IMG/VR virus record: IMGVR_UViG_3300013426_000001
Coordinates: 74,524-138,523 of that record
Reading direction: 5' to 3' (one strand)
Source: a virus
Taxonomy: Duplodnaviria; Caudoviricetes
DNA length: 64,000 nt
A program made the position numbers and the translations under genes. Of the stretch, positions 1 through 64,000 are shown piece after piece. Within the stretch, counting starts at the first letter, position 1; every line of letters begins with the position of its first letter. Under the pieces are notes generated by a model. That model made no database searches, had not been told where the DNA came from, and saw nothing but the letters and a program-made list of their open reading frames with translations.

Positions 1-600
1 CAACCGATTATTATTAACGGCAAAGGATTAAAAAACATAAATCAATATTTCAATAGGGAAAGAGCGTATCTTATGGGTAGAACGATTCACAGAAATGGGA
101 AACGTTGGTCAAATAAACTCGATAAACTGAACAACAAGCGCTTCAATAAAGTCAAAAACTTTATGCACCACGCAAGTAAGTTTGTAATTGATTATTGTAA
201 ATTAAATGATATAGATACAATTATTTGCGGATTGAATAACTTTTGGAAGCGAGAAGCAAAACTTGGAAGCAACACTCAATCGTTTGCCTTTATTCCTTAT
301 GATATGTTTATTAGACAGCTGACTTATAAATGTGAAGAAGCAGGAATAAACTTTATTACAACCGATGAGAGTTATACTTCTGGAACAAGTTTTCTTGATA
401 ACGAAGAGCCAGTCAAGGAAAACTATAATAAGAAGCGCAGGATTAAACGTGGATTGTTCAAATCAAATAATGGAACATTGATTAATTCTGATGTAAATGG
501 TTCTTTACAAATAATAAAGAAAGTAGCTCCGAATGCTTTTGCAGACGGAGTACAGGGTTATCTGACCCCAGTCATTATAAATGTAGCTAATGCTATATGA
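1..600 (+). mobile_element. tnpB: TnpB (IS200/IS605 OrfB, IS1341-like, no Zn finger), 5' end outside window
   Basis: Frame open from base 1; HHASKFVIDY, ESYTSGTSFLD, RRIKRGLF, INSDVNGSLQIIKK are typical TnpB C-terminal motifs. Confidence 0.88.
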
Positions 601-660
601 TTTATGACGAATATATTTTTATATAACAGAAGACGTGTTTTATTAGGAGGTTAGATAGGT

Positions 661-1179
661 ATGCAAACGATCGATTATAAGAAGGTAAAATGCCCGAAAT
701 GCGGGAAGTCGTATTTCCGTGTAAAAGAAAACTCTGGCGTCAGTTTCACGAATTTGGTCTTTACCACTAAACCCGACCCGATTTATAAAAACGGAGAGTT
801 GCAAAACCCGACCGAAGCCGACCCGATAAAAGTGCGTTGCGAATGTTTGGAATGCGGGTGCAACTTCCGCGTCGAAACGTACGATGTTTTCGGGGATTAT
901 CGGTTTATCGATGAAGACGAGGAAAGAAAAGAAAACGAGAGAAAGCTTGCGGAAAGCTTTAAGGTACTAAAAAAGGAAACTGAGAAAGCTAAAACAGAAC
1001 TCGTCGTCGGAACGCCGTACGAAGTGGAAAATTGTCAGTTGAAGATTTCTCAGCCTCGATTCGTGAATCTCGACGTTGAACCAGTTTTTGAAGAGTTCTC
1101 GAAAACGTGGCAAGACGGGTTAAAAGAAGAAATAGACGAGATAAAAGAAAGGCTCGCGAAGTTGGAAAAGAATAAATAA
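661..1179 (+). CDS. hypothetical Zn-ribbon protein
   Basis: CPKC...CLEC; AGGAGG RBS. Confidence 0.6.
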   Translation: MQTIDYKKVKCPKCGKSYFRVKENSGVSFTNLVFTTKPDPIYKNGELQNPTEADPIKVRCECLECGCNFRVETYDVFGDYRFIDEDEERKENERKLAESFKVLKKETEKAKTELVVGTPYEVENCQLKISQPRFVNLDVEPVFEEFSKTWQDGLKEEIDEIKERLAKLEKNK

Positions 1180-1205
1180 AATTAGAATTTTATTGAGGTG
1201 ACGAT

Positions 1206-1619
1206 ATGCAAAATTGGACTATAAAAGATGCTCGGATGTATTTATACAACAAATGTCCAAGTGGCAAACGGCTCATTCTAACTGGCGAAATGTGTGATGA
1301 AAATAACTTTTTCGGAATAGACCAAATGAGGTCTGTCCGTGTAAACGAGTTTTTATTAGGCAAAATAAACGAAAAAGCGATTTATTCGACATTTAAAATA
1401 AAGAAAGTAAAAGATGAATTTAAAATGCTTTTACAAAAAAAGAATGTTTTTTACAGTCGCCATTACGCCTTTACGATGAAAATTGAGATAGTTGATAGTA
1501 ATTCTGGCGAAAACAAAAAGCTTACAGTGAGATGCGATAGTGTCGACATAGACGAATACAACGACGATATTATAAGAGTTGTCGGGAGCTATTCCGACTG
1601 TAAGCTTCTCGAAAAATAA
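1206..1619 (+). CDS. hypothetical protein
   Basis: ORF with GAGGTG RBS. Confidence 0.55.
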   Translation: MQNWTIKDARMYLYNKCPSGKRLILTGEMCDENNFFGIDQMRSVRVNEFLLGKINEKAIYSTFKIKKVKDEFKMLLQKKNVFYSRHYAFTMKIEIVDSNSGENKKLTVRCDSVDIDEYNDDIIRVVGSYSDCKLLEK

Positions 1620-1628
1620 AATATTTTC

Positions 1629-1675
1629 AAAACCCCGTTCAAACACTTGACAAACGGGGTTTTATTTGTTATAAT
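1629..1675 (+). promoter_or_regulatory. sigmaA-type promoter with -35 inside a terminator-like hairpin
   Basis: TTGACA 1647, 17 nt, TATAAT 1670; AAAACCCCGTT/AACGGGGTTTT inverted repeat. Confidence 0.85.
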
Positions 1676-1697
1676 TAAACCACAATCGGAGGTAGAT

Positions 1698-1958
1698 ATG
1701 GACTGGAAAGAAGAATTTATTAAATTATTAGAAGCGGGAACTTTTGAAACCGATTCAGAAATCGACGATTACGCCGACGAACATAATTTACCCGTCTCGG
1801 ATGTTTGGCAGTGTGTAGCAGAACACGAAGAAAGTTATCTGATCGAGCAATCAATCGGGACGTCCTGTGAAGGTTGTAAATATGTTACCGTAATACGAGG
1901 CTGGGCGCCTTGTCACGATTGTTATCGAAATAAGGCTGATTTTTATAAAAAGGCATAA
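1698..1958 (+). CDS. hypothetical Cys-rich protein
   Basis: GGAGG-ATG 1698; CEGC/CHDC. Confidence 0.6.
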   Translation: MDWKEEFIKLLEAGTFETDSEIDDYADEHNLPVSDVWQCVAEHEESYLIEQSIGTSCEGCKYVTVIRGWAPCHDCYRNKADFYKKA

Positions 1959-1962
1959 TAAA

Positions 1963-2370
1963 ATGAACATTTCATTGGAGGTTAAAATGACACTTGACGA
2001 AGCTTTAAAAGAAATAGAGATTCTCAAATTACAAAATAAAAAGTTAGCAGAAGCGTTCGATTCGCTGGATAAAAAATACGATTCGCTGAAATTGGAATTA
2101 GAACTCGCGCAAGCGTGCCACAACGAAAAGTGCGCCGAATTCAACAAACTTTGTTTTGATTATGCAAAGTTACAAGTCAAAAACGAAAGATTCGAGCAGA
2201 ATATGAAAAACGTTCTCGAGATCGAGAAGAAAAACGCGGTTCGAGAATTCGCTGAAAAGTTGAAACGATTTTACGATGGCGCCGAAGTAAGTGTTTATAA
2301 CGGTTACGAAGAAGGAATCTACGAACTAAACGATAAAATAGATGAATTATTGGAGGAGTTTTTGAAATGA
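1963..2370 (+). CDS. hypothetical coiled-coil protein
   Basis: ORF; AVREFAEKLK motif shared with next ORF. Confidence 0.6.
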   Translation: MNISLEVKMTLDEALKEIEILKLQNKKLAEAFDSLDKKYDSLKLELELAQACHNEKCAEFNKLCFDYAKLQVKNERFEQNMKNVLEIEKKNAVREFAEKLKRFYDGAEVSVYNGYEEGIYELNDKIDELLEEFLK

Positions 2371-2738
2371 GCAATAAAAGATACCCCGTTGCGATAGACG
2401 ATTTGCTCATCGAATTCGACGAAATGGATTATTGCCCGATGAATTTAAGCGGCGGTGATCCCGTTAAAGAGGCGATCGCTTGGAAAAACAGCCTGCGATA
2501 CGAACTCGATTTGTTGTTCGACGAAAGGAGTGTGATAGAGCGCAGAGCGGTGGAAGAATTCGCGGAGAAGTTGAAAGAAAGGCTATGCGTTTTCTTTGAT
2601 GAAAATGAAAATAACGACGGCAGCATAGATAAGGCATTATTACTTGTCGCTATTATTGGGGTTAAGGCGAAAGACGGAGCGACTATATCGATAGGAATGA
2701 TAGATGATTTGTTAAAGGAGTACGAAGATGATAATTGA
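2367..2738 (+). CDS. hypothetical protein
   Basis: ATGA overlap; AVEEFAEKLK motif. Confidence 0.6.
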   Translation: MSNKRYPVAIDDLLIEFDEMDYCPMNLSGGDPVKEAIAWKNSLRYELDLLFDERSVIERRAVEEFAEKLKERLCVFFDENENNDGSIDKALLLVAIIGVKAKDGATISIGMIDDLLKEYEDDN

Positions 2739-3012
2739 TTATATTGGTCAAGAGTTGATTTGGAAGATATTAGGCATACACCCTTATCAAAAGAACAACC
2801 CGCATTATGCAATAAAGATTCGTTGCAAAACACCGCAAGACAATAAGAATACAAGAGACTTTATCTTACAACATATCACAATGGATAAATTATATAGTGT
2901 TGATGCGTTTGAATACAAGCCATTTATATACGTTACTCGGAAAATTTTTGTCAAAAACGTATTCGACGAAATCAGCGAAGTCGAATTCATAAATGAATTT
3001 ACAGGAGATTAA
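2728..3012 (+). CDS. hypothetical protein
   Basis: AAGGAG RBS, coupled ORF. Confidence 0.5.
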   Translation: MIIDYIGQELIWKILGIHPYQKNNPHYAIKIRCKTPQDNKNTRDFILQHITMDKLYSVDAFEYKPFIYVTRKIFVKNVFDEISEVEFINEFTGD

Positions 3013-3015
3013 ATA

Positions 3016-3357
3016 ATGAATAAGCAAAAAGTTATTGAACTAAACAAAGAATTCGTTAAATTAGTCGCAGAAAACCCCAATTTGCCGATAAAGGTTTTTG
3101 TAAGCGGTGATTGTATGGAAGACGAGGAATGGGTGGTAGGCGAAATTTACGATTGCAAAGTCACCGAGATAGCGGAATACGAAGACAGGTGTTACGAAAG
3201 AGACGACTTCGATTGGTTGAAAGAGATAATTTCGAACGGGGTTTGCGACGATCCTGAATACGCAAATCTCACCGACGAAGAGTTTGATAAAGCGATAGAA
3301 GAAAAGGTGGAATGGCTCGGTTGGGAAAGAGTGATTTTGTTAAAGGTCGACGTATAA
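3016..3357 (+). CDS. hypothetical acidic protein
   Basis: AGGAG RBS. Confidence 0.6.
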   Translation: MNKQKVIELNKEFVKLVAENPNLPIKVFVSGDCMEDEEWVVGEIYDCKVTEIAEYEDRCYERDDFDWLKEIISNGVCDDPEYANLTDEEFDKAIEEKVEWLGWERVILLKVDV

Positions 3358-3387
3358 TAAATTTCTTGTTTTATTGCGTCAAAATAG

Positions 3388-3416
3388 TTGACAAATGAAT
3401 TTCAATATGTTATAAT
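3388..3416 (+). promoter_or_regulatory. sigmaA-type promoter of the vWA/AdSS operon
   Basis: TTGACA-17-TATAAT with TG extension. Confidence 0.85.
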
Positions 3417-3459
3417 CTAATTACAAAATAAATAAGGCGAGAGCCAAAGGAGCAAATTT

Positions 3460-4062
3460 ATGATGGAAAATATGTTTAATGGCATGTTTGGCAAGGTTGC
3501 AAACGGCATGTGTCGTTTGTCTATGAACGGAGGAATTGCAGTCAAAACCTCGAATGGGTATAAAACGTACAATGTTGAAAAGAAAAGATTGACCAATTGC
3601 GATAACTTCGTATTCAACATTGGTGAAGAATTCTTCTTCGTTATCCCCACAAATAAAGCGGCGGTCGGAGATATTATTCTCGTGGCAGGCAAACCGAAAT
3701 GTGTTATCAAAGCTGATGGTGAAACTATTAAAGTTATCAATTACGAAGATTCGACCGTGGAAGATATCCTCCCCGAAAGACACGTGTTTATGGGAGAAAC
3801 GTACTTCTATGGGAAAATTGTTTCGATGTTTGGACAGAATTTTATGAAGGGCAAGAAAGGAATGAATAAATTCATGTCTTATATGATGATGTCCGAGATG
3901 ATGAAGGGAATGAATGGAAATTCTTCCTCGATGAATAGTATGCTTCCCTTTATGATGATGGGAGGGAACTTGGGCAATATGTTCGGTGATATGTTTGACG
4001 GTGCGATGGATTTCGGTAACCTGATCGGTGATAACGAAGAAAACGAAGAAGAGGAGAAATAA
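3460..4062 (+). CDS. hypothetical protein with Met/Gly-rich C-terminus
   Basis: ORF with AAGGAG RBS; first gene of the triad. Confidence 0.7.
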   Translation: MMENMFNGMFGKVANGMCRLSMNGGIAVKTSNGYKTYNVEKKRLTNCDNFVFNIGEEFFFVIPTNKAAVGDIILVAGKPKCVIKADGETIKVINYEDSTVEDILPERHVFMGETYFYGKIVSMFGQNFMKGKKGMNKFMSYMMMSEMMKGMNGNSSSMNSMLPFMMMGGNLGNMFGDMFDGAMDFGNLIGDNEENEEEEK

Positions 4063-4064
4063 TT

Positions 4065-4952
4065 ATGGGTGGCGGTAGTTGGACTACGAGTTCGTATACG
4101 TCTTATACGAAAACAAAAGGAATTAAAACTTCATGCTTAGCTGACGGAACCGTTACTCTTGACGCTTCTTACGATGCTCAAGATCTTTATACAGCGAGAA
4201 AACTTGATGAAGCACTTGATCCGAGGGGTGTTGTCAGAGAATGCGTAGATAGCGAGGAACACCCGAATACTATTCCTGTAATTCTTGCTCTTGACGTTAC
4301 TGGAAGTATGGGGAGCGCCCTCGAAGAAGTTTCAAAAAAACTTAACGCTATTATGACTGAAACATACAAGAAAGTAAAGGATGTTGAATTTCTTGTGATG
4401 GGTATTGGAGACCTTGCGTATGATAACGCGCCCATTCAGGCTTCTCAGTTTGAATCTGATATCAGAATAGTAGAACAACTTGATAAAGTTTATTTTGAAC
4501 GTGGCGGCGGCGGCAATAAATACGAGTCTTATACGGCTGCTTGGTATTTCGCCGTTAACCAAACGAAACTGGATGCTTGGAAACGCGGCAAGAAGGGTAT
4601 TTTAATTACTCTCGGAGATGAACCTCTTAACCCGTATTTGCCTAAAGAAGCTCTCAAAAGAGTGACTGGCAACGAAACGTTACAAGGGGACGTTGAAACA
4701 AAAGAATTGTATGACGAAGTAATCAAAAAATACGACGTTTATCATTTTGCGATTGATGACAACCACACTTGTTATAGATATTATAAAAATGACATCAAAG
4801 AAACTTGGGGAAAGTATCTTGACGATAATCACCTCAAAGTCGTTACTTTGAACGAACTTGCGGCGCAAATTGTAAACGCTATTACAGAATCTTCCGATTC
4901 CGCTATTGGCGGAACAGGAGTTTGCACTTCTACTGATGGGATTTCTTGGTAA
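4065..4952 (+). CDS. von Willebrand factor A (vWA) domain protein
   Basis: MIDAS motif ILALDVTGSM, EGGGG-like ERGGGGNxYESY, ITLGDE. Confidence 0.85.
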   Translation: MGGGSWTTSSYTSYTKTKGIKTSCLADGTVTLDASYDAQDLYTARKLDEALDPRGVVRECVDSEEHPNTIPVILALDVTGSMGSALEEVSKKLNAIMTETYKKVKDVEFLVMGIGDLAYDNAPIQASQFESDIRIVEQLDKVYFERGGGGNKYESYTAAWYFAVNQTKLDAWKRGKKGILITLGDEPLNPYLPKEALKRVTGNETLQGDVETKELYDEVIKKYDVYHFAIDDNHTCYRYYKNDIKETWGKYLDDNHLKVVTLNELAAQIVNAITESSDSAIGGTGVCTSTDGISW

Positions 4953-4957
4953 AATTT

Positions 4958-6142
4958 ATGAACGTTAAAATTGTAATAGGATCTAATTATGGAGACGAAG
5001 GGAAAGGGTTAACTTCTCGTTACTTTGCCCAAAAAGCCGAAGGAAGTTGCTTAACCGTTTTACATAATGGGGGAGCACAAAGAGGGCATACCGTTGATTA
5101 TTCGGAAGATAAGAGATTTGTATACCATCATCTCGCTTGTGGAACTGCTGATGGGAGTGATACTTATTTTGAGCAAAACTTCATAATTAATCCTATTCTT
5201 TTTAACAGAGAGGTTGAAGAGCTTGAAAAAATAAACATTCGCAATTACAGCGTATTTATTTCGCCTCGTTGCAGAGTGACAACCCCATACGATATGATAC
5301 TCAATCAAATGGTTGAACGGACACGGGGTGGTCAAAAACACGGTTCTTGCGGAGTTGGTATCTTTGAAACTATAAAGAGATATGAAAGTTCTGAATATAA
5401 TAAAACCTTTTCCGAGATGAAGAATATGACCGATTTGGAATTATTTAGATATATCGAAGAAATTTCTAGGGCATATTTATTCAGTAAAATCGAAGAATAC
5501 AAAATTCCGAGAAATATTTCTGATGATTATTTGCCGTCAATTACTTCTCGTAAATTTTTGACCGATTATATTATAGATTTTCGCTTGATGGCATCTGAAA
5601 TAACGGAGATAGAACCGTGGGATTTGTACGGGAATTATGATACTCTTATATTTGAAGGGGCGCAGGGGCTCGCTTTGGATATGGACAACAAAGAAAATTT
5701 CCCTTATTTGACGCCAAGCAAAACAGGTTGTTACAACCCGCGAAATTCTCTTGAAGAATATGGGAAAATTCCTTTTAATATTGAGTTATGTTACATTACA
5801 AGAACCTATCTTACTCGACACGGAGCGGGTCCTTTTCCCTCGGAATGTAAAAAAGAAGAAATTAACGAGCGGATCGAGGACAAAACGAACGTTCCTAATC
5901 CATATCAAGATAGTATAAGATATGGGAAGTTCGATATAACGGCGTTTTTAAATAGAATTAAGTCAGACGAAATTACTTTCCCCTATCATCACATCTCTAC
6001 GTGTTTTATTACACATAATAATTATGTGGATGTTGAGGGTTCTGAGGTCGAAGAGCAGCTCGCGCCGAACTTTCATTTTTTATATTTTTCAGGTGATAAG
6101 TTCGGTGAAAAAATAAAAACGAAGAGAGGAGAGAGAAAATGA
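4958..6142 (+). CDS. divergent adenylosuccinate synthetase-family protein
   Basis: GDEGKG, GGAQRGHTV, HGSCGVG, FEGAQG, TRHGAGPFPSE. Confidence 0.88.
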   Translation: MNVKIVIGSNYGDEGKGLTSRYFAQKAEGSCLTVLHNGGAQRGHTVDYSEDKRFVYHHLACGTADGSDTYFEQNFIINPILFNREVEELEKINIRNYSVFISPRCRVTTPYDMILNQMVERTRGGQKHGSCGVGIFETIKRYESSEYNKTFSEMKNMTDLELFRYIEEISRAYLFSKIEEYKIPRNISDDYLPSITSRKFLTDYIIDFRLMASEITEIEPWDLYGNYDTLIFEGAQGLALDMDNKENFPYLTPSKTGCYNPRNSLEEYGKIPFNIELCYITRTYLTRHGAGPFPSECKKEEINERIEDKTNVPNPYQDSIRYGKFDITAFLNRIKSDEITFPYHHISTCFITHNNYVDVEGSEVEEQLAPNFHFLYFSGDKFGEKIKTKRGERK

Positions 6143-6576
6143 AAGCATATAGGCACGTTTATCTCGATTTTCCTAATTTCACACAGGAAAGCTACTACGA
6201 AGTTACAAGTAAAGTAACTTTTCAAAACGGCGTAGAGGACGAGATTAAAACAACAATTGTTTGCGACGATCCCTATGACGCGATGAGAATGGTTCGAGAA
6301 TTTCTTTTATCAAAAAAGGATTGGCTTGTAACGGAAGTCCGTGGACAGAGTTGCGAAGGAGGCGCGGTATTGGTCGCAAAGCCAGAAGTTCCAGAAAAGA
6401 AATGGGTAATTATTGGTGATGGATATTATCTTAAATTCAAACATTATTCAATGATTTACACTACTGTTAATGGATTTAATGTTCATTATGGGATGTTCGA
6501 TAAAAAAGAAAAAGCAGACGAACGTTGTGCGGAGTTAAATAAAGAGTGGGAAGAATATTTTGGAGATAAAAAATGA
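6139..6576 (+). CDS. hypothetical protein
   Basis: coupled ORF with RBS. Confidence 0.55.
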   Translation: MKAYRHVYLDFPNFTQESYYEVTSKVTFQNGVEDEIKTTIVCDDPYDAMRMVREFLLSKKDWLVTEVRGQSCEGGAVLVAKPEVPEKKWVIIGDGYYLKFKHYSMIYTTVNGFNVHYGMFDKKEKADERCAELNKEWEEYFGDKK

Positions 6577-6950
6577 AAACACTTTATTTCAAAAAGACAC
6601 CCGACAGTGCGGGAAACGAATGGGTTGATTCGCAAGATATTTTTCAGTACGTAGACGAGCTCGATACATTCTTCAATAAGTGGTATCAATTCATAGTAAA
6701 GAAATGCGAACAACTGAATTATTACAATAATCACACTTCAACCGCATACGGCAATCCTGATTATTCGTGGTTAATAGGTTTTTGCTCGGGTTGGTTGTCG
6801 GCAAAGAGTTGTTACGAAGATATCGAAGATGGTGTTTGCTGTATTAAAGACCAGCGAGATAGAACGATTATGAAATTTGACGTTCCAAAAATTTCTGAAA
6901 TAGAACGAGAAAACCGAAAGAAAATCGACGAACTTTGGGAGAATATATAA
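6573..6950 (+). CDS. hypothetical protein
   Basis: coupled ORF with RBS. Confidence 0.55.
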   Translation: MKTLYFKKTPDSAGNEWVDSQDIFQYVDELDTFFNKWYQFIVKKCEQLNYYNNHTSTAYGNPDYSWLIGFCSGWLSAKSCYEDIEDGVCCIKDQRDRTIMKFDVPKISEIERENRKKIDELWENI

Positions 6951-6986
6951 TCGGTTAATAGAATAGTTATTTTATGAGGTGGTTTT

Positions 6987-7298
6987 ATGAATCGACAGAC
7001 AAAAAACAAATTAGATTTTATCATTCAAATAGTAGTATTAATTTTAGTAACTGCTTTTGCTTTAACAGGACCAATCATTTCTTTTATTCATCAATATCAT
7101 TTAATTGTTGAAGAGTTTGGGCGGTTTATTGGTGGCGTTTTTATTTACGACAATTATGCATGGTGGAACTTGACAGCTTTAACTTGGTTTCCTTATGGTG
7201 TTTATCTCAAGATTTCGAACAAGAAAACAAATAAGGAAATGGCGAAGGAAATGTATGAATTAATGTATTGGACGGAAAAAGAAGATGACAAAAAATAA
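6987..7298 (+). CDS. small membrane protein
   Basis: hydrophobic segment FIIQIVVLILVTAFAL. Confidence 0.55.
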   Translation: MNRQTKNKLDFIIQIVVLILVTAFALTGPIISFIHQYHLIVEEFGRFIGGVFIYDNYAWWNLTALTWFPYGVYLKISNKKTNKEMAKEMYELMYWTEKEDDKK

Positions 7299-7686
7299 TA
7301 TCCCTGAAGTTGGCAAAACATACGCCTTTTTCGATGACGGCAAAACTGGACTTTCTCGCCGTTATAAAGCAACGGTTTTAGGCAAAATTCCGTTCGAAGT
7401 GGCAGAAGAGCTTTATCCCGAACTTTTTGCGGGTTGGAAAGAAAACCTCGAAGAAGCCGATTTTCTTTACGCGCCGATAACCGACTTTTTTGTGAAATGT
7501 TCAATCCCGAACTATGACGATGACTTTGTTTATTTCGTTCGTGATATAAATGGTGGCTGGTCTTCGATTGATTTTCCGAATAGCTGGATGAATGGACTTC
7601 TCGATGTTGATGGAGAATACGGTAAGAAAAACGATATTCCGCCTGTAGAAAAATGGGTGGCTGGGAAAGACTATTTAGGAGATTGA
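7285..7686 (+). CDS. hypothetical phage protein
   Basis: ORF; FFDDGK and LLDVDG motifs. Confidence 0.6.
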   Translation: MTKNNIPEVGKTYAFFDDGKTGLSRRYKATVLGKIPFEVAEELYPELFAGWKENLEEADFLYAPITDFFVKCSIPNYDDDFVYFVRDINGGWSSIDFPNSWMNGLLDVDGEYGKKNDIPPVEKWVAGKDYLGD

Positions 7687-7838
7687 TTGATGACAATTAG
7701 CGTACATACACGAGAAATATGCCCGTTATATTATTTCAACGTGAATAGTGTAGAAGAAACGTGGAACGGGTTCAGGGTTTATCTCGATAATGGATTTTAC
7801 AAAGATTTTAACAAAGATTGGTGGTGGGAGGAAGAAAA

Positions 7839-8147
7839 ATGATACAGATTACGAATAAAGACTTTTACAAGCGGTATAAAAGTTTCAGCGGCTCCTTTTC
7901 CGAGTGGTTTAACGCTTGTGTAGACGAACACGACGTTTTTCGTTTTTGGTACAAAGACGACCCCGAAGACGCAAACGCCGATTACGTCCAAATTTCGAGC
8001 GTTATCGACATAGGCGGAGATTTTCTGCTCGGGTTGAAATTCGTTGACTGGAACGGCGAAGAAGAAGGGAAGGAAATGGTCGAATTCAGAAGATTGAGCG
8101 AGGTGAGAGCAATCGAGATTTTTGCGAATGAGGAGGATTCGGAATGA
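7839..8147 (+). CDS. hypothetical acidic protein
   Basis: GGAGG-ATG 7839. Confidence 0.55.
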   Translation: MIQITNKDFYKRYKSFSGSFSEWFNACVDEHDVFRFWYKDDPEDANADYVQISSVIDIGGDFLLGLKFVDWNGEEEGKEMVEFRRLSEVRAIEIFANEEDSE

Positions 8148-8605
8148 TTGAAATTTTGTTTAGGGGTAAACGCAAAGATAATGATCAATGGGTGCATGGG
8201 TTTTACTTTAAACGAGTCAGAAATTATGCGGGATTTAAAACCGAAGAACAGGCTTATATCAAATATGAAACTTGGGATGAAGGTTTTGTTACTTATGAAG
8301 TCACCCTTAAAACTGTTGGTCAATTTACTGGGTTAACCGATAAAAACGGGCAGAAGATATTTGAAGGTGATATTCTTCGGGGATTCTGTTATCCTTTTCG
8401 AGATGGTGAGGGTAAGCATAACTATTATGCAGAAATTGTCTGGTTCAGCAACAGCCCTGCTTTTGGGTTGATCGCCCACAAAACTCCAACATCTAACGTG
8501 GTTGGGATTGCAGACGGAAATTGTGAATATCTTGAAGATTGGGATAATACTCAATGGGAAGTAATTGGCAATATTTATGATAATCCCGAACTTTTGGAGG
8601 ATTAA
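8144..8605 (+). CDS. YopX family protein
   Basis: EILFRGK, GQFTGLTDKNGQKIFEGDI, EVIGNIYDNPELL. Confidence 0.9.
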   Translation: MIEILFRGKRKDNDQWVHGFYFKRVRNYAGFKTEEQAYIKYETWDEGFVTYEVTLKTVGQFTGLTDKNGQKIFEGDILRGFCYPFRDGEGKHNYYAEIVWFSNSPAFGLIAHKTPTSNVVGIADGNCEYLEDWDNTQWEVIGNIYDNPELLED

Positions 8606-8857
8606 ATGAAACTTTCTAAAATCCCCGAATTAACCCGTGAGCAACTCGAAAAGAAATTCCCACAAAATCATTATTGCATTACCTTTTACCCTGTAGAAGA
8701 CGGTTTCCCCGACCCGATAAATGCGACACAGATTTTTGTGAAACTAACTAAATCAAAGGCGAAGGAATTGGCGGAACTTTTCGAACGGACAAATAAGGGA
8801 AATGAGGTATTAAGGATTACAATAGAAATTTTCGAAATAGGATTAAATAATGATTAA
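8606..8857 (+). CDS. hypothetical protein
   Basis: GGAGG RBS. Confidence 0.5.
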   Translation: MKLSKIPELTREQLEKKFPQNHYCITFYPVEDGFPDPINATQIFVKLTKSKAKELAELFERTNKGNEVLRITIEIFEIGLNND

Positions 8858-9599
8858 ATTATATAACGATGATTGTTTGAATATAATGTCCCAAATTGAG
8901 AACAATAGTATTGATTTGATTTTGTGTGATTTACCATATGGCTGCACTTCCTGCTCGTGGGATATAATCATCCCGTTTGATAAATTGTGGGAACAATATA
9001 AGAGGATAATTAAACCTAATGGAAATATAGTTTTATTTTCTTCGGGTTTATTTACTTATAAGTTAATAGAAAGCAACTTAAAAGACTTTAAATATAAGCT
9101 TATTTGGAAGAAAAACGTCCCTACGGGTATGAGCTCTGCAAAGTATCGCCCAATGAAGTATTATGAAGAAATCTGCGTATTTAATTTTGGTAAAGGTTCG
9201 TATAATCCAATAATGAAAGATAGAGTGGGCGTAGGTAAAGATTGCTATAATTATGACCATTACTGCAACCCAAATAACCATATCAATTTAGATAAGGTTA
9301 AAAGAAGATACGACCCTGATAAAGTACAACCCAGCGATGTATTGGAATTTAACGTCGTTCCTAATCGAAAAGGAAAATTGCACCCGACACAAAAACCAGT
9401 TGAACTATTAGAGTATCTAATAAAAACTTATTCGAATGAGGGTGACATGGTGCTCGATAATTGTATGGGAAGCGGAAGTACGGGTGTTGCTTGTATAAAC
9501 ACTCATAGAGATTTTATTGGGATCGAATTAGATAAAAAATATTTCGATATTGCAAAAAACAGAATAGAAAGTTTTCAAATAAACGGCGAAAATAATTGA
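8850..9599 (+). CDS. DNA N6-adenine/N4-cytosine methyltransferase (beta class)
   Basis: DLPY motif IV, HPTQKP, VLDNCMGSGSTG motif I. Confidence 0.92.
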   Translation: MIKLYNDDCLNIMSQIENNSIDLILCDLPYGCTSCSWDIIIPFDKLWEQYKRIIKPNGNIVLFSSGLFTYKLIESNLKDFKYKLIWKKNVPTGMSSAKYRPMKYYEEICVFNFGKGSYNPIMKDRVGVGKDCYNYDHYCNPNNHINLDKVKRRYDPDKVQPSDVLEFNVVPNRKGKLHPTQKPVELLEYLIKTYSNEGDMVLDNCMGSGSTGVACINTHRDFIGIELDKKYFDIAKNRIESFQINGENN

Positions 9600-9641
9600 C
9601 ATTTGCCTCCGATTATGTTATAATGAACGTGTAATCGGAGG
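9596..9641 (+). promoter_or_regulatory. promoter with RBS-sequestering inverted repeat
   Basis: TTGACA 9596, TATAAT 9619; CCTCCGATTA/TAATCGGAGG. Confidence 0.75.
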
Positions 9642-9649
9642 TTTGATAT

Positions 9650-9898
9650 ATGCAGAAAATAGAGCCGACTCATAAAGAGATAATGGAACATTTGGATTGT
9701 TGCTACTACAGCCGCTGGCATAAAGGCATTTGTGAGTGCAAAAGCCCAAACCAATTCAAGAGTTGTTACGAGGCGGCGAAAAAGCGATTGACAAAAACGG
9801 TTTTGACCGAAGAGGAAATAAAACAAAAGCAGGAAGAAAACGCGAAGGCGATGTCGGATATAGACAAGGCGTTAGCAGCGTTTCACGGGGAGGAATAA
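9650..9898 (+). CDS. hypothetical protein
   Basis: GGAGG RBS. Confidence 0.55.
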   Translation: MQKIEPTHKEIMEHLDCCYYSRWHKGICECKSPNQFKSCYEAAKKRLTKTVLTEEEIKQKQEENAKAMSDIDKALAAFHGEE

Positions 9899-9899
9899 A

Positions 9900-10295
9900 A
9901 TGAAAAAACCGAGTAAATTCAAAAGATGGTTTTTAGGTCTTTTTGGCGGTGTGCCGAAGAGTGATTACAACATTGTTGTTGAGCAAAGAGACAATTTTAT
10001 CGGCGACTTGAAAATCAACGATTCGCAGATTAAAGAGTTACAACAAGAAAACGAGCTTCTCAAAAAACAAATCGCTCACGACCCGATGACGCCCGTTGCA
10101 ATCACGACGTGGAATGTTAAACTCAAAGAAATCAAAAAGACGGCGACGATCGGTCCGCTGCCGTTAGATCAAACTGAATTTTGTTTGCGTGACGCGGTTT
10201 TGATGGAAATCGCGCCGTTTATCAGAATCGAGCAAAGCCCGAGAAGTCAGACAGCAACTGCGACATTGTTACTCGCTGAGGTCGAAGATGTATAA
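9900..10295 (+). CDS. hypothetical coiled-coil protein
   Basis: GGAGG RBS. Confidence 0.55.
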   Translation: MKKPSKFKRWFLGLFGGVPKSDYNIVVEQRDNFIGDLKINDSQIKELQQENELLKKQIAHDPMTPVAITTWNVKLKEIKKTATIGPLPLDQTEFCLRDAVLMEIAPFIRIEQSPRSQTATATLLLAEVEDV

Positions 10296-10947
10296 ATTCA
10301 AAAAACCGTTATCGGAAATCGATTATATAATTAGTTTTGATCTTGCTCTCTATAAAACGGGCATTTCATTATACAATATTAAGCAAAAATCAATCGTTCG
10401 AACCGACAAAATCGAAGTTTCACACAACGATGAAACGCCCGTAGCGACGCTTTATACCAAGCTTAAAGAATACCTGACCTCGGCGGTCGAGAAATACGGC
10501 AATCTGTTGATGATTATCAAGGAAGCGATGCCCGCGCAAGCAGGTCGATTTACGACCATCGCGACACTCCAAACGCTCGCAAAGGCGCACGCGGCGCTCG
10601 ATATCGCGGTTGCGAAAGTGGATGGGGTTGATTTTTATGACGAAGTGGGCGTTCACGCGGTCTCGGTAAAAGCGCTTTTCAAAACCGAAGAGAACCCGAA
10701 GCCGACAAAGACCGACATTAAAAAAGCAGTCTGCGCCTATTACGGGCTGAAAGTAGGCGATTTGACAGATGACGAAAGCGATTCGGTTGCGGTAATTTAT
10801 ACACTTATCAAGAAGAAGTGGAACGCGGATTTAAAAGACGAGATAAAGCGCGTTAAAAAAGAAATGAAAGGCTTAAAGCAAGAACGAGCAATCGAGGCAC
10901 ATCAAAAACGTATCGAGGAATTGCAGGGAATGCTTCTTGTCGAATAA
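10288..10947 (+). CDS. RuvC-like Holliday junction resolvase
   Basis: ISFDLALYKTG, IIKE, DDESDSVAV acidic RNase H-fold pattern. Confidence 0.7.
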   Translation: MYKFKKPLSEIDYIISFDLALYKTGISLYNIKQKSIVRTDKIEVSHNDETPVATLYTKLKEYLTSAVEKYGNLLMIIKEAMPAQAGRFTTIATLQTLAKAHAALDIAVAKVDGVDFYDEVGVHAVSVKALFKTEENPKPTKTDIKKAVCAYYGLKVGDLTDDESDSVAVIYTLIKKKWNADLKDEIKRVKKEMKGLKQERAIEAHQKRIEELQGMLLVE

Positions 10948-11064
10948 AAAATATATTTTATTACATCAAAAAATAAAATAATTTTGCAAAACCCGTTTGT
11001 TTTAGTTGACAACGGGATTTTGTTGTGCTATAATGTAGACACTGAAACAAAGGTGGTATGAATT

Positions 11065-12759
11065 ATGAACAAACAAGAATATGAAATCGTTAAAAACTTC
11101 TCTTACGAAGGGTATTGTGATTATCTCTCTAAAAAATACGAGGGTCTCGACAAGACGGGTTTGTTCAAACATCATACTTTTGAAAACGTAAAAGCAAATT
11201 TGTCTAATCCCGACATTGCAAAAGATGCGACTGAAGAAGAAAGAAACACTATTACTTATTGTTCGTTTGACGAGCACTTGTTTTTACACATTCTTATCGG
11301 AGAACAGACCGACGCTCGCAAAGCTCTTGGTTTGGGCGGAGCGGTTACTTATATAATCCCGCAGTTAAACAAATATTTCGATTGCGGCGAAATGGTTTAT
11401 TCGTCTAATTATTACAGCAATCTCGACAAAGACGTTTTCGATATGCTTGTTAAAAGATGTGACGAGGCGATTACAAAAACCAACATCGCTCTCGATCACA
11501 ATAAATCAATTTACTTGCAGGCTGAAAAATATCTCGAAGAAAACGGCAAAGCGTTAGTTGTAATTGGCACAGGTCTTGGTAAAACCACCACTGCTCTTGA
11601 ATATTTATGGGAACATAAATGCCGTGCGCTCGTCATTGGACCGAATAACATTATAAAGAGCGGCTGGGAAGAATATATCGATTGGTGCGATACCACAACT
11701 TATCAGGCATTTGCGAACAACTATCCCACCATCGACTATTCTCAATATGGTTTGGTTATTCTTGATGAGGCACACCATGCGGGTTATGATGAAGACACGG
11801 GTAAAGGTGCGGCGGTTTGGAGCAAAGGTATTAAGTATATAATCGAGAATGGTGTAAAGGTTCTTGGTTTAACAGCAACACCCGAAAGAAGTGATAAGAT
11901 AGACATCGGTAGTACTATTTTTAGAGGTTGTGTTTGCGAAGGCTTCGCAGTCGAAGACGGCATTGAAAAGGGTATAATTCACCCGTTCTCTTATATAACA
12001 GCTTATTATGACACGAATGGCATCGCAGAAGAATATTCTGATTGTGAAAACAAAGAACTTGTCGGGCAACTTGATCTCGCAATAAATAACACGCCGACCG
12101 TTAAAGACATATTCAGAAAACATATGCCGAATAATAAAAGAAAAGGCATTGTGTTTATTCAGGAAATTGCAGACGAACAGGACGTTATAGATATAATGAA
12201 AGACGTTTACCCGAATGTTGAAATGAGAATTATTCATTCCAAAATGACCGACGAAGAAGTAAAGGCAAATCGTAAATGGTTTGAAGAAACCGATGAGGGT
12301 TATTTACTTGCGGTTAATATGATTTCGGAAGGTGCTCATTACAGAGGTGTAAATACCCTAATTATGTTTAGAAGAACGAATTCATATCTCGTTTTCACAC
12401 AACAAATTGGACGCATTATAACGCTTGTTAAAAACGAGAACCCGAACGCAATTGTTTTCGACTTTGTAAATAATATTGAAAATATTGAATATAACAACAG
12501 AAAACAAGATAAAAAACGTATTCGCAACATTACAAATATTATAAGACAACTCGAAAAGACTTCTGCATTCAAATCCAAACAAATCATTGTTGCCGACGAA
12601 ACAAGAAACATTGTAAAGTGCATACGCAAAATTAAAGAATTCGAAGATAATTCTTGGTTGGAATGGGAGGATGATATTATTAGGAAATATTATCCAACAG
12701 AGGGAGCAGAAGGTTGTATGAAGAGAATTAATCAAAAAAGAAAGGAATTAGGTATTTAA
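11065..12759 (+). CDS. HNH-like domain fused to SF2 (DEAH) helicase
   Basis: KHH...EHLFLHILI; GTGLGKT, DEAHH, TATP, QQIGR. Confidence 0.85.
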   Translation: MNKQEYEIVKNFSYEGYCDYLSKKYEGLDKTGLFKHHTFENVKANLSNPDIAKDATEEERNTITYCSFDEHLFLHILIGEQTDARKALGLGGAVTYIIPQLNKYFDCGEMVYSSNYYSNLDKDVFDMLVKRCDEAITKTNIALDHNKSIYLQAEKYLEENGKALVVIGTGLGKTTTALEYLWEHKCRALVIGPNNIIKSGWEEYIDWCDTTTYQAFANNYPTIDYSQYGLVILDEAHHAGYDEDTGKGAAVWSKGIKYIIENGVKVLGLTATPERSDKIDIGSTIFRGCVCEGFAVEDGIEKGIIHPFSYITAYYDTNGIAEEYSDCENKELVGQLDLAINNTPTVKDIFRKHMPNNKRKGIVFIQEIADEQDVIDIMKDVYPNVEMRIIHSKMTDEEVKANRKWFEETDEGYLLAVNMISEGAHYRGVNTLIMFRRTNSYLVFTQQIGRIITLVKNENPNAIVFDFVNNIENIEYNNRKQDKKRIRNITNIIRQLEKTSAFKSKQIIVADETRNIVKCIRKIKEFEDNSWLEWEDDIIRKYYPTEGAEGCMKRINQKRKELGI

Positions 12760-12762
12760 CCC

Positions 12763-13470
12763 ATGGAAAGAAATCAAAATGCAATTATGAAACGTGCACA
12801 TATTCTTGGAGTTAAATTTGATGAATATTTTTGGTCGGAAGAAGAAATAGAACTCTTAAAAAAATATTATCCAATTGAAGGCACCGAATGTTATAAAAGA
12901 TTTAAAAATCTTTCTAAAACTCAAATTAAAAGTGCGGCAATTAGATTAAAAATATATCGCAATCCTATGTGGTCTATTGAAGAAAATGAAATTATGAAAC
13001 AATATTATCCGATAGAAGGCGGAAATTGTTATAAAAGATTAAATAATAAAACAAAAAAGCAAACATTACAACACGCTACAATTCTTCATTTATCTTGCCA
13101 CACAGTTAATACATCGGCTGACAGATGGACCGAAGAAGATGATAATATTATAAAGCAATATTATCCGATAGAAGGGAGCGAATGTTATAAAAGAATTGCA
13201 GGTACTACTAAAGCCACCGTTAGAGGTAGAGCTTCTTTTTTAGGTATTAAAGATATGACATCTAAAGTGATGGCGCGTAAGATTTTATGCGTAGAAACAG
13301 GAGAAATATTTAATAGTATTACAGATGCAGCAAAAATATATGGTTGTATGACAAAGATTGGGGCTGTTTGTAAAGGCAAAAAAGAGACTGCTGGTAAGCT
13401 TGCTGATGGAACAAAATTACGTTGGAAATATGTTGAAGAAACAGCAGAAGAAACATCAACCGCTGAATAA
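12763..13470 (+). CDS. Myb-like repeat protein with NUMOD1-like HTH tail; in frame with upstream helicase
   Basis: three W(S/T)xEE/D..YYPIEG repeats; KILCVETGEIFNSITDAA. Confidence 0.75.
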   Translation: MERNQNAIMKRAHILGVKFDEYFWSEEEIELLKKYYPIEGTECYKRFKNLSKTQIKSAAIRLKIYRNPMWSIEENEIMKQYYPIEGGNCYKRLNNKTKKQTLQHATILHLSCHTVNTSADRWTEEDDNIIKQYYPIEGSECYKRIAGTTKATVRGRASFLGIKDMTSKVMARKILCVETGEIFNSITDAAKIYGCMTKIGAVCKGKKETAGKLADGTKLRWKYVEETAEETSTAE

Positions 13471-13600
13471 AAGAGACATTTCATCGTGTATCGATAGAGT
13501 CTTAATTTAATTTTGACACAAAAATTTTTCAGAAACTCCGTTCAAATAGTTGACAACTCGGAGTTTTTGTGTTATAATGAGGCCACAGTTGGAGGTAGTT

Positions 13601-14041
13601 ATGAGACTGTGGCACATCGATTTGATTCCATATCTTCCTAAATCACAGTTACTTGCTCAATGGCGCGAACTTAACTCGGTATACACAAAACAAGATAGAC
13701 ATATCCTTATCAATTATATATACGACTACAACCGTCATTATCTCAAAGCGTATTCCGATAAGGTAATCGCCGAAATGCGCCGTCGTGGAATAAAAATCCG
13801 TGACTTATCGAAATATGACACTTATTTTTGGGGAATGCAAAATGGGTTTGCGAGGAAAGAAATCGTCGGGATAGAATCGGGGTTGCGGTTCAAAGAGCAC
13901 AACGACGAATATTTGCGGATTTGTTATTACAATCTCAAAGAGAAATATATGCGCGGACAGAAAGATTTCGATTACCCGACGTGGGTAAGATTATACTATT
14001 TTTGTAAAAATATTTTAAAAAAGGAGAAAACAAATGGCTGA
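13601..14041 (+). CDS. pyrimidine dimer DNA glycosylase (DenV-like)
   Basis: MRLWHIDLIPYLPKSQLLAQWRE, EMRRRG, NLKEK; GGAGG-ATG 13601. Confidence 0.8.
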   Translation: MRLWHIDLIPYLPKSQLLAQWRELNSVYTKQDRHILINYIYDYNRHYLKAYSDKVIAEMRRRGIKIRDLSKYDTYFWGMQNGFARKEIVGIESGLRFKEHNDEYLRICYYNLKEKYMRGQKDFDYPTWVRLYYFCKNILKKEKTNG

Positions 14042-14525
14042 ATTTCCGAAGTTCTTCGTAAAAGACTTTGATCACAACGCTCAACTTATAGAAAACTATA
14101 ATATTTTGCGTTATCGCGAAGAAGAAATCAAAAAACTCAAAAAGAAATGCGCGACACGAGCCGAGTTCGCAGAAAAGTTACGCACCGAATTCATGTGGCG
14201 TTATTGGTCGAAAGCAGAGCACGAACTTATCATAAGTAGAATCGAAGACGGGAGAATTTTGCTCACGCCGTGGTGTGGCTGCCGCGATGACGAAAAAGCG
14301 ACGATCGATGTGACAGATGATTACTCGCAGCTCGATTGGAGTGCGTTTGCCGACTACCATATCAACAGGCAGGTTTACAAAACCGAAGCGAAAATCGACG
14401 TTTATGACCAGATTATGTTCGGGGACAGATTCGAGAAATTAGTCGATACATTATGGACAACGCGGTTCAAATACGAACGCGACAACCCTAAATTTCACGA
14501 CCAAGATAAGGAGGTAAAACAATGA
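14034..14525 (+). CDS. hypothetical phage protein
   Basis: YWSKAEHE, KIDVYDQI. Confidence 0.6.
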   Translation: MAEFPKFFVKDFDHNAQLIENYNILRYREEEIKKLKKKCATRAEFAEKLRTEFMWRYWSKAEHELIISRIEDGRILLTPWCGCRDDEKATIDVTDDYSQLDWSAFADYHINRQVYKTEAKIDVYDQIMFGDRFEKLVDTLWTTRFKYERDNPKFHDQDKEVKQ

Positions 14526-15031
14526 ACTGGAACAGACAATCGGTTAGAGAATTTAACCGCAAGCACAAAACCAATTACACAAAGGCGGAACTCGAGGCGC
14601 TCGACTTCGCGATAAAGTTCCGCGCAGGCAATGCGAATGTTCAATCGATGAGAGACCTCGCGCTTAACCCGTTTATCAACATCGAACTCGAAGAACCGAT
14701 ACCCGAAGGAACGGAAGTAAAGCTTAATTACGAGGTTATAAAGAGCCGCCCGACTTATCCGAGATTGTCGCAAAAATACAAAGATTTCATCGAGGCGAAC
14801 AAGGACGCGGTTTTACATACAACGGACGAGAACGCGAAGAAGGGTTACGTTTGCCTTGCAGAAGACCCCGACAAGTTGTGGTTATGGACGCCGCTTTTCG
14901 ACCTTTTATATAAGAACGAAGCGGGCGAATTCGTGGAATACGGTGACTCGATTTTGGCACCAAAAGACGAAGAAGAGGAGAAAAAGGAAAATGTATCAGA
15001 CAAAGCTGACGAAGGAACAGTTGGCGTATAA
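14522..15031 (+). CDS. hypothetical protein
   Basis: AGGAGG RBS. Confidence 0.6.
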   Translation: MNWNRQSVREFNRKHKTNYTKAELEALDFAIKFRAGNANVQSMRDLALNPFINIELEEPIPEGTEVKLNYEVIKSRPTYPRLSQKYKDFIEANKDAVLHTTDENAKKGYVCLAEDPDKLWLWTPLFDLLYKNEAGEFVEYGDSILAPKDEEEEKKENVSDKADEGTVGV

Positions 15032-15196
15032 CCTCGCGTATCATCTCGAACGAGAGGTTGACAAGCCCGCGCACGAAGTTATTATAGAAACATTGGCGGC
15101 TTACGAAGAAAATTCAAAAAAGAGTAACAAAACGCTTGACAAAGAATAATCGGCGTGTTATAATGAAGAAAAAGTGATTAAAAGGAGCAAAATTTA

Positions 15197-16417
15197 ATGG
15201 CAGTTTATTTTGACGCGGTGGGAACAATTCATCCCATCAAAGAAACAGACAAATTTAAAGCGGTCGAATATCGCAGATTCGATTCTTCTGGTTACGCAAA
15301 GAAAACCATTCGTTTCAATTTCCGTACTAACACGGGTTCAATTACGAATATGGAAATCAGCGCGTTATACAGAGCAAATGAAGACGGAACGCCCGCAGAC
15401 GAAAACAGAACATTCGATAAGAAAGAGGGGTGGATTGAGTATCCCGAAAGAAAGGAATACCCCGACAAGGGAAGATTCCAGACGAGTTTTCTTGACAAAT
15501 CGCCTTATAAAGTCGCGAACGTTCTTAAAGCATATGAAGCAGGCAATCTCTCGACTTATGATGCGGATAAATACGGGATTCATTCGGAAGAAGATTACGA
15601 GGCATTGAGCAAAAAGTATAACAGTTGCGTAAAGCGTTTTCTTTTTGATATTGATTTTATCAATTATTTCGAAAGAATTTTGGCAAACTACGATAAATTC
15701 CTCAAAGACAGACTTATGAAAGTAAGTGGCGAATGGACATTCGAATATTCCGCACAGAAAGACACGGTTTATAAAAAGTTCGTTCCTAACCGCATCGAAT
15801 ATTGTCACGATGAAGAACCCGTTCAGGTAATCGGTCTTAAAATTCCGTTTATTTTTGAAGGAGATAATCCGATAGCGGTTGGCAAAGGTGATAAGAAGGT
15901 GTTGAAGGGTTATACGCCTTATTACGCGAGAGAATTCAAAATGGAGACTTTTGGCGGAAAATATCTCAAACCGATCGAAATTGTTATACCCGAAAACATC
16001 GAGAAATCCGTTGCAAACAGATTTGAGAAAAAAGATCCGACCGTAACTTCGAAGTATAAATTGTGGAACTTAAATTGCGCTTATATTAACGGAGCGGAAA
16101 AGAAAGATATCGAAGAAGACGACCTTACAGAAGACGAGAAATTCGATATCGAGTGCGGTTTCAGAACGCTCGAAGAAATCAAAGCTGAGCACGCGAAAGC
16201 AGACAAAGGTGCGGAAGGCAACGGCAAATACGACTCGACCAAGGTTTACGGCGACAGGATTACCGAAATCAGGCTCATAAAATGCGGAGAAAAGGGAAAC
16301 CCCGAAAACGCCGAATACGACGACGGGCAGACGCAGCACCCGACGCACGATATGCCAGAAGAAGTAAAACAGGCGATGAATTCGGTAAGCGACGATGACG
16401 ATATTTTTGAGATATAA
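15197..16417 (+). CDS. putative single-stranded DNA-binding protein
   Basis: acidic aromatic tail DDDDIFEI; own promoter 15136; precedes ERF. Confidence 0.5.
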   Translation: MAVYFDAVGTIHPIKETDKFKAVEYRRFDSSGYAKKTIRFNFRTNTGSITNMEISALYRANEDGTPADENRTFDKKEGWIEYPERKEYPDKGRFQTSFLDKSPYKVANVLKAYEAGNLSTYDADKYGIHSEEDYEALSKKYNSCVKRFLFDIDFINYFERILANYDKFLKDRLMKVSGEWTFEYSAQKDTVYKKFVPNRIEYCHDEEPVQVIGLKIPFIFEGDNPIAVGKGDKKVLKGYTPYYAREFKMETFGGKYLKPIEIVIPENIEKSVANRFEKKDPTVTSKYKLWNLNCAYINGAEKKDIEEDDLTEDEKFDIECGFRTLEEIKAEHAKADKGAEGNGKYDSTKVYGDRITEIRLIKCGEKGNPENAEYDDGQTQHPTHDMPEEVKQAMNSVSDDDDIFEI

Positions 16418-16429
16418 TCGGAGGTAAAT

Positions 16430-17125
16430 ATGAATATTTTTGAGAAAATCCAGGCGGTAAGAGTTGAACTCCGCCACACGAAACTTAAAATGAGCGGCAA
16501 AAATAAGTTCGCGAATTACGAATACATGGAACTCGACGACTTCCTTCCGACGCTCAACGAACTTATGTTTAAATATAAAATAACGGCAATCGCTTCGTTC
16601 ACGAGGGAAAAAGCAATTCTCACGGCGATCGACTGCGAAAAGCCCGAAGACAGATATACGATTGAATCTCCGTTCGGGACGGCAGATCTCAAAGGCTGTC
16701 ATGAAGTTCAGTGCATTGGCGCGGTTGAGACTTATCAGCGTCGTTACCTTTATCAGGCAATGTTCGACATCGCAGAGAGCGACGGTTTAAACAAGTCTCA
16801 GGGTGACCCGAGCAAACCCACTCCGAAGAAAACGGCTGAATTCCCGAGTCATACGGAAGAAGAGCCGCTTCCTGGCGAAGAGAACCCCGCCGCAAAGCCC
16901 GCTGAACCCGTTGATGAAAAAGACCCGAACGGCGCTGAAAGATGTGCGAAGATAAAGGAAGTTTTCAACGCAAAGAGAAAAGCGAAAGAGCTGACGACGG
17001 ACACGCAGAAAGCGATTAAAAGGTTGTTGGTTGAAAATAGCGAAGATGGCGCGGGAATGTTGAACGAGAATTATTCGGCTGGGGTTTATGACCAACTTGA
17101 AGAATTACTCGGCATAAACAATTAA
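16430..17125 (+). CDS. erf: ERF family ssDNA annealing protein
   Basis: KMSGKNKFANYEYMELDD, QCIGAVETYQRRYLY. Confidence 0.88.
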   Translation: MNIFEKIQAVRVELRHTKLKMSGKNKFANYEYMELDDFLPTLNELMFKYKITAIASFTREKAILTAIDCEKPEDRYTIESPFGTADLKGCHEVQCIGAVETYQRRYLYQAMFDIAESDGLNKSQGDPSKPTPKKTAEFPSHTEEEPLPGEENPAAKPAEPVDEKDPNGAERCAKIKEVFNAKRKAKELTTDTQKAIKRLLVENSEDGAGMLNENYSAGVYDQLEELLGINN

Positions 17126-17256
17126 GACAAACTGCCATTTGGGTTTGCAATATGGGAAAGCGTAGAGAGTAAAATTTCTGCGCTTTTCTCAACTAAACAC
17201 TTGACAAAACATATTTTGATATGCTATAATAAGCGTGTAAATCGGAGGTAGAAATT

Positions 17257-17496
17257 ATGGAGCTTAAAAATGCAAAGAAACTTATTAAAAAAATAGGAGT
17301 TAAATCATGGTTTGAGGCGGGCATTAATGTCGTCAAAGTAGGAGATAAGTTGCTTGATCCTACCGATACATTTTCAAGACTTGATTTTTACACGAAGCGT
17401 GGCGGCGTTAAATTCTGCGAAGAAAAGGAACTCAAAATCCCGTGCGGAGAAATCGAACTCAATAACGGCGCGTTTTTGCGTTATAATGTGTTGTAA
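17257..17496 (+). CDS. hypothetical protein
   Basis: promoter 17201, GGAGG RBS. Confidence 0.5.
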   Translation: MELKNAKKLIKKIGVKSWFEAGINVVKVGDKLLDPTDTFSRLDFYTKRGGVKFCEEKELKIPCGEIELNNGAFLRYNVL

Positions 17497-17509
17497 GGAA
17501 GGTTTTGTA

Positions 17510-18031
17510 ATGATAGATAGCCAAAAAGTTTTATACAGTGCGGGCGCGAATGACGAATGTTACACTCCTGCGTACGGAGTCAAACCAATTCTTAAATATA
17601 TACCCAAAGACTGGGTTGTTTGGTGCCCGTTTGACACGGAGGATAGCGAATATGTTAAACTTATACGCGCAAACGGGAACAAAGTAATCGCGTCGCACAT
17701 TTCCAAAGGGCACGATTTTTACACCTTTGAGCCGAGTGAGCACTGGGATTGTATAATCAGCAATCCTCCGTTCGGTGGGAAAAGGCATATCTTCGAACGC
17801 ACATTGAGTTTTGAGAAGCCATTCGCGTTATTGATGTCGCTCACGTGGCTGAATGATTCCGCGCCCAAACAATTATTTATGGAAAAAGATTTACAACTGC
17901 TTATGTTCGATAAGCGGATAAAATTCCTCAACGACGGCGAAGTGCAGAATAAAATCACATTTAGTAGCGCGTATTACTGCTGGAATTTTCTTCCCAAACA
18001 GATTATTATGGAGAAACTGGAATGCAAGTGA
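17510..18031 (+). CDS. short phage DNA adenine methyltransferase
   Basis: DECYTP, VWCPFD, IISNPPF. Confidence 0.8.
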   Translation: MIDSQKVLYSAGANDECYTPAYGVKPILKYIPKDWVVWCPFDTEDSEYVKLIRANGNKVIASHISKGHDFYTFEPSEHWDCIISNPPFGGKRHIFERTLSFEKPFALLMSLTWLNDSAPKQLFMEKDLQLLMFDKRIKFLNDGEVQNKITFSSAYYCWNFLPKQIIMEKLECK

Positions 18032-18555
18032 AATGTCAAATTTGCGGTAAATCAATCGACCGCTCAACTGCATATAAAGCCGTGATTGGCGGTGCGAATA
18101 AATATTTCTGCTCGGAAGAAGAATTCAACGCCGACAAAGCTCGCAAAGACCACGCGAAAGAAGTTCTCGAAACAATAGCAGAATGTTATCAATACTGCTC
18201 GGGTTATGGCGAGCCGCCGTATAACGTGGTTGGGAAAGAACTTAAAGATAACCTGAAAGCAATCGATGTTGAAGTGATTTACCAATTTGTAAAAGAAAAC
18301 CGCGAAAAGCTTAAAAAGACGGTCGACAAAAAAATCGAACGAGACGGACCGTTCGGGCAAGTTTATTTCGCGTTTCGGTATATCAGTGGGATAATTAAGC
18401 GAGAGATTCTCGAAAAAGATTGGAAGGCGAAACAAATTGCGCCCACAATTCAAAAAACGGGGATTGACTTGAATTTTTATAATATTAAACCGAACACAAA
18501 CCACTTAAAAAAAAGACGTTCGTTAGACGACTTGGAGGACGAGGTAAATGATTAA
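18022..18555 (+). CDS. Zn-finger protein, possible helicase loader
   Basis: CQICG..YFCSEEE; directly upstream of dnaB. Confidence 0.45.
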   Translation: MQVKCQICGKSIDRSTAYKAVIGGANKYFCSEEEFNADKARKDHAKEVLETIAECYQYCSGYGEPPYNVVGKELKDNLKAIDVEVIYQFVKENREKLKKTVDKKIERDGPFGQVYFAFRYISGIIKREILEKDWKAKQIAPTIQKTGIDLNFYNIKPNTNHLKKRRSLDDLEDEVND

Positions 18556-20119
18556 CAAAGAGGCTTTTATTGCTGGAGTATGTGACAAGATAGACGAAAG
18601 GCTTCTTGAAGACCGCGTTACAGTTGAAGGGAACGCCGTCTCGATCTTTTTACAAGATTTGACGAATTACAACGATATCAATTACAAACCTGAAGATTTT
18701 CTAACGAAAGACGGGCGGTTCCTTTTTTGCGTAGGAAAGTCGCTTCGTGATTTGGGATATAATTACCTCGATGAAGTGACGATTATGTCGAAATGCTCGC
18801 AGGAAATCAAAGATAGGATTTCCGCACTCGGCGGTTATAAGACAATTCAGCACCTTCTCGATGTCGTAAATGCCGAAAACGCCGATGCTATTCTTGATGA
18901 TTTGACGAAAAGCAATATTTTGGTCAAGCTTTATAAAAGCGGTTTCAATCTTTTCGATGAAGTAACACTCGATAACGGCAAGCGTATTTCACCGTTCAAG
19001 TTGTTTAGAAATTTCACCTCGACAGAAGTTCTCGATTGGTACGACGCAAAAATCAGCGGATTAAGCAAGGTGAATAATAACCAAATCATTTACGACGAAT
19101 ACGTCGACTTCGGCGAGAAGTTCATCTCGGATTTACAGAACAACGTCGACAGCGGTGTCTCGTTCGCAGACGCGGGCGAAGACATAAACGGCGACAAAAT
19201 CAGCGTCGCGCCCTTTTTGAGTAGTAATATACTCGGTCTTGCGCCTGGAACATTAAGCCTTTTCGGCGGGTTCAGTGGCGTTGGCAAAACGACTTATATG
19301 GTCGGGGTGATTATGGCACTCATTTCGCAGGGGAAGAAGGTTCTCGTCCTCGAAAACGAGATTATGAAGAACAAACTTTACCTCATGATTTTCAGTTGGT
19401 TCATTTCCCGTTATATGGGATATCAGAAACTCCCGAAGAAAAAGCTTGAATCGGGTGTTTATACCGACGAAGAGAAAAAGGTAATTACCGAAGCCGAAAA
19501 ACAGTGGAAAGAAAAATTTGCGGATAAATTGCGTGTTGTCGGTTTATCGTCGGCAAACTCGAAGTTAAGTTCTCAAATCATCAAAAACTCGGTTCTCCGT
19601 TCGGGGTTCGACGTCTTTATCGTCGATACGTTCAAACTCGACGATAGTGCGGACATAAACGGCGCGTTGTGGCAAGTAATGAAGAATAACATCAGCGAAC
19701 TCGAAGGGCTGACGAAGAAGTATGGAGTAATCGGTTTGGCGACGGTTCAGTTGACAAACAACGACTTAAAGAGGTTGTGGCTCGATTCAAGTTGTCTCGG
19801 AACATCAAAAGGTATAAAAGAAGTGTGTTCTAACCTAATTTTGCTCAGAAAGCTTGGGGGAGATTTAGAGTTAATTAACGGCTCGGATATTTACTGCCGC
19901 CCATTCCGTTCGAAAAAGAATGAGCAGGGCGACTGGATAGAAGAACCTTATGACGCAGACCCAAGCAAAGTTTGGAGAGTTCTTTTCATAGATAAATCAC
20001 GTTCTGGACCTGACAGCGGCGATACGGGTGTAGCGTATTTGTTGAGATATGACGGAGATCATTGCTCGTTTTATGAGACGGCAAAGTGCCGCCCTGTTAG
20101 GAAAATCATAAACGGATAA
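18548..20119 (+). CDS. dnaB: DnaB-like replicative helicase
   Basis: GGFSGVGKTT, FIVDTFK, TVQL, IDKSRSG. Confidence 0.88.
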   Translation: MINKEAFIAGVCDKIDERLLEDRVTVEGNAVSIFLQDLTNYNDINYKPEDFLTKDGRFLFCVGKSLRDLGYNYLDEVTIMSKCSQEIKDRISALGGYKTIQHLLDVVNAENADAILDDLTKSNILVKLYKSGFNLFDEVTLDNGKRISPFKLFRNFTSTEVLDWYDAKISGLSKVNNNQIIYDEYVDFGEKFISDLQNNVDSGVSFADAGEDINGDKISVAPFLSSNILGLAPGTLSLFGGFSGVGKTTYMVGVIMALISQGKKVLVLENEIMKNKLYLMIFSWFISRYMGYQKLPKKKLESGVYTDEEKKVITEAEKQWKEKFADKLRVVGLSSANSKLSSQIIKNSVLRSGFDVFIVDTFKLDDSADINGALWQVMKNNISELEGLTKKYGVIGLATVQLTNNDLKRLWLDSSCLGTSKGIKEVCSNLILLRKLGGDLELINGSDIYCRPFRSKKNEQGDWIEEPYDADPSKVWRVLFIDKSRSGPDSGDTGVAYLLRYDGDHCSFYETAKCRPVRKIING

Positions 20120-20203
20120 AAAAAATTTAAAAAAACCTCATAAAAACGCTTGACAAACAAAACAAGATGTGTTATAATAAATGCGTAAATTGGAGGTAAG
20201 GTT

Positions 20204-20338
20204 ATGGCAAGTTTATTTATCGCAGATTTCTTTTTAACAGTCGGGTTTATTCTCGGAATTAAAATTTGGATGAAGAGAACGGGCGATACCTTCCAAGAAG
20301 TTTGTATGAAAATAAGAGACGCGATTATGCGTAAATAA
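20204..20338 (+). CDS. 44-aa membrane peptide
   Basis: GGAGG RBS; MASLFIADFFLTVGFILGIKIW; after promoter 20150. Confidence 0.5.
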   Translation: MASLFIADFFLTVGFILGIKIWMKRTGDTFQEVCMKIRDAIMRK

Positions 20339-20347
20339 GGAGAAAAG

Positions 20348-20545
20348 ATGTTACCTGAAAGTATTAGAGATAGAGTTGTCGAAGAGCAGAACGAACTTCG
20401 CGACAGAATCACAAAACTTGCTTTGTTTGTTTACTCGGCGAAAATCGAAACCGTCGACGAAAAGCAAGTGAGATTGCTCAAACGTCAACTTCGTATTATG
20501 AGTGAATATGACGAAGTTCTGACAGAGCGGCTCAAAGCAGACTAA
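20348..20545 (+). CDS. small coiled-coil phage protein
   Basis: RVVEEQNELRDRITKL..QLRIMSEYDEVLTERL. Confidence 0.65.
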   Translation: MLPESIRDRVVEEQNELRDRITKLALFVYSAKIETVDEKQVRLLKRQLRIMSEYDEVLTERLKAD

Positions 20546-21240
20546 AATACAGGTGCCGAATACCAGAGACGTCGGGTCAAAAGGTCGGTTAAATGCGGGA
20601 TTATGCAAGCCTGAGAAAGCAACAACCTCTGAATTGGTGTAAGTGTGTATTAACACCGCCAGGATACGGCGGTATCCATGTAAGCAGGAAGTTGCAGGGG
20701 TCAACTAAAGGCGGCGGCTCGTTAAGCCGTGTAGCAACCCCTCAAAAACTCTATAATTGCACAGCGGATTGTAGATAATGGTGCGGCGCCAACAAGCCGA
20801 AATCAATGCAGTACGTAAGGGACTGATGGTTTACTGAGAAACAGAAAATCTCAAAGCTGTAAAAATATTTTAATAGGTGCTACGAAATCCTCTTAATTAT
20901 ACAAGAGCACTTAAAGTGTGACTTGCTTGCGTAATGACTTAAAGAACCTCGTTGAGTAGAGGTGGTCAGGGTTTAGTATCGAGGGAAAGGCGGTAGTAAA
21001 TGGAGTTGGACGAACAGCCTATATAGAGTTGATGGTGTAAAAATCTCTTAAAACCATCTTACGGAAAGATCCCCAAAAGGGACTGCGGGCGTTACGATTT
21101 TTTCCAGCGCCCACCGCTGACCAACATGCGGGATATAAGTGGCTGGGTCGACAAGTATCAAAAACAGGAATAACTCGAACTGTTTAGTTCCATCTCGGCT
21201 GGACGAGAGGTTTCTCCCCAAAGTACACGGGGATAGGGTT
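20546..21240 (+). ncRNA. large structured ncRNA candidate (GOLLD/ROOL size class, family unassigned)
   Basis: ~700 nt without an RBS-led ORF, more than 10 short hairpins, directly 5' of tRNA-Ser. Confidence 0.65.
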
Positions 21241-21246
21241 ATATGT

Positions 21247-21335
21247 GGAAACTTGCGAGAGTTGGTTTAATCGACTGGTCTTGAAAACCAGCGACCGTAA
21301 AAGGTCCGTCAGTTCAAATCTGACAGTTTCCGCCA
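21247..21335 (+). tRNA. tRNA-Ser(UGA)
   Basis: GGAAACT/AGTTTCC, anticodon loop CTTGAAA, long variable arm, TTCAAAT, GCCA. Confidence 0.95.
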
Positions 21336-21488
21336 CTCGCACGGCTTTATTGATTCCCTGAGCGAGGAAAAGCGAATCAATCGACAAACACGTCGTTAGA
21401 GTGTTCACTGTGCAGGTATCAGATTGGTTAGTATTACCTGTCGGATTGGTGTTTATCCGTCAATGAGGTGCAAACTCAAACACAACAT

Positions 21489-21562
21489 AGGCAATTAGCA
21501 CAAAAGCAGTGCAACCGACTTTGACTCGGTTTACGTTGGAGCGTTACCAGCATTGCCTGCCA
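21489..21562 (+). tRNA. tRNA-Gln(UUG), non-canonical D/T loops
   Basis: AGGCAAT/ATTGCCT, ACCGA-CTTTGAC-TCGGT, GCCA end; T-loop AGCGTTA. Confidence 0.85.
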
Positions 21563-21718
21563 TTATGCCGCACGTACTTTCACGCGGCGGGGAAGACGAA
21601 GAGAAAGCGGAGCTTGAGAAGTGCGCAAACGGAGTAGGTCGTGTGCGCAAGTCATTACTCATCAAGGCAATTACTTTGGTTAGGCGCAAGATTGCTACGT
21701 TTTTGCGAGGAGGTTTAT

Positions 21719-22828
21719 ATGAAACTTAATAAAGCATTTAAATTTAGATTATTGCCAAATCAAAATCAAATAGATCTCCTTGGAAAAACTTTTGGTTGTT
21801 GTAGATCTATTTATAATAAAATGCTTGAAGATAAAATCAAATATTATGAAGAGACAAAAAAGAATTTATCTGTAACTCCAGCACAATATAAACAAGAATT
21901 TGAGTGGTTAAAAGAAGTTGATTCTTATTCTTTGTGTAATGAACAGATGAATTTACAAACTGCTTTCAATAATTTCTTTAGAAACCCAAAAGTTGGCTTC
22001 CCAAAATTCAAAAGCAAAAAGAGTGACAAAAGCAGTTATACAACAAGCAATGTTAGTAATATAATTAGAGTTAACGATAAGCACCAAATTCATCTATGTA
22101 AACTTGGTTGGGTTAAATTTGTAGAACATCGAAAAATTCCAACTGATTACAAAATTAAATCAGTAACAATTACCAAAACTCCATCGGGGAAATATTATAT
22201 TTCAATTTTAACCGAATATGAATATGAAATCTCCAAAAGAGTTTTAGATAAAAACAAATCTCTTGGATTAGATTACAGCTCTCATGACTTTTATGTCGAT
22301 AACCAAGGCAGAAATCCAGAGCATTTACATCATTATTACAGAGATTTGCAAAACAAACTTGCTTTTCACCAAAGAAAACTTTCGCATATGGTTAAGGATA
22401 GCAACAATTATGCTAAACAGAAAATAGTTATTGCTCGAATACACGAAAAGATTTCTAATCAGAGAAAAGATTTCGTAGAAAAAGAATCGACGAAACTCGC
22501 AGACTTATACGACGTTATCTGCCTCGAAAATATTGATTTGTCAAATATTGCTCAATCGTTAAAACTCGGTAAAAGCACGTTAGATAATGCCTTCGGGACG
22601 TTCAGAAATAGATTAGAGCAAAAGATGATATTGCAAGGGAAATTGGTCGCCAAAATAGATAAGTGGTTTCCCTCAAGCAAACTTTGCAGATTTTGTGGTT
22701 GCATTAACAAAGATTTGAAATTGTCCGACAGGGTTTGGAAATGTGAATGCGGTAAAACTCTTAACAGAGATGAAAATGCTGCGATAAATATTCTTAACAA
22801 AGGATTAAAGCAATTGACAATAGCATAA
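21719..22828 (+). mobile_element. tnpB: full-length TnpB (IS200/IS605), no tnpA
   Basis: KAFKFRLLP HTH, GLD, CLENIDL, CRFC/CECG Zn finger, RDENAAINI; RuvC D-E-D intact. Confidence 0.95.
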
Positions 22829-22842
22829 AAATATGTTATAAT
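22814..22842 (+). promoter_or_regulatory. promoter overlapping tnpB stop, positioned to start at the omegaRNA
   Basis: TTGACA 22814, 17 nt, TGn-TATAAT 22837. Confidence 0.8.
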
Positions 22843-22850
22843 TGAAATAG

Positions 22851-22965
22851 AACCGTTAGAACGACGGGGATAGCTTGTTGAAACTGATATTGTTTGGTAT
22901 CTTGAGCAAGAAACTCTGATGTTTTAGCATCGTGAGTAGTTCGCAATACGAGTTTTATTAATCTT
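22851..22965 (+). ncRNA. TnpB omegaRNA (scaffold plus putative guide)
   Basis: AACCGTyrGAACGACGGGGATAGCTTG...CAAGAA...GTTC shared with 38140-38232. Confidence 0.8.
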
Positions 22966-22972
22966 ATGAAAT

Positions 22973-23136
22973 ATGGCTGTACACGTAACGGCAACGTGAC
23001 CGAATCGTAAGTGTCGGAAAGGAAATAAACCCTCAATTGAGGCAATCAACGACGGTTGAAAGCGAATGAATTGGGTTTGAGTTTTCGCGAAAGTGCTCTA
23101 ACTTTATTGTGAGTTCAAATCTCACCAGCCATTCCA
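22973..23136 (+). ncRNA. 164-nt tRNA-like RNA with expanded central domain
   Basis: ATGGCTG/CAGCCAT+TCCA, D arm CACG/CGTG, T arm GTGAG-TTCAAAT-CTCAC, ~110 nt between D and T arms. Confidence 0.75.
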
Positions 23137-23266
23137 CCACCCTGCGGTAGGTATACATACGCGCAGTCCGAAGCTATTGGCGGATATGGAATTTGTGTAT
23201 AGCTAACACACTACGACGGAGTGGACGGGATTTCCCGCGTACCAGACAAAAGAAACCACTCCACCA
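23137..23266 (+). ncRNA. post-tRNA structured RNA motif, copy A
   Basis: CACCCTRCGG..TCCGAA..TGGCGGATA..ACGAC..GACA shared with 23344-23464. Confidence 0.6.
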
Positions 23267-23343
23267 CGGGGTGTAGCGCAGCTTGATAGCGCGTTCGGTT
23301 TGGGACCGAAAGGTCGGAAGTTTGAATCTTCTCACCCCGACCA
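23267..23343 (+). tRNA. tRNA-Pro(UGG)
   Basis: CGGGGTG/CACCCCG, TTCGG-TTTGGGA-CCGAA, ACCA. Confidence 0.93.
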
Positions 23344-23464
23344 GCACCCTACGGCAGACATTCTGAAGATGTTATGTGTGGTCCGAAAAATGGCGGATAG
23401 AGAGAAGGAAGCATTGCGCAATGCTTAGAACGACTGGGAATCTCGACATTAACCTTACCAGCCA
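23344..23464 (+). ncRNA. post-tRNA structured RNA motif, copy B
   Basis: same conserved blocks and stem order as 23137-23266. Confidence 0.6.
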
Positions 23465-23468
23465 TCAT

Positions 23469-23558
23469 GCTTGGTTGCCAGAGTCAGTTAAATGGAGCGG
23501 ATTTGTAATCCGCCGAGCGTCAAAGCTCACGACAGGGCAGAGCTGTCACCAAGCTCCA
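23469..23558 (+). tRNA. tRNA-Thr(UGU) with long variable arm
   Basis: GCTTGGT/ACCAAGC, GCGGA-TTTGTAA-TCCGC, V arm GAGC/GCTC, T arm GACAG/CTGTC, TCCA. Confidence 0.8.
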
Positions 23559-23634
23559 AAATATTTTTAGAAACCGTGTTATTTTGCTTGACACGGTTTC
23601 TTTTTTGTGTTATACTTATCTCAAAGGAGATTTT

Positions 23635-26001
23635 ATGGAAAACCAAGAAAATCAAAACAAAATCACGGGATATTGCGTGCCGACTCGCTTAATTTACCCG
23701 AAAGTCCCGATCGAGGAGTTCGTCCCAGGGAGCTGGGGGCTTCTCGAAGTCGACGTGGGGCAGATATTACAAGGGTCGTTTCCAGCGGGGTTTAGCAAAA
23801 ACGGTTGGTTCCCAACGGTCGTGTTCAAAGGGGCGCTCCCGCCGATTGACACCGAGAAAACGTATTACTTCGAGGTCGAAATGGTCGCGGACGCGAAAAG
23901 CCCGTATAAAGTCGGGTTTAACATTTTGTTTATGACGCAGAGGGTTCGTTTAACAAAGTTTGAAGAGCAAAAGCTTTTCCTCGAAAGCATTTTAACCGAA
24001 CACCAAATCGACATTTTATACGAAGAACTCGTCGACCCGTTCGAAGCGATCGACAGCGGGGATATATTCCTTCTCTCAACTGTAAAAGGGATTGGCGAGA
24101 AAACAGCAGAGAAAATCGTTGAAACGTATAACCGCACCAAAAAGGACGCAAACGCTTTTCTCGTTCTCCGAGAAGAGTTCGGGTTGACTGACGCGGCGGT
24201 GACAAAACTCCAACAACGTTATCTCTCGACAGACACGATAATCGCGAAACTTCGAGAGAACCCATACGAGTTAATGACTCTCGACGGTTACGGGTTCAAA
24301 AAGTGTGATGCACTCGCGCTCAAAGGCGGAATGGCAAAAGACGCGAAATTCCGAGTCCGAGCTTACGTCACGCACTTTTTAACCGACCAAGCCGAGATGG
24401 AGGGAAATTCGTGGATTTATCTCCGCGACCTTTTACACGGTGTGGTTGAGTTTATCCCATCGATAAAGAAGGAAATCTTCGCCGAATGGCTTAAAGAGTG
24501 GTCGGGAAGAATTGATTCGGATGAAACCGTGTTTTTGTACTATGACGAAGAACAGAAGAGGATTGGGTTAAAACACTATCGTGAACTTGAAGAAAACATC
24601 ACTGAAGAAGTTTTCAGGTTACTTAACGCGCCGAAAAAAGATTTGAAGAAATACCGTTTTACAATCGAGGATGCGATTAAAGAATGCGAACAGGAAAATG
24701 GGTGGGAGTACACCGACGAACAAAAAGCAGTAATTTACGGTTGTTTGGAAAACAATATAAGTATAGTAACAGGTAGGGGCGGCAGCGGCAAAAGTACTAC
24801 AATGAAACCGATCGCAAGATTTTGTGCCGCTAATAGATTGTCGGTCGCGCAAACAGCGTTATCTGGGCGAGCCGCGTCTAACTTATCAGAGATAACAAAT
24901 ATTGAAGGCAAGACGATACACAGACTTTTAGGTTATAATCCAAAAGCGGGCGGGTTTGCTTATGATAAAGATAATCCGATTTCAGAAAATGTTGTTATCG
25001 TCGATGAGTTATCAATGAACGATAATGAATTGTTATATCGGCTGTTGCAATCAATACCAAACGGAAGTAAAGTAATTATGTTGGGTGACTACGCACAACT
25101 TGAGCCAATTTCGAATGGAAATTTCCTAAAAGATTGCCTCGATACAAACGCCGTGCCATGTTACCGCTTAACCAAAATTCATCGTCAAGCTCAGAAGTCA
25201 GCAATCATAATCGAATCAATCAAAGTCTCGAATGGGCAGCAGATAATCGGTAATTCGGAAATTAGTGAAATAAGAGGCGAACTCAAAGACCTTAAAATCG
25301 TGACTTATAAAGATGCGGATTTATCGCGAGTGAAATTCCTCACGGAATACCGAACGCTTTTACAGCAAGGGGTTTCGCCTAACGATATAATTGGCGTCGT
25401 CCCGATGAAGTTGCGTGGCGCGATGTCGAGTTTCGCGCTCAACAACGACGTGCAAAAATTCGTCAATCCCGATGAACATTTACCCAGCATCAAGTTGGCG
25501 GCAGATAAAGACAAGTATTACACGATAAGACTTGGCGACCGCGTAATTAACCGCAAAAACCATTACGACACGATTACGCGTGTGGTTTACGAAAGATACG
25601 GGTTTGACAAAGACAACCCCGTTGAACCGATATACAATGGAAATCTCGGTTTCGTTACCGATATACAGGAAAATTACATCGTTGTGGATTTTAAGCAGCA
25701 AGGCGAGGTCGTGATACCGAAGGCGTATTGGGAAGATGTGCTTCTCGGTTACGTCGTTACGACGCACAGCTTCCAGGGGAGTCAGTCGCCTTACGTTGTG
25801 GTCGGATTAGATATGTCGGCTTACATGCTCTTGTCACGAGAAATGCTTTACACGGCGATTACGAGAAGCAAGAAATATTGCGTTTTGGTTGGGCAGATAA
25901 ATGCCATTAAAAAAGCGACTTCGATTAGCCGCGTCTCGGTAAAACAAACGTGGCTTAAAGAATTATTATTAGAAAAAGGAGGTAACAAAAATGGGACGTA
26001 A
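23635..26001 (+). CDS. recD2: RecD2-like SF1B helicase
   Basis: HhH VKGIGEKTA, GRGGSGKS, TIHRLL, VDE, HRQA, THSFQGSQ, YTAITR. Confidence 0.92.
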   Translation: MENQENQNKITGYCVPTRLIYPKVPIEEFVPGSWGLLEVDVGQILQGSFPAGFSKNGWFPTVVFKGALPPIDTEKTYYFEVEMVADAKSPYKVGFNILFMTQRVRLTKFEEQKLFLESILTEHQIDILYEELVDPFEAIDSGDIFLLSTVKGIGEKTAEKIVETYNRTKKDANAFLVLREEFGLTDAAVTKLQQRYLSTDTIIAKLRENPYELMTLDGYGFKKCDALALKGGMAKDAKFRVRAYVTHFLTDQAEMEGNSWIYLRDLLHGVVEFIPSIKKEIFAEWLKEWSGRIDSDETVFLYYDEEQKRIGLKHYRELEENITEEVFRLLNAPKKDLKKYRFTIEDAIKECEQENGWEYTDEQKAVIYGCLENNISIVTGRGGSGKSTTMKPIARFCAANRLSVAQTALSGRAASNLSEITNIEGKTIHRLLGYNPKAGGFAYDKDNPISENVVIVDELSMNDNELLYRLLQSIPNGSKVIMLGDYAQLEPISNGNFLKDCLDTNAVPCYRLTKIHRQAQKSAIIIESIKVSNGQQIIGNSEISEIRGELKDLKIVTYKDADLSRVKFLTEYRTLLQQGVSPNDIIGVVPMKLRGAMSSFALNNDVQKFVNPDEHLPSIKLAADKDKYYTIRLGDRVINRKNHYDTITRVVYERYGFDKDNPVEPIYNGNLGFVTDIQENYIVVDFKQQGEVVIPKAYWEDVLLGYVVTTHSFQGSQSPYVVVGLDMSAYMLLSREMLYTAITRSKKYCVLVGQINAIKKATSISRVSVKQTWLKELLLEKGGNKNGT

Positions 26002-26260
26002 TTATTTTGATTTCAGCGATGAAGATTCTGATTTCAGCCAGAAGGCGGTCGCAAACGTCGGAACGAGAACCATTAGTTTGAGTCTAGGAACGATGGCATT
26101 TATCATTTCGATGATTTTCATGACACTTAAATTGTGTGGCAAAATCGATTGGTCGTGGGTTATGGTTTTCCTGCCTATAATTATCGCGGTCGGAATCAAT
26201 GTCTTGGCGTTTTTGATCGGTTTGATTCTTTTTATAATTTTTTGTATCAGAGACCGATAA
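25991..26260 (+). CDS. small membrane protein
   Basis: LKLCGKIDWSWVMVFLP with two hydrophobic helices. Confidence 0.7.
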   Translation: MGRNYFDFSDEDSDFSQKAVANVGTRTISLSLGTMAFIISMIFMTLKLCGKIDWSWVMVFLPIIIAVGINVLAFLIGLILFIIFCIRDR

Positions 26261-26364
26261 ACGCTTGACAAATGAGTTCGGGTGTGTTATAATGCCGTTG
26301 AAAACCGTTGAATAAAAGGGCAGTTTTATTTAGCGGTAAAAATTCACTTAAAAGGAGATATGAA

Positions 26365-26700
26365 ATGACAGTGGCGATAACACATCACGGGACCCAGAGG
26401 ATGAAAGAGAGAACGAAAGTTTCTCCGACAAAAGCAATCGACAGAGCCGAGAAGGCGTTATGGTGTGGTAAAGAGCCGAAAGACTTTCCAAAGAACACGC
26501 GTAGATATTTAGAAAACGTTTTACAGAGGTCGGCAGAAGAAGGTCGCGCAGACACGCTTAAAGTCCTCGGAAATGATTGTTACCTTTTTTGCAAAGGAAT
26601 TCTCATCACGATAATTCCGATTCCTGAAAAAGTCCGTAAAGCAGATCAAAAAAATAAAGTAAGAAAATCTCAAAGGAGAGAAAATTATGAAAACGATTAA
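26365..26700 (+). CDS. hypothetical protein, possible RelE/DUF4258-like fold
   Basis: ITHHGTQRMKER...LITI pattern. Confidence 0.45.
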   Translation: MTVAITHHGTQRMKERTKVSPTKAIDRAEKALWCGKEPKDFPKNTRRYLENVLQRSAEEGRADTLKVLGNDCYLFCKGILITIIPIPEKVRKADQKNKVRKSQRRENYEND

Positions 26701-27304
26701 ACTAATTTTATTTTGGCTCGTCCATTGTACATGGGGAATTATAATGACACTCGTCGGTTCCGTCGGAGCGCTCGTTATGCTCGTTACGGGGCACAATCCG
26801 AAAAAGCACGGCTACTCGATTTACTTCGTTACGGGGCACGGATGGGGCGGAGTTTGTCTCGGACCCTTCTTCTTCGTAAGCGATGACTGCGACGACATTG
26901 ATAGCAAGACACACGAGGCGGGGCACAGTCTTTTTCAGGCAATGCCGATGGGACCGCTCTTCCCGTTTTTGGTGGGAATTCCATCAATGCTTCGTTATTA
27001 CCTTTTCGACTTCGATAACCGCAAAAAGAGATTGACTTTTATGGCAATTATCGTTTCGGTCGCGGCGTTTGCTGGATTGATTCTCGTTGCCCTCGGCGTC
27101 AATTTCCATATCATTATACTCATCATAATCGGGGCGTTGATAGTCTTCTACGCGATATGTATATTTATATGGTTATATGCAAGCGAAATAGATAAAATGG
27201 ATAGTTCGTCATACGGCTACTACGATATATGGTTTGAACGCGATGCGTCGAAGTACGGTTTGGCAAATTATTATAAAAATAAAAAAGAACTCGAATATGA
27301 GTAA
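26687..27304 (+). CDS. membrane protein with HExxH motif
   Basis: HEAGH, WFERDA, several hydrophobic helices. Confidence 0.65.
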   Translation: MKTIKLILFWLVHCTWGIIMTLVGSVGALVMLVTGHNPKKHGYSIYFVTGHGWGGVCLGPFFFVSDDCDDIDSKTHEAGHSLFQAMPMGPLFPFLVGIPSMLRYYLFDFDNRKKRLTFMAIIVSVAAFAGLILVALGVNFHIIILIIIGALIVFYAICIFIWLYASEIDKMDSSSYGYYDIWFERDASKYGLANYYKNKKELEYE

Positions 27305-27321
27305 AAGGAGATTAAAAAATT

Positions 27322-27711
27322 ATGAAACTTATTGAAGTGTTAAACGCGAGAAAAGTAATTGCAAGCAAAGCACAGGCAAAAGGTGTAAACTTCGGAACTT
27401 CGTTCAAGTTTATGAAGTTTATTAAAGCAACCGATGAAGACGAAAAGTTCTACAACGAAAAGAGAGACGAGCTTATTAAAAGTCTTGCTATGAAGGACGA
27501 TAACGGCGAATTCGTTATTGAAAACAATCAATACAAATTTACAGATGAAAATTTTGCAGAAATCAATAAGCAACTTAACGAACTTGCGGCAACCGAAGTT
27601 GAAATTCCCGATAAAATGAAATTTACCGAACAAGAACTCGACAAGATGGAATTCACCATTGAAGAAGTTGCCGCTATTTATGAACTTTTAAAATTGGACG
27701 AAAATGAATAA
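27322..27711 (+). CDS. hypothetical acidic protein
   Basis: AAGGAG RBS. Confidence 0.65.
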   Translation: MKLIEVLNARKVIASKAQAKGVNFGTSFKFMKFIKATDEDEKFYNEKRDELIKSLAMKDDNGEFVIENNQYKFTDENFAEINKQLNELAATEVEIPDKMKFTEQELDKMEFTIEEVAAIYELLKLDENE

Positions 27712-28510
27712 CGATAGTTCACGTGACATTCGCAATATCACAAAATTAAACAAAGATGGCACAACGACACAAATACAGGTAGATTGGAATAAATTGCCTT
27801 GCAGCAAATGCGAGCGGAGATACCATTTCACCTGCCCGAAAGATTGCTGGAATAAAAAAGGAGAGTACTGTGTATATTGAAGATAGTAGGATTCATGTTT
27901 ATTCTCGTGACTGTAATTATTGTCATTATTACGAATGTAATCAAGATTGTGAAAAATGTTCGAATTTCGACGGATTTGACGAAAAAACGCAAAAGCAAAT
28001 CTGCGCCTGCGAAGAAAAAGTGATTACAAAATTTGCTGGTTCTTCGTGCCCGTGCTTCAAAGAAAACTGGGATTAACAAAAACCACAAAAAACCACATTT
28101 TTGCAATAAAATGCCGATAATCGTTCTATTTTATCATTTATCGACATAATAAGCAAAATAGACACGATTTATAACATACGGCGTAAATAACGCGATTATC
28201 GATATTTTTGGAGTAAAAAATGAAAAAAATTAAAATTTCTTATTCAATAGTAATGGAAGATGATGTTTACGAACAATTCAAAAATGGATTGGGGATAACA
28301 AGTAATGCAGAGCTTTTGGGATATATAAAAGGAGTAACGAAGCAGCAGGAAAACGAGTTTGCTAAAATTGACGACATCGTAGTTATACTTCCCGACGAAC
28401 CGTATATTCCCAAAAATTAAAAAAAATTTAGAAAAACCTGTTTCAAACGCTTGACAGGTTTTCTTTTTTATGCTATAATTCACCTATCAAATCAAGGAGA
28501 AGAAGAAACA

Positions 28511-30492
28511 ATGGAAATCGAAGTAACATACAAAGTTAAAGTGAGCGACCGAATCATCGGTTGTTTAATGCAGGACAGCGACCATCCTGACAGGAAAAGC
28601 GTGATGGAATACCTGAAACAATGTCAAGTCGACTTGATAGAAGATGTCTACGACCACGGCGACGAATTAGAAATCGTAAGCGTTGAAGCGAAAAGCATCG
28701 AGGAGGAAGAGAAGTGAAAATTCTGAAGAAAATATTCGTGACGTTTTTAGCGATAATTTTACTCCCATTTTATCTTTTATCGGTAATGGGGATGGTTGTT
28801 TTGGGAGCGTTTATCGGCGTTTATCTCGCATTCGTAAAATCGATAACTCTCATTAAGAGCGCGTGGGACGGAACGTTCAAGTGGAAAGACTTATTAGGAG
28901 ATTTGGAAGATGGCAAATTTTGATAAATATGACAGCGCGTTTGATTACGCAATAGATAAAGCGGCAGAAGAAAGAGAAAAACTTAAAGAAACCCAAAGAC
29001 TTCAAATCGATTATGACGTAATGAAGAATCTTGTTTATATCAACGGTGTTGAATGCACCCCGAAATCTTTTTTCGCTTTTACGGCAAATCTCGTTCAGTT
29101 ATACTGCGAGACGATTTATGCAGTTGAAACACGTTCGTTCGCGATTACTACGACGAGTAAAGAAATACCCGACGGAAGGAATCTCGTAAATCACCTTAAA
29201 TTTTACACTTATCTCGACGGTGGTGTAAGAGTGATCGGAGAATTCACCAACGAAATCAGTGATACGATAGAATTCGACAGAACGTTCAAAAACGGTTCGA
29301 TGATTGTTCATTATTTCGTTGAAAAGAGCGAGCAAATCGCAAGGAGCGCGGTTTTAGGATGATAAAAGATATGGTTTATTACATAGGATTCAGATATAAC
29401 AAACTTTACGTCGGAGAATTACCGATTGAAAAGGAAACGGATAAGTTATATTATCTCAATCGGATTTCCAACGTTTTAGGCGATGTAAGAATTCTTAAAA
29501 AGTCAGAAGAAAACATAATCAACGACAAAGCAAGTTGGACAACCGACGCTGCGATTTTCGATAAGCTCAAAAGAGCATTTGTACTCAGCCGTAAACAATC
29601 GCTTAAAGGCACGATAGCTGCCGACAAAGAAATGCTTCGCAGACTCATTAAAGATGCACGCGAACTTAAAATCAAAATATAGGAGAACCAAAATGAGATT
29701 TCTTAAAGAAGACACGATAGTTTTTGAAAAAGATAACTACACTGACGAATCCGCTCTTCAAACTGCAATTTCGGAAACGGTAAAACACTTAATGGAAAAC
29801 AATTACGCCGCACTCGTACATTGTGACGAACCCTCAATGGGGATTTACTGCGTTTCCTATGCATATGAATGGAATGCAGCAAACGAATTCGGGGACGACC
29901 GTTATATGCTCGTAACGGCAGACGAGGCGGAAGATTTGCTTGCTCAAAGAGAGGAGAAAGAGATAACTCATTCGGAGGACCGAAATGGCGGCATCGAATA
30001 AAAAAGAAGTGCTTGTTATGGTTTTGCGCCCGACGATTTTTAAAGTTGAAGCGAATGGCTTTGAAGATGCGAAAAAGACGATAATTAATCAGCTCGTCAC
30101 TTCGGGACAAATGAAGCCCAGCGACCCGATAGAATTCAGAGAGATGATCGATTATGAATTAAAAAGTGAAACAGAAGAAAATAAACAGAAGGAGAAAGAA
30201 GATGATAACGGCAGCGAAAGCGAAGATAATCACGGAACGACAGGAAGTTAAAGACAGAGCAAACCGAGTAATAGAGGCAATAGCAAAAGACATAGAGAAA
30301 CGTGCGACGATAGGTTGTAGAGAACTCGTGATTCGTATGGACGGGATAGGAAAATATTTCACGTTCAAGGAAAGGGTTTTCGGAGACGTAAGTCTTTTGT
30401 GGGAGGGAGTTCGCCCCTTAGTCGAGAAAAGATTCAGGGAAGCAAATTTCGCCATTAACGGTGGGCAATATGGATTTACCATTTCGTGGTAA
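28511..30492 (+). other. operon of seven small hypothetical ORFs (28511, 28714, 28910, 29359, 29693, 29985, 30202)
   Basis: promoter 28451; closely coupled ORFs with RBSs. Confidence 0.6.
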
Positions 30493-30506
30493 AAGGAGGT
30501 AACGAA

Positions 30507-30749
30507 ATGAAACTGGATATATTTTTAGGTGATATGGCGAAAGTTAAAGAATTTGTCGCAATAGCGCAATCGGTTAAGCAAGACACGATTCTGCATAGCG
30601 GTAAATACGCGGTCGATGCGAAGTCGATAATGGGTGTTTTCAGCTTGGATTTAAGTAACCCACTCGTGCTTGAAGTTGGATTTGATGACTCAACAACAAT
30701 GGCAGAGATGAGCGAAACGATGGATAAATTTTTAGTATTTGAGGCATAA
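30507..30749 (+). CDS. HPr-like protein lacking His15
   Basis: VDAKSIMGVFSL Ser46 motif; no GLHARP. Confidence 0.8.
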   Translation: MKLDIFLGDMAKVKEFVAIAQSVKQDTILHSGKYAVDAKSIMGVFSLDLSNPLVLEVGFDDSTTMAEMSETMDKFLVFEA

Positions 30750-31307
30750 AATGGATGCGTCAGAGATAATTTGTTTAGTGATAGCAAGCGTGGTTTCAAT
30801 TTTTTTTGTAACCATAATAATGCTTCTGCGTAAATGGAATCACGAAGATGATAGCAAAGAACAAACATTCAAAGGAAGCATGATAATTTTCCCTAAATGT
30901 GAAGAAATTCAACCGTTCATTATTTATGGGGATTGGTATTACAAACCACAAAATAATTGCTGGTATAATAAAGGGAAAGCCTATCCAGCGGATATATGCC
31001 AGATTATAGAAGAGAAAGATAAGATATGAATAAATGTGAGTTTTGCACCGCTTCGGTTAATCAAAACGGGCGCTTCGTTTGTACCGCGGATGATAAAAAT
31101 AATCGTCATTATAAATGCGAGTTTGCACTTGACAGAATGCTCAAAGTGATGGAATTTCAGGCTAACAGCCGTAATACTAAAAACTATAACATTAACAAGC
31201 ACACAGAAAACAGAAATCGATGATTGAAAATCACGAAGTCAATTAAAAACGCTTGACAAACGTCAAGTAATGTGGTATAATAGAGGCACAATCAGAAAGG
31301 TAGTTAT

Positions 31308-31871
31308 ATGGATTACACGATTAGTTACGAGAAAGACATACAAACCAGGCTCGACAGGAACGAGAAGTTACTGTGGTCTAAAACCACACAGATCGCCGAC
31401 TTACAATACGAAGCCGAGTTGATTGCCAACGCTTCTATCGAGATTATTCGCGGAATCCGCGATCATGTTCAGGCGACCGATTTGCACAAAATATGGCTTG
31501 ACTTTGACCACGATAAAGGTAAATTCAAACCCGATGGGAAAGACAGCAAAGCAATGTTTAAATTCATCGAGGAAAATTACGTGTTTGACGGAGAAGTCCC
31601 GAAAGACGTGAAGTTGAAAGGTATAACCCTGTATGGGTATTGTTGGGCGTTGTGGCTCGATTACGTCAGAGGTGGTAAAGAGTTTAGAATAGCTCTCCCC
31701 TGTTATAAAAACGTGAACAAGGAAAATTACAAAAGTTTGAGTTACGAGATTATGACGGTCGACGGTTGCTCTTGCACGGTCGTATTCAGCACAATGTTTC
31801 TTTCGGAGCTAAAAGACGGCGTTACGAAATTCTTGAATGGAGATATCGGGAATGAATATGGGAACGAATAA
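31308..31871 (+). CDS. hypothetical protein
   Basis: promoter 31253. Confidence 0.6.
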   Translation: MDYTISYEKDIQTRLDRNEKLLWSKTTQIADLQYEAELIANASIEIIRGIRDHVQATDLHKIWLDFDHDKGKFKPDGKDSKAMFKFIEENYVFDGEVPKDVKLKGITLYGYCWALWLDYVRGGKEFRIALPCYKNVNKENYKSLSYEIMTVDGCSCTVVFSTMFLSELKDGVTKFLNGDIGNEYGNE

Positions 31872-32123
31872 AAGAGAACTCGCAAAACTGAAAAAGTGGA
31901 CAGATACCTTAACAGACGAGCAGCTCAAAAAAGAGTATCACGACGCGGTGTTCGATACGCTCGGAAGTCAAACAGAAGAAATGTATGAACGCGGTTACGA
32001 TGTTGTGGACATACAGGGAAGAGAGGAATATGAAAGGTGGCTTTCGAGGCGGAGTGATATGCTTGAAGAGATTTGTCGGAAAAGAGGAATCGAATTATGG
32101 GAAGAATACGCTGAGGAGAAAAG

Positions 32124-32501
32124 ATGATAGGCGGAACTTTATTGATAAGATGTGAGAAAGAGGATTTTCAAAAATTCGTGGGAAACCATTCGGATTTGCA
32201 AAGCCGATATGATGAGAATTTCCCGTCTGGAATTGATTACTCGATGGCTTATGATGAAGAGCTTGATGGTATAATCTTCGAATATGAATCAAATTTAACC
32301 AACAGATGGAACGACGAAAATCGGTCTAAACTTTTAAAGAGAATCGAAGTTTGGCTCGCACTCGGGCAAGTAGTTGAAATGAATAGATGGTGGATTGACG
32401 AACGTTACGAAGAAAACGTCGGGTTAAGAGATATGGCAAAAAATGATACCGAAGTTATGAGAAAGTGGAAGAAGTTCCATAGAGAAATGGTGTTGGGATG
32501 A
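32124..32501 (+). CDS. hypothetical protein
   Basis: GAGGAG RBS. Confidence 0.55.
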   Translation: MIGGTLLIRCEKEDFQKFVGNHSDLQSRYDENFPSGIDYSMAYDEELDGIIFEYESNLTNRWNDENRSKLLKRIEVWLALGQVVEMNRWWIDERYEENVGLRDMAKNDTEVMRKWKKFHREMVLG

Positions 32502-32650
32502 TATCAATTTGATATCGGAGTGATGTATATTATATATCATATTTATATCTTATAGAAAGAGGAAGGAAAGGGAATGGTAGTCAGAAGTGGTCGGAAAGGG
32601 ATGAAAATGGTTAACACTCTCTTTTTCTTTTAATCCAAAAAGAGGAAAAA

Positions 32651-33490
32651 ATGTACAGACAAGGACTTACCTCAATCTCGGCACCCCCTGAGATTTACAA
32701 CCAAATATGCAAACAAATATCACAAAATGCAACAATCGAAAGTGAAATTACAGCCAAGCAAACCGTAATTTTCTCGACAGTTCGTCCAATAGGTTTCCTA
32801 TACAAGCAAATCGAAGGTAGAACTGCATTGCGTTTAGCCTTAAAGCAAATGATTTACGAGCGTATAGACGAAATAACAGGCGAAGTCAAATACTTCCTAA
32901 CGCTTGAAACAGGCTATCGTTTCGGTAAACCGCCAGTCTATGTTATCACAGACGATGCAGAGATATCCGCCGCCCGATACAGTGAATACCTTACGCTAAC
33001 GCCCTATAGCAGTTTCCAACGCAAAGAGACGACTTTTATCGATAAGGCGACAGGGCGCAAATACGTAATGAGTTACACATACGACGGGAGCATAATCACG
33101 TTCAATCAATTCTCAAAGAATGTAAACGAGAACTTCGATTTGCCAGAATATATAAAGTCGGTGATTTATGCAGACGGAGACAAGTGGGAGCAGAACTTCC
33201 ACGTAGTTCAAGCCAAATGGCGTGAGAAGCAAGAAGCGGACATAGCGGCGAAGAAAGCTGCGATTCAAGCGAAGAAAGACGCGGAGGCGGAGGAGCGCAA
33301 GCGCAAAGCAGCCGAGAAAAAGAAGGCTCAGGCGGCGGCTAAGAAGGCGAAGCCTTTATCAAAAACGACAAGGAAGATTACAGAAAGTGATAAACCCAAA
33401 CCAAAGACTTCCAAGCCTGTTCCAGAGAAAAAGAAGAAAGAGGAGACTGTAACAGACATGTGGAGCAATTGGAGTAAAGGTAAAAAATAG
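32651..33490 (+). CDS. hypothetical protein with Lys/Ala-rich basic tail
   Basis: 279-aa ORF, GAGG RBS. Confidence 0.65.
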   Translation: MYRQGLTSISAPPEIYNQICKQISQNATIESEITAKQTVIFSTVRPIGFLYKQIEGRTALRLALKQMIYERIDEITGEVKYFLTLETGYRFGKPPVYVITDDAEISAARYSEYLTLTPYSSFQRKETTFIDKATGRKYVMSYTYDGSIITFNQFSKNVNENFDLPEYIKSVIYADGDKWEQNFHVVQAKWREKQEADIAAKKAAIQAKKDAEAEERKRKAAEKKKAQAAAKKAKPLSKTTRKITESDKPKPKTSKPVPEKKKKEETVTDMWSNWSKGKK

Positions 33491-33750
33491 AAATTCCATT
33501 CTTGATTAAAGCAAATCTTTGGGGCGGCGGAGCCGAGCCAACGCCCTTGGAGGGTGGGAGGGAACCTTGGGGCGGCACAAGGTGCCCTCTGAAAGCGAAG
33601 AATAAAAATCGAAATAATTCTAAGAAAGTCAATTAAAATGCTTGACAAAAGAAATTAATTATGGTATAATAAAAGCAGATAGTGGAGGAGTGGGTGACGG
33701 GTTTGTCCCGCCGCCCATAAAAACGTATTTCAAATGCACCACCTTTTTTT

Positions 33751-33892
33751 GCAAAATTGCAGGAATTATCGGAGATTTTGAGAAAATCTCGTCACTAAAA
33801 TTTCTATAAAGGTAAACCTAGACTCTTATTATAGAAAAAATAGTGATGAGTTTTTTCGAAAATCGCAGATTTTATCGGAGATTTTGAGAAAA
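33751..33892. repeat. direct repeats flanking a long inverted repeat (putative origin/operator)
   Basis: TTATCGGAGATTTTGAGAAAA at 33766 and 33872; CTCGTCACTA..TTTCTATAA / TTATAGAAA..TAGTGATGAG. Confidence 0.75.
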
Positions 33893-33918
33893 AAGTAGGG
33901 TTTTTTAAGGAGAAAACT

Positions 33919-35271
33919 ATGGAAGCAAACGAGCGAAGCGAGTTAATACAGTTTCAGGGAAACAGCGATGAGAAATCAAAATGTGAAATAAAATTCACAT
34001 TAGCGGAAGAGAAAAGAAGGAAAGAAGAAGAGAAACAAAAACAAGATGAGATAAGAGATAAACTTATTAAAAGAAGATTGCGTAAGACGAAAATCAAAGA
34101 CAACTTATTTTCGTATGAAGAGCTGTGTGATATATTCTGTTCCGAACCAACAAGAAGCATGGATAGTCGTAAAAGTCAATTCAAAGACTGGGAAAGATTT
34201 TGCGACATTGAAAAGGTAGATCGGAAGTACCATTTGTCGAACATTAAAAAAGACCCGCCGCCAGATTTGCATAAATCAGAAGTGAAACAGCATATCGCAA
34301 ACGTCTTGTATTTGTATATGTATTTGCATCCCGATTCCAAAAGAGAAGACGGGAGAATTACTTTATCGAGAAGAGAGCTTTATTGGATACTCGGATACGT
34401 GAATTCTAATTATTTTGGAAACAATGAAGAATTGAAATATATCAAAGACAACTACCCGACAATTTGGACAGAGTATAACGCGAAGCTTATCGGATATATG
34501 AACGCGCAAATTGCATCGGCTTTTTCGACGTTAAGAAATAAAAGAATAATCGACGAATTAGACGGATACCAGTTTTGGTTAGAGGGTAAAGAAGGTTGGA
34601 TAGCAGTAAACGACGATACCGATTCAGATAAGATAGCGCAATTGTTATCTTGCGAGAAGATGGTTTTAGAACAAATGGCGGCGGAAAATTATAATGAGCA
34701 GTTAAAGAAATGGAACGAATGTGAAAGCCCGAATAAGGGGCAATGGAAGCCCGAACGCAGAACGTTCGATATGGGGTATATCTTCGCAACAGGGCAGTAC
34801 GAGATTTTTAAAAGAAGAACTTGCGAATTGTATAAAAAACATTTTAAGCTTGCATTACGAGATTATCGAAGAGTGTATAAAGTTTATGTGCTGAGGCATT
34901 ATCTCGGAGAACAACTCAAAGAGAATTTAGGAGAAGAATTTGTAAAAGACGCGCAGAAATTATTTAAAGAGGAACAGATTAAAATAAACCAAAAAACAAC
35001 AGTCAAAAATTTGGAATCTAAACACAGGTTGGCGGCGGAACGAGAAAATATGAATGAACTTCAACTCAAAATCTTAGATAACGAGAGCGGGTTTAGAAAA
35101 GTCACGGTTTTTAAAAGAGAGCAGAGAAAATACGACGAGGTTTTGAATAAATGCCCCGAAGCACTTTTACAGATCGGAACAGAAAAAGAAAAGATAATTA
35201 CCGATAAATATATCGAGATTTTTAAAGATATCACAGAGAAGCTCATTAAAATATATCCTACGAAGTTATGA
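33919..35271 (+). CDS. large basic protein, putative replication initiator/DNA-binding
   Basis: 450 aa, helical and basic, own promoter 33642, repeats upstream; function inferred from context only. Confidence 0.45.
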   Translation: MEANERSELIQFQGNSDEKSKCEIKFTLAEEKRRKEEEKQKQDEIRDKLIKRRLRKTKIKDNLFSYEELCDIFCSEPTRSMDSRKSQFKDWERFCDIEKVDRKYHLSNIKKDPPPDLHKSEVKQHIANVLYLYMYLHPDSKREDGRITLSRRELYWILGYVNSNYFGNNEELKYIKDNYPTIWTEYNAKLIGYMNAQIASAFSTLRNKRIIDELDGYQFWLEGKEGWIAVNDDTDSDKIAQLLSCEKMVLEQMAAENYNEQLKKWNECESPNKGQWKPERRTFDMGYIFATGQYEIFKRRTCELYKKHFKLALRDYRRVYKVYVLRHYLGEQLKENLGEEFVKDAQKLFKEEQIKINQKTTVKNLESKHRLAAERENMNELQLKILDNESGFRKVTVFKREQRKYDEVLNKCPEALLQIGTEKEKIITDKYIEIFKDITEKLIKIYPTKL

Positions 35272-35280
35272 GGCGGAGAT

Positions 35281-35874
35281 ATGGAAGAAGAAATAAAATT
35301 TTATTTACACATTAAAAAGCAATTTTTCCCCAAAAACAAAAATATTGAAAATGAATATGGGATATTTTCAATTGACAAAGCTTTTACGTGGGATAATTGG
35401 CTGAACAAATTTACAAAAAGCAGTATAAATATCTTAAAGGGATATTTTAAAACAATAAAACAAGATGTGTATTACGTTGTCACGGGATATTTAAAAGCCG
35501 ATGACGAACATAAATTAATTTTATTTGCAAATGAATGTTATGAAATTAAAGGGGTTACAACCCCTATAGAATATGTAACCAAAGAAAATTTGTGTTTACC
35601 TCAATTAGTGGGCAATAAAATGTGGAAAGGCTGTAAAACAAACAGAATAAGAGCCGAAGAAGACGCTAATTCAGGGGAACCAAGCAGGCAAAAGCAATTG
35701 CATAGAGAATACAACGATTTAAAAAGGCAAGCACGAGCCGAAGTCTATGCTGAACTTGGGATAAGAACTTATCTTGATATGCGACAAGTTTTGGAAGGTT
35801 GGGTTGAGGATAGATATAAACAAAAACTCAAAGAAGCAAGAGAAAAATCTAAAAACATCTCCTCAGACGCTTGA
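35281..35874 (+). CDS. hypothetical protein
   Basis: ORF with RBS. Confidence 0.55.
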   Translation: MEEEIKFYLHIKKQFFPKNKNIENEYGIFSIDKAFTWDNWLNKFTKSSINILKGYFKTIKQDVYYVVTGYLKADDEHKLILFANECYEIKGVTTPIEYVTKENLCLPQLVGNKMWKGCKTNRIRAEEDANSGEPSRQKQLHREYNDLKRQARAEVYAELGIRTYLDMRQVLEGWVEDRYKQKLKEAREKSKNISSDA

Positions 35875-35948
35875 CAAACACATTCAAAAGTGATATAATA
35901 GAAATATAAAAGTTAGCCGTTTCGAAATCGACACGGTAAGGAGGCCAA

Positions 35949-36497
35949 ATGAAAACATACGACCGCGAATTTGAACTCGGCTTTTCAGTATCCGCCGCCC
36001 GAGCGATAAATACAATACTCCGTGAAAAACTTATCGTAATCCATCAAGACATCATCCATCAGACCTGGCTTGAAGAAGGCGAGGTCGGCGATTACAAATT
36101 CCGCACGCGAATCCGCAGAACCGAAGTCGCTCGACCCGATATGAACGGTTCGTGGGCTGGAAAATGCGAATTCACGACTAAGTATTCAAAGAGCGATGAA
36201 ACGGCAGCGAAGCAAGATAATATGGAGCTTAACGCCGAAATCCTGCCCGAAGAGTACGAGAAATTGAAGAAAATCTACAAGGCGGCGGACAAGGAAGAAG
36301 TAACGAAAATCAGGACCTATTTCAGAGAGCCGCTTGATGCGTTCACAATCTACACGCTCGATACTTATCCGAACGAAGAAGATGACAGAGCGCGCATCGA
36401 GATTGAGTTTAGTACGCCCGAAGAAATGAAACGCTGGAAGGCGCCTGGCTGGCTTAAAGAACTTATCGGGAAGAAATATAGCGGGCAAAAGGCTTAA
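35949..36497 (+). CDS. CYTH (triphosphate tunnel) domain protein
   Basis: N-terminal REFELGF, RIRR, KIRTYF, IEIEF. Confidence 0.7.
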   Translation: MKTYDREFELGFSVSAARAINTILREKLIVIHQDIIHQTWLEEGEVGDYKFRTRIRRTEVARPDMNGSWAGKCEFTTKYSKSDETAAKQDNMELNAEILPEEYEKLKKIYKAADKEEVTKIRTYFREPLDAFTIYTLDTYPNEEDDRARIEIEFSTPEEMKRWKAPGWLKELIGKKYSGQKA

Positions 36498-36517
36498 CCG
36501 CCGCCCAAAGGAATTAT

Positions 36518-36790
36518 ATGGCAAAAAAGAAACCAGACCAACTTTGTTGGGATTGCAAACGAGCTGTTAATTGCGAACCCTTGACTTGCCCATGGGCAGC
36601 GTTGGGAAAACCAGTCGACGGTTGGGAAGCAGAGAAATCAGAATTTAACGATTGGGAAGGCAACTCAAAAATTAAGGTGCAAACGTACACTATAACTAAA
36701 TGTCCTCTTTTCATTCAGGATCGAACCGAAACTGCAAGTGTAGCTAAACTGTGGGAGGGCACGGGTAAAATTTGGTGGATGCTCGATTAA
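36518..36790 (+). CDS. Cys-rich protein, paralog 1
   Basis: LCWDC..CPWA..GKPVDGWEA..CPLFIQD. Confidence 0.7.
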   Translation: MAKKKPDQLCWDCKRAVNCEPLTCPWAALGKPVDGWEAEKSEFNDWEGNSKIKVQTYTITKCPLFIQDRTETASVAKLWEGTGKIWWMLD

Positions 36791-36818
36791 AATAAATCGC
36801 ACATCAAAAGGAATAATT

Positions 36819-37268
36819 ATGGAAAGTAAACCGATTAAACTAACTAAGAGCAATGGGCGCAAGAAATATAACATCTACGCTGACACACTCTGCTGGAACT
36901 GTAAACGATGCACCAACCCCGATTCTTATCCTTGCTCGTGGGCGGAAAGTGGCAAACCTATCGAAGGCTGGACCGCCGCCGAAGGAAGAGAATTCTTTCA
37001 CTATCTCCCGACGGGCGAAAAGGTAAGTATGGGGTTCTCCTACGTGGTAACAGATTGTCCGCTGTTCATCCAAGACAAACCGTTTTCCACCTACGCAGAG
37101 GGGTGCGCATGGGTCGCCGACGCTCTTAACGTCGATATCAGTACCGTCGTCAATAAGCCAAGGCAATACTTCCGCAAATACGAGGAAATTTATGGCAAAA
37201 AGCTTCCGTATTGGCTCATGAATCATAGCGAGGAGAAGACATTTTTTCCAAATAATCCGAACAATTAA
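36819..37268 (+). CDS. Cys-rich protein, paralog 2
   Basis: LCWNC..CSWA..GKPIEGWTA..CPLFIQD. Confidence 0.7.
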   Translation: MESKPIKLTKSNGRKKYNIYADTLCWNCKRCTNPDSYPCSWAESGKPIEGWTAAEGREFFHYLPTGEKVSMGFSYVVTDCPLFIQDKPFSTYAEGCAWVADALNVDISTVVNKPRQYFRKYEEIYGKKLPYWLMNHSEEKTFFPNNPNN

Positions 37269-37372
37269 AATTTTTCAAAAAGTGCATAAAAACACTTGAC
37301 AAATCTATAAAGAAGTGGTATAATGTATTCGTGAACTAAAGATGATATTCGATATCGTCAAAGGAGAACTAT

Positions 37373-37609
37373 ATGAAATATTACAGTGAAAGACTCAATC
37401 GTTTATATGACACCGAAGAGGAACTTTTTAGAGCGGAACGTATCTTAGATGGTGTCTGCGGGCAAAAAGAAAAAACTGCCCGCCGCCCGAATCACGATGA
37501 TTTTTCTCGTCCCGCCACTACATCTTCCAAGATTAACAGCAATCATTCAAGCACTGATGATACTGCTTTTAGAGCAGCGATTATACTTTTGTTGCTGAAT
37601 TATTTTTAA
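37373..37609 (+). CDS. hypothetical protein
   Basis: MKYYSERLNRLYDTEEEL; promoter 37296. Confidence 0.6.
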   Translation: MKYYSERLNRLYDTEEELFRAERILDGVCGQKEKTARRPNHDDFSRPATTSSKINSNHSSTDDTAFRAAIILLLLNYF

Positions 37610-37741
37610 GCTCACACCAGGCGGCGGGAAAAGAAATTAAGTCCATTTGACTATCACCTCACTATGTAAGCAAAAAGAATTAAGCAAAACAGACAGAGAG
37701 AAATAATCATCCATTTTGCAAGAACCTCCTACCGCCGCCTC

Positions 37742-37777
37742 GAAACCCTGATCGAAAGATTGGGGTTTCTTTTTTTT
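37742..37777 (+). terminator. intrinsic terminator
   Basis: GAAACCCTGATC-GAAA-GATTGGGGTTTC then T-run. Confidence 0.85.
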
Positions 37778-37789
37778 ATCCAAAATCAC

Positions 37790-38232
37790 TTGACAAATAT
37801 TATTCGAGAAAACGACGTAATTTGTATTGAAGATTTGCAAGTGAAAAATATGGTCAAAAACCATAAACTCGCGCAAGCAATTAGCGACGTTTCTTGGTCG
37901 GAGTTTGTTCGGGAATTAGAATATAAGGCGCGTTGGTATGGAAGATTAGTTATTAAAGTCGATAAGTTTTTCCCGAGTTCTCAAACTTGCAGTGTCTGCG
38001 GCTACAAGAATGAAGGGACAAAAGACTTAAAAGTTAGAGAATGGGATTGCCCTGTTTGTCATACTCATCATGATAGGGATGTGAATGCGGCGATAAACAT
38101 TCTCAATGAAGGGCTTAAACAATTAGCCTAAACATAAACAACCGTCGGAACGACGGGGATAGCTTGGTAAATATTCTCGCAGTAGTCGGAAGTTCCCAAG
38201 AATCTCGCAGATTTAGTTGTGAGAGGTTCAAA
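37790..38232 (+). pseudogene. tnpB: 5'-truncated tnpB with intact omegaRNA/right end
   Basis: only ICIEDL, Zn finger and RDVNAAINI remain; scaffold ends GGTTCAA. Confidence 0.85.
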
Positions 38233-38545
38233 CGAGTATATACTCTTAGTAATCATAGTTCCGTACTTTTATTATACTCTTCTAGTATATATACTCTTAT
38301 ATCGGATATATTCTTTCAGAATATATCCTCTTAAACTATTCACTTCGTTCATAGTTTAGGTTTAATATTATTCTTTTATTTATTACTTATACTTAGCTTA
38401 ATACAAGTGAAGAGTATATATTACCAGTAAACTTAATATGAGTATATTTTAAATAATATATAATAATATATATAAGAGAAATATATAAAGAGAATATAAA
38501 TAATACATGAGTAATTGGTAACACTCTTTATATACTCCGTACTAG
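38233..38545. repeat. very AT-rich tract with TATACTCTT-type repeats
   Basis: repeats in both orientations; palindrome GAGTATATACTC. Confidence 0.6.
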
Positions 38546-38843
38546 TGATTAGAGAAAAGGGTAGACCAAACCATACGCGAAGTTCCGCACAAAAAAAAAG
38601 CGCCCGCCGCCAAAACAAAAAAATCCCTAAAATATTTTTTTTGAAAACCGCTGTCAAATACTTGACAATCTTCCCGCGTTGTGGTATAATACTTTTGCAA
38701 GCTGAAAGAGCGGTGTTGGATATCGGTTGTGCAAAGTTGTTGCCGCTCCCGCTTGCACCAGGTCTCAATATCCGCCGCCTTAAAACACAGCATTCCTTCG
38801 GCGGCGGGAGACCACCACTAAACAGATACTCTCGGAGGGAATT

Positions 38844-39191
38844 ATGAAACTTGAATCTTGCCGCAATCACACGGCTGACGAAATCGAAACTACAATCACC
38901 ATGCTCGGCAACGGCGCTGACGGCTTCCGCGTTTACACGACCAGCAATTCAATGCTTACGAAAATCGGGAAGTTCCTCGACACTCCTAATACTCCTTGGT
39001 CGATAGAAAAAATCGAACGCTACTCCGACGGAGTTCCCTCGGGTTACTTCTTCAGATGCTCGGTCAAGAACTGCTTACAGCTTAAGGCTAAAAAGGCGGC
39101 GGGCAGAGAGTTCACGGAAGAGGAAAAAGAAACAGCTCGCGAAAATATGAAAAAAGTCGCAGCTGAAAGATGGGGTAAAAATCAAATCTAA
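38844..39191 (+). CDS. hypothetical protein
   Basis: promoter 38662, GGAGG RBS. Confidence 0.6.
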   Translation: MKLESCRNHTADEIETTITMLGNGADGFRVYTTSNSMLTKIGKFLDTPNTPWSIEKIERYSDGVPSGYFFRCSVKNCLQLKAKKAAGREFTEEEKETARENMKKVAAERWGKNQI

Positions 39192-39342
39192 GGTTTTTTT
39201 ATAATAAGAATGTTATTATTCGGAAGACAATTCAAGGTCGGGTCGAACACTCGCCCGCCTCGAAGTCTTTTTGGGAAATTATAGGCAAATTCAATAGGCT
39301 CACACAGAAAGGCTTTTTGCTTTTCATATTTATACTCCTTCA

Positions 39343-39381
39343 GGCGGCGGTCCGTATAATTCGGGCTGCCGTTCTTTTTTT
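39343..39381 (+). terminator. intrinsic terminator ending the + block
   Basis: GGCGGCGGTCCG/CGGGCTGCCGTT then T-run. Confidence 0.75.
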
Positions 39382-39702
39382 ATAGACGCAGGGCAGTCGT
39401 CTGGAAAATAAGGGGGCGTTCATGGTGATCTGAAAATGGGGCGCTTACATGCAATTTGGGCGTCAGCCAAAAAAGGCGGCGGCGCTTTGTAAGAAAAAAT
39501 GCCCGCCCGCTTAAAGAAATATGCCCCGTGGGTTAAAAAATACCGCATAGTAAGGGCTGCTGGTCTTTATTTATACTGGCAGAGAGCAGTCCAGTTTTCG
39601 ATTATTCAACGGTTACTTCGAGAAACCCAAGTGCAGCTGCTGGAGCATCCGCGTTTTTAGAGCGGTGCGGATGAATGGCCGCTTAGTTGTTACGGGTTTG
39701 TG

Positions 39703-39768
39703 TTAGTGGGTTCGGATGTTAACGCTAAAGATTATAAACTGTACTATAAGAAGTATTAAAAGCGCCAT
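39703..39768 (-). CDS. 21-aa hydrophobic peptide MALLILLIVQFIIFSVNIRTH
   Basis: AAAGGAGGTG RBS. Confidence 0.65.
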   Translation of the reverse strand: MALLILLIVQFIIFSVNIRTH

Positions 39769-39800
39769 CTAATCACCTCCTTTTCACTTACTTTCAGCCA

Positions 39801-39869
39801 TTAATTATCCTTAATGGCGTAGATGATATTGTAAATGAATACAAATGCCATAAAAAACGCTAATACCAT
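39801..39869 (-). CDS. 22-aa hydrophobic peptide MVLAFFMAFVFIYNIIYAIKDN
   Basis: AAAGGAGGT RBS. Confidence 0.65.
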   Translation of the reverse strand: MVLAFFMAFVFIYNIIYAIKDN

Positions 39870-39873
39870 AAAC

Positions 39874-39945
39874 CTACCTCCTTTTACTAATTTCGATTGT
39901 CGTAAAGCCTATAACCAACATAAATACTATCAGTGCATAAACCAT
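39874..39945 (-). CDS. 23-aa hydrophobic peptide MVYALIVFMLVIGFTTIEISKRR
   Basis: AAAGGAGGTG RBS. Confidence 0.65.
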   Translation of the reverse strand: MVYALIVFMLVIGFTTIEISKRR

Positions 39946-42900
39946 CGCATCACCTCCTTTCTGTAAAGACCACAATGTTTCCATCTCTTTGCGTAATGAA
40001 TGTAACTTCGTCGAATTTATGTTCGTTGAAGTAATCAACTTTGCCTTTTGTTGTAAGGTTGAGTTCATCGCCATTGCCGTTATTCGGCACGATTTTTACC
40101 TCGCACCAATCGTCCAATATTTTGTTGAGTTCGCCGAGTGTCATATTAAGCCTCCTTATAAAACGCGATTCTTTTGCCCAAGTAATTCGTTCCGCAGTTA
40201 TAAAACGCATACTCGTTGCAGAATTTCTCAAAATCGTAATCGAGCGGGATTTCCGCCATTCCAACCCACATATTGTAAGGGTGGACATTGCAAGGAAGGC
40301 AGTAAACCGCCTTCCTTGCTGTGTGCATTTTTCTTGCCTGAGTTTTTGTTATTTTTTCGTAGTTCATATTTTTACCTCCTTTGAACTATTAGTCTAATTT
40401 GGTTAATCTGTCGAAAATGCAATTCCCGCTCTTCGTGAAATGATAAGTAAGGACTTTCCAATCGTCTTCCCAAGTCCACGAAACCTTGTACCCGAGAACT
40501 GCGTTTGTTGCCGTTTTGCCGATGAGGATTTCACCGTTTTCTGTCTGTGCCGTGAGTTGATACGAGGGATTACCGTAATAGCTGTTGTTTCGTTTTTCTA
40601 CTTTGAGAATTTTGAAATTTGATTTAAATTCTTTCATAATTTTACTCCTTAAAATTTATTTTGTCTTAATTCGGGAAAATATTGTTCCATTATCTTGAGG
40701 GTGATTTTTCTTTCTGGAAATGTTTCTATGTCAAACCCTATGCACATAGAGCCATCTTTGGTTGATGTTTCTGTAACCCCATAGGAGTGAATATAATTCT
40801 TATACCCTTTCGGTCTTTCGCCGTAAAAATAAGCGAAGGTGTTCCAATATTTCACTTCAAATTCTTTATCACGAACTATAATTTTTGCACATTCTGTGCG
40901 TCCATCATTCGTGTAAAATTTTTCAATTTCCATGATGTTTTGCATTTCTTCATCAAAACCTCTTAAAAACTGCTTTGCTCTAAAATCGTTTTTATCTATC
41001 ATAATTTTTGCTCCTTTTTTAAACATTAAGTGTTTTTCTGACTTCGATTATAAGTAAGCCAGTGGTTTCGTCATATGCCACGAAATTGCGCTCTGTGTAC
41101 CAAGCACCAGGTTCGACCTGATAATGTGGATCCTCGAAACCGAGAAATTCCATAATTACGTCGGTCGGCATTGCCCGTTTTTTGATTTCGCTCATTTCCT
41201 CTTCGGATAAACGATAGACTTCGAGATGAGCGAGCGATTCGCATTCGTGTTCGTAGGGTGTGTAAGTTCCAGATTTAGTTAAAAATTGCATATTTTACCT
41301 CCAAATTAATAATTAGTTGCGATTGCGTAATCGCAGTGATAATCATCATCGTCTTCGATTTTCCAAACATAAACGTCGGGTTCGTTTTTTGTGATGTCGT
41401 CGAAAAATTCTCTGATATAAGCCGAGGCGTTCATTCTCGCCTCTTCGGTGTCGTTACCTACGACGATTCCGCTGATGTTGTTCGCGTCGTCGTAAAATTT
41501 CCAAAGTCCGTTGATGTTAGTTTTATTTTTCATAATTACTCCTTTCCTGCGAATATACCGTCGCAGGTCGGTTTATTTTTTTGTTTGTTTTGTTGATTAG
41601 AATGGTTTAAAATTCTTTTTACCTTCTTCGTATTCACGAGTGAAGCGTTTGTCCCAGTTGATGTATTCATAGAGATGATCGATTATGTCTTCTCTGCCAA
41701 TTCCTTCGCCTTCGTCAAGTCCACTTACGTAATCGCAAAGCATTTCTGCGAAGTTGGTTACTGCCGCGTTTTCGATTTCTGTAATTTCTTTTTGTTTCAT
41801 AAAAAATCCTTTTTCGGCTCTTTCCGTATGAGAGTGTCCCGACGTATTTTTGTTTAGATTAATATTCCGAAACGAGAATGTAGATATCACCGATTCTGTT
41901 TACCCATTCGTTATCGAGCGGGTTGTAATCTTCACTTACGTCATCCCAATTGAGATGATTTACGAGATAATCCAACATTTGGTATTTGTTCCCGATGAAT
42001 TCCGTTTCGCAAACGAGCCATTCCATAAGGCATTCAACCGTATCGAATCTTGAGAGAATTTCGAGATAATCTTCGTATTGCTCCTCGAACGTCGGGTCGG
42101 TATCATCATGTCTTTCGAGTGGAAGATAATCGAGATAGTTTTCGTCGGAATCGTAGAGCTTTACTCTGTCTTTCTCTTCGCGGTTTTCGAGTTCTTCAAT
42201 GTAAAAGTTGCCTAAATAACTGTTATTAATTTTACGCATATTTTATACCTCCTTTATGCGTTAGAATCCAAGTTCTTGTACTTCGTTAATCCAATTATCG
42301 AGTTTATCTTCGTTAAATTCAATAATATTTTGATCTTCGAGAAATTTCAAGATTTTCCTCAATTGTTCATAGCCGTTCCAACCGCTTTTGCTGATTTTGC
42401 CATTTTTATTCAACGGTTTTTTGCTCCCGAGCGCTTGTAATAATTCTTCGAGATTTGTGATTTGCATTTTATACCTCCAATTCGGCAAGTTCGATTTGCC
42501 AATATTCGTTAATTGTGTCAATAACCTTATCTGCCTTGAACTCGTCAAACAACCGATAAACGTTTACCGTATTCCAATCGTCGGGTTCGGCCTCTTCGTC
42601 GTAATCGTCCATATACGCCCATTCAAGAGCTTGATATGCCCAAGCGCGTACCGAACCGTAACGCCCAAACGCGAAATCGCTTGATTGATAGTCGGCCGTG
42701 TTTACGTAGATTTTGTCAGTCGGTAATTTTTCGATTGCTTCGACTGATTTCGGGAAGATGTCTTTGAATCTTTCGACGTCTTCTGCGTGCTGCAAATCCA
42801 TGTTGGCGTATTCGTCGAGCGACGAAATTTGCTGTTGTTCTTTGAGTTGTGCTAATGTGATTTTGTTCATATTTTTATCTCCTTTAATTAAAATTTTCTT

Positions 42901-43444
42901 CTGGAATGTTTGGGCAGTAATCTTCATGGAACGTTATGTGAAAACAAGATTCATCATCTTGCTTCATTTTTCCATCGTCATCATAATACTCCAGATCTTC
43001 CATGTATGTTTGTCCACGATTCACGCATTCTAAACTTCTTAGAAATTCAAGAATCGCGTGCTTGTTTTTTATAAGAAAATCGTATTCTGCGCCCTTGAAC
43101 TCATTGAAATAAATAGTGTATTTCCCATCGCGAGTTTCGAGCCTGCCTTTAATTTCGATTTTGCTTACAAATTGTTGTAATTGAGCTTTGATAAAAATCA
43201 TAATAGCCTCCTTAAATTTTCTCTTCTTTCCAGCCGAACCATTTGTATGCTTCGACCATTTTGCTGATTGCTGTTTTGTCTACTTTTATCGGTTCTCCGT
43301 AAAAGCTCACGAAGTCGCGATAGAACTTGCGATTTGCAACATCGACGCGAAGCCGCGCCGTGTTGCCGTTTTTGTCTGTTTTGCCGATGAATTCCATAAT
43401 TTCTGGTGTCATATATTACCTCCGATTTTTTAGAAAAGAGAAGC

Positions 43445-43873
43445 TCAAACGAGCTCCTCTAATTCGTCAAACTGCAACGCAACATTTCTCATCGTGGTTT
43501 CAAACCCGAACCAAGCGAGAATGTTTTGGTTATAATAATCGAGCGCCAACGGATCTTCGGGATTCCAACTTATTTGGCCGCAGAAGAATTCCGTCAAATC
43601 GTGAATCCCGCATTCTTCCATCTGTTCGTAAAGCAGACGATTAATTGCGTCTTTGTTCTTTGCGTAATAAGCAGTCGTGTCGGAATAATAGATAAGTTCT
43701 CCGACAATTCCACTGATACATCCGTGCTCGATTACCTCAAGCGGTATCTGTTTCGGGTCGTCATATTCATCGAATTTATCGAGAATATAATTCGTTACGC
43801 TTTCGACCAAACCGTCGTTCGCTTCGATTGCCTGTTTGTTGAGTTTTTCAATGTTTTGTTTTGTGAATTTCAT
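43445..43873 (-). CDS. acidic phage early protein, candidate DNA mimic
   Basis: HGCISGIVGELIYYSDT..LAWFGFE; strongly acidic. Confidence 0.6.
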   Translation of the reverse strand: MKFTKQNIEKLNKQAIEANDGLVESVTNYILDKFDEYDDPKQIPLEVIEHGCISGIVGELIYYSDTTAYYAKNKDAINRLLYEQMEECGIHDLTEFFCGQISWNPEDPLALDYYNQNILAWFGFETTMRNVALQFDELEELV

Positions 43874-44651
43874 TTGGAAATTCCTCCTGAAAATTTATTT
43901 TGCAATTTGCGGATTGCTGTACGAGACCGCAGGCTTGCTTGCCCACCAGGCGCTTTACCACTTCGGCAGGGACGCCTAAGCCCATTCAACGCTTTCGCGA
44001 GGAGTGCCTAATTCAGATTTGTCTAATCGTGATTTGACGATTATCTAACGATTTTTCCCGTTTCTGTGTCCCATTCGAGACCGATGAGACTTGCGAGGCG
44101 TTCGGGTTCAAACCACATCATATCGTTGATTTCGGTTTCGTCATACCCATTGCCTCCACAGTCAAGCGCTTCGAGTTCGTCGCCAATGCGATCGAGCTCT
44201 TCGAGGGTGAATTCTTCTGCGTTCGAGACTGCTCCCGACCAGAATTCAAAATTACTTAAACTGTCGTCTCTATAAATTTTCATAGAGCACCTCCTATTAA
44301 TATCTTTTGAAGCAGATTTTCATTTCTGCCCTTTGTTGCGGGTAGATTTGCTTTTCGTCGAACGGGAAAACCTTTTCCGCGCATTCGATCGGCGTGAATT
44401 CATCGGTTATCCAAGTCAGGCATTTCGTGCCTTCGACCGTGATAAGAATCGCCGTTTCGCCTTCGAAGTCCGACCAATTCCAGTCGATGATTTTGAGCAT
44501 TTTTACGGCGGAATCTTTGTCGAATTTCCACGTGAGATCTTCGAGAATTCTTTCGCGTTTTTCGTCGAAATCCGACCAGTTTTCAGGGACGTTGAGTACA
44601 AATTCGTATTGGTTGTTATTTAATGTCATGGCTATTTTACCTCCTTTGCCA

Positions 44652-44876
44652 TTATTTCACTTCGTAGTATTTCGGCATTCCACCGAGCTCGTAGTTGTTG
44701 ATTGTTTCTTCGGTTTCGTCGTTGAATTGGGTATCGACCATATCGTTGTAATCGAGTTCGAATTCGCCGTTGTAATAAGCGTCTTCTGCTTTCTGTAATG
44801 CCTCGCTCGAGTCTTCTGCTTGTACTTCAACGATTTTGTTAAGTGTTTCTGTTACTGAAATGTAAAAAGTTTTCAT
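44652..44876 (-). CDS. DpnD/PcfM family protein
   Basis: ISVTETLNKIVEVQAED..A..AYYNGEFELD. Confidence 0.7.
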   Translation of the reverse strand: MKTFYISVTETLNKIVEVQAEDSSEALQKAEDAYYNGEFELDYNDMVDTQFNDETEETINNYELGGMPKYYEVK

Positions 44877-45998
44877 AATATTTTCCTTTCCCTTTCGGGA
44901 CGGTCGGGTGTGGTTTTTGAGTCGACTTTGCGACCCCGACCGTTTTGTTATTTTTCGATTTTTGTCAAACAATCTTCGTCGTATTCTTCGCAACGCCAGT
45001 AAACGAATTGATTACCTTTGACAGTTGTGAATACTTCATATCGAACGGCTGTTTCATCGCCGCCCTCTACGCACTCATCGACGTAATCTTCATATGTCCG
45101 AAGAGTTCCTTGGAATAAGAATTCGTCTCCGTCATAAATCCGAACTGTGTCGGGCTTACTTTTGAGATGTCGGACTTCGTATCCGACCTTTGCTTTGATG
45201 GTATTACGCATTTTGCACCTCCTTTATTAACCCATCTTTATCGATTTCGAGTCCCTCCAAGACTTCGTAATCGGTGATAAGTGCGCCCGCTAACCAATCG
45301 AAATCTTCGTTTTTGACGATTGTATACGTGTCATCGTATATATCACCGCCTTTGCAATACGGGAAATTAATAAAATCGAAATCCGTCCTCATATCGTCGG
45401 ACGTCCAAACTTTGACGCCTGCGACAACCGCGTAATTGCGATTGTCTTTTGCCTGAATTAAGTCTTCACAAGGTTCGTCATCAAACCCGTTAGACCAACC
45501 TACGCAAATTGCGAGGCTGTCGTCGAGTTTGAGTGTGCAGCAACCTTGTTGGTTATCGATCAACCAATCGGTGCTTTCTTTGAGCCATTTTGCAACATTG
45601 TCCATTGTGAATTCTATTTTACGCATTTTTAATACCTCCTTATGCGTTAGTCTAACCAATTGCTTGCTTTATCGATGAAATCCCATTTATCCATTTCGAG
45701 AATTTCTTCGACGGTTTTGCCTTCTTCGTTTATCAAGTCGTTGATGCAATACGCGATTGCGGCGGTCGTCATCGTTTCGGCTTTGAGATAAATTCTAACG
45801 CCAAACGCGCATAAACTTTCGAATTCCTCTTCGGTGTAATCGAAGTCTAAAACCGCGTCTAATTCGTTCGCGACTTCCAAGTCGCAGATAGAAATGCCTA
45901 ATTCGTTTACTTTGTTTAATTGTTCTCTGTACGTCATTTTACGTACCTCCTAAAAATATTTTTGCCCGTTTATGTGGTCGGTAGCACAACCAAGTTTT

Positions 45999-46712
45999 TT
46001 AGTCGATTTGTTCGATTTCTGCGCTTTCGAAGTCGAAGTATTCTTCCACGTCTTCCAACGTCGGATTATAAAACCCGCTCATCGAATCGACCATTTCGCC
46101 TTCTTCGTCTATTTCGCGGCTTAGTTCATTCCCGTCCATCGATTGTCTAATTACGACGGTCGGTTCGTAAAGCGTCCACTGATAAACATTCCCTTCGAGG
46201 AAATCGTTGTAAGTTGCAATTTCGCCTTTGAGTGTTTTCGTCGCGGCTTCTTTCCAGTCTATTTCGTCTTTCAAGCACGTCTGTGCGAGATAGAAATCCT
46301 TTTCGACGAAGATGAGCCCTATGAAGCTGCTATCCCAAGCATCTCTTCTTCCTGTCGATATCGAGATGCCGCTGTGGTCGTAAAGCCATAACGGCAATCC
46401 GCAAATGTCGGGTTGATCAAGAATAAACCGAATTTCCTCGCCGAACGTCATTTCGTCGATTTCTTCGTCGCTTTTCCCGTATTTGCGGCAGATTTCCGCG
46501 AGCTGCTCTTCGGTTTCTCTGTTGCTGTTGCAATCGCCGAGTTGATAATCGCGATGGCAGCAAAGCATCGTTCCGAGGTTATCCCACGAACGCGGGTCGT
46601 CCGAGAACTGGTCTTGCTCGATTACGAGACGGAGTTTTCTTCCGTCGGTGGTGGTGATGGCGAATTTGTCGCCTGCGTAAAGTTTAGTGGTTTTGTTAAT
46701 CATTTTAGTCAT
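45999..46712 (-). CDS. acidic phage protein
   Basis: PRSWDNLGTMLCCHRDYQLGD, LPLWLYDHSG. Confidence 0.65.
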   Translation of the reverse strand: MTKMINKTTKLYAGDKFAITTTDGRKLRLVIEQDQFSDDPRSWDNLGTMLCCHRDYQLGDCNSNRETEEQLAEICRKYGKSDEEIDEMTFGEEIRFILDQPDICGLPLWLYDHSGISISTGRRDAWDSSFIGLIFVEKDFYLAQTCLKDEIDWKEAATKTLKGEIATYNDFLEGNVYQWTLYEPTVVIRQSMDGNELSREIDEEGEMVDSMSGFYNPTLEDVEEYFDFESAEIEQID

Positions 46713-47231
46713 TTTTTTATCCTCCTATGACTTATTTAATCTTTTTAAGAATTTCTAAAACCGTTACTAACTGATTTGAGTTAGCGACGTTCGTATTGCG
46801 GTCGTGGTCGTATAAGTTATACTCGTTAAGTATTCTTTCGACCTCGTTCGTGATTTCTTCGCAATCGTCGTTCCATTGCGTCATCGAACAACCCGTCGGG
46901 TAGTAACAAATTTCGTCGTCGTCTGTTGCAACATAGATTTGATTGCGCTCGATTGCTTTTACCCAATCTTTGCCTTCGTCATCTGCTAATAACCCAATCC
47001 AATCGTTCGGCGCGATTAAAATTGGATCGTAATTGTCGTTGTAACATGGTTCGTCGTAATGAATGCAGATTTGTTTGTCTGTCTTGTTCTCGATTACGGC
47101 GATAAAGTCGTAATCTTGCCCTGTTGTGCTGACTTTTATAAAGTCGTTTTCAAAAATTTTAGTCATTTTTTTATCCTCCTATGACTTTTATTTATTCCCC
47201 GTTTACGGTCGGTAGGTCAACCGATTTTTAT

Positions 47232-48326
47232 TTACTTATTAGATTTTGTTCCGTTGCATCTTCTGCAAAGAATGACGCAATTTTCAATTGTTGTTTTACC
47301 GCCTTTTGACCAAGGGTCACAATGATCTGCTTGTGCTTCCTCCCAAGCAACTTCCTTTCCACACATCGCACATTTATGATTTTGTTGTTCATAAACCGTA
47401 CGTTTTATATTTTCTGGAAATGCTCGAAGCGATAAATGTCTTTCATCACCATCAAATAGATATTCATAAATGCCTGACTTTTTGGTGACTTCATCATCTT
47501 TCATCAATCGAGAAATAATTGTTTCGAGTTCTTCTGCGTTATATTGATTTTTGCCATATTTGTTATATAACAAACCCCATTGCTGCGTAAGCATTTCTTT
47601 TCTTAAATGCTTGCCGAAAAGTGACTTCGTCCAACTCATTACTTGATTAAAATAACCAACGAGTTCGTCTGCTGCGGGGAAGAATTGGTGTTGAGCCATA
47701 TATTCTTCGATTCCGTTTTTACGACCGTTGGTTATCCAATATAATGCTTGTTCAAGCAACTCTTGCCGATTTACCTTTGCGTTTGTAAATCCTTTTGAAT
47801 TATTCGCTTCTGCACAATTGGTTTTGCTGAACCAGGCTTTTGCGCTCGCCAACCAAGGACCAACGTAAGCCGCGTTTCGAAGCTCTTGTTCTGATAATGG
47901 TTCGCCTGCGATGTTAATTACGCGGAACCAGTTCAATTTTTCTTCTTCGGTTCCATCGCAAACATAAATAAGCAATTCATAATTTAAAAATTGTTCTTTA
48001 AATTCTTCACTTTGCCCTTCATAAGTTTTGCCGTTATAAAAGAATTTCCCTTTAACGAATTCGCAAATCGACATCGTTCTTTGCTGCCCATCAAGAATTT
48101 CAAAACCTTCAACTTTGTTTTTACTCCAATAAAAACTCGAAAGCGGGAAACCATTCATTATTGAATTGATAACCGCAATTGATTGTTTTTCGGTATAAAC
48201 ATAAAGGCGTTGATATGCGGGGCGGACGTTTAATTTACCTCCATAAGCAATGACGCCAAGCTCATCTCTGTTTTCGTATCCGTTTATAATTTCACGGATT
48301 GTTACTTTTTTGTTAGTTATTTTCAT
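47232..48326 (-). CDS. DUF262 (GmrS-like) + HNH endonuclease
   Basis: PAYQR, LDGQQR, FRVIN; CAMC..ADH..GG..N..LCRRCN. Confidence 0.88.
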   Translation of the reverse strand: MKITNKKVTIREIINGYENRDELGVIAYGGKLNVRPAYQRLYVYTEKQSIAVINSIMNGFPLSSFYWSKNKVEGFEILDGQQRTMSICEFVKGKFFYNGKTYEGQSEEFKEQFLNYELLIYVCDGTEEEKLNWFRVINIAGEPLSEQELRNAAYVGPWLASAKAWFSKTNCAEANNSKGFTNAKVNRQELLEQALYWITNGRKNGIEEYMAQHQFFPAADELVGYFNQVMSWTKSLFGKHLRKEMLTQQWGLLYNKYGKNQYNAEELETIISRLMKDDEVTKKSGIYEYLFDGDERHLSLRAFPENIKRTVYEQQNHKCAMCGKEVAWEEAQADHCDPWSKGGKTTIENCVILCRRCNGTKSNK

Positions 48327-48355
48327 ATTTACCTCCGATTAAAAAGAACGGTTTG

Positions 48356-49315
48356 TTAACCGTTCTTTTTCCATTTTATTAAAAGTCTTTTGTATTTGTA
48401 TTCACCATGGAGGAGAGGCTTGAATAGGTCATATTCAGAATCGCTTCCATTGTTGGCCTCGCCAACAATGGTGAATTGATTGGGATTGAGTTTATCCAAT
48501 CCGCTTATGGGGACCGCCATCAAACCATCAAACCCTAGTGGTATGTTTGCTGTTCGATCCACATGAATCGCATCGAAATTATCGTATTTTGGATAAAATT
48601 GTTCATTCCCTTTATATGTTCTCCAAGCGCAAAACTCTTCGTAGTGGGTGGCGACATGAAGGTTGGTATACCAATTTATATTCCCGAACTTTTTGTATTC
48701 GCCATTCGGTTGCAGAAATTTTCGAGGATGATTGTGCCCTTGCCACATTTTATCTTCTTTTATATAACGAAAACAATTTTTATAGCAAATTGCGTTCATC
48801 GGTCCTATAATAAGAAATTGTTTTTTGTGTTCCATAATCACATCGACAAACTCATCTATGATCGAAAACGGGGGATTGGTTATAACGATATCACATTCGT
48901 CGAAGAATTTTGCGCATTCTTCACTTCTGAAATCGCCATCGTCTTCAAGCAATTCTCTTTTTGCTTTTGCGTAAGGCCAACACTTATCTTCCGATGTTAT
49001 TAAATCGTCACGATCAATTGTAAGTTTAACTCCACGACTTCCTTCACGATAACAGGTGCATATAAGCTTCTTTAATTTATATTGTGTGAAACATTGTGCA
49101 AAAACGTACCAAAATTGACTGCCTTTATATTCAAGGCAACGATCTTCTGGAACGTTCCATAATTCGTCACCCGCATCGTCGCAAGGAAGATAAATTATTT
49201 TATCTTCAAATTGATCAGTGTAATATTGAACTTCTTGCAAGATATCAAATTGGCAAGTATAAAATTCGTTATCTTTGTTTCTTTTTGCTGTGTGTAAATT
49301 ATTGTTTTTAGACAT
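48356..49315 (-). CDS. EcoRI-family adenine methyltransferase
   Basis: KDNEFYT, YLPCDD, GDFRS, IVITNPPFS; GGAGG-ATG 49315. Confidence 0.85.
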   Translation of the reverse strand: MSKNNNLHTAKRNKDNEFYTCQFDILQEVQYYTDQFEDKIIYLPCDDAGDELWNVPEDRCLEYKGSQFWYVFAQCFTQYKLKKLICTCYREGSRGVKLTIDRDDLITSEDKCWPYAKAKRELLEDDGDFRSEECAKFFDECDIVITNPPFSIIDEFVDVIMEHKKQFLIIGPMNAICYKNCFRYIKEDKMWQGHNHPRKFLQPNGEYKKFGNINWYTNLHVATHYEEFCAWRTYKGNEQFYPKYDNFDAIHVDRTANIPLGFDGLMAVPISGLDKLNPNQFTIVGEANNGSDSEYDLFKPLLHGEYKYKRLLIKWKKNG

Positions 49316-49549
49316 AATTAATTTCCTCCGATTATTTATTGATTTTATAATTTTCATTCCAGCTTCCAGCCCTTGCGATTGCTTCTTTCCACGTCGGCGA
49401 CCAAAAGCAGTTTTCGGCCTGATGGTTTTTGAGCCACCAAGTCACGCTTTCGCCTTGCGGGATTGCTCCCGCATAAGCGATTTTGTTTCCGTTGTCGTCT
49501 TTTGTTTCATATGTTATAAAAAGTTTTGCCATAATATTTTTACCTCCTA

Positions 49550-49578
49550 ATTATAGCTTATTTTTTCTTATTTGTCAA
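49550..49578 (-). promoter_or_regulatory. sigmaA-type promoter for the leftward block
   Basis: TTGACA-17-TATAAT on - strand. Confidence 0.85.
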
Positions 49579-51120
49579 GCGTTTTTACGCGCTTTTTCCC
49601 TTTCGGGACGAGCGTAGTCGGGATTTTCCTTTCTACGCTCTTTGATTCTCTGTGCCGACTTAATCCTTAATTACGCCGTAAATGTCGTCGACGTAATAGC
49701 CTGCAAATATGTTGTAAATCGCGGTGCATTTCTTACCGTTATATTCAACGATAATGTCGTTATCTCCGTTGTATTGGAGAATTGTTACTTCGGCAAATTT
49801 GCCGCCGAGTGAGTGAATGTGTGCTTGTACTTTGTTCATAATTGAGCCTCCTAAAATTTTATTGCGATTATTCAAGCGATATCGCGAAACGCCGTTTTTC
49901 ATTCCTCGTCCTTTTCAGGCTTCGGTAATTGCTTGGGGTCGTGCGTCGAACCTTCGTTTTTGACTTTGAGCAGGTCTTTGTCTGCTTCCGTCATTTTGAG
50001 TTTTTCGACGCTCTTTTTCGTGTAATCTTTGAAGAAATTAGCCATTTTATACCTCCTTTGCTAACCTGTTCTTCACCGCTCTGTCGCGAATTTTTTCGAG
50101 TTCGATGCGGTCTCTGCTTGCCTTCACTTCTGATTTGAGTTCGTCGGTTAGTTCGACGTCAAAATCTTTGAGAAGTTTAAGCGTGTAAGTTTTGAGCATT
50201 TTCAATGTGATTTCCACTATTCGTCACCTCCTTTCGTCCAGAAGAACGATTTCTTTCCTTTGACGGCTCTTTCGTAATCGATAAGAACCGTCGCCCCAAC
50301 TATTGCCGTTGTCAAACAAACTACTGCGATAATTCCGAGTACCATCTTAATCACCTCCTTTAATGGCTTTCTTTAACGCCTGCGCTTCATCTTCCAATCC
50401 ATTCCTTTTGAGAACGCGATAAGCGCTCTCGTAATCGCCGAGTTCGACAAAAACGCTTGCGTCGTCTATCGCGAGTTCCTGTGAGTAGGCGACTACGCGT
50501 TTCGCTGCATTCGTGAGTAAACGCTGCACGACGCCTTTGCGGTCGTATTTGCGCGTTCGATGGATTTCGGTTACGACTTTCGTCGTTTTGCGAAGTTCTT
50601 CTGCTTCGAGCATTGTTGCCTTTGCTCTGTGCAACTGCGCGAGATAGCATTTATCTTCAATGCAGAAACCCGCCTTCGGGCAGATTGAGCAACTGCGTTC
50701 GAAGCGGTAATCCGCTTCTTTGAGTGTTTTGGCTTCGTCTTGCAGTTCGACTGCGCGAGCCATTGAAAAGTGAAATTTGTTATTCATGGTTATTTAATCT
50801 CCTTTACGTTTGTCCAGTTGTACGTCGCTGCTTTGCCTGTGCGCTTCGTAACCTTCCCGCATAAGTTCATGCAGTACTGATGTGCTTCATCTAAGCACTG
50901 CTGTTTGGTTTCGTGAAGAGAAGTCTCAAACTCCTCCTTCGAAATCGTTTTGTCGTCGATGATGACGTCAAAATTGACTTTGTAAAATTTCTTAATCATA
51001 GGATAACTCCTTTGCCGACAGCCGCTTCGAACGACCTGATTGTGTCGGCTTGAATACCGTTTCTCGATATCCCGACGCCCGAAGGCGTTTCGTCTTAATC
51101 TTCCAAGACTCATCAGGGGA

Positions 51121-51537
51121 TTATATGATCGGATCGCTTAATCGATTTGCAACCGATTGATAGACGGTAACGGGGTTCGGGTAATCTTCTTTTGCGCCCG
51201 TTTGCCTGAACTTATCGAGCTGTTCGAATAAGTAAGTCCAACCATGAGCGTAACGAATGCTTCGTATGACGTTTATCGTCTTAAAGCCTTTCGTACCACC
51301 GAACAACGCCAACCACTTTGGGTTTTCGCAACCGCTTCCATCGGGTTTGTCGACGCAAATCTCAGTTGCTTCTTCGCCTTCTGCGGAATTGATGTTGTCA
51401 AGGGTTAAACGAAGACCGAAGCCGTTTTTATAGAACTGAATGAAGAGTTCTTGGTCTTCATCCGTCTTGTACGCTTGGCGAACAGCGTTTATGAGCTGCT
51501 CTTTTGACTGTAATTGTGTAAGCTTGAGTAATAGAAT
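51121..51537 (-). CDS. hypothetical protein, probable ATT start
   Basis: frame open up to AAGGAGG; in-frame ATT 9 nt after it, no ATG/GTG/TTG nearby. Confidence 0.5.
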   Translation of the reverse strand: MLLLKLTQLQSKEQLINAVRQAYKTDEDQELFIQFYKNGFGLRLTLDNINSAEGEEATEICVDKPDGSGCENPKWLALFGGTKGFKTINVIRSIRYAHGWTYLFEQLDKFRQTGAKEDYPNPVTVYQSVANRLSDPII

Positions 51538-52784
51538 AAGCTTATACCTCCTTTATTTGCTCGTTAGCGGCGCTTCTGCTCACTCACCCAGAACAGACAG
51601 GGAATGGAAACATCCGCGTTGTTACGCAGTGCGGATGTAAGGCTGCGTCGAACTATCTTTCAAGTTCGATTAAGCGGCGTTCAACCGCTTTTGCGACTTC
51701 CCAGTCGTGAGCTTTGCGTGCTCTTTCGAGCCACGTCGTGAGCTTTGACTTGTCAGCCGTTTGACGTATGTAATCAAACACGTCCATTTCGTTCACCTCC
51801 TTTGACTTAAAGCTCTTCCTGTTCGCATTCGAGCTGATATTGGTCATCAACTCCGATGCTGGAAAGGAATTCAGCAACCATATCGGCTGCTTGCCTTGCC
51901 GTCTTTGCGCAAAAGATGCGAGAGAGGCGTACTTCATCGTTCGTGTCGAGTAACATGATCTTGAAAGTGTAACCTTTCAGCATTTTGGTACCTCCTTTTT
52001 TTGTGCTTTTAGCCAGCCAGCTGTTACGATTTACGAAAACGTAACTTGCCGAATGCTTGCTCGGGCTTGTGACCGAGCTGCCGCATTAACGCCTTTCGGC
52101 GCCACTCTGCGTAGTGTTTTTTACGTGGTTATCGCTTCCACGTCTTGTGTTAGTCTACTATCTCTATTTTGCCGTGTTTTTTCAAAAGTTCAACTTGTTT
52201 CATCATTTTTTCAAATGACGAATAAATGCAGAAATAATCATTTTTAGGATCGTCATGCATAATTTTGAGTTGGAAGTTATCTAAGCCTTTGTAAAATTTG
52301 AAACCTTTAATCATTTTAGGTTCCTCCGTTCTTTATTCCGTTAGCGGTGCTGTTGCTCACTCACGAAGAGCAACCATCGAAGCAGTTTTACATCTTACTT
52401 GGGATGTAATAATGTATTTCGCTTATAAAATAAGGTAATTTACATTATCTTAATTCACTTTTATTACTATATATAGTATATGTTATCCCTTTTCACACTC
52501 AACTCAGAATTCCTCCCCCACTAATTAAAGACGCCCAACTCAAAACACCATCCCCTCCTCAAATTCCAACCCGCGTAACCACCCATTCCCATTTTTTGAA
52601 CCCCAATTCTCAATCCACCTCAACCCTCCAAACGTCTGGACAATTTCACATTTACATTCACCCACCTAAAACCTTTACCCTTTTGCCCCCTCTTAAAAAA
52701 AAATAAAAAAAATCAAAAATCCCCCCAAATCGCTTGACAAATCCCCTTCCCTGTGTTATACTATACTCAAACAAGGAGGCAATT

Positions 52785-53774
52785 ATGAACTTAATCAGTT
52801 TGTTCAGCGGTTGCGGCGGTTTGGATTTAGGCTTTGAAAAGGCAGGCTTTAATGTTGCCGTAGCAAACGAATTTGATCCTACGATTTGGGCAACTTTCAA
52901 GGCTAATCATCCCAATACTAAGTTAATAGAAGGCGATATCCGCAAAATTAAAGATACAGATTTTCCCGACGATATTGACGGAATAATCGGCGGTCCGCCT
53001 TGTCAATCTTGGTCAGAAGCAGGTGCGCAACGCGGAATCGACGATTTGCGTGGTCAACTTTTTTATGAATACATAAGGATATTAAAAAGCAAACAACCGA
53101 AATTTTTCCTTGCAGAGAACGTAAGCGGTATGTTGCTTGGCAGGCATTCTGAGGCTGTTAAAAATATCATTGAAATGTTCAAAGAATGCGGCTATAACGT
53201 AACTGTAACATTAGTAAATGCAAAAGACTATGGGGTACCACAGGAGCGTAAGCGTGTTTTTTACATTGGCTTTAGAAACGATTTGAATATTGATTTCAAA
53301 TTTCCTCAAGGTTCAACAAAAGACAATAATAAAAAAATAACGCTTCGCGATACAATTTGGGATTTGCAATTTACAGCAGTTCCTGCTGGTGATAAAAATT
53401 ATCATAACCCTAACGCAGTTAATAATAACGAATATTTCACGGGTGCATTTTCGCCTATATTTATGAGCCGTAACAGAGTAAAATCCTGGGACGAACAAGC
53501 GTTTACGGTTCAGGCATCAGGCAGGCAATGCCAAATACATCCGCAAGCACCTAAAATGGTTAAAGTCGGCATTGATCAATATGCGTATGCAAAAGGGTAT
53601 GAAAGCCTATATCGCAGAATGACCGTTAGGGAGATTGCAAGAATACAGGGCTTTCCTGATACGTTTAAATTCATATACAACAACGTGAATGACGGTTATA
53701 AAATGATTGGAAATGCAGTACCAATAAATCTTGCATATGAAATTGCACTATCTATAAAACAACAACAACTATAA
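52785..53774 (+). CDS. C5-cytosine DNA methyltransferase, M.HaeIII-like (probably GGCC)
   Basis: LFSGCGG, GGPPCQ, AENV, QERKRV, TRD FMSRNRV..QASGRQ, IGNAVP. Confidence 0.93.
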
Positions 53775-53784
53775 GGAGGCAATT

Positions 53785-54333
53785 ATGAAATTCGAAGAAT
53801 GTAAAATTGGCGATATTGTCACGCCGAAATCAGATGAAATAGAGACTTGTAATTATTTTGGGAACATAACCTCTTACATAGCATCGACAAAGAAATTTAT
53901 GATAACTGGACTTAATTACGGTACGCAAACCGTAGATATAACACCGATAATTTCTCTATCTACGGAGACTGCATCTGTAACTAGAGCTGGGTTCGAGTTT
54001 GCTTTTGTTTCCCCGTCATGTCTAATTCTATCGTGTTTAACAACGATCGAAACTATGTTAAATGCGAAGTTTGATTTGAAATATCTTGATCAAAATTCAT
54101 TTAAAGACAAGATTTGTATGCCTGACAATAACCTCGACTTCGAAGTTCATCGCGAAGCAAATGAGCTTACGGCTTATTATCACGGCGTCAAACTCGCGAC
54201 CGTTAAATGCCACCCCAACGACGTCTATGACGAAGAATTCGGGCTTCACCTGCTGCTCCGCCGCGCATGCCTGAAACTCAAAGACGAACACACGGTGGTC
54301 GAAACGGTGGAAGAACTTCTGCAAAAACCGTAA
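53785..54333 (+). CDS. hypothetical protein
   Basis: AAGGAGG RBS; VKCHPNDVYDEEFG motif. Confidence 0.6.
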   Translation: MKFEECKIGDIVTPKSDEIETCNYFGNITSYIASTKKFMITGLNYGTQTVDITPIISLSTETASVTRAGFEFAFVSPSCLILSCLTTIETMLNAKFDLKYLDQNSFKDKICMPDNNLDFEVHREANELTAYYHGVKLATVKCHPNDVYDEEFGLHLLLRRACLKLKDEHTVVETVEELLQKP

Positions 54334-54907
54334 AATACATTTGGGCGGCTAAAATCGATTTCAACTTTTTAGCGTTTCCAAAAATTTAAAAAAATCAAAA
54401 AACCGACTTTGCATAGAAACCGTTGAAAAATACACGTTTTTAATGCGAGGTCGGTTTTGAAGTGCTCGAATTCGACGGGTTTAAAATGACCCGATAACGA
54501 CCCAATGTCCTATACTTTTGACCCAATACGGTTTTGTGTTAGAAATAAAGGGCATTAATTCAAACACGTCTTTTGTTCTAATTCGCGTGAAAAGTCGATT
54601 TTAACTCGTCCCGCACGATTTCATTTGAGATTTTCAATTTAACCTATTTTAACCTATTTAACATCAATTTTACCAATCTAACATTCCGAATGTTAAATGA
54701 CTAAAACGAATGTTACTATATCATTCCAACGATACAAAATAATTACAGCTCGTCCGTTTTTAATCCGCGAAATCCCGTTTGTGACAACGCGGCGACACAA
54801 ATAAAAACGTGGTTTATGGTTTTATCGTGGCATTACAATGTCACAAAATCCAGACGTTTGGAAAATAAGGTAAACAAAAAGCCCCGCCGAAACGAGGCTC
54901 TGTATTT

Positions 54908-55663
54908 TTAATCTTCTATTACGATACACCCGACTTTATAACTAAACGCCGTCGTTGTATCAAGCCCAATCAACTTACGTTCTTTGTCAACGTAAATATC
55001 TCCGTCTACTTCTTCCCATTTCCCAGCGAACCTCTCGTTTAACTCCTTCGCTCGCCAGTGCCCGAACACGATGGTTTTATCGATTTTCGTGTGAGTTCGG
55101 TCGAGCGTCCAGATATGATCGGGTGTCTTTGCCCACGAAGCCGTATTCCATTCCCAATCTTCGAGTTTGCTCAATTCCCAGTTCTTGCCGAACCATTGCA
55201 ACGGGACGAATCCGTGCGTAAAGATATAGTGCTCCGTCTCGAAGTACCACGGAAGCGATTTGAGCCAGTTGTAAAACCCGACGTTCATCATCACTTTTGC
55301 TGCATCGAATTGGAGATAACAATCGTATTTTACCTGATTTGGATAACGCCCCAGGAACGAAGCAAACGTGTTGTGTTCTCCGTTGTATATATCAGTTTCG
55401 GTTAGCTGTCTACGCTCGATTGCGTCGATAAGAATACTCTCGTGGTTTCCCCGAATACAAATCGGCTTATTCGTGTGATGGGGCGACGTAAGGTACCGCC
55501 AAATATTCATGCAATCAGAATTAATCTGCGCCGCTCTGCCGAAGTAATCCCCGCACCCGATGAGCTGGTGCTTCGGGTTTGCGGCGTCATAACCCATTTC
55601 TGTAATCGCGGCTAAAAGCGCTTCGTAATTCCCATGCGGGTCTGCAAAAACGAAATACGTCAT
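54908..55663 (-). CDS. calcineurin-like metallophosphoesterase
   Basis: DPHG, GDYFGR, GNHE, THG, GHW. Confidence 0.9.
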   Translation of the reverse strand: MTYFVFADPHGNYEALLAAITEMGYDAANPKHQLIGCGDYFGRAAQINSDCMNIWRYLTSPHHTNKPICIRGNHESILIDAIERRQLTETDIYNGEHNTFASFLGRYPNQVKYDCYLQFDAAKVMMNVGFYNWLKSLPWYFETEHYIFTHGFVPLQWFGKNWELSKLEDWEWNTASWAKTPDHIWTLDRTHTKIDKTIVFGHWRAKELNERFAGKWEEVDGDIYVDKERKLIGLDTTTAFSYKVGCIVIED

Positions 55664-55665
55664 CT

Positions 55666-56148
55666 CTAGATCTCCTTAATGTCGGGGTCAATCGGGTTTC
55701 CGTCAGAATCAAGCACGACCGCGTATTTCGCAAGCGTTGCGGCATAAACGATGCCTCCGTCTTTACGTCTTTCATGGAAGATTTTGCCGTCATCGTCACG
55801 CAGCCACTGCCATTCCGCAAGCTGGTTGCAAGTCAAATCGAGAAGTTTTTCCCTGTCGGTAATTCCTCCGAACATTTCGCGGTTTTTTGCAGCGAGCGCA
55901 TCTATGAGTCTTTCCTCGACTGCTTTAAGGTCGGCATCGTTCTTTCCGATTTCAGCGTCGACATAATATGCTTTCAGCTTATACCTTTTCTGTGTTACCT
56001 TATCAGGGTCTGAAACGTTGAGCCAGATCACTTCGTTCCCCCAAACATTTAAACTCGAAAAATGAGCACCGAAAGGTTTTGCTTCTTCGATGATGTCTGT
56101 GTAACCGTTATTGTAAAAGTATTTCTCTGCCTTTTTGATGTCAATCAT
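55666..56148 (-). CDS. hypothetical protein
   Basis: promoter 56172-56200, GGAGG RBS. Confidence 0.6.
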   Translation of the reverse strand: MIDIKKAEKYFYNNGYTDIIEEAKPFGAHFSSLNVWGNEVIWLNVSDPDKVTQKRYKLKAYYVDAEIGKNDADLKAVEERLIDALAAKNREMFGGITDREKLLDLTCNQLAEWQWLRDDDGKIFHERRKDGGIVYAATLAKYAVVLDSDGNPIDPDIKEI

Positions 56149-56307
56149 AACTTACCTCCGTTTTCGCCTCTAGTATACCACAATCAAACCCGTTTGTCAA
56201 GCGTTTTAACCAACTTTTTGTGTCGCCGCGTTGTCACGATTGTGCAAGTGGTTGTTGCGCAAATTGCACTAACCACAATTGGGTCGAATTCGCCATAATT
56301 AGAAAAG

Positions 56308-56335
56308 CATAACCCCTCATTTTCGAGGGGTTATG
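56308..56335. terminator. hairpin terminator
   Basis: CATAACCCCTC/GAGGGGTTATG. Confidence 0.65.
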
Positions 56336-56346
56336 TGGGGGTTACA

Positions 56347-56973
56347 TTAGTTGAGCTTCTCTTCTTTTTTCTCGTCAAAAGCATTGTCAACTGCTTCTTT
56401 GTCAATCTTGTCTTTGAGATCATTAAGAGCAGGGTCGTTTGCCCTCATAATGTCCGCAATGTTCTTAATAACTTCGGGGTCGATTTCGTCCTTCATATTA
56501 CGAAGAGACGTCACGAGTTCTCTTAAACTTCCCGTATCCATTTCACGCATACTCTGAACAAGGTCGGTGAGATTCTGATAGGAAAGTGTGCGTTCCATCA
56601 TACGAACAAGTCTGTCATAATCTTTGCCGCAATATTCGAGAATATAATCCGCCAATCCCGACTGATAAATCAGGTCGTAGTTTTCGTAATTTTTTATATC
56701 GATATTCACTTCGGGCTCGATGTTCACATACGAAAGAAGCCCATCAAAACAACATGCGATTTCAAGCCCCGCCGTGAAGAACGCTTCTGGAACATCGATG
56801 TCTTTATCGCTATCCATAACCATACGAACAAGTGCAACAACCTTTTCCTGCATAGGAAGATAGGCTCGAATTACAAGGTTTTGAAGCATGTCATTATAAC
56901 TTTTAACCACTGCTTCATCTTCGGGGTGTTTAGTAAACGCGTCACAAATATCTAATATTTCTTGAAGTTTCAT
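56347..56973 (-). CDS. hypothetical acidic protein
   Basis: GGAGG RBS. Confidence 0.65.
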   Translation of the reverse strand: MKLQEILDICDAFTKHPEDEAVVKSYNDMLQNLVIRAYLPMQEKVVALVRMVMDSDKDIDVPEAFFTAGLEIACCFDGLLSYVNIEPEVNIDIKNYENYDLIYQSGLADYILEYCGKDYDRLVRMMERTLSYQNLTDLVQSMREMDTGSLRELVTSLRNMKDEIDPEVIKNIADIMRANDPALNDLKDKIDKEAVDNAFDEKKEEKLN

Positions 56974-56975
56974 TT

Positions 56976-57341
56976 TTAACCCTCCACTTCGGTATCTCCA
57001 TCACCAAGAACTACCAATTCTTCTTTGGGAAGTGTGTAGTACCAATTACCATGAAGTTTTACCATCGCGCGAACCGCATACGGGAATATGCTCGTCATTT
57101 CCCACGTGAGGTTGTCGGTGAATACTGCACAATCGTCTTCGGTCGGCATAAGATCTTTAGTGATAAGTTCGAGTTTCGCTTGACAACCCTGTTTTGCGAG
57201 TTTTTCGACAACTTCTTCGTAGTGTTTCTGCCCGCCGAGGTAGTAACATCTGTGACCTTGTGAAAATTCCTCCTGAATCATTGTGATGAGGAATTGAGTT
57301 TTTCCGCCCTTTTTCGGGGCAACGTATCCGAGTTTAATCAT
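56976..57341 (-). CDS. small P-loop-like protein
   Basis: APKKGGKT. Confidence 0.5.
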   Translation of the reverse strand: MIKLGYVAPKKGGKTQFLITMIQEEFSQGHRCYYLGGQKHYEEVVEKLAKQGCQAKLELITKDLMPTEDDCAVFTDNLTWEMTSIFPYAVRAMVKLHGNWYYTLPKEELVVLGDGDTEVEG

Positions 57342-57360
57342 TTTTTTCTATTTCCTTTTT

Positions 57361-57921
57361 TTAATTATTATTTTCTTTTTGATTTTGTTTTCTTAAGGCT
57401 TCTGCCAAGCCGCACGGGTAAAATTCTGTGCAGGCGTATCCACGATAAATACAATTCGGAACGAGTAATCCTATGAATTCAGGATTCGCCTGTTCGACCT
57501 GTTTACATATTTCTGCAACGACCTGTCGAGTTTCAGGCGACGCCTGCATACACAAACGTTTTCTTGCAATAACCATTAACTCTTGGGCGTTGAGATACCA
57601 GCACATATCCACAGGTTGATTTTGGGGCGCTTCGCCTCGGTCGTAATTCGACTGTCGATCATTCCTCTGCGTTTTAACGAATGGTGTTGCATGAACGTGT
57701 CGACATAAGTGAACGCTTACCCAATATGGAATATTTGTTATCCTAAAACAAAATTCAAGGGTTCTTATCGGGCTATGTTCCGCTGAGAGTATTTTATGTT
57801 TCCATTCCACTGTTGGAAGCTTTTCGCTATCTTTCCCGACCGTGACCAATGTGCATTTTTTGCATAAAAGCCAATCTTCGTCAGTCGGGTGTTTTAAAAT
57901 TTCAACTTTAAAATCTATCAT
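57361..57921 (-). CDS. thyX: FAD-dependent thymidylate synthase (short ThyX-like)
   Basis: EHSPIR, HLCRH..QRNDR, RLCMQASPETR. Confidence 0.75.
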   Translation of the reverse strand: MIDFKVEILKHPTDEDWLLCKKCTLVTVGKDSEKLPTVEWKHKILSAEHSPIRTLEFCFRITNIPYWVSVHLCRHVHATPFVKTQRNDRQSNYDRGEAPQNQPVDMCWYLNAQELMVIARKRLCMQASPETRQVVAEICKQVEQANPEFIGLLVPNCIYRGYACTEFYPCGLAEALRKQNQKENNN

Positions 57922-58640
57922 CGTGTTTCATCCGCCCATTTACTTAAACGTCCACGAAAGTCTTGTGTGAGTTTGCATATTTTTATAAAGTTTTCTTTTT
58001 CAGCGGCAGATAAAAATTTTGGAAAACCAGAATCTTGCCTATACTTCAAATCCGTCTGAATTATATTCCCACAAACAATTACTTTTGTGGTATCATGGCA
58101 TCTAGTAAGAGTTTTTCTTAATTCGTGCTCGGTAAAATCTTGCGCTTCATCTATAATGCAATAAGCATTTTGGAAGTTTCTACCTCTAATATAAGAGTGA
58201 GCAATTGCCTCTATGTAACACTCGCCATTCTTTATGTTTTCCATATTACTTTCACTATAAATTACAGTTTCTGGGTTGACGCCACATGTAATTAAAGCAT
58301 CTCTTAAGCCGTCTAAATATAAAGATATTTTTGAGCTATAGTCTCCTGGCAAAAATCCCACAGCGTCACTTTGGCAAGGAGATATTACGTAATATATCTT
58401 ATCCACCATACCAAGTTCGTGCATAAGTATTCCAGTTGCAACGGCAAGAGTGGTTTTACTACAACCTGCGTTTGCTTCGCAAAATACAGCTATATTCTTC
58501 TTGTCATATATACTTCTAACAAATTCCTTTTGCTCGTCTGTCAATTCATAAGGGAATCTCTTCCAATAAGTATATTCCAACGGATCTTTTAAAATCTCAA
58601 TCTTTTTTTCAGTATTAATAGTAGTTTTTCTAGCAGCCAT
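57918..58640 (-). CDS. phoH: PhoH family ATPase
   Basis: AGCSKT, GFLPG, IRGRNF, IIDEAQD, LTR. Confidence 0.9.
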   Translation of the reverse strand: MAARKTTINTEKKIEILKDPLEYTYWKRFPYELTDEQKEFVRSIYDKKNIAVFCEANAGCSKTTLAVATGILMHELGMVDKIYYVISPCQSDAVGFLPGDYSSKISLYLDGLRDALITCGVNPETVIYSESNMENIKNGECYIEAIAHSYIRGRNFQNAYCIIDEAQDFTEHELRKTLTRCHDTTKVIVCGNIIQTDLKYRQDSGFPKFLSAAEKENFIKICKLTQDFRGRLSKWADETR

Positions 58641-58646
58641 ACGTCC

Positions 58647-59345
58647 TCACAATAAATCCGTTATATCACCCGCAATTATCTTATCAACAACACCCAACTC
58701 GACTTGTTCTACCCCATTTATAAACCATTCAGTTTTCTTTTTCTTATTCAGAAGTTCTTTGGAAATTTTTGTACAAGAAACAACATGATCAAAGATAGTG
58801 TTAAGCGTTTTGTTATATTGAGCCGTATGTGATTTGATCGTTTCGGCTTCGCCTTGAAACGCGCCCGAACCTTGATGATAAAGCGATTGAGAATGCTCGA
58901 GAGAATATCTCTTATGCCCTGCAATCAGTATATAAAAACCGCAAGACATCGCCACTCCCATATTATAAGTATACACAGGTGTTTTAGATACCTTAATCAC
59001 ATCTACCAATGGGAACATTGCATCTATATCTCCACCATATGAATTAATCATAAGTTTGATCGGCTTTCTTTCTTCGGGTTTAATGCCGTTAATTTCATCC
59101 TCTCTATTCCATATCAGAATGTTTTTAACGATCGGGACTGTACTTTCTCTATAAATTTCATCGCTTAACCAAATAACTCTATTATTATAATTCTTGTAAT
59201 AGGTATAAACGCCAGGATTTGGGAAAACGCTATCCTCATTTTGACGCGAAATAAAATCCGTCATCAATGTATCTACGTTATTTTTCAAATCTTGAAAAAT
59301 TTCAGAGAAATCTGTATCACTTTCAGCAAATTTTTTATCTACCAT
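58647..59345 (-). CDS. clpP: ClpP-like protease
   Basis: INSYGG, AMSCG (catalytic Ser), YHQ, GVVDKI. Confidence 0.9.
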   Translation of the reverse strand: MVDKKFAESDTDFSEIFQDLKNNVDTLMTDFISRQNEDSVFPNPGVYTYYKNYNNRVIWLSDEIYRESTVPIVKNILIWNREDEINGIKPEERKPIKLMINSYGGDIDAMFPLVDVIKVSKTPVYTYNMGVAMSCGFYILIAGHKRYSLEHSQSLYHQGSGAFQGEAETIKSHTAQYNKTLNTIFDHVVSCTKISKELLNKKKKTEWFINGVEQVELGVVDKIIAGDITDLL

Positions 59346-59382
59346 CTATTTTCTCCTTCGACAATTTTCATTGTCTAAAGGT

Positions 59383-59493
59383 ATTATAACACACTTCCCA
59401 GACCTTGTCAAGCATATCCGTAAAAATTATTTTAAAATTTTTTTATTTTTTTTTGCGTAAACGCTTGACAACTGCCAAAACCTATGTTATAAT
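59383..59493. promoter_or_regulatory. back-to-back divergent promoters
   Basis: - strand 59383-59411 and + strand 59465-59493, both TTGACA-17-TATAAT. Confidence 0.85.
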
Positions 59494-59499
59494 GCTCTC

Positions 59500-59880
59500 G
59501 AAACTGAATAGTTATCAGCGGACGCACCACCGCTTTAACAACAGGATTGCCGCAAATGTTGCCGCCACACACCGACATATTTTGCGTCAGAGGAGCGTGG
59601 ACACCAAACAAAACCTCAATAAAAAAGATGGTGGGCTTAGGAAGGCGAAGAAGAGAGCACCTACCTCGATAAAGACGTTATGGATTCGCGTGTAACGAGA
59701 GGTATGACGATGTGAAATCATTGTTTATATGTGTGTTATAGCAGAACGGAAACTCAAGCAGGGGAAGTTTGTGAAAAGGGTATAATGTCGTCCCGTTATC
59801 GCATGGGAGCATTATACCCAAAACACAGAACCATTTTTCTCGCAAAGGAAGGTTTGTGTTTCTGTTATTTCTTTTTTTTG
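59500..59880 (+). ncRNA. ~380-nt structured ncRNA candidate
   Basis: promoter to T-run with long hairpins, no convincing ORF. Confidence 0.55.
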
Positions 59881-60057
59881 TTTTTTATATAGTTTTTCAC
59901 ATTAATAGGTTTTGGGTATAATTAAGGGTGGTTTGGGTGGGTAAAGTGTTTTTAATTATTTTATAATATAAAAATATACATTTTTGTGAATATTTTATAC
60001 AATTTCAATTGACAATATGTATAACTTATGATATAATGAATTCGTAAGTTAAAAAAT

Positions 60058-60684
60058 ATGTATTCCAATTCTAATAAGGGGGAAACCAATGACGTGAAAA
60101 TATTTTTGGATTGCGATGATACAATTATAAACTCTTCCGAATGTATTATCGACTTATTAAACAAGAGAAACGGTACAAATAAAACAATTGATGATTTAAA
60201 GGATTTTCATTATCGTTCAATCGATAAAACATTGAGTAATGATGACGTAGTAAAATTATTTGAGTCTGATGATTTTTGGAGTTCAGTTCGGTATAATTTG
60301 GATTTTTTGAAGTATAATAGATTTCTGGATAATAATTTTGAAGTCGAAGTTGTTAGTTGCGGCACAAAGCCGAATTTAGAGAAAAAGAAAAAATACCTCG
60401 AAGATATTGGTTATAAATTTACGGGCATTTTGATTGGCGATGATATGAATTTATGTAAAAGATGTATAAATATGCATGGCGGAATTCAAATTGACGACAA
60501 CATTAAAAGCATCGAGAATACAAACGCAACGATAAAAATACTTCTTCAAAACGGGCACGATTTTCCGTGGAATAAAGTTAAACCTAATATTGATAATTTG
60601 TACGTTGTTCAGACGTGGGAAGAGATTTATCAAATTTTAGAGTTTTTAAAGAAAAATCCTGAATTTGTTTGTGCGGGGTATTAA
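60058..60684 (+). CDS. HAD-family 5'(3')-deoxyribonucleotidase-like
   Basis: FLDCDDTI, IQIDDN, FPWN; start may be GTG 60094. Confidence 0.75.
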   Translation: MYSNSNKGETNDVKIFLDCDDTIINSSECIIDLLNKRNGTNKTIDDLKDFHYRSIDKTLSNDDVVKLFESDDFWSSVRYNLDFLKYNRFLDNNFEVEVVSCGTKPNLEKKKKYLEDIGYKFTGILIGDDMNLCKRCINMHGGIQIDDNIKSIENTNATIKILLQNGHDFPWNKVKPNIDNLYVVQTWEEIYQILEFLKKNPEFVCAGY

Positions 60685-60685
60685 A

Positions 60686-61210
60686 ATGCGGGTAATTTTA
60701 GTTTCTGGTTCTGCTAGATTTGGCAAAGATTCAGCTGCTTTTATGATAAAGGAATTGTTAGAAAAACAAAAAAAGAAAGTTTTAATAATTCATTATGCCG
60801 ATAATTTAAAGCTTTTTGCGAAAAATTATTTTGGTTGGTCAGGACAGAAGGATTCTAAGGGCAGAAAGTTATTACAATGGCTAGGCACCGACGTTGTTCG
60901 TAAAAACTATGAAGACACATGGGTTGATATGATTGTGGCATTGTTAAAAGGTGTAAAAACGCTGTACGATTATATAATAATTCCCGATGTTCGTTTCCCG
61001 AATGAAGTCGATAAAATGTGCGACAATTTTGATTGTGTTACGGTCCGCGTAATTCGTCCAAATTTTGACAACGGTTTAACAGAAGAGCAGAAAAATCACC
61101 CGAGCGAGAGAGCCCTTGACAACTACCCAATGGAATATGAGTTGATTAACGATGGTGATTTGGAAAAATTATTGGAAACCACGAGAACATTTCTTAAAAA
61201 TATTGGCTAA
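60686..61210 (+). CDS. deoxynucleoside monophosphate kinase
   Basis: SGSARFGKD, RKLLQWLGT, PDVRFPNE, HPSE. Confidence 0.8.
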   Translation: MRVILVSGSARFGKDSAAFMIKELLEKQKKKVLIIHYADNLKLFAKNYFGWSGQKDSKGRKLLQWLGTDVVRKNYEDTWVDMIVALLKGVKTLYDYIIIPDVRFPNEVDKMCDNFDCVTVRVIRPNFDNGLTEEQKNHPSERALDNYPMEYELINDGDLEKLLETTRTFLKNIG

Positions 61211-61221
61211 AGGAGAAAATA

Positions 61222-62892
61222 ATGCCAGTTTTGCAAAATTTATACCAGATTTATAAATTACCGTCTGGTTTAATTGTAAAAAGTGATTTAAAGCTCGAAA
61301 ATTACACCCGAAAACGTGCAATTCAGGACGGAAACCTCGTAAGCGTCGGCGACAATATGGTTTTTTACAAAATCCGCGATTATTACGGCGATACAAGAAG
61401 TCATCAGGAGATTTTCGATACGGTCCAAAATCTGCGAACGACGCTTCGAATTTGCAAAAGAGAAGGAAAAATACTCGAAGGTCACATTGTGAATCAGCAA
61501 ATTCAAGACATCCTTTTTGTAAAAGATATAATTGTAGTTGTTTGCGAAAAGAAGTCCGAATATCTCAAAATCGGTATGAAAGGTTTTGAGGTGAACGGAA
61601 TTCGATATACGCGACTTTGTGCGGGTGCGGGAAACTTACGTCGAAACAGCGCGATTTACGTTAATGAAAAGCTTTACCCATATCTTTACGAAGCGTTTAT
61701 GTGCGGGCTTGCCGATAAACTTAAAGAAGCGGTTCTCCCGAAGTTGGGTGCATATTTTGCACTTTCCTTTTCGTCGGTTTTGTGGGTTAGAACACCGCGA
61801 GTTTGTGTAATTAAAGATTTCGAAACTACACTCCAAAATCAGAACGTTGATTTCATTTGCCGAAAAGAAGAGCTCGGCGAAGATCAAAAACCGCGAACGA
61901 AGCACTACATCGAAAAGCGTGTAATGGATTTAACTCTTAATAGCGCGGACGGGCAAGGTTTAGTAGACCCCGAATTCAGCAAGTTGTGGGCGGAAGATAT
62001 GCAACTCGATTACATTCCATCTTCGTTTGTTGTGAGAAGTTCGTTCGTAAAAGGAAATCTCGTCCCATTTGATTTTAAGGCTTATGCGACCGAACACGGA
62101 ATTGATAAAATTAAGGATAGATGGGGTGTTGAGTACCCATTGAATGAAATTGATGTTTTATTAAGTGAATCGCAGTTCAAAGAATACAAGGAATATTCCA
62201 GCTGGCAGGAGTATTTGTATTACTTCAACAAATATAAGCTTCGTTGGGGCGTGGCTCGCTACAATAAGAAGCACGACGACGAATATGTTTTGGCGAATTA
62301 CCAATATATTCAGGCGCTCAGTCTTTCGAAGGAAGATATCCACGGGTTGATACAGCCAACAATTGATTGGATAAAAGGCGTTTGCTCGGGTGACGACTTA
62401 TACAGTCTTTTGTTTATGTTTGGTGGGAAAAGCGAAGATGTGACTTACGAGCGAATGTATTCATCAGCGCAATCGACTTTTATGAAAGCGATTGTGAAAA
62501 ACAACGAAATGCTGAAAGATGCGCACGTTCAGCGGAAGATTTACAAGAATATCGTTGAATGTATAAATCGTGCAAAGATAGGAAAGATTTGGGTGAGAGG
62601 AAATTATCAGTTTATGATTTCCGACCCGATAGCACAGTGTCGATCGGCGTTGGGATTGCCTGTAAAAGGTGAAGTTCCAGCCGAACACGTTTGGTCGAAT
62701 TTTTGGAATGAGCGACGAATTGAGGGTTATGTTGACTGCTGTCGTTCGCCTATGATCGATGTTAGCGAGCATAACCCGTCGAAGTTATATAAAAGTGAAA
62801 CCACGGAAAAGTGGTATCAATATATAAAGAGTGGTTTGGTGTACAGTATATATGATGTTGCGACATTCAAGCACTCGGATTCTGATTTCGAT
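61222..62892 (+). CDS. YonO-like (RdRP-related) DNA-dependent RNA polymerase, exon 1
   Basis: ADGQG, VRSSFVKG, ANYQYIQ, CRSP, ends SDFD at intron. Confidence 0.8.
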
Positions 62893-64000
62893 AAACAATT
62901 GTCGAAGTAAAAAATGGTGAACCAACAGAGTTGGGTGTCGAAACAACGATAGGAACAATAGGAAATGATTGTTAGTGTTTCGGCTAACAGGGGAAGCCTT
63001 AACGTAAAGACGATGGTAATCCTGTGGTAATATCTTAAAATTCTAATAGAGCGTATAAAAATAAATAATAAGGAGGTGAGATGATTGCCTACATTTAAAG
63101 ACTTAACTGGAAAAATTTTTGGGAATGTTGAGATAAACAAATATCTTGGCGGAAGTAAATGGGAATGTACTTGTTTGAATTGTGGTAAAACTGTTATAAA
63201 GACAACTGTTCAGGCTAAACTCGGTGGCAAATGTGCTAATTGTTATAAGAATTCTATTAATGAAGATTATTTTTCTTCTATAAATACGCCTGATAAGGCT
63301 TACTATCTTGGTTTTTTATGGGCGGATGGATATTGTAGTATAAAACATCAAGTTTTAAAAATAGACCTTCAAGAAGAAGACAGAGAATTGTTAGAAAAAA
63401 TGAAGGCTGATTGGGATTATAGTGGAAACATTACTTTTTATACAGCGAAGCTTGGGAAAAGTTACCGTAGCAAAGAAAGTCAAGTGTTTAGAATTGCAAT
63501 AAAACCTATTAAGTTTATAGAAAAAGTTTACAAACTTGGTGTAACTCCACACAGAGAAAAAGCCTCTTTCCCATATGATAAAGTATCAGAAAAATATTAT
63601 AAAGATTTTATTAGAGGATATTTTGATGGAAATGGTAGTATTAGTGTTGATTGCGGCTGCGTAGATATATGTGGCGGTACTAAAATACTGCAAGACATCG
63701 GAGATATATTAATATCTAATGGGTTTAAGTGTAATTATCATTATCGTAGACCTGAAAATAAAGACAATATAATGTTATATGTTCGCGGTAAACGCGATGA
63801 ACGAAGAGAGTTTTTGGACTGGATATATAAGGACGCTCGTGTATATTTGGAAAGAAAATATAAAAAATATTTAGAATTTTAAGATAAACTCAAACGACTA
63901 TCCCTTGGCTTTAAGCAATAGGAGTAGGGCCGTTGCGAAACGGTGGGAGAAAACCCCTTAAATCGAAGTGCCATTCATAGATGATATAGTCTAAGCCCCT
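62893..64000 (+). mobile_element. group I intron (3' end outside window)
   Basis: P1 TTCGAT/GTCGAA with U-G at splice site, P3 AATGGTG/TGCCATT, P7 GACTA/TAGTC. Confidence 0.9.
63085..63882 (+). CDS. intron-encoded LAGLIDADG homing endonuclease
   Basis: YYLGFLWADG and FIRGYFDGNG; N-terminal DLTGKIFG..WECTCLNCG; AGGAGG-TTG. Confidence 0.9.
   Translation: MPTFKDLTGKIFGNVEINKYLGGSKWECTCLNCGKTVIKTTVQAKLGGKCANCYKNSINEDYFSSINTPDKAYYLGFLWADGYCSIKHQVLKIDLQEEDRELLEKMKADWDYSGNITFYTAKLGKSYRSKESQVFRIAIKPIKFIEKVYKLGVTPHREKASFPYDKVSEKYYKDFIRGYFDGNGSISVDCGCVDICGGTKILQDIGDILISNGFKCNYHYRRPENKDNIMLYVRGKRDERREFLDWIYKDARVYLERKYKKYLEF

Follow-up and report, generated by a model that had tools for sequence, protein, structure and literature searches.

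The DNA analysed here is a window of 64,000 nucleotides that forms the second half (positions 74524-138523) of a 138.5-kb IMG/VR phage record, which is complete and bears direct terminal repeats; all coordinates below are counted from the first nucleotide of the window unless they belong to a named relative. In the replication module of this phage, an ORF-free region lies between a gene for a DnaB-like helicase (18548-20119), which flanks a tRNA island upstream, and a gene for a RecD2/exonuclease V-like helicase (23584-26001), which flanks it downstream. The island opens with a consensus sigma-70-type promoter on the + strand (20150-20178; TTGACA-17-TATAAT with TG), in which 12 of 12 hexamer positions match, followed by a 44-aa ORF (20204-20338) and the gene for a 65-aa protein related to crAss001_48 (PF21825; 20348-20545, + strand), which is the final protein gene ahead of a 700-nt gap. 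After this gap come tRNA-Ser(UGA) (21247-21335, + strand; detected by ARAGORN and the Rfam tRNA model), tRNA-Gln(UUG) (21489-21562), an IS605-type TnpB gene (21719-22828, + strand) with HTH_OrfB_IS605, OrfB_IS605, and Cas12f1-like TNB domains, tRNA-Pro(UGG) (23267-23343), and, after this last tRNA, a hairpin with a T run that resembles an intrinsic terminator (23569-23601, + strand) and closes the island. No terminator-like site was found between the promoter at 20150 and position 23569, and, as far as can be judged from sequence, this promoter is likely to be the start of a unit comprising the two small ORFs, the RNA modules described below, and the tRNAs. A further perfect promoter (12 of 12) at 22814-22842 overlaps the final codons of TnpB, and in relatives of this phage TnpB or an IscB/HEARO RNA is located elsewhere in the island (L002, 8054-9222; L004, 9935-10135; L003, 4483-4687).

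The 700-nt gap had been described, from the letters alone, as a stretch without an ORF at the head of the tRNA island, and we agree on both counts: it ends directly 5′ of tRNA-Ser, and nothing credible was found in it under three genetic codes. The longest ORF in 20546-21246 under code 11 encodes 61 aa from an ATG start (20593-20778); it has no match among PHROG families, has no comparable ORF listed in the close relative L006, and spans three module boundaries. When TAG was translated as Gln, or TGA as Trp (code 4), no long or convincing frame opened. That the stretch hides protein-coding sequence, either as small ORFs or as a recoded gene, could be argued from the 61-aa ORF and from the recoding of stop codons in some gut phages, but the results just given, together with the absence of suppressor-type tRNAs from the island and the way in which substitutions track predicted helices, leave this explanation scarcely credible.

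Each of the 11 stem pairs listed by the sequence-only reading was found in its place, and most (AGGGGT/ACCCCT, CGGCT/AGCCG, TGAGA/TCTCA, GATGGT/ACCATC, AAACAG/CTGTTT, and TCCCC/GGGGA) lie inside helices that carry compensatory or G-U changes among homologues. Relative to shuffled sequence, the folding energy of the whole region has a z of −1.66 for the + strand and of −0.59 for the − strand; the z values of single modules range between −0.3 and −2.9 and do not stand out from shuffled controls either. Because these scores are not significant, the case for structure must rest on comparison with homologues.

Comparison of the window with Rfam 15 at gathering score reported only tRNAs and a distant twister-P5 ribozyme, and nothing credible appeared in 20546-21246 even at E ≤ 10; weak matches to sR43, DUF805b (11.4 bits, over the 3′ end of module X), and Hrs1 were taken as chance. 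ROOL (RF03087; 574-position covariance model, at least 99.1 bits) had no match in the region at gathering score or at E ≤ 10, nor in the whole 138.5-kb genome, and GOLLD (RF02032; 416-position model, at least 150 bits) had none in the window or the whole genome. The ROOL scan had a positive control, ROOL being detected in L117 (354 bits) and L124 (116 bits), whereas the GOLLD scan had none. ARAGORN and the Rfam tRNA model, which picked up the flanking tRNAs as usual, gave no tRNA or tRNA-like signal in 20546-21246, even with the cut-off at E ≤ 10. Further, none of the Rfam ribozymes (hammerhead, HDV-like, twister, twister-sister, pistol, or hatchet) was found at E ≤ 10 over 20300-21750 or 20860-21050. 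The type-P5 twister (RF02684) found elsewhere in the window, at 52061-52111 on the − strand, scores 58.2 bits against a gathering score of 37.6, which indicates that the scan is able to detect ribozymes. A blastn search with the 701-nt region against 50,697 GenBank phage records gave no match, and a literature search by signature strings and by topic returned no description of these RNAs.

We compared about 100 related loci and, to collect homologues of the parts of the region, scanned IMG/VR, JGI/ENA metagenomes, and GTDB genomes with sequence patterns. Five phages with a 98%-identical helicase have only patches of the 700 nt in common, and each patch was recovered separately by the scans, in many unrelated contexts. 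These patches are referred to below as modules A, B1, B2, X, and C and the hairpin at 21024-21058. In one phage with a 98%-identical helicase (L005), the helicase gene leads straight to tRNAs without any module; in another (L003), A, B1, the hairpin, and C are present, and B2 and X are absent. In other phages, the order is X, tRNA-Tyr, B2, tRNA-Asn (L013), or B2, X, Y2, X (L062), or B2 is fused directly to C (L057). These arrangements show that the modules, as delimited by sequence, are gained, lost, and re-ordered independently, as tRNA genes are. The linkers between modules, read directly from the sequence, are short and A/U-rich.

The sequence-only reading had proposed one ornate RNA of about 700 nt in the manner of GOLLD and ROOL, with the modules then being domains with variable peripheral parts. 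Such a molecule would fit one contiguous, ORF-free, helix-rich stretch beside tRNAs and the 277-nt block covering B2 and X that L008 and L029 have in common, and ROOL and GOLLD are indeed located near phage tRNA islands (PMC12286853), i.e. in the same niche. The parts of a single RNA would be expected in a fixed order as one unit, but B2, X, C, A, and B1 were found separate, re-ordered, or interrupted by tRNAs, and no conserved long-range helix between modules was found; a single ornate RNA is thereby excluded as the main reading. The modules have sharp ends, nearly identical phages are without B2 and X, or without all of the region, and the Rfam searches that find ROOL in other contigs do not find it, or GOLLD, in this genome. 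We therefore regard one 700-nt RNA as very improbable. What stands of the likeness to GOLLD and ROOL is a non-coding region with structure on the + strand and linkage to tRNAs, situated in the genomic niche of ROOL; the single large molecule and the family match do not stand.

Further cassette types recur in variable order in L029, L037, L039, L062, and others. Among these, a Y2 cassette reads ATAGTGGTGCTTCACTAC...GTTAAATGATTACACGCAAGTTTCAAGCCACTAT, a Z cassette reads AAAGGTTGCATACCGCC...GGGTAAATGTTGGAGG, and a short-hairpin cassette reads AAAGTTTGAGCAGGGAACTT...GCTCGATT. Related arrays (L073:6865-6939 and L005:8405-8482) contain a tRNA of the suppressor type, with anticodon UUA, and another whose anticodon was called with 4 bases.

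Module B2 (20745-20863, + strand) is a predicted RNA of about 119 nt with helices P1 (9 bp), P2, P3, and P4. The 36 copies collected, 32 of them distinct, come from human-gut contigs and from gut phages of large size; among whole phage records, three carry B2, with a single strong match in each. A full-length model of P1-P4 and the conserved linkers (model R1) scores the window copy at 136.3 bits, the window sequence being part of the seed. The ends of B2 are sharp: at least five kinds of unrelated upstream flank and three kinds of downstream neighbour (tRNA-Asn, tRNA-Gln, and the X module) were seen, and about half of the copies lie 8-10 nt upstream of tRNA-Asn. Over the 32 distinct sequences, the helices are 94.5-100% paired (98.9% of cells overall), and the cells that are not Watson-Crick pairs are mostly G-U. 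Changes on both sides were seen in seven pairs, e.g. UCUAUAAU/AUUAUAGA to UCCGUAAU/GUUACGGA, and P2 occurs as CGGC/GCCG, CCGU/ACGG, CAGU/ACUG, and CAAC/GUUG. Double-change cells number 45 compared with 13.9 in shuffles (0 of 500), a count that in part reflects shared ancestry, since the sequences are 85-93% identical and B2's own model was used to fit the alignment. The P1 loop (ACAGC) and the 3′ end (GCUGU) could form a pseudoknot; this pairing is compatible with 100% of the sequences, slightly better than the competing local helix P4a (94.5% paired).

Module X (20873-21022, + strand) belongs to a widespread family, of which a motif search returned 54 distinct instances. With the model of this family (R2), one X was found in the window, at 20871-21024 (67.9 bits, E = 8.5e-15), with all scaffold features present. 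Helix P1 consists of GG/CC, three freely covarying base pairs, and an invariant U-G pair, with up to five pair types per position; P2 consists of C-G, Y-R, A-U, and C-G and goes on after a GA(A) bulge, and the junction is UGC. The 3′ strand carries a conserved, purine-rich internal loop of 20 nt, U(U)AAAUGGRG-N5-KGAACA. At the tip of P2 is a structured, hypervariable insert of 40-150 nt, of which more than 30 unrelated versions were seen. The scaffold is 94.6% paired compared with 81% in shuffles, and double-change cells number 52 compared with 14.3 (0 of 500). X was also found in MAG contigs labelled Clostridia, Lachnospiraceae, Christensenellaceae, Acutalibacteraceae, Bacillales, Bacteroidales, and others, nearly always within tRNA arrays, where it often fills a tRNA-sized slot, about 4-25 nt from the tRNA on either side. 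For example, in L086, tRNA-Pro is followed after 8 nt by X (taken with 5-nt flanks) and, after a further 13 nt, by tRNA-Arg; L075 has the order tRNA-Leu, X, tRNA-Ser; and in L117, X lies between tRNA-Leu and tRNA-Tyr. Within one bacterial family, X was present in 1 of 81 genomes, a rarity more suggestive of mobile or phage cargo than of a core gene. ROOL was found inside the tRNA arrays of MAG contigs that also carry X (L117:2950-3517 and L124:1-455, both on the − strand), in L117 about 70 nt from the X homologue. In L091, a 278-kb Christensenellaceae MAG contig without tRNAs near X, a DUF3800-XI RNA motif (RF02975, 39.5 bits) lies at 4393-4437 (+ strand), about 10 nt downstream of X; the other neighbours are uninformative.

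Module C (21061-21246, + strand) is a predicted multi-stem RNA, present in the window in a short form of 186 nt and in other phages at 163-254 nt. Its 3′ end is exactly at the 5′ end of tRNA-Ser, and the RNase P site of this tRNA would set the 3′ end of C. An alignment of nine copies has changes on both sides in 11 of 51 predicted pairs, e.g. CCGC/GCGG to UAAC/GUUA, AACAG/CUGUU to AACC/GGUU, and CCCC/GGGG to ACCU/AGGU, the last in a stem that bears a conserved AAGUACA loop. The helices contain about 56 G-U cells compared with 6 A-C cells. In several relatives (L057:1035-1100, L006:9047-9100, and L003:9190-9241), a short tRNA-like element made up of acceptor stem, D arm, and T arm and without an anticodon arm, e.g. 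GCCCAAG...GGTTCGACTCCAATCTTGGGCA, lies 3′ of C, where the window has the normal tRNA-Ser instead. For B2, X, and C alike, homologues are shown in many gut phage or MAG contigs, and in each of the three the predicted helices are kept by compensatory changes.

The remaining modules, A, B1, and the hairpin at 21024-21058, have few homologues each and one or two compensatory changes each. Module A (20550-20613, + strand) is a compact predicted RNA of about 64 nt, in which a closing stem (CAGG/CCTG) is followed by UGC, a stem (CCG-AAU-ACC/GGUCGG) round a small hairpin, UUAAAUG, and a 3′ loop; the minimum free energy fold gives the same stems. Both layout and motifs are those of the Y1 cassettes of other phages. 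The closing stem is CTCGG/CCGAG in close relatives and the Y1 stem is CTG..ACC/GGTCAG, both differences being compensatory, so that each of the two stems of A has compensatory variation. A viral scan for A/Y1-type cassettes with GGTGCYGAWTACCAGA gave 64 pattern matches and one new true copy. The window-specific hairpin block that follows (20614-20695, + strand; GGTGT/ACACC and GGATAC/GTATCC; z = −2.89) is specific to this phage, its relatives having different sequence at this place. B1 (20696-20742, + strand) is a 47-nt nested hairpin with AGGGGU...ACCCCU round CGGCU/AGCCG; it lies upstream of B2 in nine loci, occurs without B2 in L003, and has the compensatory variants CGGAT/ATCCG (L003) and TGGGGT/ACCCCA (L006). 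In the small hairpin at 21024-21058 (+ strand; GAUGGU/ACCAUC; z = −2.15), L003 has GGTGGT/ACCACT, a compensatory change from A-U to G-C, and a second pairing, GAG/CUC, would make a possible pseudoknot.

A and X have the motifs UGC, GU(U)AAAUG, and AGCC in common. These motifs and the similar layout, which are the grounds for the comparison, may point to a common origin of A and X within one superfamily, and the X model (R2) did not detect A. The strings GUUAAAU, AAGCC, and AGGUGC, which X and A share, are also short strings of the pistol ribozyme, which likewise combines a hairpin with a conserved linker. We rejected pistol membership of X and A, as the architecture of pistol requires that the P1 loop form a pseudoknot with the P2/P3 junction and that a GU cleavage junction lie between P3 and P2 (PMC4604425), the order of elements in X is different, and the Rfam scan reports no ribozyme family there, pistol included, at E ≤ 10.

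The frequency of G-U and the rarity of A-C in the helices of B2 and C are what would be expected of RNAs read from the + strand, not of DNA hairpins. This bears on whether the region could consist of DNA-level features or debris without an RNA role, such as recombination scars, decayed tRNA genes, or folded-DNA sites of the attC type that shuffle cassettes. The cassettes are indeed shuffled, and the island is a hot spot of recombination and insertion, with TnpB here and IscB/HEARO or TnpB in relatives. The string GUUAAAU also fits GTTRRRY, the core of integron attC sites. However, the inverse core RYYYAAC is absent from X, no integrase is found among the flanking ORFs scanned, and neither ARAGORN nor the tRNA model gives a tRNA-like signal. 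Further, phages whose flanks are unrelated conserve both the sequence and the helices, and the asymmetry between G-U and A-C is specific to RNA. We consequently give an explanation at the level of DNA very little credence.

A stronger alternative is that the modules are cis-acting parts of the maturation of the tRNA operon, serving either as self-cleaving ribozymes or as structured spacers that guide precursor processing or protect it. The modules are closely fitted between tRNAs; like small ribozymes, B2 and X contain unpaired nucleotides that are highly conserved, and B2 likely has a pseudoknot; and a twister-P5 ribozyme is present elsewhere in the window. Moreover, gut phages do employ HDV-like theta ribozymes, small structured RNAs like the modules, beside their tRNAs, from which only a few nucleotides separate them in gut viromes (PMC10879173). 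The theta ribozymes are minimal HDV-like folds, however, and the modules have no match to an HDV family in Rfam, the helix order of B2 lacking the HDV P3 hairpin. No known ribozyme class was found at E ≤ 10, many phage tRNA arrays, including that of the close relative L005, do without these modules, and the hypervariable inserts of X are hard to square with a pure processing signal. We consider a cis-acting role unlikely, though clearly less so than the single RNA or the DNA-level features.

The reading that we favour, and hold to be probable, is that the 700 nt are an operon-like array on the + strand, composed of at least four independent small RNAs (A, B2, X, and C) and the hairpins B1 and 21024-21058, which would be co-transcribed with the tRNAs and released by tRNA-processing enzymes. 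Co-transcription with the tRNAs is inferred from the promoter and the sole terminator-like site, which bracket the island, and from the short A/U-rich linkers. We propose that transcription from the promoter at 20150 would take in the two small ORFs and the tRNAs, that host enzymes of tRNA maturation (RNase P and those of 3′-end processing) would excise modules at the adjoining tRNAs, that endonucleases would cut the A/U-rich linkers, and that the modules would then persist as stable small RNAs. The most speculative step is that they may act in trans during infection. In such a role, the purine-rich internal loop of X and A might be a platform that binds a protein or an RNA, and the hypervariable insert might be the rapidly evolving part, with a function in phage-host conflict or in the takeover of translation. 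The invariant X loop, the hypervariable insert, the many paralogous cassette types, and the rapid gain, loss, and shuffling would fit trans-acting RNAs under conflict-driven selection, and we rate such a role, itself a guess, above a purely cis-acting processing or ribozyme role. In its fullest form, this proposal is that X, and perhaps A and Y-type cassettes with the UGC, GU(U)AAAUG, and AGCC core, may constitute a new, widespread class of trans-acting phage RNA, in which a two-helix "handle" and the 20-nt loop would draw in a factor of the host or the phage, the insert would evolve in an arms race, and release would occur by tRNA punctuation, with B2 and C as two further new classes in the niche of ROOL and GOLLD; this we advance only tentatively and hold to be more doubtful than not.

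ROOL, like the modules, is a non-coding RNA of phages and prophages near tRNA islands whose function is unexplained, but it is one molecule of about 580 nt with its own conserved fold, whereas the modules measure 47-190 nt and are mutually independent. GOLLD is likewise a structured (and large) phage RNA, often beside or around tRNAs; the region, in contrast, has no single conserved 3′ core and splits into separate families. The tRNA region of phage T4 yields two small RNAs with an unexplained role (PMC3014915), and these RNAs, RNAC and RNAD, being small non-tRNA RNAs inside a phage tRNA cluster, are probably the closest analogy for how the modules may be made, although B2, X, C, and A, which stem from gut metagenomic phages, are folded differently and no sequence relationship is expected. 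Phage tRNA islands are known, from ROOL, GOLLD, and RNAC/RNAD, for enigmatic RNAs, and of well-supported families without a match in Rfam 15, the present locus contributes at least three (B2, X, and C). Because X is frequent in the tRNA arrays of gut phages and MAGs and has both an invariant core and a hypervariable insert, it is an easy target for RNA-seq, pulldown, and structural work, and it could reveal what the non-tRNA cargo of tRNA arrays does during infection. For annotation, the locus teaches that a long ORF-free, helix-rich stretch beside tRNAs should be split with the help of relatives before a giant RNA is called.

Finally, we note that two other non-tRNA stretches of the island, one upstream of tRNA-Pro (23110-23266) and one downstream of tRNA-Gln (21559-21616), are 76-95% conserved in the tRNA arrays of unrelated phages (L006, L008, L011, and L013) and are probably further RNA modules.

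Follow-up and report, generated by a model that had tools for sequence, protein, structure and literature searches.

The window analysed here, meaning the whole stretch of DNA under study, makes up the final 64 kb of an IMG/VR virus record that is complete at 138.5 kb and carries direct terminal repeats. It contains 20 perfect TTGACA-N16-18-TATAAT promoters, nearly all of them TG-extended, compared with 0.06 expected by chance, as is characteristic of a large Bacillota phage of the lytic type. The source can be typed as an uncultured gut- or rumen-type phage of 138 kb, and the cellular TnpB proteins nearest to the one described below are found in Christensenella, Oscillospiraceae and Ruminococcus MAGs from rumen, gut and digesters. 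The same genome also encodes a Type-P5 twister ribozyme (52061-52111, minus strand; Rfam RF02684; 58.2 bits, gathering score 37.6).

The locus of interest is a tRNA island comprising in order a promoter, a structured non-coding RNA, tRNA-Ser, tRNA-Gln, a TnpB cassette, a tRNA-like RNA, tRNA-Pro and a terminator; the promoter, tRNA-Gln, the cassette, the tRNA-like RNA, tRNA-Pro and the terminator are on the plus strand. The island is headed by a consensus phage promoter (20150-20178), the left neighbour of the cassette is tRNA-Gln(UUG) (21489-21562), and the two are followed by an island spacer (21563-21709) that is common to relatives lacking TnpB at this site, with 86% identity to one of them (G004) up to GCGAG. 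On the plus strand of 21563-21718, there are zero promoter-like sites scoring at least 9/12, and the promoter at 20150-20178 is the sole candidate for producing tnpB mRNA, presumably via read-through. Downstream, tRNA-Pro(UGG) (23267-23343) would be co-transcribed, and the first intrinsic terminator 3' of the promoter that precedes the omegaRNA is located at 23569-23601. Conserved structured spacers occupy 23141-23266 and 23344-23464, starting with CCCTGCGG/CCCTACGG right after the CCA ends, and are also present in the relatives G004 and G007. In a further relative, G006 (locus L038), the same tRNA island houses two IscB-type genes (RRXRR plus HNH; 5564-6391 and 6972-8219) encoding proteins of 275 aa and 415 aa, the second of which removes the 3' end of tRNA-Trp. 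The tRNA island is an OMEGA-nuclease hot spot.

The tnpB gene (21719-22828) encodes an intact protein of 369 aa and is preceded by a ribosome-binding site (AGGAGG, 21708-21713) that forms the first bases of the cassette and is shared with three homologous IS copies (L003, L004 and L164). Three Pfam domains score above their cut-offs, namely PF12323 (HTH_OrfB_IS605), PF01385 (OrfB_IS605) and PF07282 (Cas12f1-like TNB), and the protein aligns with ISDra2 TnpB (8bf8) over residues 3-363 with E=1.7e-64. The RuvC D-E-D triad is complete, with GLD, CLEN and RDENAA aligning with D191, E278 and D361 of ISDra2, while the second zinc knuckle reads CxC (CxxC in ISDra2), a feature common to the whole clade. 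By every sequence test, the gene is a tnpB, and RNA-guided, TAM-dependent cleavage is predicted for its product. Relative to homologues L003-L006, dN/dS is 0.055-0.077, an average across the whole divergence rather than solely since immobilisation, and tnpB is under strong purifying selection. The first-pass annotation, which had described an intact TnpB within a tRNA island, is thus borne out on both points: the reading frame, its domains and its aligned triad are as given above, with tRNA-Gln on the left and the tRNA-like RNA and tRNA-Pro on the right.

Loss of transposon functions and the omegaRNA promoter

TnpB relatives retrieved from IMG/VR (n=17) include many from 130-150 kb phages of one sample (3300045988). 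The closest bacterial-MAG copy, L164 (84% aa identity), is a complete element with a left-end hairpin, TnpA, an internal TTGACA/TATACT promoter, tnpB and omegaRNA, and the closest phage copy, L003 in relative G001 (92% aa identity), is a clean insertion that has the left end, a tnpA stub and the same internal promoter. Homology of the window to L003, L004 and L164 starts only at the ribosome-binding site (21708), indicating that the left end, TnpA and the upstream tnpB promoter are missing. At the left junction, GCGAG is directly followed by the ribosome-binding site, with neither the left-end hairpin (present in L003, L164 and L012) nor a TAM. Given that the spacer upstream is common to TnpB-less relatives, the left junction (GCG-AG-GAGG) is best read as an illegitimate fusion. 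A search of the complete 138.5-kb record for the Y1 transposase TnpA (PF01797) gave 0 matches, while control genomes did match, in agreement with the earlier statement that tnpA is absent. With the left end, TnpA and the tnpB promoter lost and no Y1 transposase elsewhere in the genome, the element cannot transpose. Judged by its structure, the cassette is a 5'-truncated IS605-family element; a mobilisable IS200/IS605 element is ruled out by the absence of TnpA and of the left end, and a clean recent insertion by the lack of a left end or TAM and by flanks that are not collinear with the relatives' allele.

The carriage of tnpB by phages is in itself ordinary, as 412 GenBank phage records contain TnpB homologues (named "transposase" or similar where annotated). 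New in this locus are a transposase-less state maintained under selection, a promoter dedicated to the omegaRNA and a pattern of reciprocal targeting between phages that occur together. Among the related phages, G008 carries a TnpB gene (L013, 3001-4104) with two in-frame TAG codons and a TAA stop; both TAG codons fall at positions that are Gln in all homologues, suggesting TAG-to-Gln recoding in this phage.

At the 3' end of tnpB lies a sigma-70-type promoter of the form TTGACA-N17-TGnTATAAT (22814-22842), which belongs to the 20 perfect consensus matches counted in the window. Its -35 hexamer (22814-22819) is embedded in the last tnpB codons (CAA TTG ACA ATA GCA TAA), the stop codon falls within the 17-nt spacer, and the extended -10 element (TGTTATAAT, ending at 22842) contains TATAAT at 22837-22842. 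The predicted start, 22849/22850, falls exactly where the omegaRNA scaffold begins, a block that all homologues conserve, so that the earlier description of a perfect phage-style promoter built from the last codons and stop of tnpB and starting at the scaffold 5' end holds. This promoter is missing in the closest homologues, L003, L004 and L164, relative to which the window has different last codons and about 20 additional nucleotides between the stop codon and the scaffold. Comparable arrangements recur in other phage cassettes. In G006 (L212, 1849-1877), a different TnpB type ending in QLTA* is followed by TTGACA-N17-TATAAT with its start at the scaffold; in G008 (L013), the equivalent motif before the scaffold is TTGAAA-N18-TATAAT; and three contigs of the L218 group have an extended -10 element sharing AAAAATATGTTATAAT with the window. 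TnpA is absent upstream of the promoter-bearing cassettes in G006, G008 and the L218 group. In an IMG/VR sample of 83 distinct scaffolds, even a -10-like box at the equivalent position is confined to about 3-6, and the promoter was accordingly rejected as a trait of the family. Its absence from the closest homologues, its recurrence in TnpA-less cassettes and its low frequency in the sample together indicate a rare, derived feature that recurs in immobilised phage cassettes. It may have spread through recombination between cassettes or arisen by convergence on the phage consensus.

The omegaRNA scaffold itself (22849-22944), at the right end of the IS, is conserved in at least 15 homologues and supported by compensatory changes in 15 of 22 predicted pairs, and a search of Rfam returned no match for it. 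It terminates at 22944 in TTCGC (GTAGTTCGC), where 15 homologues have TTCAC (GTAGTTCAC). A second copy in the window consists of a 5'-truncated remnant of another tnpB type (37796-38131, plus strand; 43% aa identity), full-length versions of which occur in G006 and G008, followed by a promoterless scaffold (38140-38232, plus strand) that ends in TTCAA. The two scaffold ends had been contrasted in the first-pass annotation, and both are as described there. The second scaffold has the first helix in common with that of the cassette and lacks the 20-nt block that carries the -10 box, which agrees with the promoter having been noted as absent from the copy at 38131. At this second copy, the deletion junction generates a TTGACA hexamer with no -10 box (37790-38232), and the region right after its scaffold (38232-38560) is AT-rich, with GC content down to 26%, and contains many GAGTATATACTC palindromes and variants, which may constitute an origin-like or protein-binding array.

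The guide, its matches and the tRNA-like neighbour

The first 20 nt of the flank (22945-22964) constitute the putative guide, which is separated from the tRNA-like RNA by 8 nt, giving the 28-nt gap (22945-22972) that had already been reported. In the syntenic relatives G004, G006 and G007, no cassette is present at this site. G004 and G007 instead have a short hairpin and then tRNA-Trp(CCA), and the tRNA-Trp of G006 is shortened at its 3' end through the IscB gene inserted there. In all three phages, the right arm of the hairpin in the tRNA-Trp leader is matched without error by guide nucleotides 1-15, which read as its reverse complement. The match lies on the opposite strand inside the hairpin, is mismatched at nucleotides 16-20 (15/20 identical), and is preceded by CATAA on the matching strand; the phage's own copy of the guide is preceded by the scaffold end, without a TAM. 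Of the five guide positions outside the 10-nt hairpin core, all agree with the right-arm complement and none with the left arm. For a slot of about 80 nt at the allelic position, the probability of an exact 15-mer is about 1e-7, and the match there is not a chance event, although it could be a relic of homology rather than a working target. In IMG/VR, the 15-mer has more than 100 matches, all of them unrelated chance ones apart from those in the three syntenic relatives.

The TAM preference was deduced from flanks of related elements: TGTAA at the empty allele of L003, GTTAA at the empty alleles of the G004 cassette (L011), TATAA 5' of the L164 left end, and TTTAA 5' of the left ends of L008, L009 and L012. 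These four independent cases point to NTAA as the probable TAM of the family, which CATAA, the presumptive TAM of the window TnpB, fits; CATAA differs at two positions from the TGTAA of the closest homologue.

No second guide site was found in the phage's own genome at up to 3 mismatches, and the 20-mer had no exact match in 185,579 species genomes, a weak negative given that the host genome may be outside that collection. Host targeting, which had been proposed as one role of the guide, therefore finds no support in either search, which leaves the orthologous locus in sibling phages as the one meaningful target. The guide match in the three syntenic relatives best supports the other proposed role, the targeting of other phages. 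The window also contains the converse. At 20721-20741 (plus strand), GTTAA is followed by 14/16 nt of the G004 guide, marking the empty allele for the G004 cassette, with the same arrangement in G006 and G007, and at 56325-56346 (minus strand), TGTAA is followed by 14/16 nt of the L003 guide, marking the empty allele for the G001 IS. With TAM-flanked protospacers for both cassettes, this phage itself would be a target in mixed infections.

Comparison of the alleles shows that the block 21710-23140 stands in place of the hairpin and tRNA-Trp between conserved flanks, with homology resuming at 23141, a replacement pattern that is as predicted for co-conversion. Within this block, the slot of the relatives' tRNA-Trp(CCA) is occupied by the 164-nt tRNA-like RNA (22973-23136), which combines a 7-bp acceptor stem with a GG-containing D arm, a canonical T arm, a U discriminator and an encoded CCA, and in which about 100 nt replace the anticodon and variable region. 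It has no match in Rfam, and no other copy of the RNA or of its junction, nor any near isolate, was found in IMG/VR or the metagenome collection, from which very near records may be missing. The ARAGORN assignment as "tRNA-Ser with a 70-nt intron" was rejected because it would require a U-U pair and an odd arm, and the RNA is not a copy of either the window tRNA-Ser or the relatives' tRNA-Trp.

A plausible consequence of this arrangement is that an RNase P cut at the 5' end of the tRNA-like RNA would leave a 28-nt guide tail. However, a tRNA was found within about 150 nt of none of 54 other scaffolds (0/54), so that a tRNA beside the omegaRNA is not a family trait. The juxtaposition is better read as a consequence of location in a tRNA island than as the designed processing system that had been envisaged, although the tRNA-like neighbour is possibly useful to the element.

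Interpretation and competing explanations

Taken as a whole, these observations are probably best explained by an immobilised TnpB-omegaRNA cassette that is missing its left end, transposase and upstream promoter and persists in the phage as a free-standing, RNA-guided nuclease for homing or marker exclusion. Since the guide matches the tRNA locus of related phages that lack TnpB there, the cassette looks like a homing nuclease acting between phages rather than a host-targeting system dependent on tRNA processing; the IscB genes in the same tRNA island of G006 are counted in favour of this reading as well. In the proposed mechanism, read-through transcripts of the tRNA island would allow translation of tnpB, while the omegaRNA would be transcribed separately from the promoter in the tnpB end, with its predicted start at the first scaffold base, and the transcript would continue into the tRNA-like RNA and tRNA-Pro. 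Cleavage by RNase P at 22972/22973 may then free the scaffold with its 28-nt guide tail, a step that is probably not essential. The guide would consist of flanking DNA, its 15-nt TAM-proximal part fitting the tRNA-Trp leader of cassette-free phages beside an NTAA-type TAM. During mixed infection, the nuclease would cut the rival allele, and with this genome as the repair template, the rival would receive the cassette and, hitch-hiking with it, the tRNA-like gene.

The main rival explanation concerns the reason for the existence of the promoter. With no terminator in between, it must also transcribe the tRNA-like RNA and tRNA-Pro, the first terminator being the one at 23569, and it could have been selected only to restore expression of these genes after a 1.2-kb AT-rich insertion had split the operon, in which case the omegaRNA would be a mere leader and TnpB a roleless part of a decaying IS605 remnant. 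Insertion-free relatives have no promoter at the site, the equivalent promoters in L013 and G006 also precede a ribosome-binding site and an ORF downstream of the guide, the left end and TnpA are gone, and the right-end tip is altered to TTCGC, all of which speak for this explanation. We nevertheless regard it as unlikely, given a dN/dS of about 0.06 with an intact active site and the retention of all covarying scaffold helices. Moreover, four cassette lineages place the promoter directly upstream of the scaffold, with a start no more than a few bases from the first helix, and not downstream of the right end, and a true remnant in the same genome, copy 2, displays what real decay looks like.

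Domestication as first suggested, with the guide 3' end set by RNase P at the tRNA-like RNA and the guide retargeted against the host or unrelated competitors, draws on the folded tRNA-like RNA (acceptor stem, D arm, T arm and CCA) only 28 nt after the scaffold, the absence of a terminator between the two, the cassette's own promoter and the loss of the transposition machinery. Against it stand the 54 scaffolds with no neighbouring tRNA, a tRNA-like RNA that recurs in no other record of IMG/VR or the metagenome collection, and a 20-nt guide with neither a match in the species genomes nor a second phage site; in addition, omegaRNAs of TnpB systems are not known to require a defined 3' processing site. 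Immobilisation, purifying selection and a dedicated promoter support part of the domestication claim. A retargeted guide finds no support: the sole meaningful match is the allelic site of relatives without TnpB, close to the outcome that the first-pass annotation had itself named as refuting, and this follows the logic of an IS or homing element and not that of a fully domesticated, retargeted guide. The complete model is accordingly considered improbable. An ordinary, recent and still mobile insertion (tnpB-only, IS1341-like and moved in trans) would suit the canonical right end, the identity of guide and flank, and the circulation of complete related elements in the same phage community, but it is highly improbable for a phage without TnpA whose left junction is an illegitimate fusion to the ribosome-binding site, with no left-end hairpin or TAM, and whose flanks do not represent a simple interruption of the relatives' allele.

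Beyond this locus, the homing or marker-exclusion reading may be extended, tentatively and with some doubt, to the community of large Clostridia-type phages to which this one belongs. Such phages might turn transposase-shed, promoter-driven, single-guide TnpB-omegaRNA (and IscB) nucleases on each other's alleles as an RNA-guided counterpart of the Seg/Mob nucleases. The cassette might then represent a living intermediate between an IS and a CRISPR-like effector whose guide is transcribed independently; in this phage, the 3' end of the guide would be matured through host tRNA processing.

Comparison with known systems and significance

The prevailing view is that TnpB persists by cleaving the donor site from which its own transposon has departed. 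The best reference for the window protein is ISDra2 TnpB (IS200/IS605; PDB 8bf8, 8exa and 8h1j), with which it shares the domain architecture and the RuvC D-E-D triad, as well as an omegaRNA at the tnpB 3' end that runs across the right end and uses flanking DNA as guide. Copies related to the window cassette also have 5' TAMs of the TTTAA/NTAA type. Unlike ISDra2, the cassette lacks TnpA, a left end and a TAM at the left junction, has a CxC second zinc knuckle, and resides in the tRNA operon of a lytic-type phage. In addition, a consensus promoter dedicated to the omegaRNA lies at the 5' end of the scaffold, so that excision from the tnpB mRNA would not be required.

The predicted processing of the window transcript resembles that of the engineered polycistronic tRNA-gRNA arrays reported by Xie and co-workers in 2015, in that a guide RNA directly precedes an RNase P substrate within one transcript. 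In contrast to these arrays, the window offers a single natural case without recurrence, and its tRNA-like RNA is atypical at 164 nt. A further point of comparison is TldR, a domesticated, nuclease-dead prophage TnpB (PMC10705468), which is likewise phage-borne, has lost its transposon functions and has kept an adjacent guide RNA. However, the window protein retains an intact RuvC triad and C-terminal domain, for which reason identity with TldR was rejected; the right end is retained, no accessory gene is associated, and the guide matches an allelic phage site rather than a host promoter.

Homing of TnpB into co-infecting phage genomes has so far been only a theoretical possibility (PMC13565253). 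The locus and its relatives provide a concrete natural case, comprising selected, putatively nuclease-competent TnpB genes without any transposase, guide RNAs with their own promoters, and reciprocal TAM-flanked targets in sibling phages of one sample. If cleavage and biased inheritance hold true, RNA-guided homing would count as an established force in the competition between phages, the TnpB homologues in the 412 GenBank phage records would be explained, and the locus would exemplify an early stage on the way to guides transcribed independently, as they are in CRISPR-Cas12.

In functional terms, the window TnpB appears to resemble most closely the free-standing homing endonucleases of phages, such as T4 SegB. 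According to the account of Brok-Volchanskaya et al. (2008) given in PMC13565253, SegB drives preferential inheritance of the T4 tRNA region and marker exclusion. Both nuclease genes lie inside a phage tRNA gene cluster and have a target, putative for the window, in the allele of related phages, and the neighbouring marker differs between the phages as co-conversion predicts, with a tRNA-like gene in place of tRNA-Trp. Unlike SegB, the window nuclease would recognise its target through a guide RNA and a TAM rather than through protein, with cleavage and biased inheritance as its putative outcomes.

What the first reader, a model, noticed from the sequence alone, without database searches (positions are those of the whole stretch)
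22973..23136. Giant tRNA-like RNA with a ~110-nt domain between D and T arms
It has a perfect 7-bp acceptor stem, U discriminator and CCA, a normal D arm with GG and a canonical T arm. The anticodon/variable region holds an irregular arm (CCGA-ATCGTAAGTG-TCGG), a long AAACCC..CAATT/AATTGGGTTT stem capped by TCAAC/GTTGA, and a GAG..CTC hairpin. It is too short for a group I intron and lacks tmRNA features. Inference: a tRNA scaffold displaying an RNA domain, for example a decoy for tRNA-targeting defences or a ribosome/synthetase ligand. Standard tRNA finders would probably miss it.
Basis: partly seen in the sequence, partly recalled or inferred. Interest (0 to 1): 0.8.

Follow-up and report, generated by a model that had tools for sequence, protein, structure and literature searches.

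The report
Oversized tRNA mimic riding TnpB homing
A gut phage carries a real 164-base RNA gene with the outer frame of a tRNA but no usable anticodon, and it always sits behind an RNA-guided nuclease whose guide matches the versions of that spot in related phages, so the odd RNA seems to be spread by a cut-and-copy drive while its own job is still inferred.

Summary
The tRNA frame is real: 7-bp acceptor, 5-bp D stem, canonical T arm, CCA; no such frame in 300 simulated genomes. The fold of the 110-nt middle is unsettled (z -0.6 to -1.4), and the U discriminator is not conserved (G in 6 of 14 copies). No Rfam, tmRNA, T-box, Y RNA or group I match; the one spliced parse (Ser-UGA) is non-canonical and arises in 6% of shuffles. 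New here: all 14 copies sit 144 nt behind one transposase-less TnpB with intact RuvC residues, under their own perfect promoter. The 15-nt guide between them matches the tRNA leader of 18 of 19 related phages that lack the cassette (mostly behind ATAA) and hold tRNA-Trp or tRNA-Pro there. The cassette is 98-100% identical across backbones only 88-95% identical. Best reading: a non-decoding tRNA mimic of the T4 species-1 kind, spread by RNA-guided homing, most likely a decoy in an anti-defence locus. No distant homologue, no covariation, no expression data. This scan has noted oversized phage tRNA mimics and tRNA-targeting TnpBs before on other DNA, in unchecked notes; this sequence family was not among them.

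The parts
22973..23136 (+). 164-nt tRNA-like RNA gene
22973..22979 (+). acceptor stem 5' strand (pairs with 23126-23132); A1-U72, U2-A71, G3-C70, G4-C69; G7 is A in 2 of 14 copies
22982..22998 (+). D arm, 5-bp stem, 7-nt loop with GG
23000..23017 (+). irregular arm in the anticodon position: 4-bp stem, internal loop, GUAA tetraloop; no U33-type anticodon loop
23021..23086 (+). long interrupted stem of the minimum-energy fold (core 23026-23032 with 23073-23079); fold uncertain
23046..23059 (+). 5-bp hairpin with GACG loop capping the long stem
   Evidence: 0.73-0.97
23065..23108 (+). 3' part of the middle domain with competing folds: hairpin 23091-23104, or helix 23065-23070 with 23103-23108 (the U-to-C variant at 23105 turns its G.U into G-C)
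23109..23125 (+). canonical T arm
23133..23136 (+). discriminator (U in 8, G in 6 copies) and CCA
21719..22828 (+). tnpB of IS200/IS605 type, 369 aa, RuvC D185/E270/D351 present; no left end, no tnpA in the genome
22814..22842 (+). perfect sigma70-type promoter with extended -10 over the tnpB stop; absent behind six homologous tnpB genes
22851..22944 (+). omega-RNA scaffold; right end TTCGC where homologues have TTCAC
22945..22959 (+). 15-nt guide, invariant in 14 copies, matching the minus strand of the tRNA leader in cassette-less relatives
22960..22972 (+). 13-nt spacer between guide match and the inferred RNase P site; 2 variable sites
23569..23609 (+). intrinsic terminator closing the unit (after tRNA-Pro and a long-armed tRNA-Thr-like gene)
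20348..20545 (+). context: PF21825 (Sequestin family) gene heading the RNA array

Best explanation
A non-decoding tRNA mimic, one exchangeable module of a phage tRNA/small-RNA array, now the payload of an RNA-guided homing cassette. Step 1 (sequence shown, transcription inferred): the promoter at 22814-22842 starts a transcript of omega-RNA, guide, this RNA and the downstream tRNAs. Step 2 (inferred from the intact acceptor, T arm and elbow): host RNase P cuts at 22973, which frees a 164-nt CCA-ended RNA and sets the 3' end of the omega-RNA. Step 3 (guide, target, flanking motif and catalytic residues shown; cutting inferred): TnpB cuts the leader of the rival allele in a co-infecting relative, and repair copies in tnpB, guide and this RNA in place of tRNA-Trp or tRNA-Pro, as SegB does for the T4 tRNA region. 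Step 4 (inferred, weakest; about 0.3 alone): the free RNA is not a decoder and probably not specifically charged; its likeliest job is to soak up host enzymes that read the tRNA elbow and CCA end, such as tRNA-attacking defence toxins. Homing alone I put at about 0.75, non-decoding and unspliced at about 0.85.
For: Frame real and beyond chance. No excision gives an anticodon arm with canonical spacing or 5 Watson-Crick pairs. Discriminator varies U/G, so no fixed charging identity. RNA follows this tnpB in 14 of 14 copies and is absent from 19 relatives that cover the slot. Guide matches 15/15 behind ATAA in 14 of those 19, 14/15 in 3, 15/15 behind GTAA in 1; one has the leader loop inverted; chance of a 15-mer in one genome 2.6e-4. 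ATAA independently precedes the empty site of a 92%-identical TnpB (L054 guide, L050 site). No self-target in the genome. Cassette 98.4-100% identical where the flanking gene is 88-95% identical; L025-L027 share one cassette on three backbones. Promoter gained in this lineage. Fewer variable sites in the RNA than at tnpB synonymous sites, 4/160 vs 15/208, p 0.03. Locus has a Sequestin-family gene and, in many relatives, a kinase-like AAA_33 gene and an RNA ligase gene.
Against: No distant homologue in IMG/VR, JGI, GTDB, INPHARED or PLSDB searches, so no covariation. Middle domain has a weak folding signal. Homing spreads cargo whether useful or not, so conservation is partly explained without function; the selection signal is marginal (p 0.08 for the middle alone). 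One acceptor pair is broken in 2 copies. Carriers were found through tnpB, so RNA copies without tnpB may be missed. A single origin of carriers is not formally rejected (p-AU 0.055). No partner protein or toxin is identified.
Confidence: 0.5

Rival explanations
1. Passenger or cis handle only: a tRNA-derived gene with a junk or decayed middle that hitch-hikes on TnpB homing; at most its frame serves as the RNase P site that ends the guide RNA.
For: Found only with the cassette; middle z -0.6 to -1.4; no distant homologue; variable discriminator and one broken acceptor pair; any tRNA would give an RNase P site.
Against: Frame is perfect and self-consistent, unlike the Trp or Pro genes it replaces; the middle does not come from the IS left end, T4 rnaC/rnaD or the own genome; fewer variable sites than synonymous sites (p 0.03).
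Confidence: 0.27
2. Intron-containing tRNA, like the enigmatic tRNA introns of Lak phages: loss of 70 nt after position 33 or 34 gives a class II tRNA-Ser(UGA).
For: ARAGORN with introns makes this call; a 4-5-bp hairpin lies where a long variable arm would be; one register has U before and G at the end of the excised part, and a U.G pair in the first hairpin, as in group I P1 (sequence).
Against: Product has 2 nt between D and anticodon stems, a U.U pair, G37-U38, and U72 rather than the C72 and G2-C71 of bacterial Ser identity (PMC9976931); 6% of shuffles parse as well; no bulge-helix-bulge at those junctions; no group I core, RtcB, kinase or RNA ligase homologue found in the genome; an ordinary tRNA-Ser(UGA) already lies at 21247-21335.
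Confidence: 0.1
3. A synthetase or ribosome ligand, for example a TrpRS-binding or chargeable RNA that replaces tRNA-Trp function in a non-decoding way.
For: Acceptor has A1-U72, G3-C70, G4-C69 and A9, and G73 in 6 copies, part of the bacterial Trp set (PMC9976931); it takes the slot of tRNA-Trp in most relatives.
Against: G2-C71 and G5-C68 are absent, no CCA triplet in the middle domain, discriminator not fixed; five acceptor pairs also match E. coli tRNA-His, which it cannot be (no G-1, no C73), so such partial matches are cheap.
Confidence: 0.08
4. A Y-type RNA whose first arm binds a Ro60/Rsr protein.
For: Positions 26-32 resemble the GNCGAAN0-1G motif and can form a bulged-C helix (sequence; motif from PMC4201824).
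Against: Motif is a near miss and overlaps the D stem; no YrlA hit on this RNA, no TROVE gene in five genomes of the family; topology is not permuted.
Confidence: 0.03

Closest known systems
Phage T4 species 1 RNA (rnaC, 139 nt) and species 2 RNA (rnaD, 119 nt), AF158101
   Same: Oversized stable-RNA gene in a phage tRNA cluster; rnaC has a canonical T arm next to an acceptor-like 3' strand and long hairpins in place of an anticodon arm; function unknown (PMC3014915, PMC9697503).
   Different: No sequence or model match; this RNA has a full D arm and a perfect acceptor stem, a weaker fold (z -2.3 vs -4.6), and is tied to a TnpB guide.
T4 SegB free-standing homing endonuclease (PMC2330249)
   Same: Nuclease gene inside a tRNA cluster that spreads itself and neighbouring tRNA genes at the cost of the rival phage's markers.
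   Different: Here the nuclease is an RNA-guided TnpB, the target is the tRNA leader rather than the T arm, and the co-converted gene is a non-decoding mimic; homing is inferred, not shown.
TnpB/omega-RNA of IS200/IS605 elements
   Same: Pfam domains, RuvC triad, right-end scaffold, guide from flanking DNA, 5' target-adjacent motif.
   Different: No tnpA, no left end, altered right end, a new internal promoter, guide aimed at the opposite strand of the empty allele, transcript continuing into a tRNA-like RNA.
Lak megaphage tRNAs with predicted introns (PMC6784885)
   Same: Oversized tRNA genes in gut phages that finders parse as intron-containing; inserts near-invariant across samples.
   Different: No insert-free allele of this frame was found, and the spliced product would be non-canonical.
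Allo-tRNAs and irregular polycistronic tRNAs (PMC5389517)
   Same: Irregular tRNA bodies in phage and bacterial clusters, some with extra loops and U73.
   Different: Those have 8/4 or 9/3 acceptor branches and an anticodon arm; this one is 7/5 with a 110-nt middle.

Membership tests
canonical tRNA (RF00005) | 7-bp acceptor stem, T arm, NCCA end | tested here: met
canonical tRNA (RF00005) | 5-bp anticodon stem with 7-nt U33/R37 loop after the D arm; Rfam score | tested here: not met
   (no hit at E 10)
intron-containing tRNA | excision restores a canonical anticodon arm | tested here: not met
   no parse with canonical spacing or 5 Watson-Crick pairs; best parse matched by 6% of shuffles
intron-containing tRNA | group I core or bulge-helix-bulge at the junctions | tested here: not met
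intron-containing tRNA | spliced form in RNA | tested here: inconclusive
   the only RNA run laid does not cover the gene
tmRNA | G3.U70, stemless D loop, tag reading frame | tested here: not met
   G3-C70 and a 5-bp D stem; ARAGORN and Rfam negative
YrlA-type Y RNA (RF02553) | permuted tRNA-like module, model hit, linked Ro60 gene | tested here: not met
T-box riboswitch (RF00230) | stem I with specifier loop plus antiterminator | tested here: not met
allo-tRNA | 8/4 or 9/3 acceptor branch | tested here: not met
   7/5 branch
T4 species 1-like RNA (works like) | oversized, T arm plus acceptor end, no anticodon arm, inside a phage tRNA cluster | tested here: met
T4 species 1-like RNA (homology) | sequence or structure homology to rnaC or rnaD | tested here: not met
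T4 species 1-like RNA (works like) | accumulates as a stable processed RNA | not testable with these tools
   only contigs available
TnpB/omega-RNA nuclease | RuvC triad, right-end scaffold, guide with matching target behind a motif | tested here: met
complete IS200/IS605 element | tnpA or intact ends | tested here: not met
   right end TTCGC
free-standing homing endonuclease system | target present in nuclease-less relatives and absent in carriers; cassette younger than backbone | tested here: met
free-standing homing endonuclease system | cleavage and biased inheritance in co-infection | not testable with these tools
   needs experiment

The most novel reading that the evidence does not exclude
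A phage has turned a TnpB into an RNA-guided gene drive whose guide and payload are made as one transcript: RNase P cleavage of a tRNA mimic matures the guide, and the released 164-nt mimic, with an ordered middle domain, inhibits a tRNA-targeting host defence, replacing a true tRNA gene in rival phages.
Probability: 0.2. Interest if true: 0.85.

Novelty: new variant of a known kind. Interest (0 to 1): 0.55.

Why it matters
Oversized tRNA-shaped phage RNAs have been known since T4 species 1, whose role is still reported as unknown. This one comes with a natural comparison: close relatives with and without it at one slot, and two discriminator variants. It also gives a clean, testable case of a transposase-less TnpB acting as a SegB-like homing nuclease in a phage tRNA array, with guide, flanking motif (ATAA), possible escape alleles and a natural tRNA-guide fusion like those engineered for CRISPR guide processing. 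If the RNA blocks a tRNA-attacking defence it would be an RNA counter-defence of a kind I did not find in the open papers searched.

Tried and rejected
Distant homologues: exact and degenerate patterns in viral, metagenome and genome collections gave nothing or chance hits inside coding DNA; blastn against phages and plasmids gave T-arm or chance hits only; a covariance model of the five variants found only ordinary tRNAs in 36 loci and no second copy in the genome; four related whole genomes had none. Other loci with TnpBs 78-92% identical lack the RNA, so it is not part of the IS itself. Expression: the one RNA run laid (X15) does not cover the gene and appears to hold a cassette-less relative; this says nothing on expression. 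Run X1 may be the same material as one of my loci and is not counted as independent. Shared 25-nt stretch with another array module in L024 and L005 (20/25 identical): p 0.07 over all arrays searched, pairs differently there, and a model of that module does not hit the RNA; kept as a lead only. T-box stem I, group I remnant, SRP-like and known-ribozyme readings of the middle: no model support. His identity: acceptor resembles E. coli hisR but lacks G-1 and C73. Origin from a reversed IS left end: no similarity. A CUA triplet near 23098 has only 2-3 of 5 flanking pairs and the genome reads normally under table 11: no suppressor claim. Host: unresolved; one relative is binned in a Bacteroidaceae genome, but the promoters and GGAGG ribosome sites look Bacillota-like (my inference).

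Full report
Setting. The window is part of a complete circular phage genome of 138.5 kb. Runs that hold the stretch include pig and sheep gut samples. The finding lies in an RNA array between a Sequestin-family gene (PF21825, a sponge family that inhibits type I Thoeris) and a RecD2 helicase gene. The array holds tRNA-Ser, -Gln and -Pro, several unannotated modules, and a tnpB gene at 21719-22828.

Observation. The frame is as described: seven Watson-Crick acceptor pairs, a D arm with GG, a canonical T arm and CCA. A strict search for such a frame finds this gene once in the genome and nothing in 300 simulated genomes. The D stem is 5 bp, not 4. Of the middle 110 nt, the first arm and the TCAAC hairpin are well supported, the AAACCC stem moderately, and the 3' part has competing folds; the middle alone folds no better than shuffles. 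Rfam has no match even at E 10. ARAGORN misses it by default but parses it as tRNA-Ser(TGA) with a 70-nt intron when introns are allowed.

Other copies. Thirteen further assemblies carry the gene at 97-100% identity, and contigs of three runs carry it unbroken. Five sites vary: position 7 (breaks an acceptor pair in two copies), 46, 66, 133 and the discriminator, which is U in eight and G in six copies. The G form has the same 3' flank as the tRNA-Trp allele of relatives, so it probably came by recombination at the CCA end (inference). Four variable sites in 160 compare with 15 in about 208 synonymous sites of tnpB (p 0.03; middle alone p 0.08): weak evidence of constraint. No distant homologue was found by patterns, blastn or a covariance model, so there is no covariation test.

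Is it spliced? An exhaustive single-excision test gives no anticodon arm with canonical spacing and none with five Watson-Crick pairs; the best parse has a U.U pair, G37-U38 and two bases between D and anticodon stems, and 6% of shuffled middles parse as well. There is no bulge-helix-bulge at those junctions, no group I core, and no RtcB or homologue of the relatives' kinase and ligase genes in this genome. The product would lack the bacterial Ser acceptor marks (PMC9976931), and a normal tRNA-Ser(UGA) is already present. Lak phages have similar enigmatic 'introns' (PMC6784885), so I leave this at 0.1.

The coupling to TnpB. All 14 copies lie 144 nt behind the same tnpB (at least 97.5% amino-acid identity). 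Nineteen related phage records that cover the slot without tnpB hold tRNA-Trp or a tRNA-Pro-type gene there and never this RNA. The TnpB keeps D185, E270 and D351; the genome has no tnpA; the left end is gone, the gene being joined at its ribosome site to the array. Homologous loci place the right end at 22944. The next 15 nt match the minus strand of the tRNA leader of the relatives: 15/15 behind ATAA in 14 records, 14/15 in three, 15/15 behind GTAA in one, and one record has the leader loop inverted. That inverted allele shows that this hairpin flips in nature, which offers a route to the reversed guide (inference). ATAA also precedes the empty site for a 92%-identical TnpB of a related phage. 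Carriers lack the site. The predicted cut, 15-21 nt from the motif by general knowledge of TnpB, falls near the left edge of the replaced segment. The cassette is 98.4-100% identical among carriers whose flanking gene is 88-95% identical; the tree needs four changes, though one origin is not formally rejected (p-AU 0.055). A perfect promoter sits over the tnpB stop codon and is missing behind six homologous genes; a terminator closes the unit at 23569-23609. Other TnpB loci of 78-92% identity have no such RNA, so the RNA is cargo of this lineage, not part of the IS.

Mechanism. Shown: anatomy, linkage, guide-target match, flanking motif, catalytic residues, promoter and terminator sequences, young cassette on older backbones. 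Inferred: transcription, RNase P cleavage at 22973 (a 7-bp acceptor stem is a main RNase P determinant, PMC4201824), TnpB cutting and homing as for T4 SegB (PMC2330249), and the job of the released RNA. With no anticodon arm and no fixed discriminator, decoding and specific charging are unlikely. What is kept is the elbow and the CCA end, the surfaces read by processing enzymes and by several tRNA-attacking toxins (my knowledge). With a Sequestin-family gene upstream and kinase-like and RNA ligase genes downstream in many relatives, a decoy role is the likeliest single job, about 0.3; the whole reading of a trans-acting mimic on a homing cassette gets 0.5. The main rival, at 0.27, is that the RNA is a passenger or only the handle that ends the guide.

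Comparison and novelty. It works like T4 species 1 RNA, an oversized T-arm-bearing RNA of a tRNA cluster whose role is reported as unknown, but is not homologous to it. It fails the tests for tRNA, tmRNA, YrlA, T-box and allo-tRNA. Earlier unchecked notes of this scan describe oversized tRNA mimics in other phages and TnpBs aimed at tRNA alleles in archaea and phages; they gave me the T4 lead but are not evidence, and no look-alike of this stretch was on record in another genome. My paper searches found no report of a TnpB guide fused to a tRNA mimic or of TnpB homing in a phage tRNA array (judged from titles and abstracts); the library lacks most subscription papers. Verdict: real, a new variant of a known kind, function unproven; interest 0.55.

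Noticed in passing
window 23138-23266 and 23345-23464: Two related ~125-nt modules, each starting just after a tRNA CCA and ending in a short stem plus NCCA; stems vary with pairing kept across relatives (L001, L002, L014). One contig type deletes the first by recombination between the two TCCACCA ends (L024). No Rfam hit.
   Followed up: partly
window 23469-23558: tRNA-Thr(UGU)-like gene with a long variable arm and a GGCAGAG T loop; T stem changes with pairing kept in L001, L010, L012, L024.
   Followed up: no
L024:1858-1986, L005:3568-3696, L038:10094-10222, L043:2413-2536: Undescribed module that begins with a ~48-nt mini-tRNA (acceptor stem, stemless D loop, T arm, no anticodon arm); the mini-tRNA also occurs alone before an endonuclease-like ORF (L003, L033, L086, L087). 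Its 3' half is complementary over 11 of 12 nt to a neighbouring module that lies after it in L024 and before it in L043.
   Followed up: partly
L012:4632-4698, L001, L003, L005, L024, L027 after a tRNA near the array end: Conserved ~65-nt unit with T arm first, then a closed stem-loop and a D-loop-like stretch: a permuted tRNA-like shape; no YrlA hit over cut-off and no Ro60 gene.
   Followed up: partly
L001:2844-4040: A second TnpB (63% identical) inserted at the head of the array; its guide matches the array sequence at about window 20727-20740 behind TTAA, so this phage family has more than one TnpB aimed at its RNA array.
   Followed up: partly
window 38131-38231: Second omega-RNA-like scaffold behind a truncated tnpB remnant.
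   Followed up: no
window 52061-52111 (-): Twister-P5 ribozyme, 58.2 bits.
   Followed up: no
L040:11296-11330 versus L002:5457-5495: The tRNA-leader hairpin has its loop inverted between the repeat arms in one allele, which removes the TnpB target.
   Followed up: partly
L012:4869-7004, L025:4368-6110 and others: Relatives carry an AAA_33 kinase-like gene plus either of two RNA ligase families between the array and recD2; this genome has neither.
   Followed up: partly
window 20546-21240: About 700 nt of unannotated, shuffled RNA modules heading the array; no Rfam hit.
   Followed up: no

Follow-up and report, generated by a model that had tools for sequence, protein, structure and literature searches.

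The two spacers that follow CCA ends in the tRNA island of the phage genome studied here represent a genuine and, judged against Rfam 15, undescribed RNA family, of which we assembled ~48 instances, 39 of them distinct, including copies A and B of the window (the whole stretch of DNA analysed, 64,000 nucleotides; Table 1); the 8,495 unnamed candidate RNAs catalogued from IMG/VR (PMC10690425) lie outside this comparison. The tRNA island in the window belongs to a complete 138.5-kb virus record with terminal repeats. The unit folds into several covarying hairpins and pseudoknots, invariably starts next to a CCA end, and carries two hairpins with palindromic tips. On these sequence features, we regard it as an evenly balanced proposition that the unit is a small non-coding RNA gene of the phage tRNA operon, the product of which would be excised and would dimerize with itself via kissing loops.

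Table 1. Copies A and B of the RNA motif and their neighbours in the tRNA island (window coordinates)
Feature	Positions	Strand	Remarks
Giant tRNA-like RNA	22973-23136	+	ends U-CCA
CCA end of giant tRNA-like RNA	23134-23136	+	invariant columns 1-3 of the family alignment
Copy A	motif 23137-23262, tail to 23266	+	upstream CCA at 23134-23136
Copy A, 5′ block N-N-A-C-C-C-U	23137-23143	+	unpaired in the model
Copy A, hairpin Pa	23142-23166	+	bulged G, G.A mismatch; tip palindrome GUAUAC 23151-23156
Copy A, hairpin Pb	23167-23184	+	UCCG/CGGA; loop AAGCUAUUGG contains UGG
Copy A, pseudoknot Pc, 5′ strand UGG	23187-23189	+	partner CCA 23242-23244
Copy A, hairpin Pd	23194-23210	+	UGUGU/ACACA; tip palindrome UAGCUA 23200-23205, A.A mismatch flanks
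Copy A, long-range pairing Pf, 5′ strand UACG	23212-23215	+	partner CGUA 23238-23241
Copy A, stem Pe	23218-23262	+	GGAGUGG 23218-23224 / CCACUCC 23256-23262; within it lie, besides an inserted hairpin, the A-rich loop GACAAAAGAAA and the 3′ strands of Pf and Pc (CCA)
Copy A, tail ACCA	23263-23266	+	tRNA-Pro(UGG) starts next
tRNA-Pro(UGG)	23267-23343	+	between copy A and copy B
CCA end of tRNA-Pro	23341-23343	+	immediately precedes copy B
Copy B	motif 23344-23461, tail to 23468	+	
Copy B, 5′ block G-C-A-C-C-C-U	23344-23350	+	
Copy B, hairpin Pa, long form	23349-23381	+	outer stem CUACG/UGUGG with G.U pairs; inner hairpin 23358-23372
Copy B, Pa tip CUGAAG	23363-23368	+	quasi-palindrome with central tandem G.A
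Copy B, hairpin Pb	23382-23397	+	UCCG/CGGA; loop AAAAAUGG
Copy B, pseudoknot Pc, 5′ strand GAG	23400-23402	+	partner CUC 23442-23444
Copy B, long-range pairing Pg, 5′ strand AAGG	23405-23408	+	partner CCUU 23453-23456
Copy B, hairpin Pd	23409-23426	+	perfect 18-nt palindrome; tip UGCGCA 23415-23420
Copy B, stem Pe	23434-23461	+	CUGG 23434-23437 / CCAG 23458-23461; within it lie GAAU, loop GACAUUAA and the 3′ strands of Pc (CUC) and Pg
Copy B, tail CCAUCAU	23462-23468	+	tRNA-like RNA 23469-23558 and then a terminator follow
Odd class-II-shaped tRNA-like RNA	23469-23558	+	after copy B; terminator next

The sequence blocks singled out in the first-pass annotation are present in both copies as described, and the window contains the string TCCGAA-n-TGGCGGATA two times, where 100 shuffles give an expectation of 0.00. 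A covariance model, R1, built from the copies of five other phages, recovered both copies, B with 73 bits (E 2e-16) and A, through its 5′ half, with 54 bits (E 2e-11). The further homologues were collected by exact-pattern scans of IMG/VR and metagenome contigs, to which R1, run on the collected loci, added one copy. Their carriers are phage contigs of 78-233 kb, those of the large uncultured phages measuring 100-233 kb, and shorter metagenome contigs, of animal-gut and other origin. Complete or near-complete genomes have one or two copies of the unit, ~120 nt in length (range 115-170 nt), beside 20-30 tRNA genes. The family is narrow, so that part of its sequence conservation may reflect recent common descent.

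The novelty asserted at first sight was borne out within Rfam 15: cmscan with lax filters (E<=10) reported only three tRNAs in positions 20500-24500 of the window, and in 13 related loci no Rfam family matched the motif either. A full-text literature search with the core words of the motif retrieved unrelated primers only, and when prokaryotes were scanned for the patterns, with each species represented by one genome, all matches were due to chance. R1 had zero matches (E<=1) in the chance pattern loci or in the tRNA region of phage T4 (L085). The loci set aside as chance pattern matches are L006-L008, L014, L016, L025, L027, L028, L093-L107 and L083-L084, and a weak R1 match at L063 2681-2775 (E 0.8) was rejected because it sits in coding sequence. 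A class of 28-nt matches in soil metagenomes and a Chloroflexota MAG was likewise discarded as an unrelated protein-coding gene; the word GTCCGAAGATCCAGGCTGGCGGATAGAG, which mimics the motif core, is kept in a soil-bacterial protein-coding gene unrelated to the family (L032-L035, L042-L057 and others, L082).

Every copy lies on the tRNA strand and begins one base after a CCA (two bases in L031 and L021), which upholds across the family the link to tRNA CCA ends proposed from the two copies of the window; after the CCA and the spacer base or bases comes A-C-C-C-U. In most cases ARAGORN places upstream a tRNA (Gly, Trp, Asn, Pro, Gln or Tyr) whose 3′ end coincides with the CCA. Other upstream partners are unusual tRNAs with a GGCAG T-loop, still scored as tRNA by Rfam, 81-nt tmRNA-like heads, a D-armless tRNA-like RNA and the giant tRNA-like RNA of the window, and in L037 there is just a 7-bp hairpin followed by U and CCA. 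Downstream, the next tRNA begins 4-11 nt past the last stem in most copies, and a terminator follows in L020. ARAGORN and Rfam RF00005 call only the flanking genes, and not the motif itself, as tRNA. A terminal CCA, which had been taken for a shared feature, proved peculiar to copy A and a few relatives. The tight link to the CCA junction suggests that the RNA may work on, or with, tRNA 3′ ends.

Immediately upstream of copy A, the giant tRNA-like RNA combines a 7-bp acceptor stem, a D arm, a T arm and U-CCA with ~90 extra nt between the anticodon-like arm and the T arm, and is called neither by ARAGORN nor by Rfam. The tRNA-like RNA behind copy B has a long variable arm, an anticodon loop UUUGUAA (UGU, Thr) and a non-canonical T-loop, GGCAGAG; GGCAG T-loops of this kind are also found in tRNAs upstream of the motif in L021, L036, L041, L063 and L077. 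The island further contains, 300 nt before the motif, an intact TnpB gene (21641-22828) with OrfB_IS605, Cas12f1-like TNB and HTH domains; no tnpA was seen near it, and its 3′ flank, up to ~22960, would contain the guide RNA scaffold. Downstream of the motif lies a gene for a RecD2-like helicase, the top matches of which are from Bacillota phages at ~30% identity, which hints at a Bacillota host.

Public runs containing parts of the window are mostly pig and sheep gut metagenomes. Comparison of the contigs of four such runs with this region of the window revealed cassettes that are present or absent in related phages. Some of the latter are devoid of exactly copy A, their contigs joining 23132 to 23260, a join that is ambiguous because the 8 letters TCCACCAC are common to both edges; other related-phage contigs have 66 different letters where copy B stands (23343/23468). 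Thus, the unit behaves as a cassette. Depth differences and RNA-library contigs of the same runs were discounted as evidence of expression or processing.

The fold consists of two parts. The 5′ part comprises the single-stranded block NNACCCU followed by hairpins Pa and Pb, and the 3′ part a pseudoknotted core. Pseudoknot Pc joins the GAG after CGGAUA to the CUC of a conserved CUC-GAYAU-A-rich loop in Pe; Pg or Pf braces this core, with hairpin Pd as an insertion. This architecture of four hairpins (Pa, Pb, Pd and Pe), Pc, and Pg or Pf is richer than the one recognized initially, but the underlying claim of a structured RNA with conserved joiners and variable stems holds, in that the named stems pair and covary among the 39 distinct homologues. 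In an alignment that was fitted to the model, and hence leans towards it, paired cells amount to 93.3%, compared with 76.5% in shuffles, and the covariation score is 0.361, compared with 0.122 in shuffles, none of 500 of which scored as high, and with 0.04-0.09 when the partners are slid by 1-3 columns. A curated parsing from the raw loci gave the same picture.

Changes on both sides affect all seven Pd pairs and all five Pe pairs. Hairpin Pa contains a bulged G, and in Pb (UCCG/CGGA) a compatible change from G-C to G.U occurs in L029. Pc is UGG/CCA in the copy A lineage and GAG/CUC elsewhere, with a wobble CUU in L053. In one sub-type, Pg connects the purine run after GAG with the four bases right before the Pe 3′ strand (GGGG/CCCC, GCGG/CCGC, GAGG/CCUC, AAGG/CCUU and CAGG/CCUG); in the other, Pf connects the joiner after Pd with the bases right before CUC (CGUG/CACG, CACG/CGUG, UACG/CGUA and AGC/GCU). 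The G.U pairs are confined to the tRNA strand, which indicates that the folded molecule is an RNA co-transcribed with the tRNAs.

The joiners that had been picked out from the two copies fared unequally in the larger sample. The UGG of the Pb loop is nearly invariant, the exceptions being AGG in L063 798-933 and in L092, and the internal GACA is part of the CUC-GAYAU-A-rich loop, whereas ACGAC is not conserved family-wide and its ACG-like core alone recurs. In the 5′ block NNACCCU, the two middle C positions show C>U changes only. Among the pairing partners considered for ACCCU (GGAUAGAG, the purine run after GAG and the 3′ tail), none holds across the sub-types. A tmRNA-like tag or short open reading frame in the 5′ half was rejected because the frames differ (there is an extra base in L021 and no stop in L023) and the changes preserve structure rather than a peptide. 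Mimicry of an RNase P substrate was also rejected, given that nothing at the 3′ end is complementary to the 5′ block and that a terminal CCA is restricted to copy A and its few relatives.

A property that, like the pseudoknots, had escaped the first-pass annotation resides in the tips of Pa and Pd. A script detected six-base Watson-Crick palindromes at the tips of 15 of the 18 distinct Pa hairpins and of 20 of the 23 distinct Pd hairpins, and four of the six that it missed are palindromic by eye (L059 AUAUAU, L023 UUGCAA, L022 ACUAGU and L021 UCGCGA). There are at least 15 different tip words, those of Pa including GUAUAC, GUGCAC, AUAUAU, UAUAUA, CUAUAG, AUGCAU, UGCGCA and UUGCAA, and those of Pd including GUGCAC, UGCGCA, CGAUCG, UAGCUA, CUAUAG, UAAUUA, CCUAGG, ACUAGU and UCGCGA; conserved mismatched bases often flank them, as in A-GUGCAC-A and G-GUAUAC-A. 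A palindromic centre occurs in only 1.4-3.9% of ~14,700 other hairpins from these loci, which excludes a general mutational bias. Loops of this type are the accepted hallmark of symmetric kissing between RNA molecules. Because adjacent bases in one loop cannot pair together, and because palindromy is kept while the words change, these tips argue for pairing between molecules; this line of argument, which takes covarying loop palindromes as a sign of intermolecular pairing, has been confirmed by cryo-EM for OLE and GOLLD (PMC12286853). Within one molecule the Pa word always differs from the Pd word, and paralogues in one genome (the window, L063 and L077) have different tip words, which fits specific Pa-Pa′ and Pd-Pd′ contacts. 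Taken together, the tips make it very probable that the RNA pairs with itself, through putative symmetric kissing loops, and the presence of two palindromic loops is compatible with assembly into dimers or polymers.

Under the reading of the unit as an excised, self-dimerizing small RNA, the downstream end of the molecule would be freed by RNase P when it cuts the next tRNA, and the upstream end by a cut at the CCA junction, for which either a host endonuclease or the RNA itself would be responsible. Thereafter, two molecules would join by kissing of their six-base tips, Pa with Pa′ and Pd with Pd′, to form a homodimer or a closed higher-order assembly, and the resulting particle might act as a stable RNA or as a protein scaffold. 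If this is the case, a family of ~120 nt with two covarying kissing loops, two pseudoknots and a fixed CCA junction would offer a small, tractable model of self-assembly, whereas the self-assembling natural RNAs recently shown, ROOL, GOLLD and OLE, are very large. It would also provide a handle on the old question of the role of the 'stable RNAs' in phage tRNA clusters.

By context, the closest of these are the rnaD and rnaC RNAs of T4 (species 2 and species 1 RNAs, of 119 and 139 nt), with which we group the stable RNAs of the T5 tRNA region. The two T4 units likewise reside in a phage tRNA cluster, two per genome, and rnaD, which is followed by rnaC, starts one base after the CCA of tRNA-Arg, as members of the family do. 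Nevertheless, rnaC has a tRNA-like 3′ domain, the conserved blocks of the family are missing by eye from both RNAs, and homology to them was rejected on the failure of R1 to find anything in the T4 region. For the tips, a parallel is provided by the dimerization initiation site of HIV-1, in which a hairpin loop consists of a six-base palindrome flanked by unpaired purines, as does A-GUGCAC-A in Pa of L022 and Pd of L036; the sequences, hosts and biology are unrelated, and the family, unlike HIV-1, has two such loops per molecule. In the logic of assembly, the family comes closest to ROOL and GOLLD (Rfam RF03087 and RF01998), which, like OLE, are pseudoknotted phage or prophage RNAs near tRNA islands that form homo-oligomers via covarying palindromic kissing loops (PMC12286853). 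Symmetric kissing loops deduced from palindrome covariation are thus common to both, as a reading of the sequences in the family and in the form of known oligomers in ROOL and GOLLD. The latter are, however, unrelated in sequence and 500-800 nt long rather than 115-170 nt, their Rfam models do not match the family, and they show no fixed CCA junction.

The fixed one-base spacing from CCA is unneeded for a free-standing small RNA, and a role in cis fits it at least as well. Judging from sequence, it is possible, albeit rather unlikely, that the unit is a new class of self-cleaving ribozyme that would cut at or just after the CCA, freeing the 3′ end of the upstream tRNA and making its own 5′ end. 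In this respect, it would function like the theta/HDV-like or hatchet ribozymes, whose cleavage site is their own 5′ edge, although its fold is different, and the dimer would perhaps be the active form, as in the VS ribozyme. Such an activity is in keeping with the position of the unit, the start of which is fixed 1 nt (rarely 2) after an acceptor helix-N-CCA whereas the 3′ spacing varies between 4 and 11 nt, and with the high conservation of ~35 joiner nucleotides around covarying stems and pseudoknots. In Bacillota, the host group hinted at by the helicase, CCA-encoding tRNAs are matured by 3′ exonucleases, which a stable structured trailer would block unless the junction were cut. Theta ribozymes provide a precedent for phage tRNA trailers (PMC10879173).

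The parallel with theta ribozymes, already drawn in the first-pass annotation, extends to the location 3′ of tRNAs of gut phages, but not to a general processing device: the unit is attached to only one or two of the 20-30 tRNAs per genome, and the partner tRNA differs between phages, both of which also speak against a ribozyme. Theta ribozymes are minimal HDV-like ribozymes, CCA is encoded in only 4.5% of the tRNAs associated with them, and CCA-adding enzyme and RNA ligase are over-represented in their phages (PMC10879173), whereas in the family the fold is different, CCA is always encoded and no such enzymes were found. Cleavage by a ribozyme would leave a 2′,3′-cyclic phosphate on A76, yet PolyA_pol, PNK3P and DRB0094-type RNA ligase domains were not found in the phage, which in this regard differs from theta-bearing phages (PMC10879173). 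In addition, the +1 and +2 nucleotides at the supposed cleavage site are variable, and no known ribozyme model matches at E<=10, be it the HDV families of Rfam (20500-24500 and 13 related loci) or the hammerhead, hatchet, pistol, twister, twister-sister, hairpin, VS and glmS models (4 kb). That the fold is not HDV-like, as had been stated at the outset, is further apparent from the strand order Pc5′-Pd-Pe5′-Pc3′-Pe3′, which cannot be mapped onto P1-P2-P3-P1′-P4-P2′; threading onto an HDV-like fold was abandoned for lack of a P1 partner, no copy containing a complement to its first 7 nt (NNACCCU). A version that merges self-cleavage with self-association, namely, a CCA-recognizing self-cleaving ribozyme that would act as a kissing-loop homodimer and, as a compact cassette, yield from one transcript a stable dimeric RNA along with the mature 3′ end of the tRNA, also appears unlikely. 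Should the RNA prove to be self-cleaving as well, it would represent a new ribozyme class and a new route to the 3′ ends of CCA-encoding tRNAs.

The second potential role in cis, which we consider doubtful, is that of a cap: the UGG (or its GG) at the 3′ side of the Pb loop would pair with the CCA of the fused tRNA and gate or time its maturation, in the manner of the T-box bulge or the L15 loop of RNase P, or, alternatively, the RNA would display its fused tRNA pairwise. No instance lacks the CCA, not even the 7-bp hairpin + U + CCA of L037; UGG directly adjoins the Pb helix, on which a CCA/UGG pairing could stack; and several upstream partners are odd tRNA-like RNAs rather than standard tRNAs. 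Conversely, the change to AGG in the two copies mentioned above speaks against the pairing, and the CC of ACCCU, at which no changes but C>U occur, could be an alternative partner for the GG. No covariation of the loop with the +1 nucleotide or the discriminator emerged from a by-eye tabulation, which led to the rejection of a fourth pair joining the base after CCA to the one preceding UGG, and of any link to the discriminator. Likewise, T-box models of Rfam do not match the unit, the base after UGG is an invariant paired C, and the discriminator (U, G or A) varies with no change of partner. A cap would also leave unexplained the elaborate 3′ domain and the palindromic tips.

Finally, an element acting at the DNA level, that is, an IS200/IS605-type miniature element or a recombination hot spot at tRNA 3′ ends, with hairpins functioning in single-stranded DNA, is very improbable: the exact absence of copy A and the replacement of copy B in related phages, the recurrence of the same 5′ half behind many different tRNAs and the TnpB gene upstream are all in line with it, but the unit, found only once or twice per genome and in every case behind a CCA on the tRNA strand, has the strand-specific G.U pairs, pseudoknots and A-rich loops typical of RNA, retains next to the tip palindromes conserved mismatches that hairpin-templated repair would erase, and in most copies has neither TnpA nor TnpB nearby. 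By the same token, it departs from PATEs, the miniature IS200/IS605 elements, which are found in many copies, on either strand and in varied contexts, and are bounded by hairpins that TnpA recognizes.

The loci collected here contain other unusual RNAs besides the family itself. The 81-nt tmRNA-like genes that adjoin the motif (L022 12855-12935, L021 2770-2850 and, in L062, just upstream of 1262-1376 on the minus strand) consist of an acceptor stem with G3.U70, GGUUUCGA, a T arm and CCA, with a short closed helix in place of the tag-coding part, and score 45-56 bits with the Rfam tmRNA model. Two further segments, located between or after tRNA genes and starting with CCAUUAUGCAGAGUAUAC and CCACCACGGGCAGAACAUUGCC, are common to different phages (L002 1336-1443 and 1520-1660; L003 1421-1533 and 1706-1850) and have no Rfam match. 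In L001 (387-540 and beyond), the tRNA after the motif is apparently interrupted past the anticodon region by an insert that carries an open reading frame with Cys-rich motifs typical of homing endonucleases and that may be an intron. A motif-bearing phage also encodes a HEARO RNA (L020 939-1143; Rfam RF02033, 119.6 bits).

Follow-up and report, generated by a model that had tools for sequence, protein, structure and literature searches.

In the genome of an uncultured gut phage, twenty copies of the octamer CCGCCGCC, ten on each strand, are gathered at a locus (32967..39482) that is conserved in relatives. There the word changes in step with one small protein encoded within the array, which is indicative of a novel system of sequence-specific recognition between protein and DNA. 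Comparisons among these phages show, at the level of their sequences, that the word is selected as DNA. Our preferred explanation, which we hold with modest confidence, is that the octamers are sites for a phage-encoded, sequence-specific factor that co-evolves with them, most probably a dimer of the protein p115, acting as an autoregulating repressor or roadblock that would damp a gene module. The window referred to throughout is the 64,000-bp stretch of DNA that was analyzed, i.e. positions 74524-138523 of a 138,523-bp contig that represents the whole genome and has a 77-bp end overlap; coordinates are those of the window unless the genome is named.

An octamer array confined to one locus

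All copies listed in a preliminary description of this DNA were recovered by the site scan, both in the first orientation (32967, 33708, 34255, 35992, 36498, 36973, 37480, 37732, 38604 and 38772) and in the opposite one, GGCGGCGG (33331, 33523, 34677, 35031, 36281, 37620, 38800, 39095, 39343 and 39475), which bears out the 10:10 strand split given there for the interval from 32967 to 39482. The word had also been called scarce in the rest of the window, and well under one copy had been expected in the span of the array itself. Outside the array the scan gives just 4503/4506 and 20710, and dinucleotide-preserving shuffles of the window contain a mean of 0.67 sites and a maximum of 3. A scan of the whole genome, which had been proposed as a check, finds the word clustered in this genome and not evenly spread, with 20 of 26 CCGCCGCC/GGCGGCGG sites falling inside the array, or 4.7% of the genome length (binomial P = 4.9e-22), and three lying beyond the window at genome positions 50595-50649. 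Spacing between array octamers is irregular, ranging from 28 to 961 bp. The core is exactly 8 bp, as each local CGCCGCC or CCGCCGC 7-mer falls within an octamer, and the flanks are not conserved apart from a slight preference for T at -3, which 63% of 134 unique sites share. The sites are indeed written into several unrelated ORFs (12/20, with 8/20 in spacers), where they are found in three reading frames.

Many non-polar sites within a single domain would suit a centromere or anchor, either for a partition complex or for a tether that positions phage DNA in the cell, e.g. into the forespore, and private specificities are known for partition sites. We consider this role improbable, since the sites are dispersed and do not form a compact repeat block, and since no ParA-type, ParB-type (ParB_N) or tubulin-type (TubZ) gene was found in the genome, the ParA search giving no match above the cut-off; an actin-type (ParM) model gave no signal in the genome, nor in its controls.

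Conservation in relatives and selection on the word

The array occupies the same locus in every relative examined, starting within the same 279-aa gene and ending at a convergent strand switch, and in all of them sites are dense across the final 4-6.5 kb of the rightward genes. Lack of clustering at the syntenic locus had been named as a possible refutation; clustering is present in all relatives, with 21/24 of the genome's sites at that locus in G003, 14/16 in G001, 17/19 in G004 and 19/23 in G005, and it recurs in at least nine further contigs. Altogether, the array and its limits are kept in 5 viral contigs and many metagenome contigs, with 9-24 motif copies tallied per relative (in L060, 6 of its own word). 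The sites had been said to stop at the boundary with a leftward early block, and they do stop at a block boundary; what defines it is the convergent junction of rightward and leftward genes and not the edge of an early block as such.

That the array abuts a leftward block of small genes, and that assembled contig ends fall within it in two relatives, could suggest a packaging or entry signal, such as a pac or terminal-repeat region, or a T5-like DNA-ejection pause site. This reading is very unlikely, as the two contig breaks lie at differing points, complete contigs all self-close as expected for arbitrary assembly breaks, structural and polymerase genes begin about 20 kb away, and known pac and cos sites are compact.

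Synonymous-site conservation, another of the checks proposed earlier, gives a consistent result, with octamer bases invariant at synonymous positions while neighboring codons drift. Ala-Ala pairs are encoded as GCGGCG or GCCGCC in 10/17 cases in the cluster genes vs 42/209 elsewhere. Lineage-specific genes and sequence have gained their own lineage-specific sites, and genes recently swapped into a variable slot are without sites. The proposal of a non-polar protein-binding domain is thus strongly supported by synonymous conservation, site gain in unrelated genes, and concerted switching of the motif.

Concerted switching of the word between lineages

The same places in the locus carry different words in different lineages, namely CCGCCGCC (the window type), CCGCCACC, (T)CGCCGTCC, CCGCT[CG]CC, CCGTCCCT and AGACACA, and homologous sites change word together, amino-acid change notwithstanding. 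L030, for example, harbors 11 CCGCCACC and 5 CCGCCGCC copies, and four of its homologous sites are altered at the identical motif position, including Ala -> Thr and Ala -> Val replacements. Within a few kb of a p115 homologue, we found 20 copies of CCGCCACC in L040 (strands 9:11), 21 of CCGCT[CG]CC in L071 (10:11), 24 of AGACACA in L072 (13:11) and 6 of CCGTCCCT in L060, as well as 9-10 copies of (T)CGCCGTCC around the homologue in L034 and L038. Since the variant-motif contigs are short, about 8-14 kb, the reader could be encoded elsewhere in these genomes. No clear repeated word was seen near the p115 homologues of L035, L049, L053, L058 and L067.

Genes within the array and the candidate reader

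The genes named in the preliminary description as encoding binding candidates did not track the word. The 279-aa protein with a Lys/Ala-rich tail at the array start (32651..33490, +), whose gene has positionally conserved sites at aa 106 and aa 227, is 94% identical to that of L030, a genome of the CCGCCACC type. It was also rejected as reader on account of its L002 and L034 copies, which are about 90% identical despite differing motifs. The second candidate (33919..35271, +; 450 aa, three octamers) lies in a variable slot, which in relatives that retain the array is occupied by unrelated genes; those in L003, L004 and L009 encode 423-466 aa, and the L003 and L004 versions have no octamers. 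The remaining two, at 36518 and 36819, are paralogous Cys-rich genes (36518..37268, +; 90 and 149 aa) that belong to a large family without a Pfam model; in the long form, a three-helix domain at the C-terminus is predicted with confidence. They were set aside because they vary by 45-50% among same-motif genomes and lie outside the array in L034. Other array members are a 182-aa gene (35949..36505, +), in which the sites at aa 15 and aa 111 are conserved and whose stop codon is immediately followed by an octamer, and a C-terminal TnpB (IS605 OrfB) fragment (37760..38131, +), an insertion remnant. An HNH gene lies in the region in L004. No serine recombinase was found in the genome, and its sole tyrosine-recombinase-like gene sits among tail genes at genome 29.8 kb. 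The earlier interpretation therefore stands with respect to a protein-binding domain at the DNA level, but not with respect to its candidates, and the protein that does co-vary with the word, encoded at 38844-39191, had gone unnamed.

This protein, p115 (38844..39191, +; 115 aa, no known family), has an octamer of its own at 39095 and is the best candidate for a reader of the motif. Its homologues measure 110-118 aa across lineages, and within its own clade those from CCGCCGCC genomes share 71-88% identity. Variant-motif genomes encode a p115 that is at most 54% identical to that of any standard genome, with flanking genes 85-95% identical. In the p115 tree, every supported terminal clade is uniform in motif type, and the word type follows the p115 clade, not the neighboring genes. 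CCGCCGCC is common to three p115 clades that are mutually only about 40-50% identical, and p115 sequence distance is therefore no simple predictor of the word. Searches with p115 returned no Pfam, PHROG-function, PDB or fold match (Z >= 5), and neither they nor the poor AF2 monomer (pLDDT 59) revealed a recognizable DNA-binding fold or family. A homodimer is predicted (ipSAE 0.60; best of 3 controls 0.00) at a mark that was reached by 20/30 proteins solved as pairs and by 1/23 solved as single chains, and the dimer runs agree in at least 91% of contacts, with a partner pLDDT of at least 76. Strands 14-23 and 76-84, the latter Lys-rich, are paired in the modeled interface, and in the preferred explanation p115 would act as a dimer.

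Because the case for p115 as reader is built from sequence and a structural model, and because the region holds mobile-element debris (the TnpB fragment and, in L004, the HNH gene), we also weighed whether the word might be read by a host protein, or be a by-product of a mutational or mobile-element process. Either is highly improbable. Near-identical phages (94% in the 279-aa gene) differ in word at homologous sites, so that host reading would imply that the hosts, and their readers, differ too; the TnpB fragment is missing from relatives that keep the array, and both site positions and synonymous bases are conserved.

Regulatory layout around the p115 gene

A perfect promoter of the sigma-A type (TTGACA-17-TGnTATAAT; 38662..38690, +) precedes p115. 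The p115 promoter is in all cases surrounded by motif copies, and in this phage it adjoins the genome's most AT-rich tract. One octamer (38604..38611, +) lies 58 bp upstream of the -35 box and is followed by A7 and T7 tracts; L005, L007 and L003 have an octamer at the matching -56 to -58 position. The 5' leader holds an inverted pair, CCGCCGCC-20 nt-GGCGGCGG (38772..38807, spanning both orientations), that is present with identical spacing in L003, L004, L005, L007 and L018, and in the leader position L034 carries its own motif, likewise as an inverted pair. In L018 and L030 a motif copy lies within the spacer of the p115 promoter itself, with an equivalent in L009, and overall, perfect sigma-A promoters with a copy in the spacer were seen in L004, L005, L009 (twice), L018 and L030. 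The window's array contains four strong host-type promoters with several octamers just downstream of them, and pooled sites at +41 to +160 from the -35 box number 43 vs 16.9 expected, a count drawn from related and thus not independent genomes. About 75% of sites have no promoter in their vicinity. Where the rightward block ends, an octamer forms the 5' arm of a terminator-like hairpin (39343..39373, +).

From this layout, the p115-array system is most likely an autoregulated regional repressor or roadblock. In such a scheme, p115 would bind each motif copy and control its own promoter through the flanking or overlapping copies, and the remaining copies would let it damp transcription of the module with the four strong promoters. 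A private specificity would avoid cross-talk with related co-infecting phages, and p115 of the window type would not treat CCGCCGCC, CCGCCACC and TCGCCGTCC alike. Several points sit uneasily with this scheme: most sites are remote from promoters, an asymmetric 8-mer read by a symmetric dimer needs explaining, and the 10:10 strand use is unlike that of known transcription-stopping operator arrays.

The AT-rich tract (38160..38560) is non-coding, carries GAGTATATACTC-type palindromes and, at 82% AT, includes the 200-bp window with the highest AT content in the genome. It is located within the array beside the p115 promoter, and the AT maximum of the locus is likewise just upstream of that promoter in seven relatives (L001, L003, L005, L007, L009, L018 and L030). 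Such an arrangement could mark a replication origin or copy-control locus, with p115 as origin binder, iteron-like copies around an AT-rich unwinding tract, outlying copies that titrate or 'handcuff', and the different specificities as incompatibility types. In the P1 incC-repA-incA locus, a gene that controls its own expression lies between arrays of the sites bound by its product, with an AT-rich tract nearby, and private specificities set the incompatibility type. L034 and L040 have sites on either side of the p115 gene in much the same manner; covariation of motif and p115 fits incompatibility as well as it fits immunity. Iteron replicons, however, have tandem, phased iterons of about 19 bp and winged-helix Rep proteins of about 30 kDa. 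Here, dispersed 8-mers run across 6 kb of coding DNA in place of phased tandem 17-22-bp repeats, p115 falls well short of the known iteron initiators in size and gave no winged-helix match, a search for a DnaA-box cluster found none, and both gene orientation and cumulative GC skew (maximum at 36-40 kb) make the locus a point of convergence, not divergence. We therefore rate an origin as unlikely.

Convergence could instead indicate a barrier zone, in which bound copies stop replication forks, or a processive phage RNA polymerase, before the convergent leftward block. RTP-Ter of B. subtilis involves a small dimer whose sites lie next to its own autoregulated gene, and p115 is small, a predicted dimer, and has an inverted site pair beside its gene. 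The array end always coincides with the strand switch and the GC-skew maximum, and the phage encodes a YonO-type RNA polymerase, an enzyme described as highly processive (PMC5467207). Nevertheless, site orientations are intermixed and the array is essentially on one side of the junction, in contrast to fork traps with their two opposed polar groups, and no resemblance of p115 to RTP or Tus was found in sequence or, as judged from a low-quality model, in fold. A barrier function is accordingly rather improbable.

Comparison with known systems

Close parallels to an autoregulated p115 repressor or roadblock include multi-site repressor systems. Stoperators are 13-bp sites in short intergenic gaps, and their repressor is a monomeric helix-turn-helix protein. 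As with stoperators, there are many short asymmetric sites per genome (20 in the window, tens in stoperator phages), and the motif co-varies with the candidate protein among related phages while the flanking genes do not. In Cluster A mycobacteriophages (L5/Bxb1), stoperator motifs are similar but not identical between relatives and track repressor distance, and the sites occur throughout the genome, most of them oriented the same way with respect to transcription (PMC6550527); a further report has them also away from promoters, acting on elongating polymerase (PMC9283540). By contrast, the array sites cover 4.7% of the genome, lie mostly in genes, and use both strands equally, and p115 has no recognizable family; its searches, run in part on a low-quality model, gave no match to the helix-turn-helix family of L5 gp71.

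In SPbeta, a single repressor, MrpR, which has a tyrosine-recombinase fold, serves about ten dispersed copies of a repeated 15-bp element, SPBRE, in promoter regions across the prophage (PMC10516654). Our phage resembles SPbeta in being a large Firmicute phage with a YonO-type polymerase, and differs in that its motif is 8 bp long and lies mostly in ORFs; neither the octamer cluster nor a p115 homologue was found in SPbeta-like isolates. The omega protein of pSM19035, an autorepressor as well as a centromere binder, is a small dimer whose paired beta-ribbon reads a short asymmetric word in either orientation; at three promoters its heptads lie end to end in arrays of 7-10 copies, and the system includes a ParA partner. 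In p115, by contrast, a ribbon-helix-helix signature could not be detected, and the search of the phage genome for ParA found no such gene.

A bolder proposal, which we regard as possible yet doubtful, is that p115 is the founding member of a family of small DNA readers, new and dimeric, with easily re-tuned 7-9-bp specificity, and that the array is a new cis-acting 'self-marking' domain of large gut phages and not an operator set, iteron origin or centromere. Such a domain might, for instance, single out one part of the genome to be silenced, positioned or protected, and its private codes would separate co-infecting relatives.

Implications

If p115 is the reader, it represents an uncharacterized DNA-binding fold with at least six natural specificities (CCGCCGCC, CCGCCACC, CGCCGTCC, CCGCTSCC, CCGTCCCT and AGACACA), which would provide a natural series from which a recognition code might be learned, as well as orthogonal regulators. 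A private protein-DNA system of this kind would be carried by a clade of SPbeta-like gut phages that are abundant, uncultured and about 125-150 kb in size. When specificity shifts in these phages, sites within conserved genes are rewritten even though amino acids change as a result. Such rewriting is a signature of immunity-like or incompatibility-like diversification, and the p115 system may thus offer a handle on the regulation or maintenance of these gut phages.

The octamer array and its genomic setting

A pattern search of the window found all 20 sites listed in the preliminary description, CCGCCGCC or GGCGGCGG between 32967 and 39482 and ten per strand, along with its outliers at 4503/4506 and 20710. 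In dinucleotide-preserving shuffles the expectation is 0.67 octamers per window. The reported clustering also held across the whole phage genome, a 138,523-bp contig that closes on itself via a 77-bp overlap and of which the window makes up the right-hand 64 kb, with 20 of the 26 genomic copies lying within 4.7% of the genome (binomial P ~5e-22). A k-mer enrichment scan identified the unit as exactly an 8-mer, every local copy of its 7-mers belonging to an octamer, and found no further enriched GC-rich words in the array region; the octamer flanks are unconserved except for a weak T at -3. Three more copies of GGCGGCGG occur in 55 bp outside the window, in the tail/tape-measure region (genome 50595-50649), and probably represent a coding repeat rich in Gly, not a component of the array system.

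The array occupies the final 6.5 kb of a rightward gene block that runs from about 59.5 kb of the window, through the contig junction, on to 39.2 kb, and it terminates at the convergent junction with the leftward block (39.9-59.4 kb), which coincides with the cumulative GC skew maximum. Genome-wide, 24 perfect TTGACA-17-TATAAT promoters lie on the rightward strand (window 1647-38662 and 59465-60009) and only 2 on the leftward; nearly all rightward ones have an extended -10 TG, and one has a spacer of 18. Across the last 53 kb of the block, perfect TTGACA-17-TGnTATAAT promoters recur about every 2 kb, a spacing seen from genome 60.6 to 113.2 kb. A Chi-like or translocase-guiding site is disfavoured by the 10:10 strand use and the lack of a polarity switch.

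The N-terminal part of a homologue of YonO, the single-chain RNA polymerase of SPbeta, is encoded at 61222-62910 (+, 562 aa), and its best isolate relatives, from Enterocloster bolteae phages, Clostridium phage c-st and SPbeta-like Bacillus phages, place the phage among YonO-bearing Firmicute phages. Other genes identified include helicases, a RecD-like protein, an intact TnpB and methyltransferases. The sole tyrosine-recombinase-like gene (genome 29808-30305, outside the window, in a 353-aa frame) lies among tail-fibre genes, and no serine recombinase was found in the phage. We found no isolate phages with near-identical DNA; the octamer cluster is absent from the SPbeta-like isolates PMBT24, c-st and BUCT082, and in a further one, MT835524, the examined part of which has 52% GC, the sites are scattered. 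Searches returned no relevant literature on CCGCCGCC in phages, no known RNA families in window 30-42 kb, no support for an alternative genetic code and no cluster of DnaA boxes.

Conservation of the array and selection on the word

An array is present at the syntenic locus in five IMG/VR relatives, whose local proteins are 45-95% identical to those of the window, and likewise in Logan, ENA and MAG contigs. In the relatives G003, G001, G004 and G005, respectively, it holds 21/24, 14/16, 17/19 and 19/23 of all genomic octamers, and among relatives it always starts within the gene of the 279-aa protein and always ends at the strand switch. Sites conserved in position are those at aa 106 and aa 227 of the 279-aa protein, at aa 15 of a 182-aa protein, at the base after the stop codon of the 182-aa gene, and an inverted pair in the last gene's leader; the remaining sites are lineage-specific and lie within lineage-specific sequence. 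The 279-aa protein (32651-33490) has a Lys/Ala/Glu-rich tail resembling that of histone H1, and its gene carries two octamers, of which one falls within the tail's Ala runs.

The 279-aa and 182-aa genes are separated by a fixed slot in which different genomes carry genes of 423-466 aa that are unrelated to one another (window 33919-35271; relatives' loci L003 7171-8538, L004 7604-9004 and L009 1890-3161). One of these genes weakly matches a helicase-like P-loop, and the slot is a gene-replacement hot spot within the array. The window's version of the slot gene carries three octamers and those of L003 and L004 none. The site-free genes look like recent arrivals that have yet to acquire sites, which suggests that regional density is selected, beyond individual positions. 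An intact TnpB (395 aa) is encoded at 21641-22828, and within the array, at 37760-38131, is a C-terminal fragment of TnpB that has a structured 3' tail; this fragment is missing in relatives, which rules out the word as a TnpB/IS target site.

The octamer is selected at the DNA level. Twelve copies lie inside ORFs, in all three reading frames, and eight in spacers, the ORF copies encoding mostly Ala-Ala, also Pro-Pro-Pro and Arg-Arg. Ala-Ala pairs are written GCGGCG or GCCGCC in 10 of 17 cases in cluster genes versus 42 of 209 elsewhere, and in codon alignments the octamer bases are invariant while adjacent codons drift synonymously.

Lineage-specific words and the p115 protein

Some relatives carry other words in the same module, their sites having switched together. 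Locus L030, where the 279-aa protein is 94% identical to the window's, has 11 copies of CCGCCACC and five of CCGCCGCC; four homologous sites are altered at the same motif position, with two protein changes (Ala to Thr, Ala to Val). In locus L034 the word is (T)CGCCGTCC, present in ten copies of which nine fall in a 1.9-kb stretch around the last gene; its 279-aa protein is ~90% identical to that of L002, a CCGCCGCC genome. The last gene encodes a 115-aa protein (p115; 38844-39191, +), and a metagenome scan with its diverse homologues gave 47 loci. The CGCCGTCC type recurs in L038, and the CCGCCACC type in L039-L041 and L043 (20 copies in L040); L070 and L071 use CCGCT[CG]CC (21 copies), L072, L073 and L078 use AGACACA (24 copies), L060 uses CCGTCCCT and L084 uses CCCCCGCC. 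Every word type is restricted to a few kb around the p115 gene, and strand use is about equal in the larger arrays, while L060 and L084 have all their 5-6 copies on one strand. These differing words, AGACACA among them, indicate that it is the privacy of the word that matters, not its GC-richness. A gene at 4946-6142 strongly matches (PHROG, E 1.5e-57) a PurZ-type adenylosuccinate-synthetase-like family, which serves 2-aminoadenine genomes, so the phage DNA may, judging from this match, be base-modified; the idea derived from this gene, of a GC-only word escaping base modification, is ruled out because one lineage uses AGACACA.

The preliminary description had named three sets of local proteins as candidate binders, none of which follows the word. 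The 279-aa protein does not covary with it; the 450-aa protein (33919) is dispensable, its slot being filled by unrelated genes in relatives; and the Cys-rich paralogues (CWNCKR...CPW...CPLF; 36518-36790 and 36819-37268, 2-3 copies per genome) vary by 45-50% even where the motif type is the same, and their L034 counterpart is encoded outside the array. The Cys-rich family has 2,921 representatives at E < 1e-3 and no Pfam model, and was also rejected as the reader because distant members have no octamers or such words nearby; its long forms have an extra three-helix C-terminal domain, confidently predicted, and an AF2 model of a Cys-rich protein gave no fold match.

The protein that does track the word is p115. 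Between genomes with variant words and standard CCGCCGCC genomes, flanking genes are 85-95% identical and p115 (110-118 aa) at most 54%, although the variant contigs are short, so that the reader gene could possibly lie elsewhere in those genomes. Within the window's clade no other protein of the module is as well conserved as p115 (71-88%). In a maximum-likelihood tree of 32 homologues, each supported terminal clade has one motif type; CCGCCGCC is common to three clades that are only ~40-50% identical, and some homologues have no clear word nearby.

No Pfam, PDB or fold match was found for p115 (the best fold-search Z, 4.9, is within noise), and its monomer model is poor. The two-copy model passes controls, scoring 0.60 against 0.00 for the best of three controls; among proteins of solved structure, 20 of 30 pairs attained the dimer mark, as did 1 of 23 single chains. 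Contact agreement between runs was at least 91% and partner pLDDT at least 76, and in the modelled interface residues 14-23 pair antiparallel, as do the Lys-rich residues 76-84. The modelling supports a predicted dimer of p115, itself a putative DNA binder.

Layout around the p115 gene

A perfect promoter (38662-38690) precedes the p115 gene. An octamer lies 58 bp upstream of this promoter, with A and T tracts coming next, and the leader carries an inverted octamer pair separated by a 20-nt gap. This layout is kept in relatives, except that L009, L018 and L030 have instead a copy inside the promoter spacer; copies also lie within spacers of other promoters in L004, L005 and L009, and in L034 the inverted pair consists of that genome's own word. 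Judged from its sequence, the leader pair could double as an RNA hairpin and a DNA site. In L018 (3592-3627) the pair reads CCGCCGCC ... GGTGGCGG, with RNA pairing kept via G-U wobble, and its GGTGGCGG half is also the CCGCCACC variant word. Across 20 pooled loci from related genomes, the first ~125 nt of transcription units hold more sites than expected (43 observed versus 16.9 expected), and three quarters of the pooled sites are far from promoters.

Directly upstream of the p115 promoter is a non-coding tract of 300-450 bp that is the most AT-rich window of the genome, as it is in most relatives' loci. The AT-rich non-coding stretch at 38160-38560 contains several palindromes, GAGTATATACTC and variants, and eight of the 30 genomic GAGTATA/TATACTC heptamers fall between 38234 and 39331; such repeats may represent a second class of site, read by a different factor.

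Discussion

The array is real, conserved and co-evolving, with p115 as a new candidate reader; its mechanism we infer. Closest among known systems are the stoperators of Cluster A mycobacteriophages, which are intergenic, unlike most sites of the array. Stoperator motifs drift with their repressor (PMC6550527), a likeness to the p115 array, but they are genome-wide and one-oriented (PMC6550527), unlike this regional, two-strand array. The MrpR-SPBRE system of SPbeta, a 15-bp promoter element with a reader of recombinase fold (PMC10516654), does not match the pattern seen here.

Taken together, selection on the DNA itself, density over the region, private words and the link to p115 establish a protein-DNA recognition system under privacy pressure. 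Pressure of this kind is known from immunity (repressor/operator), incompatibility (Rep/iterons) and partition sites. A role of the array in origin control, as a barrier, or in anchoring or packaging is given lower odds. We favour the p115 system as an autoregulated regional repressor or roadblock, because copies overlap promoter cores and early transcribed regions, because no partition motor gene was found in the phage, and because the locus is a point of convergence, not divergence.
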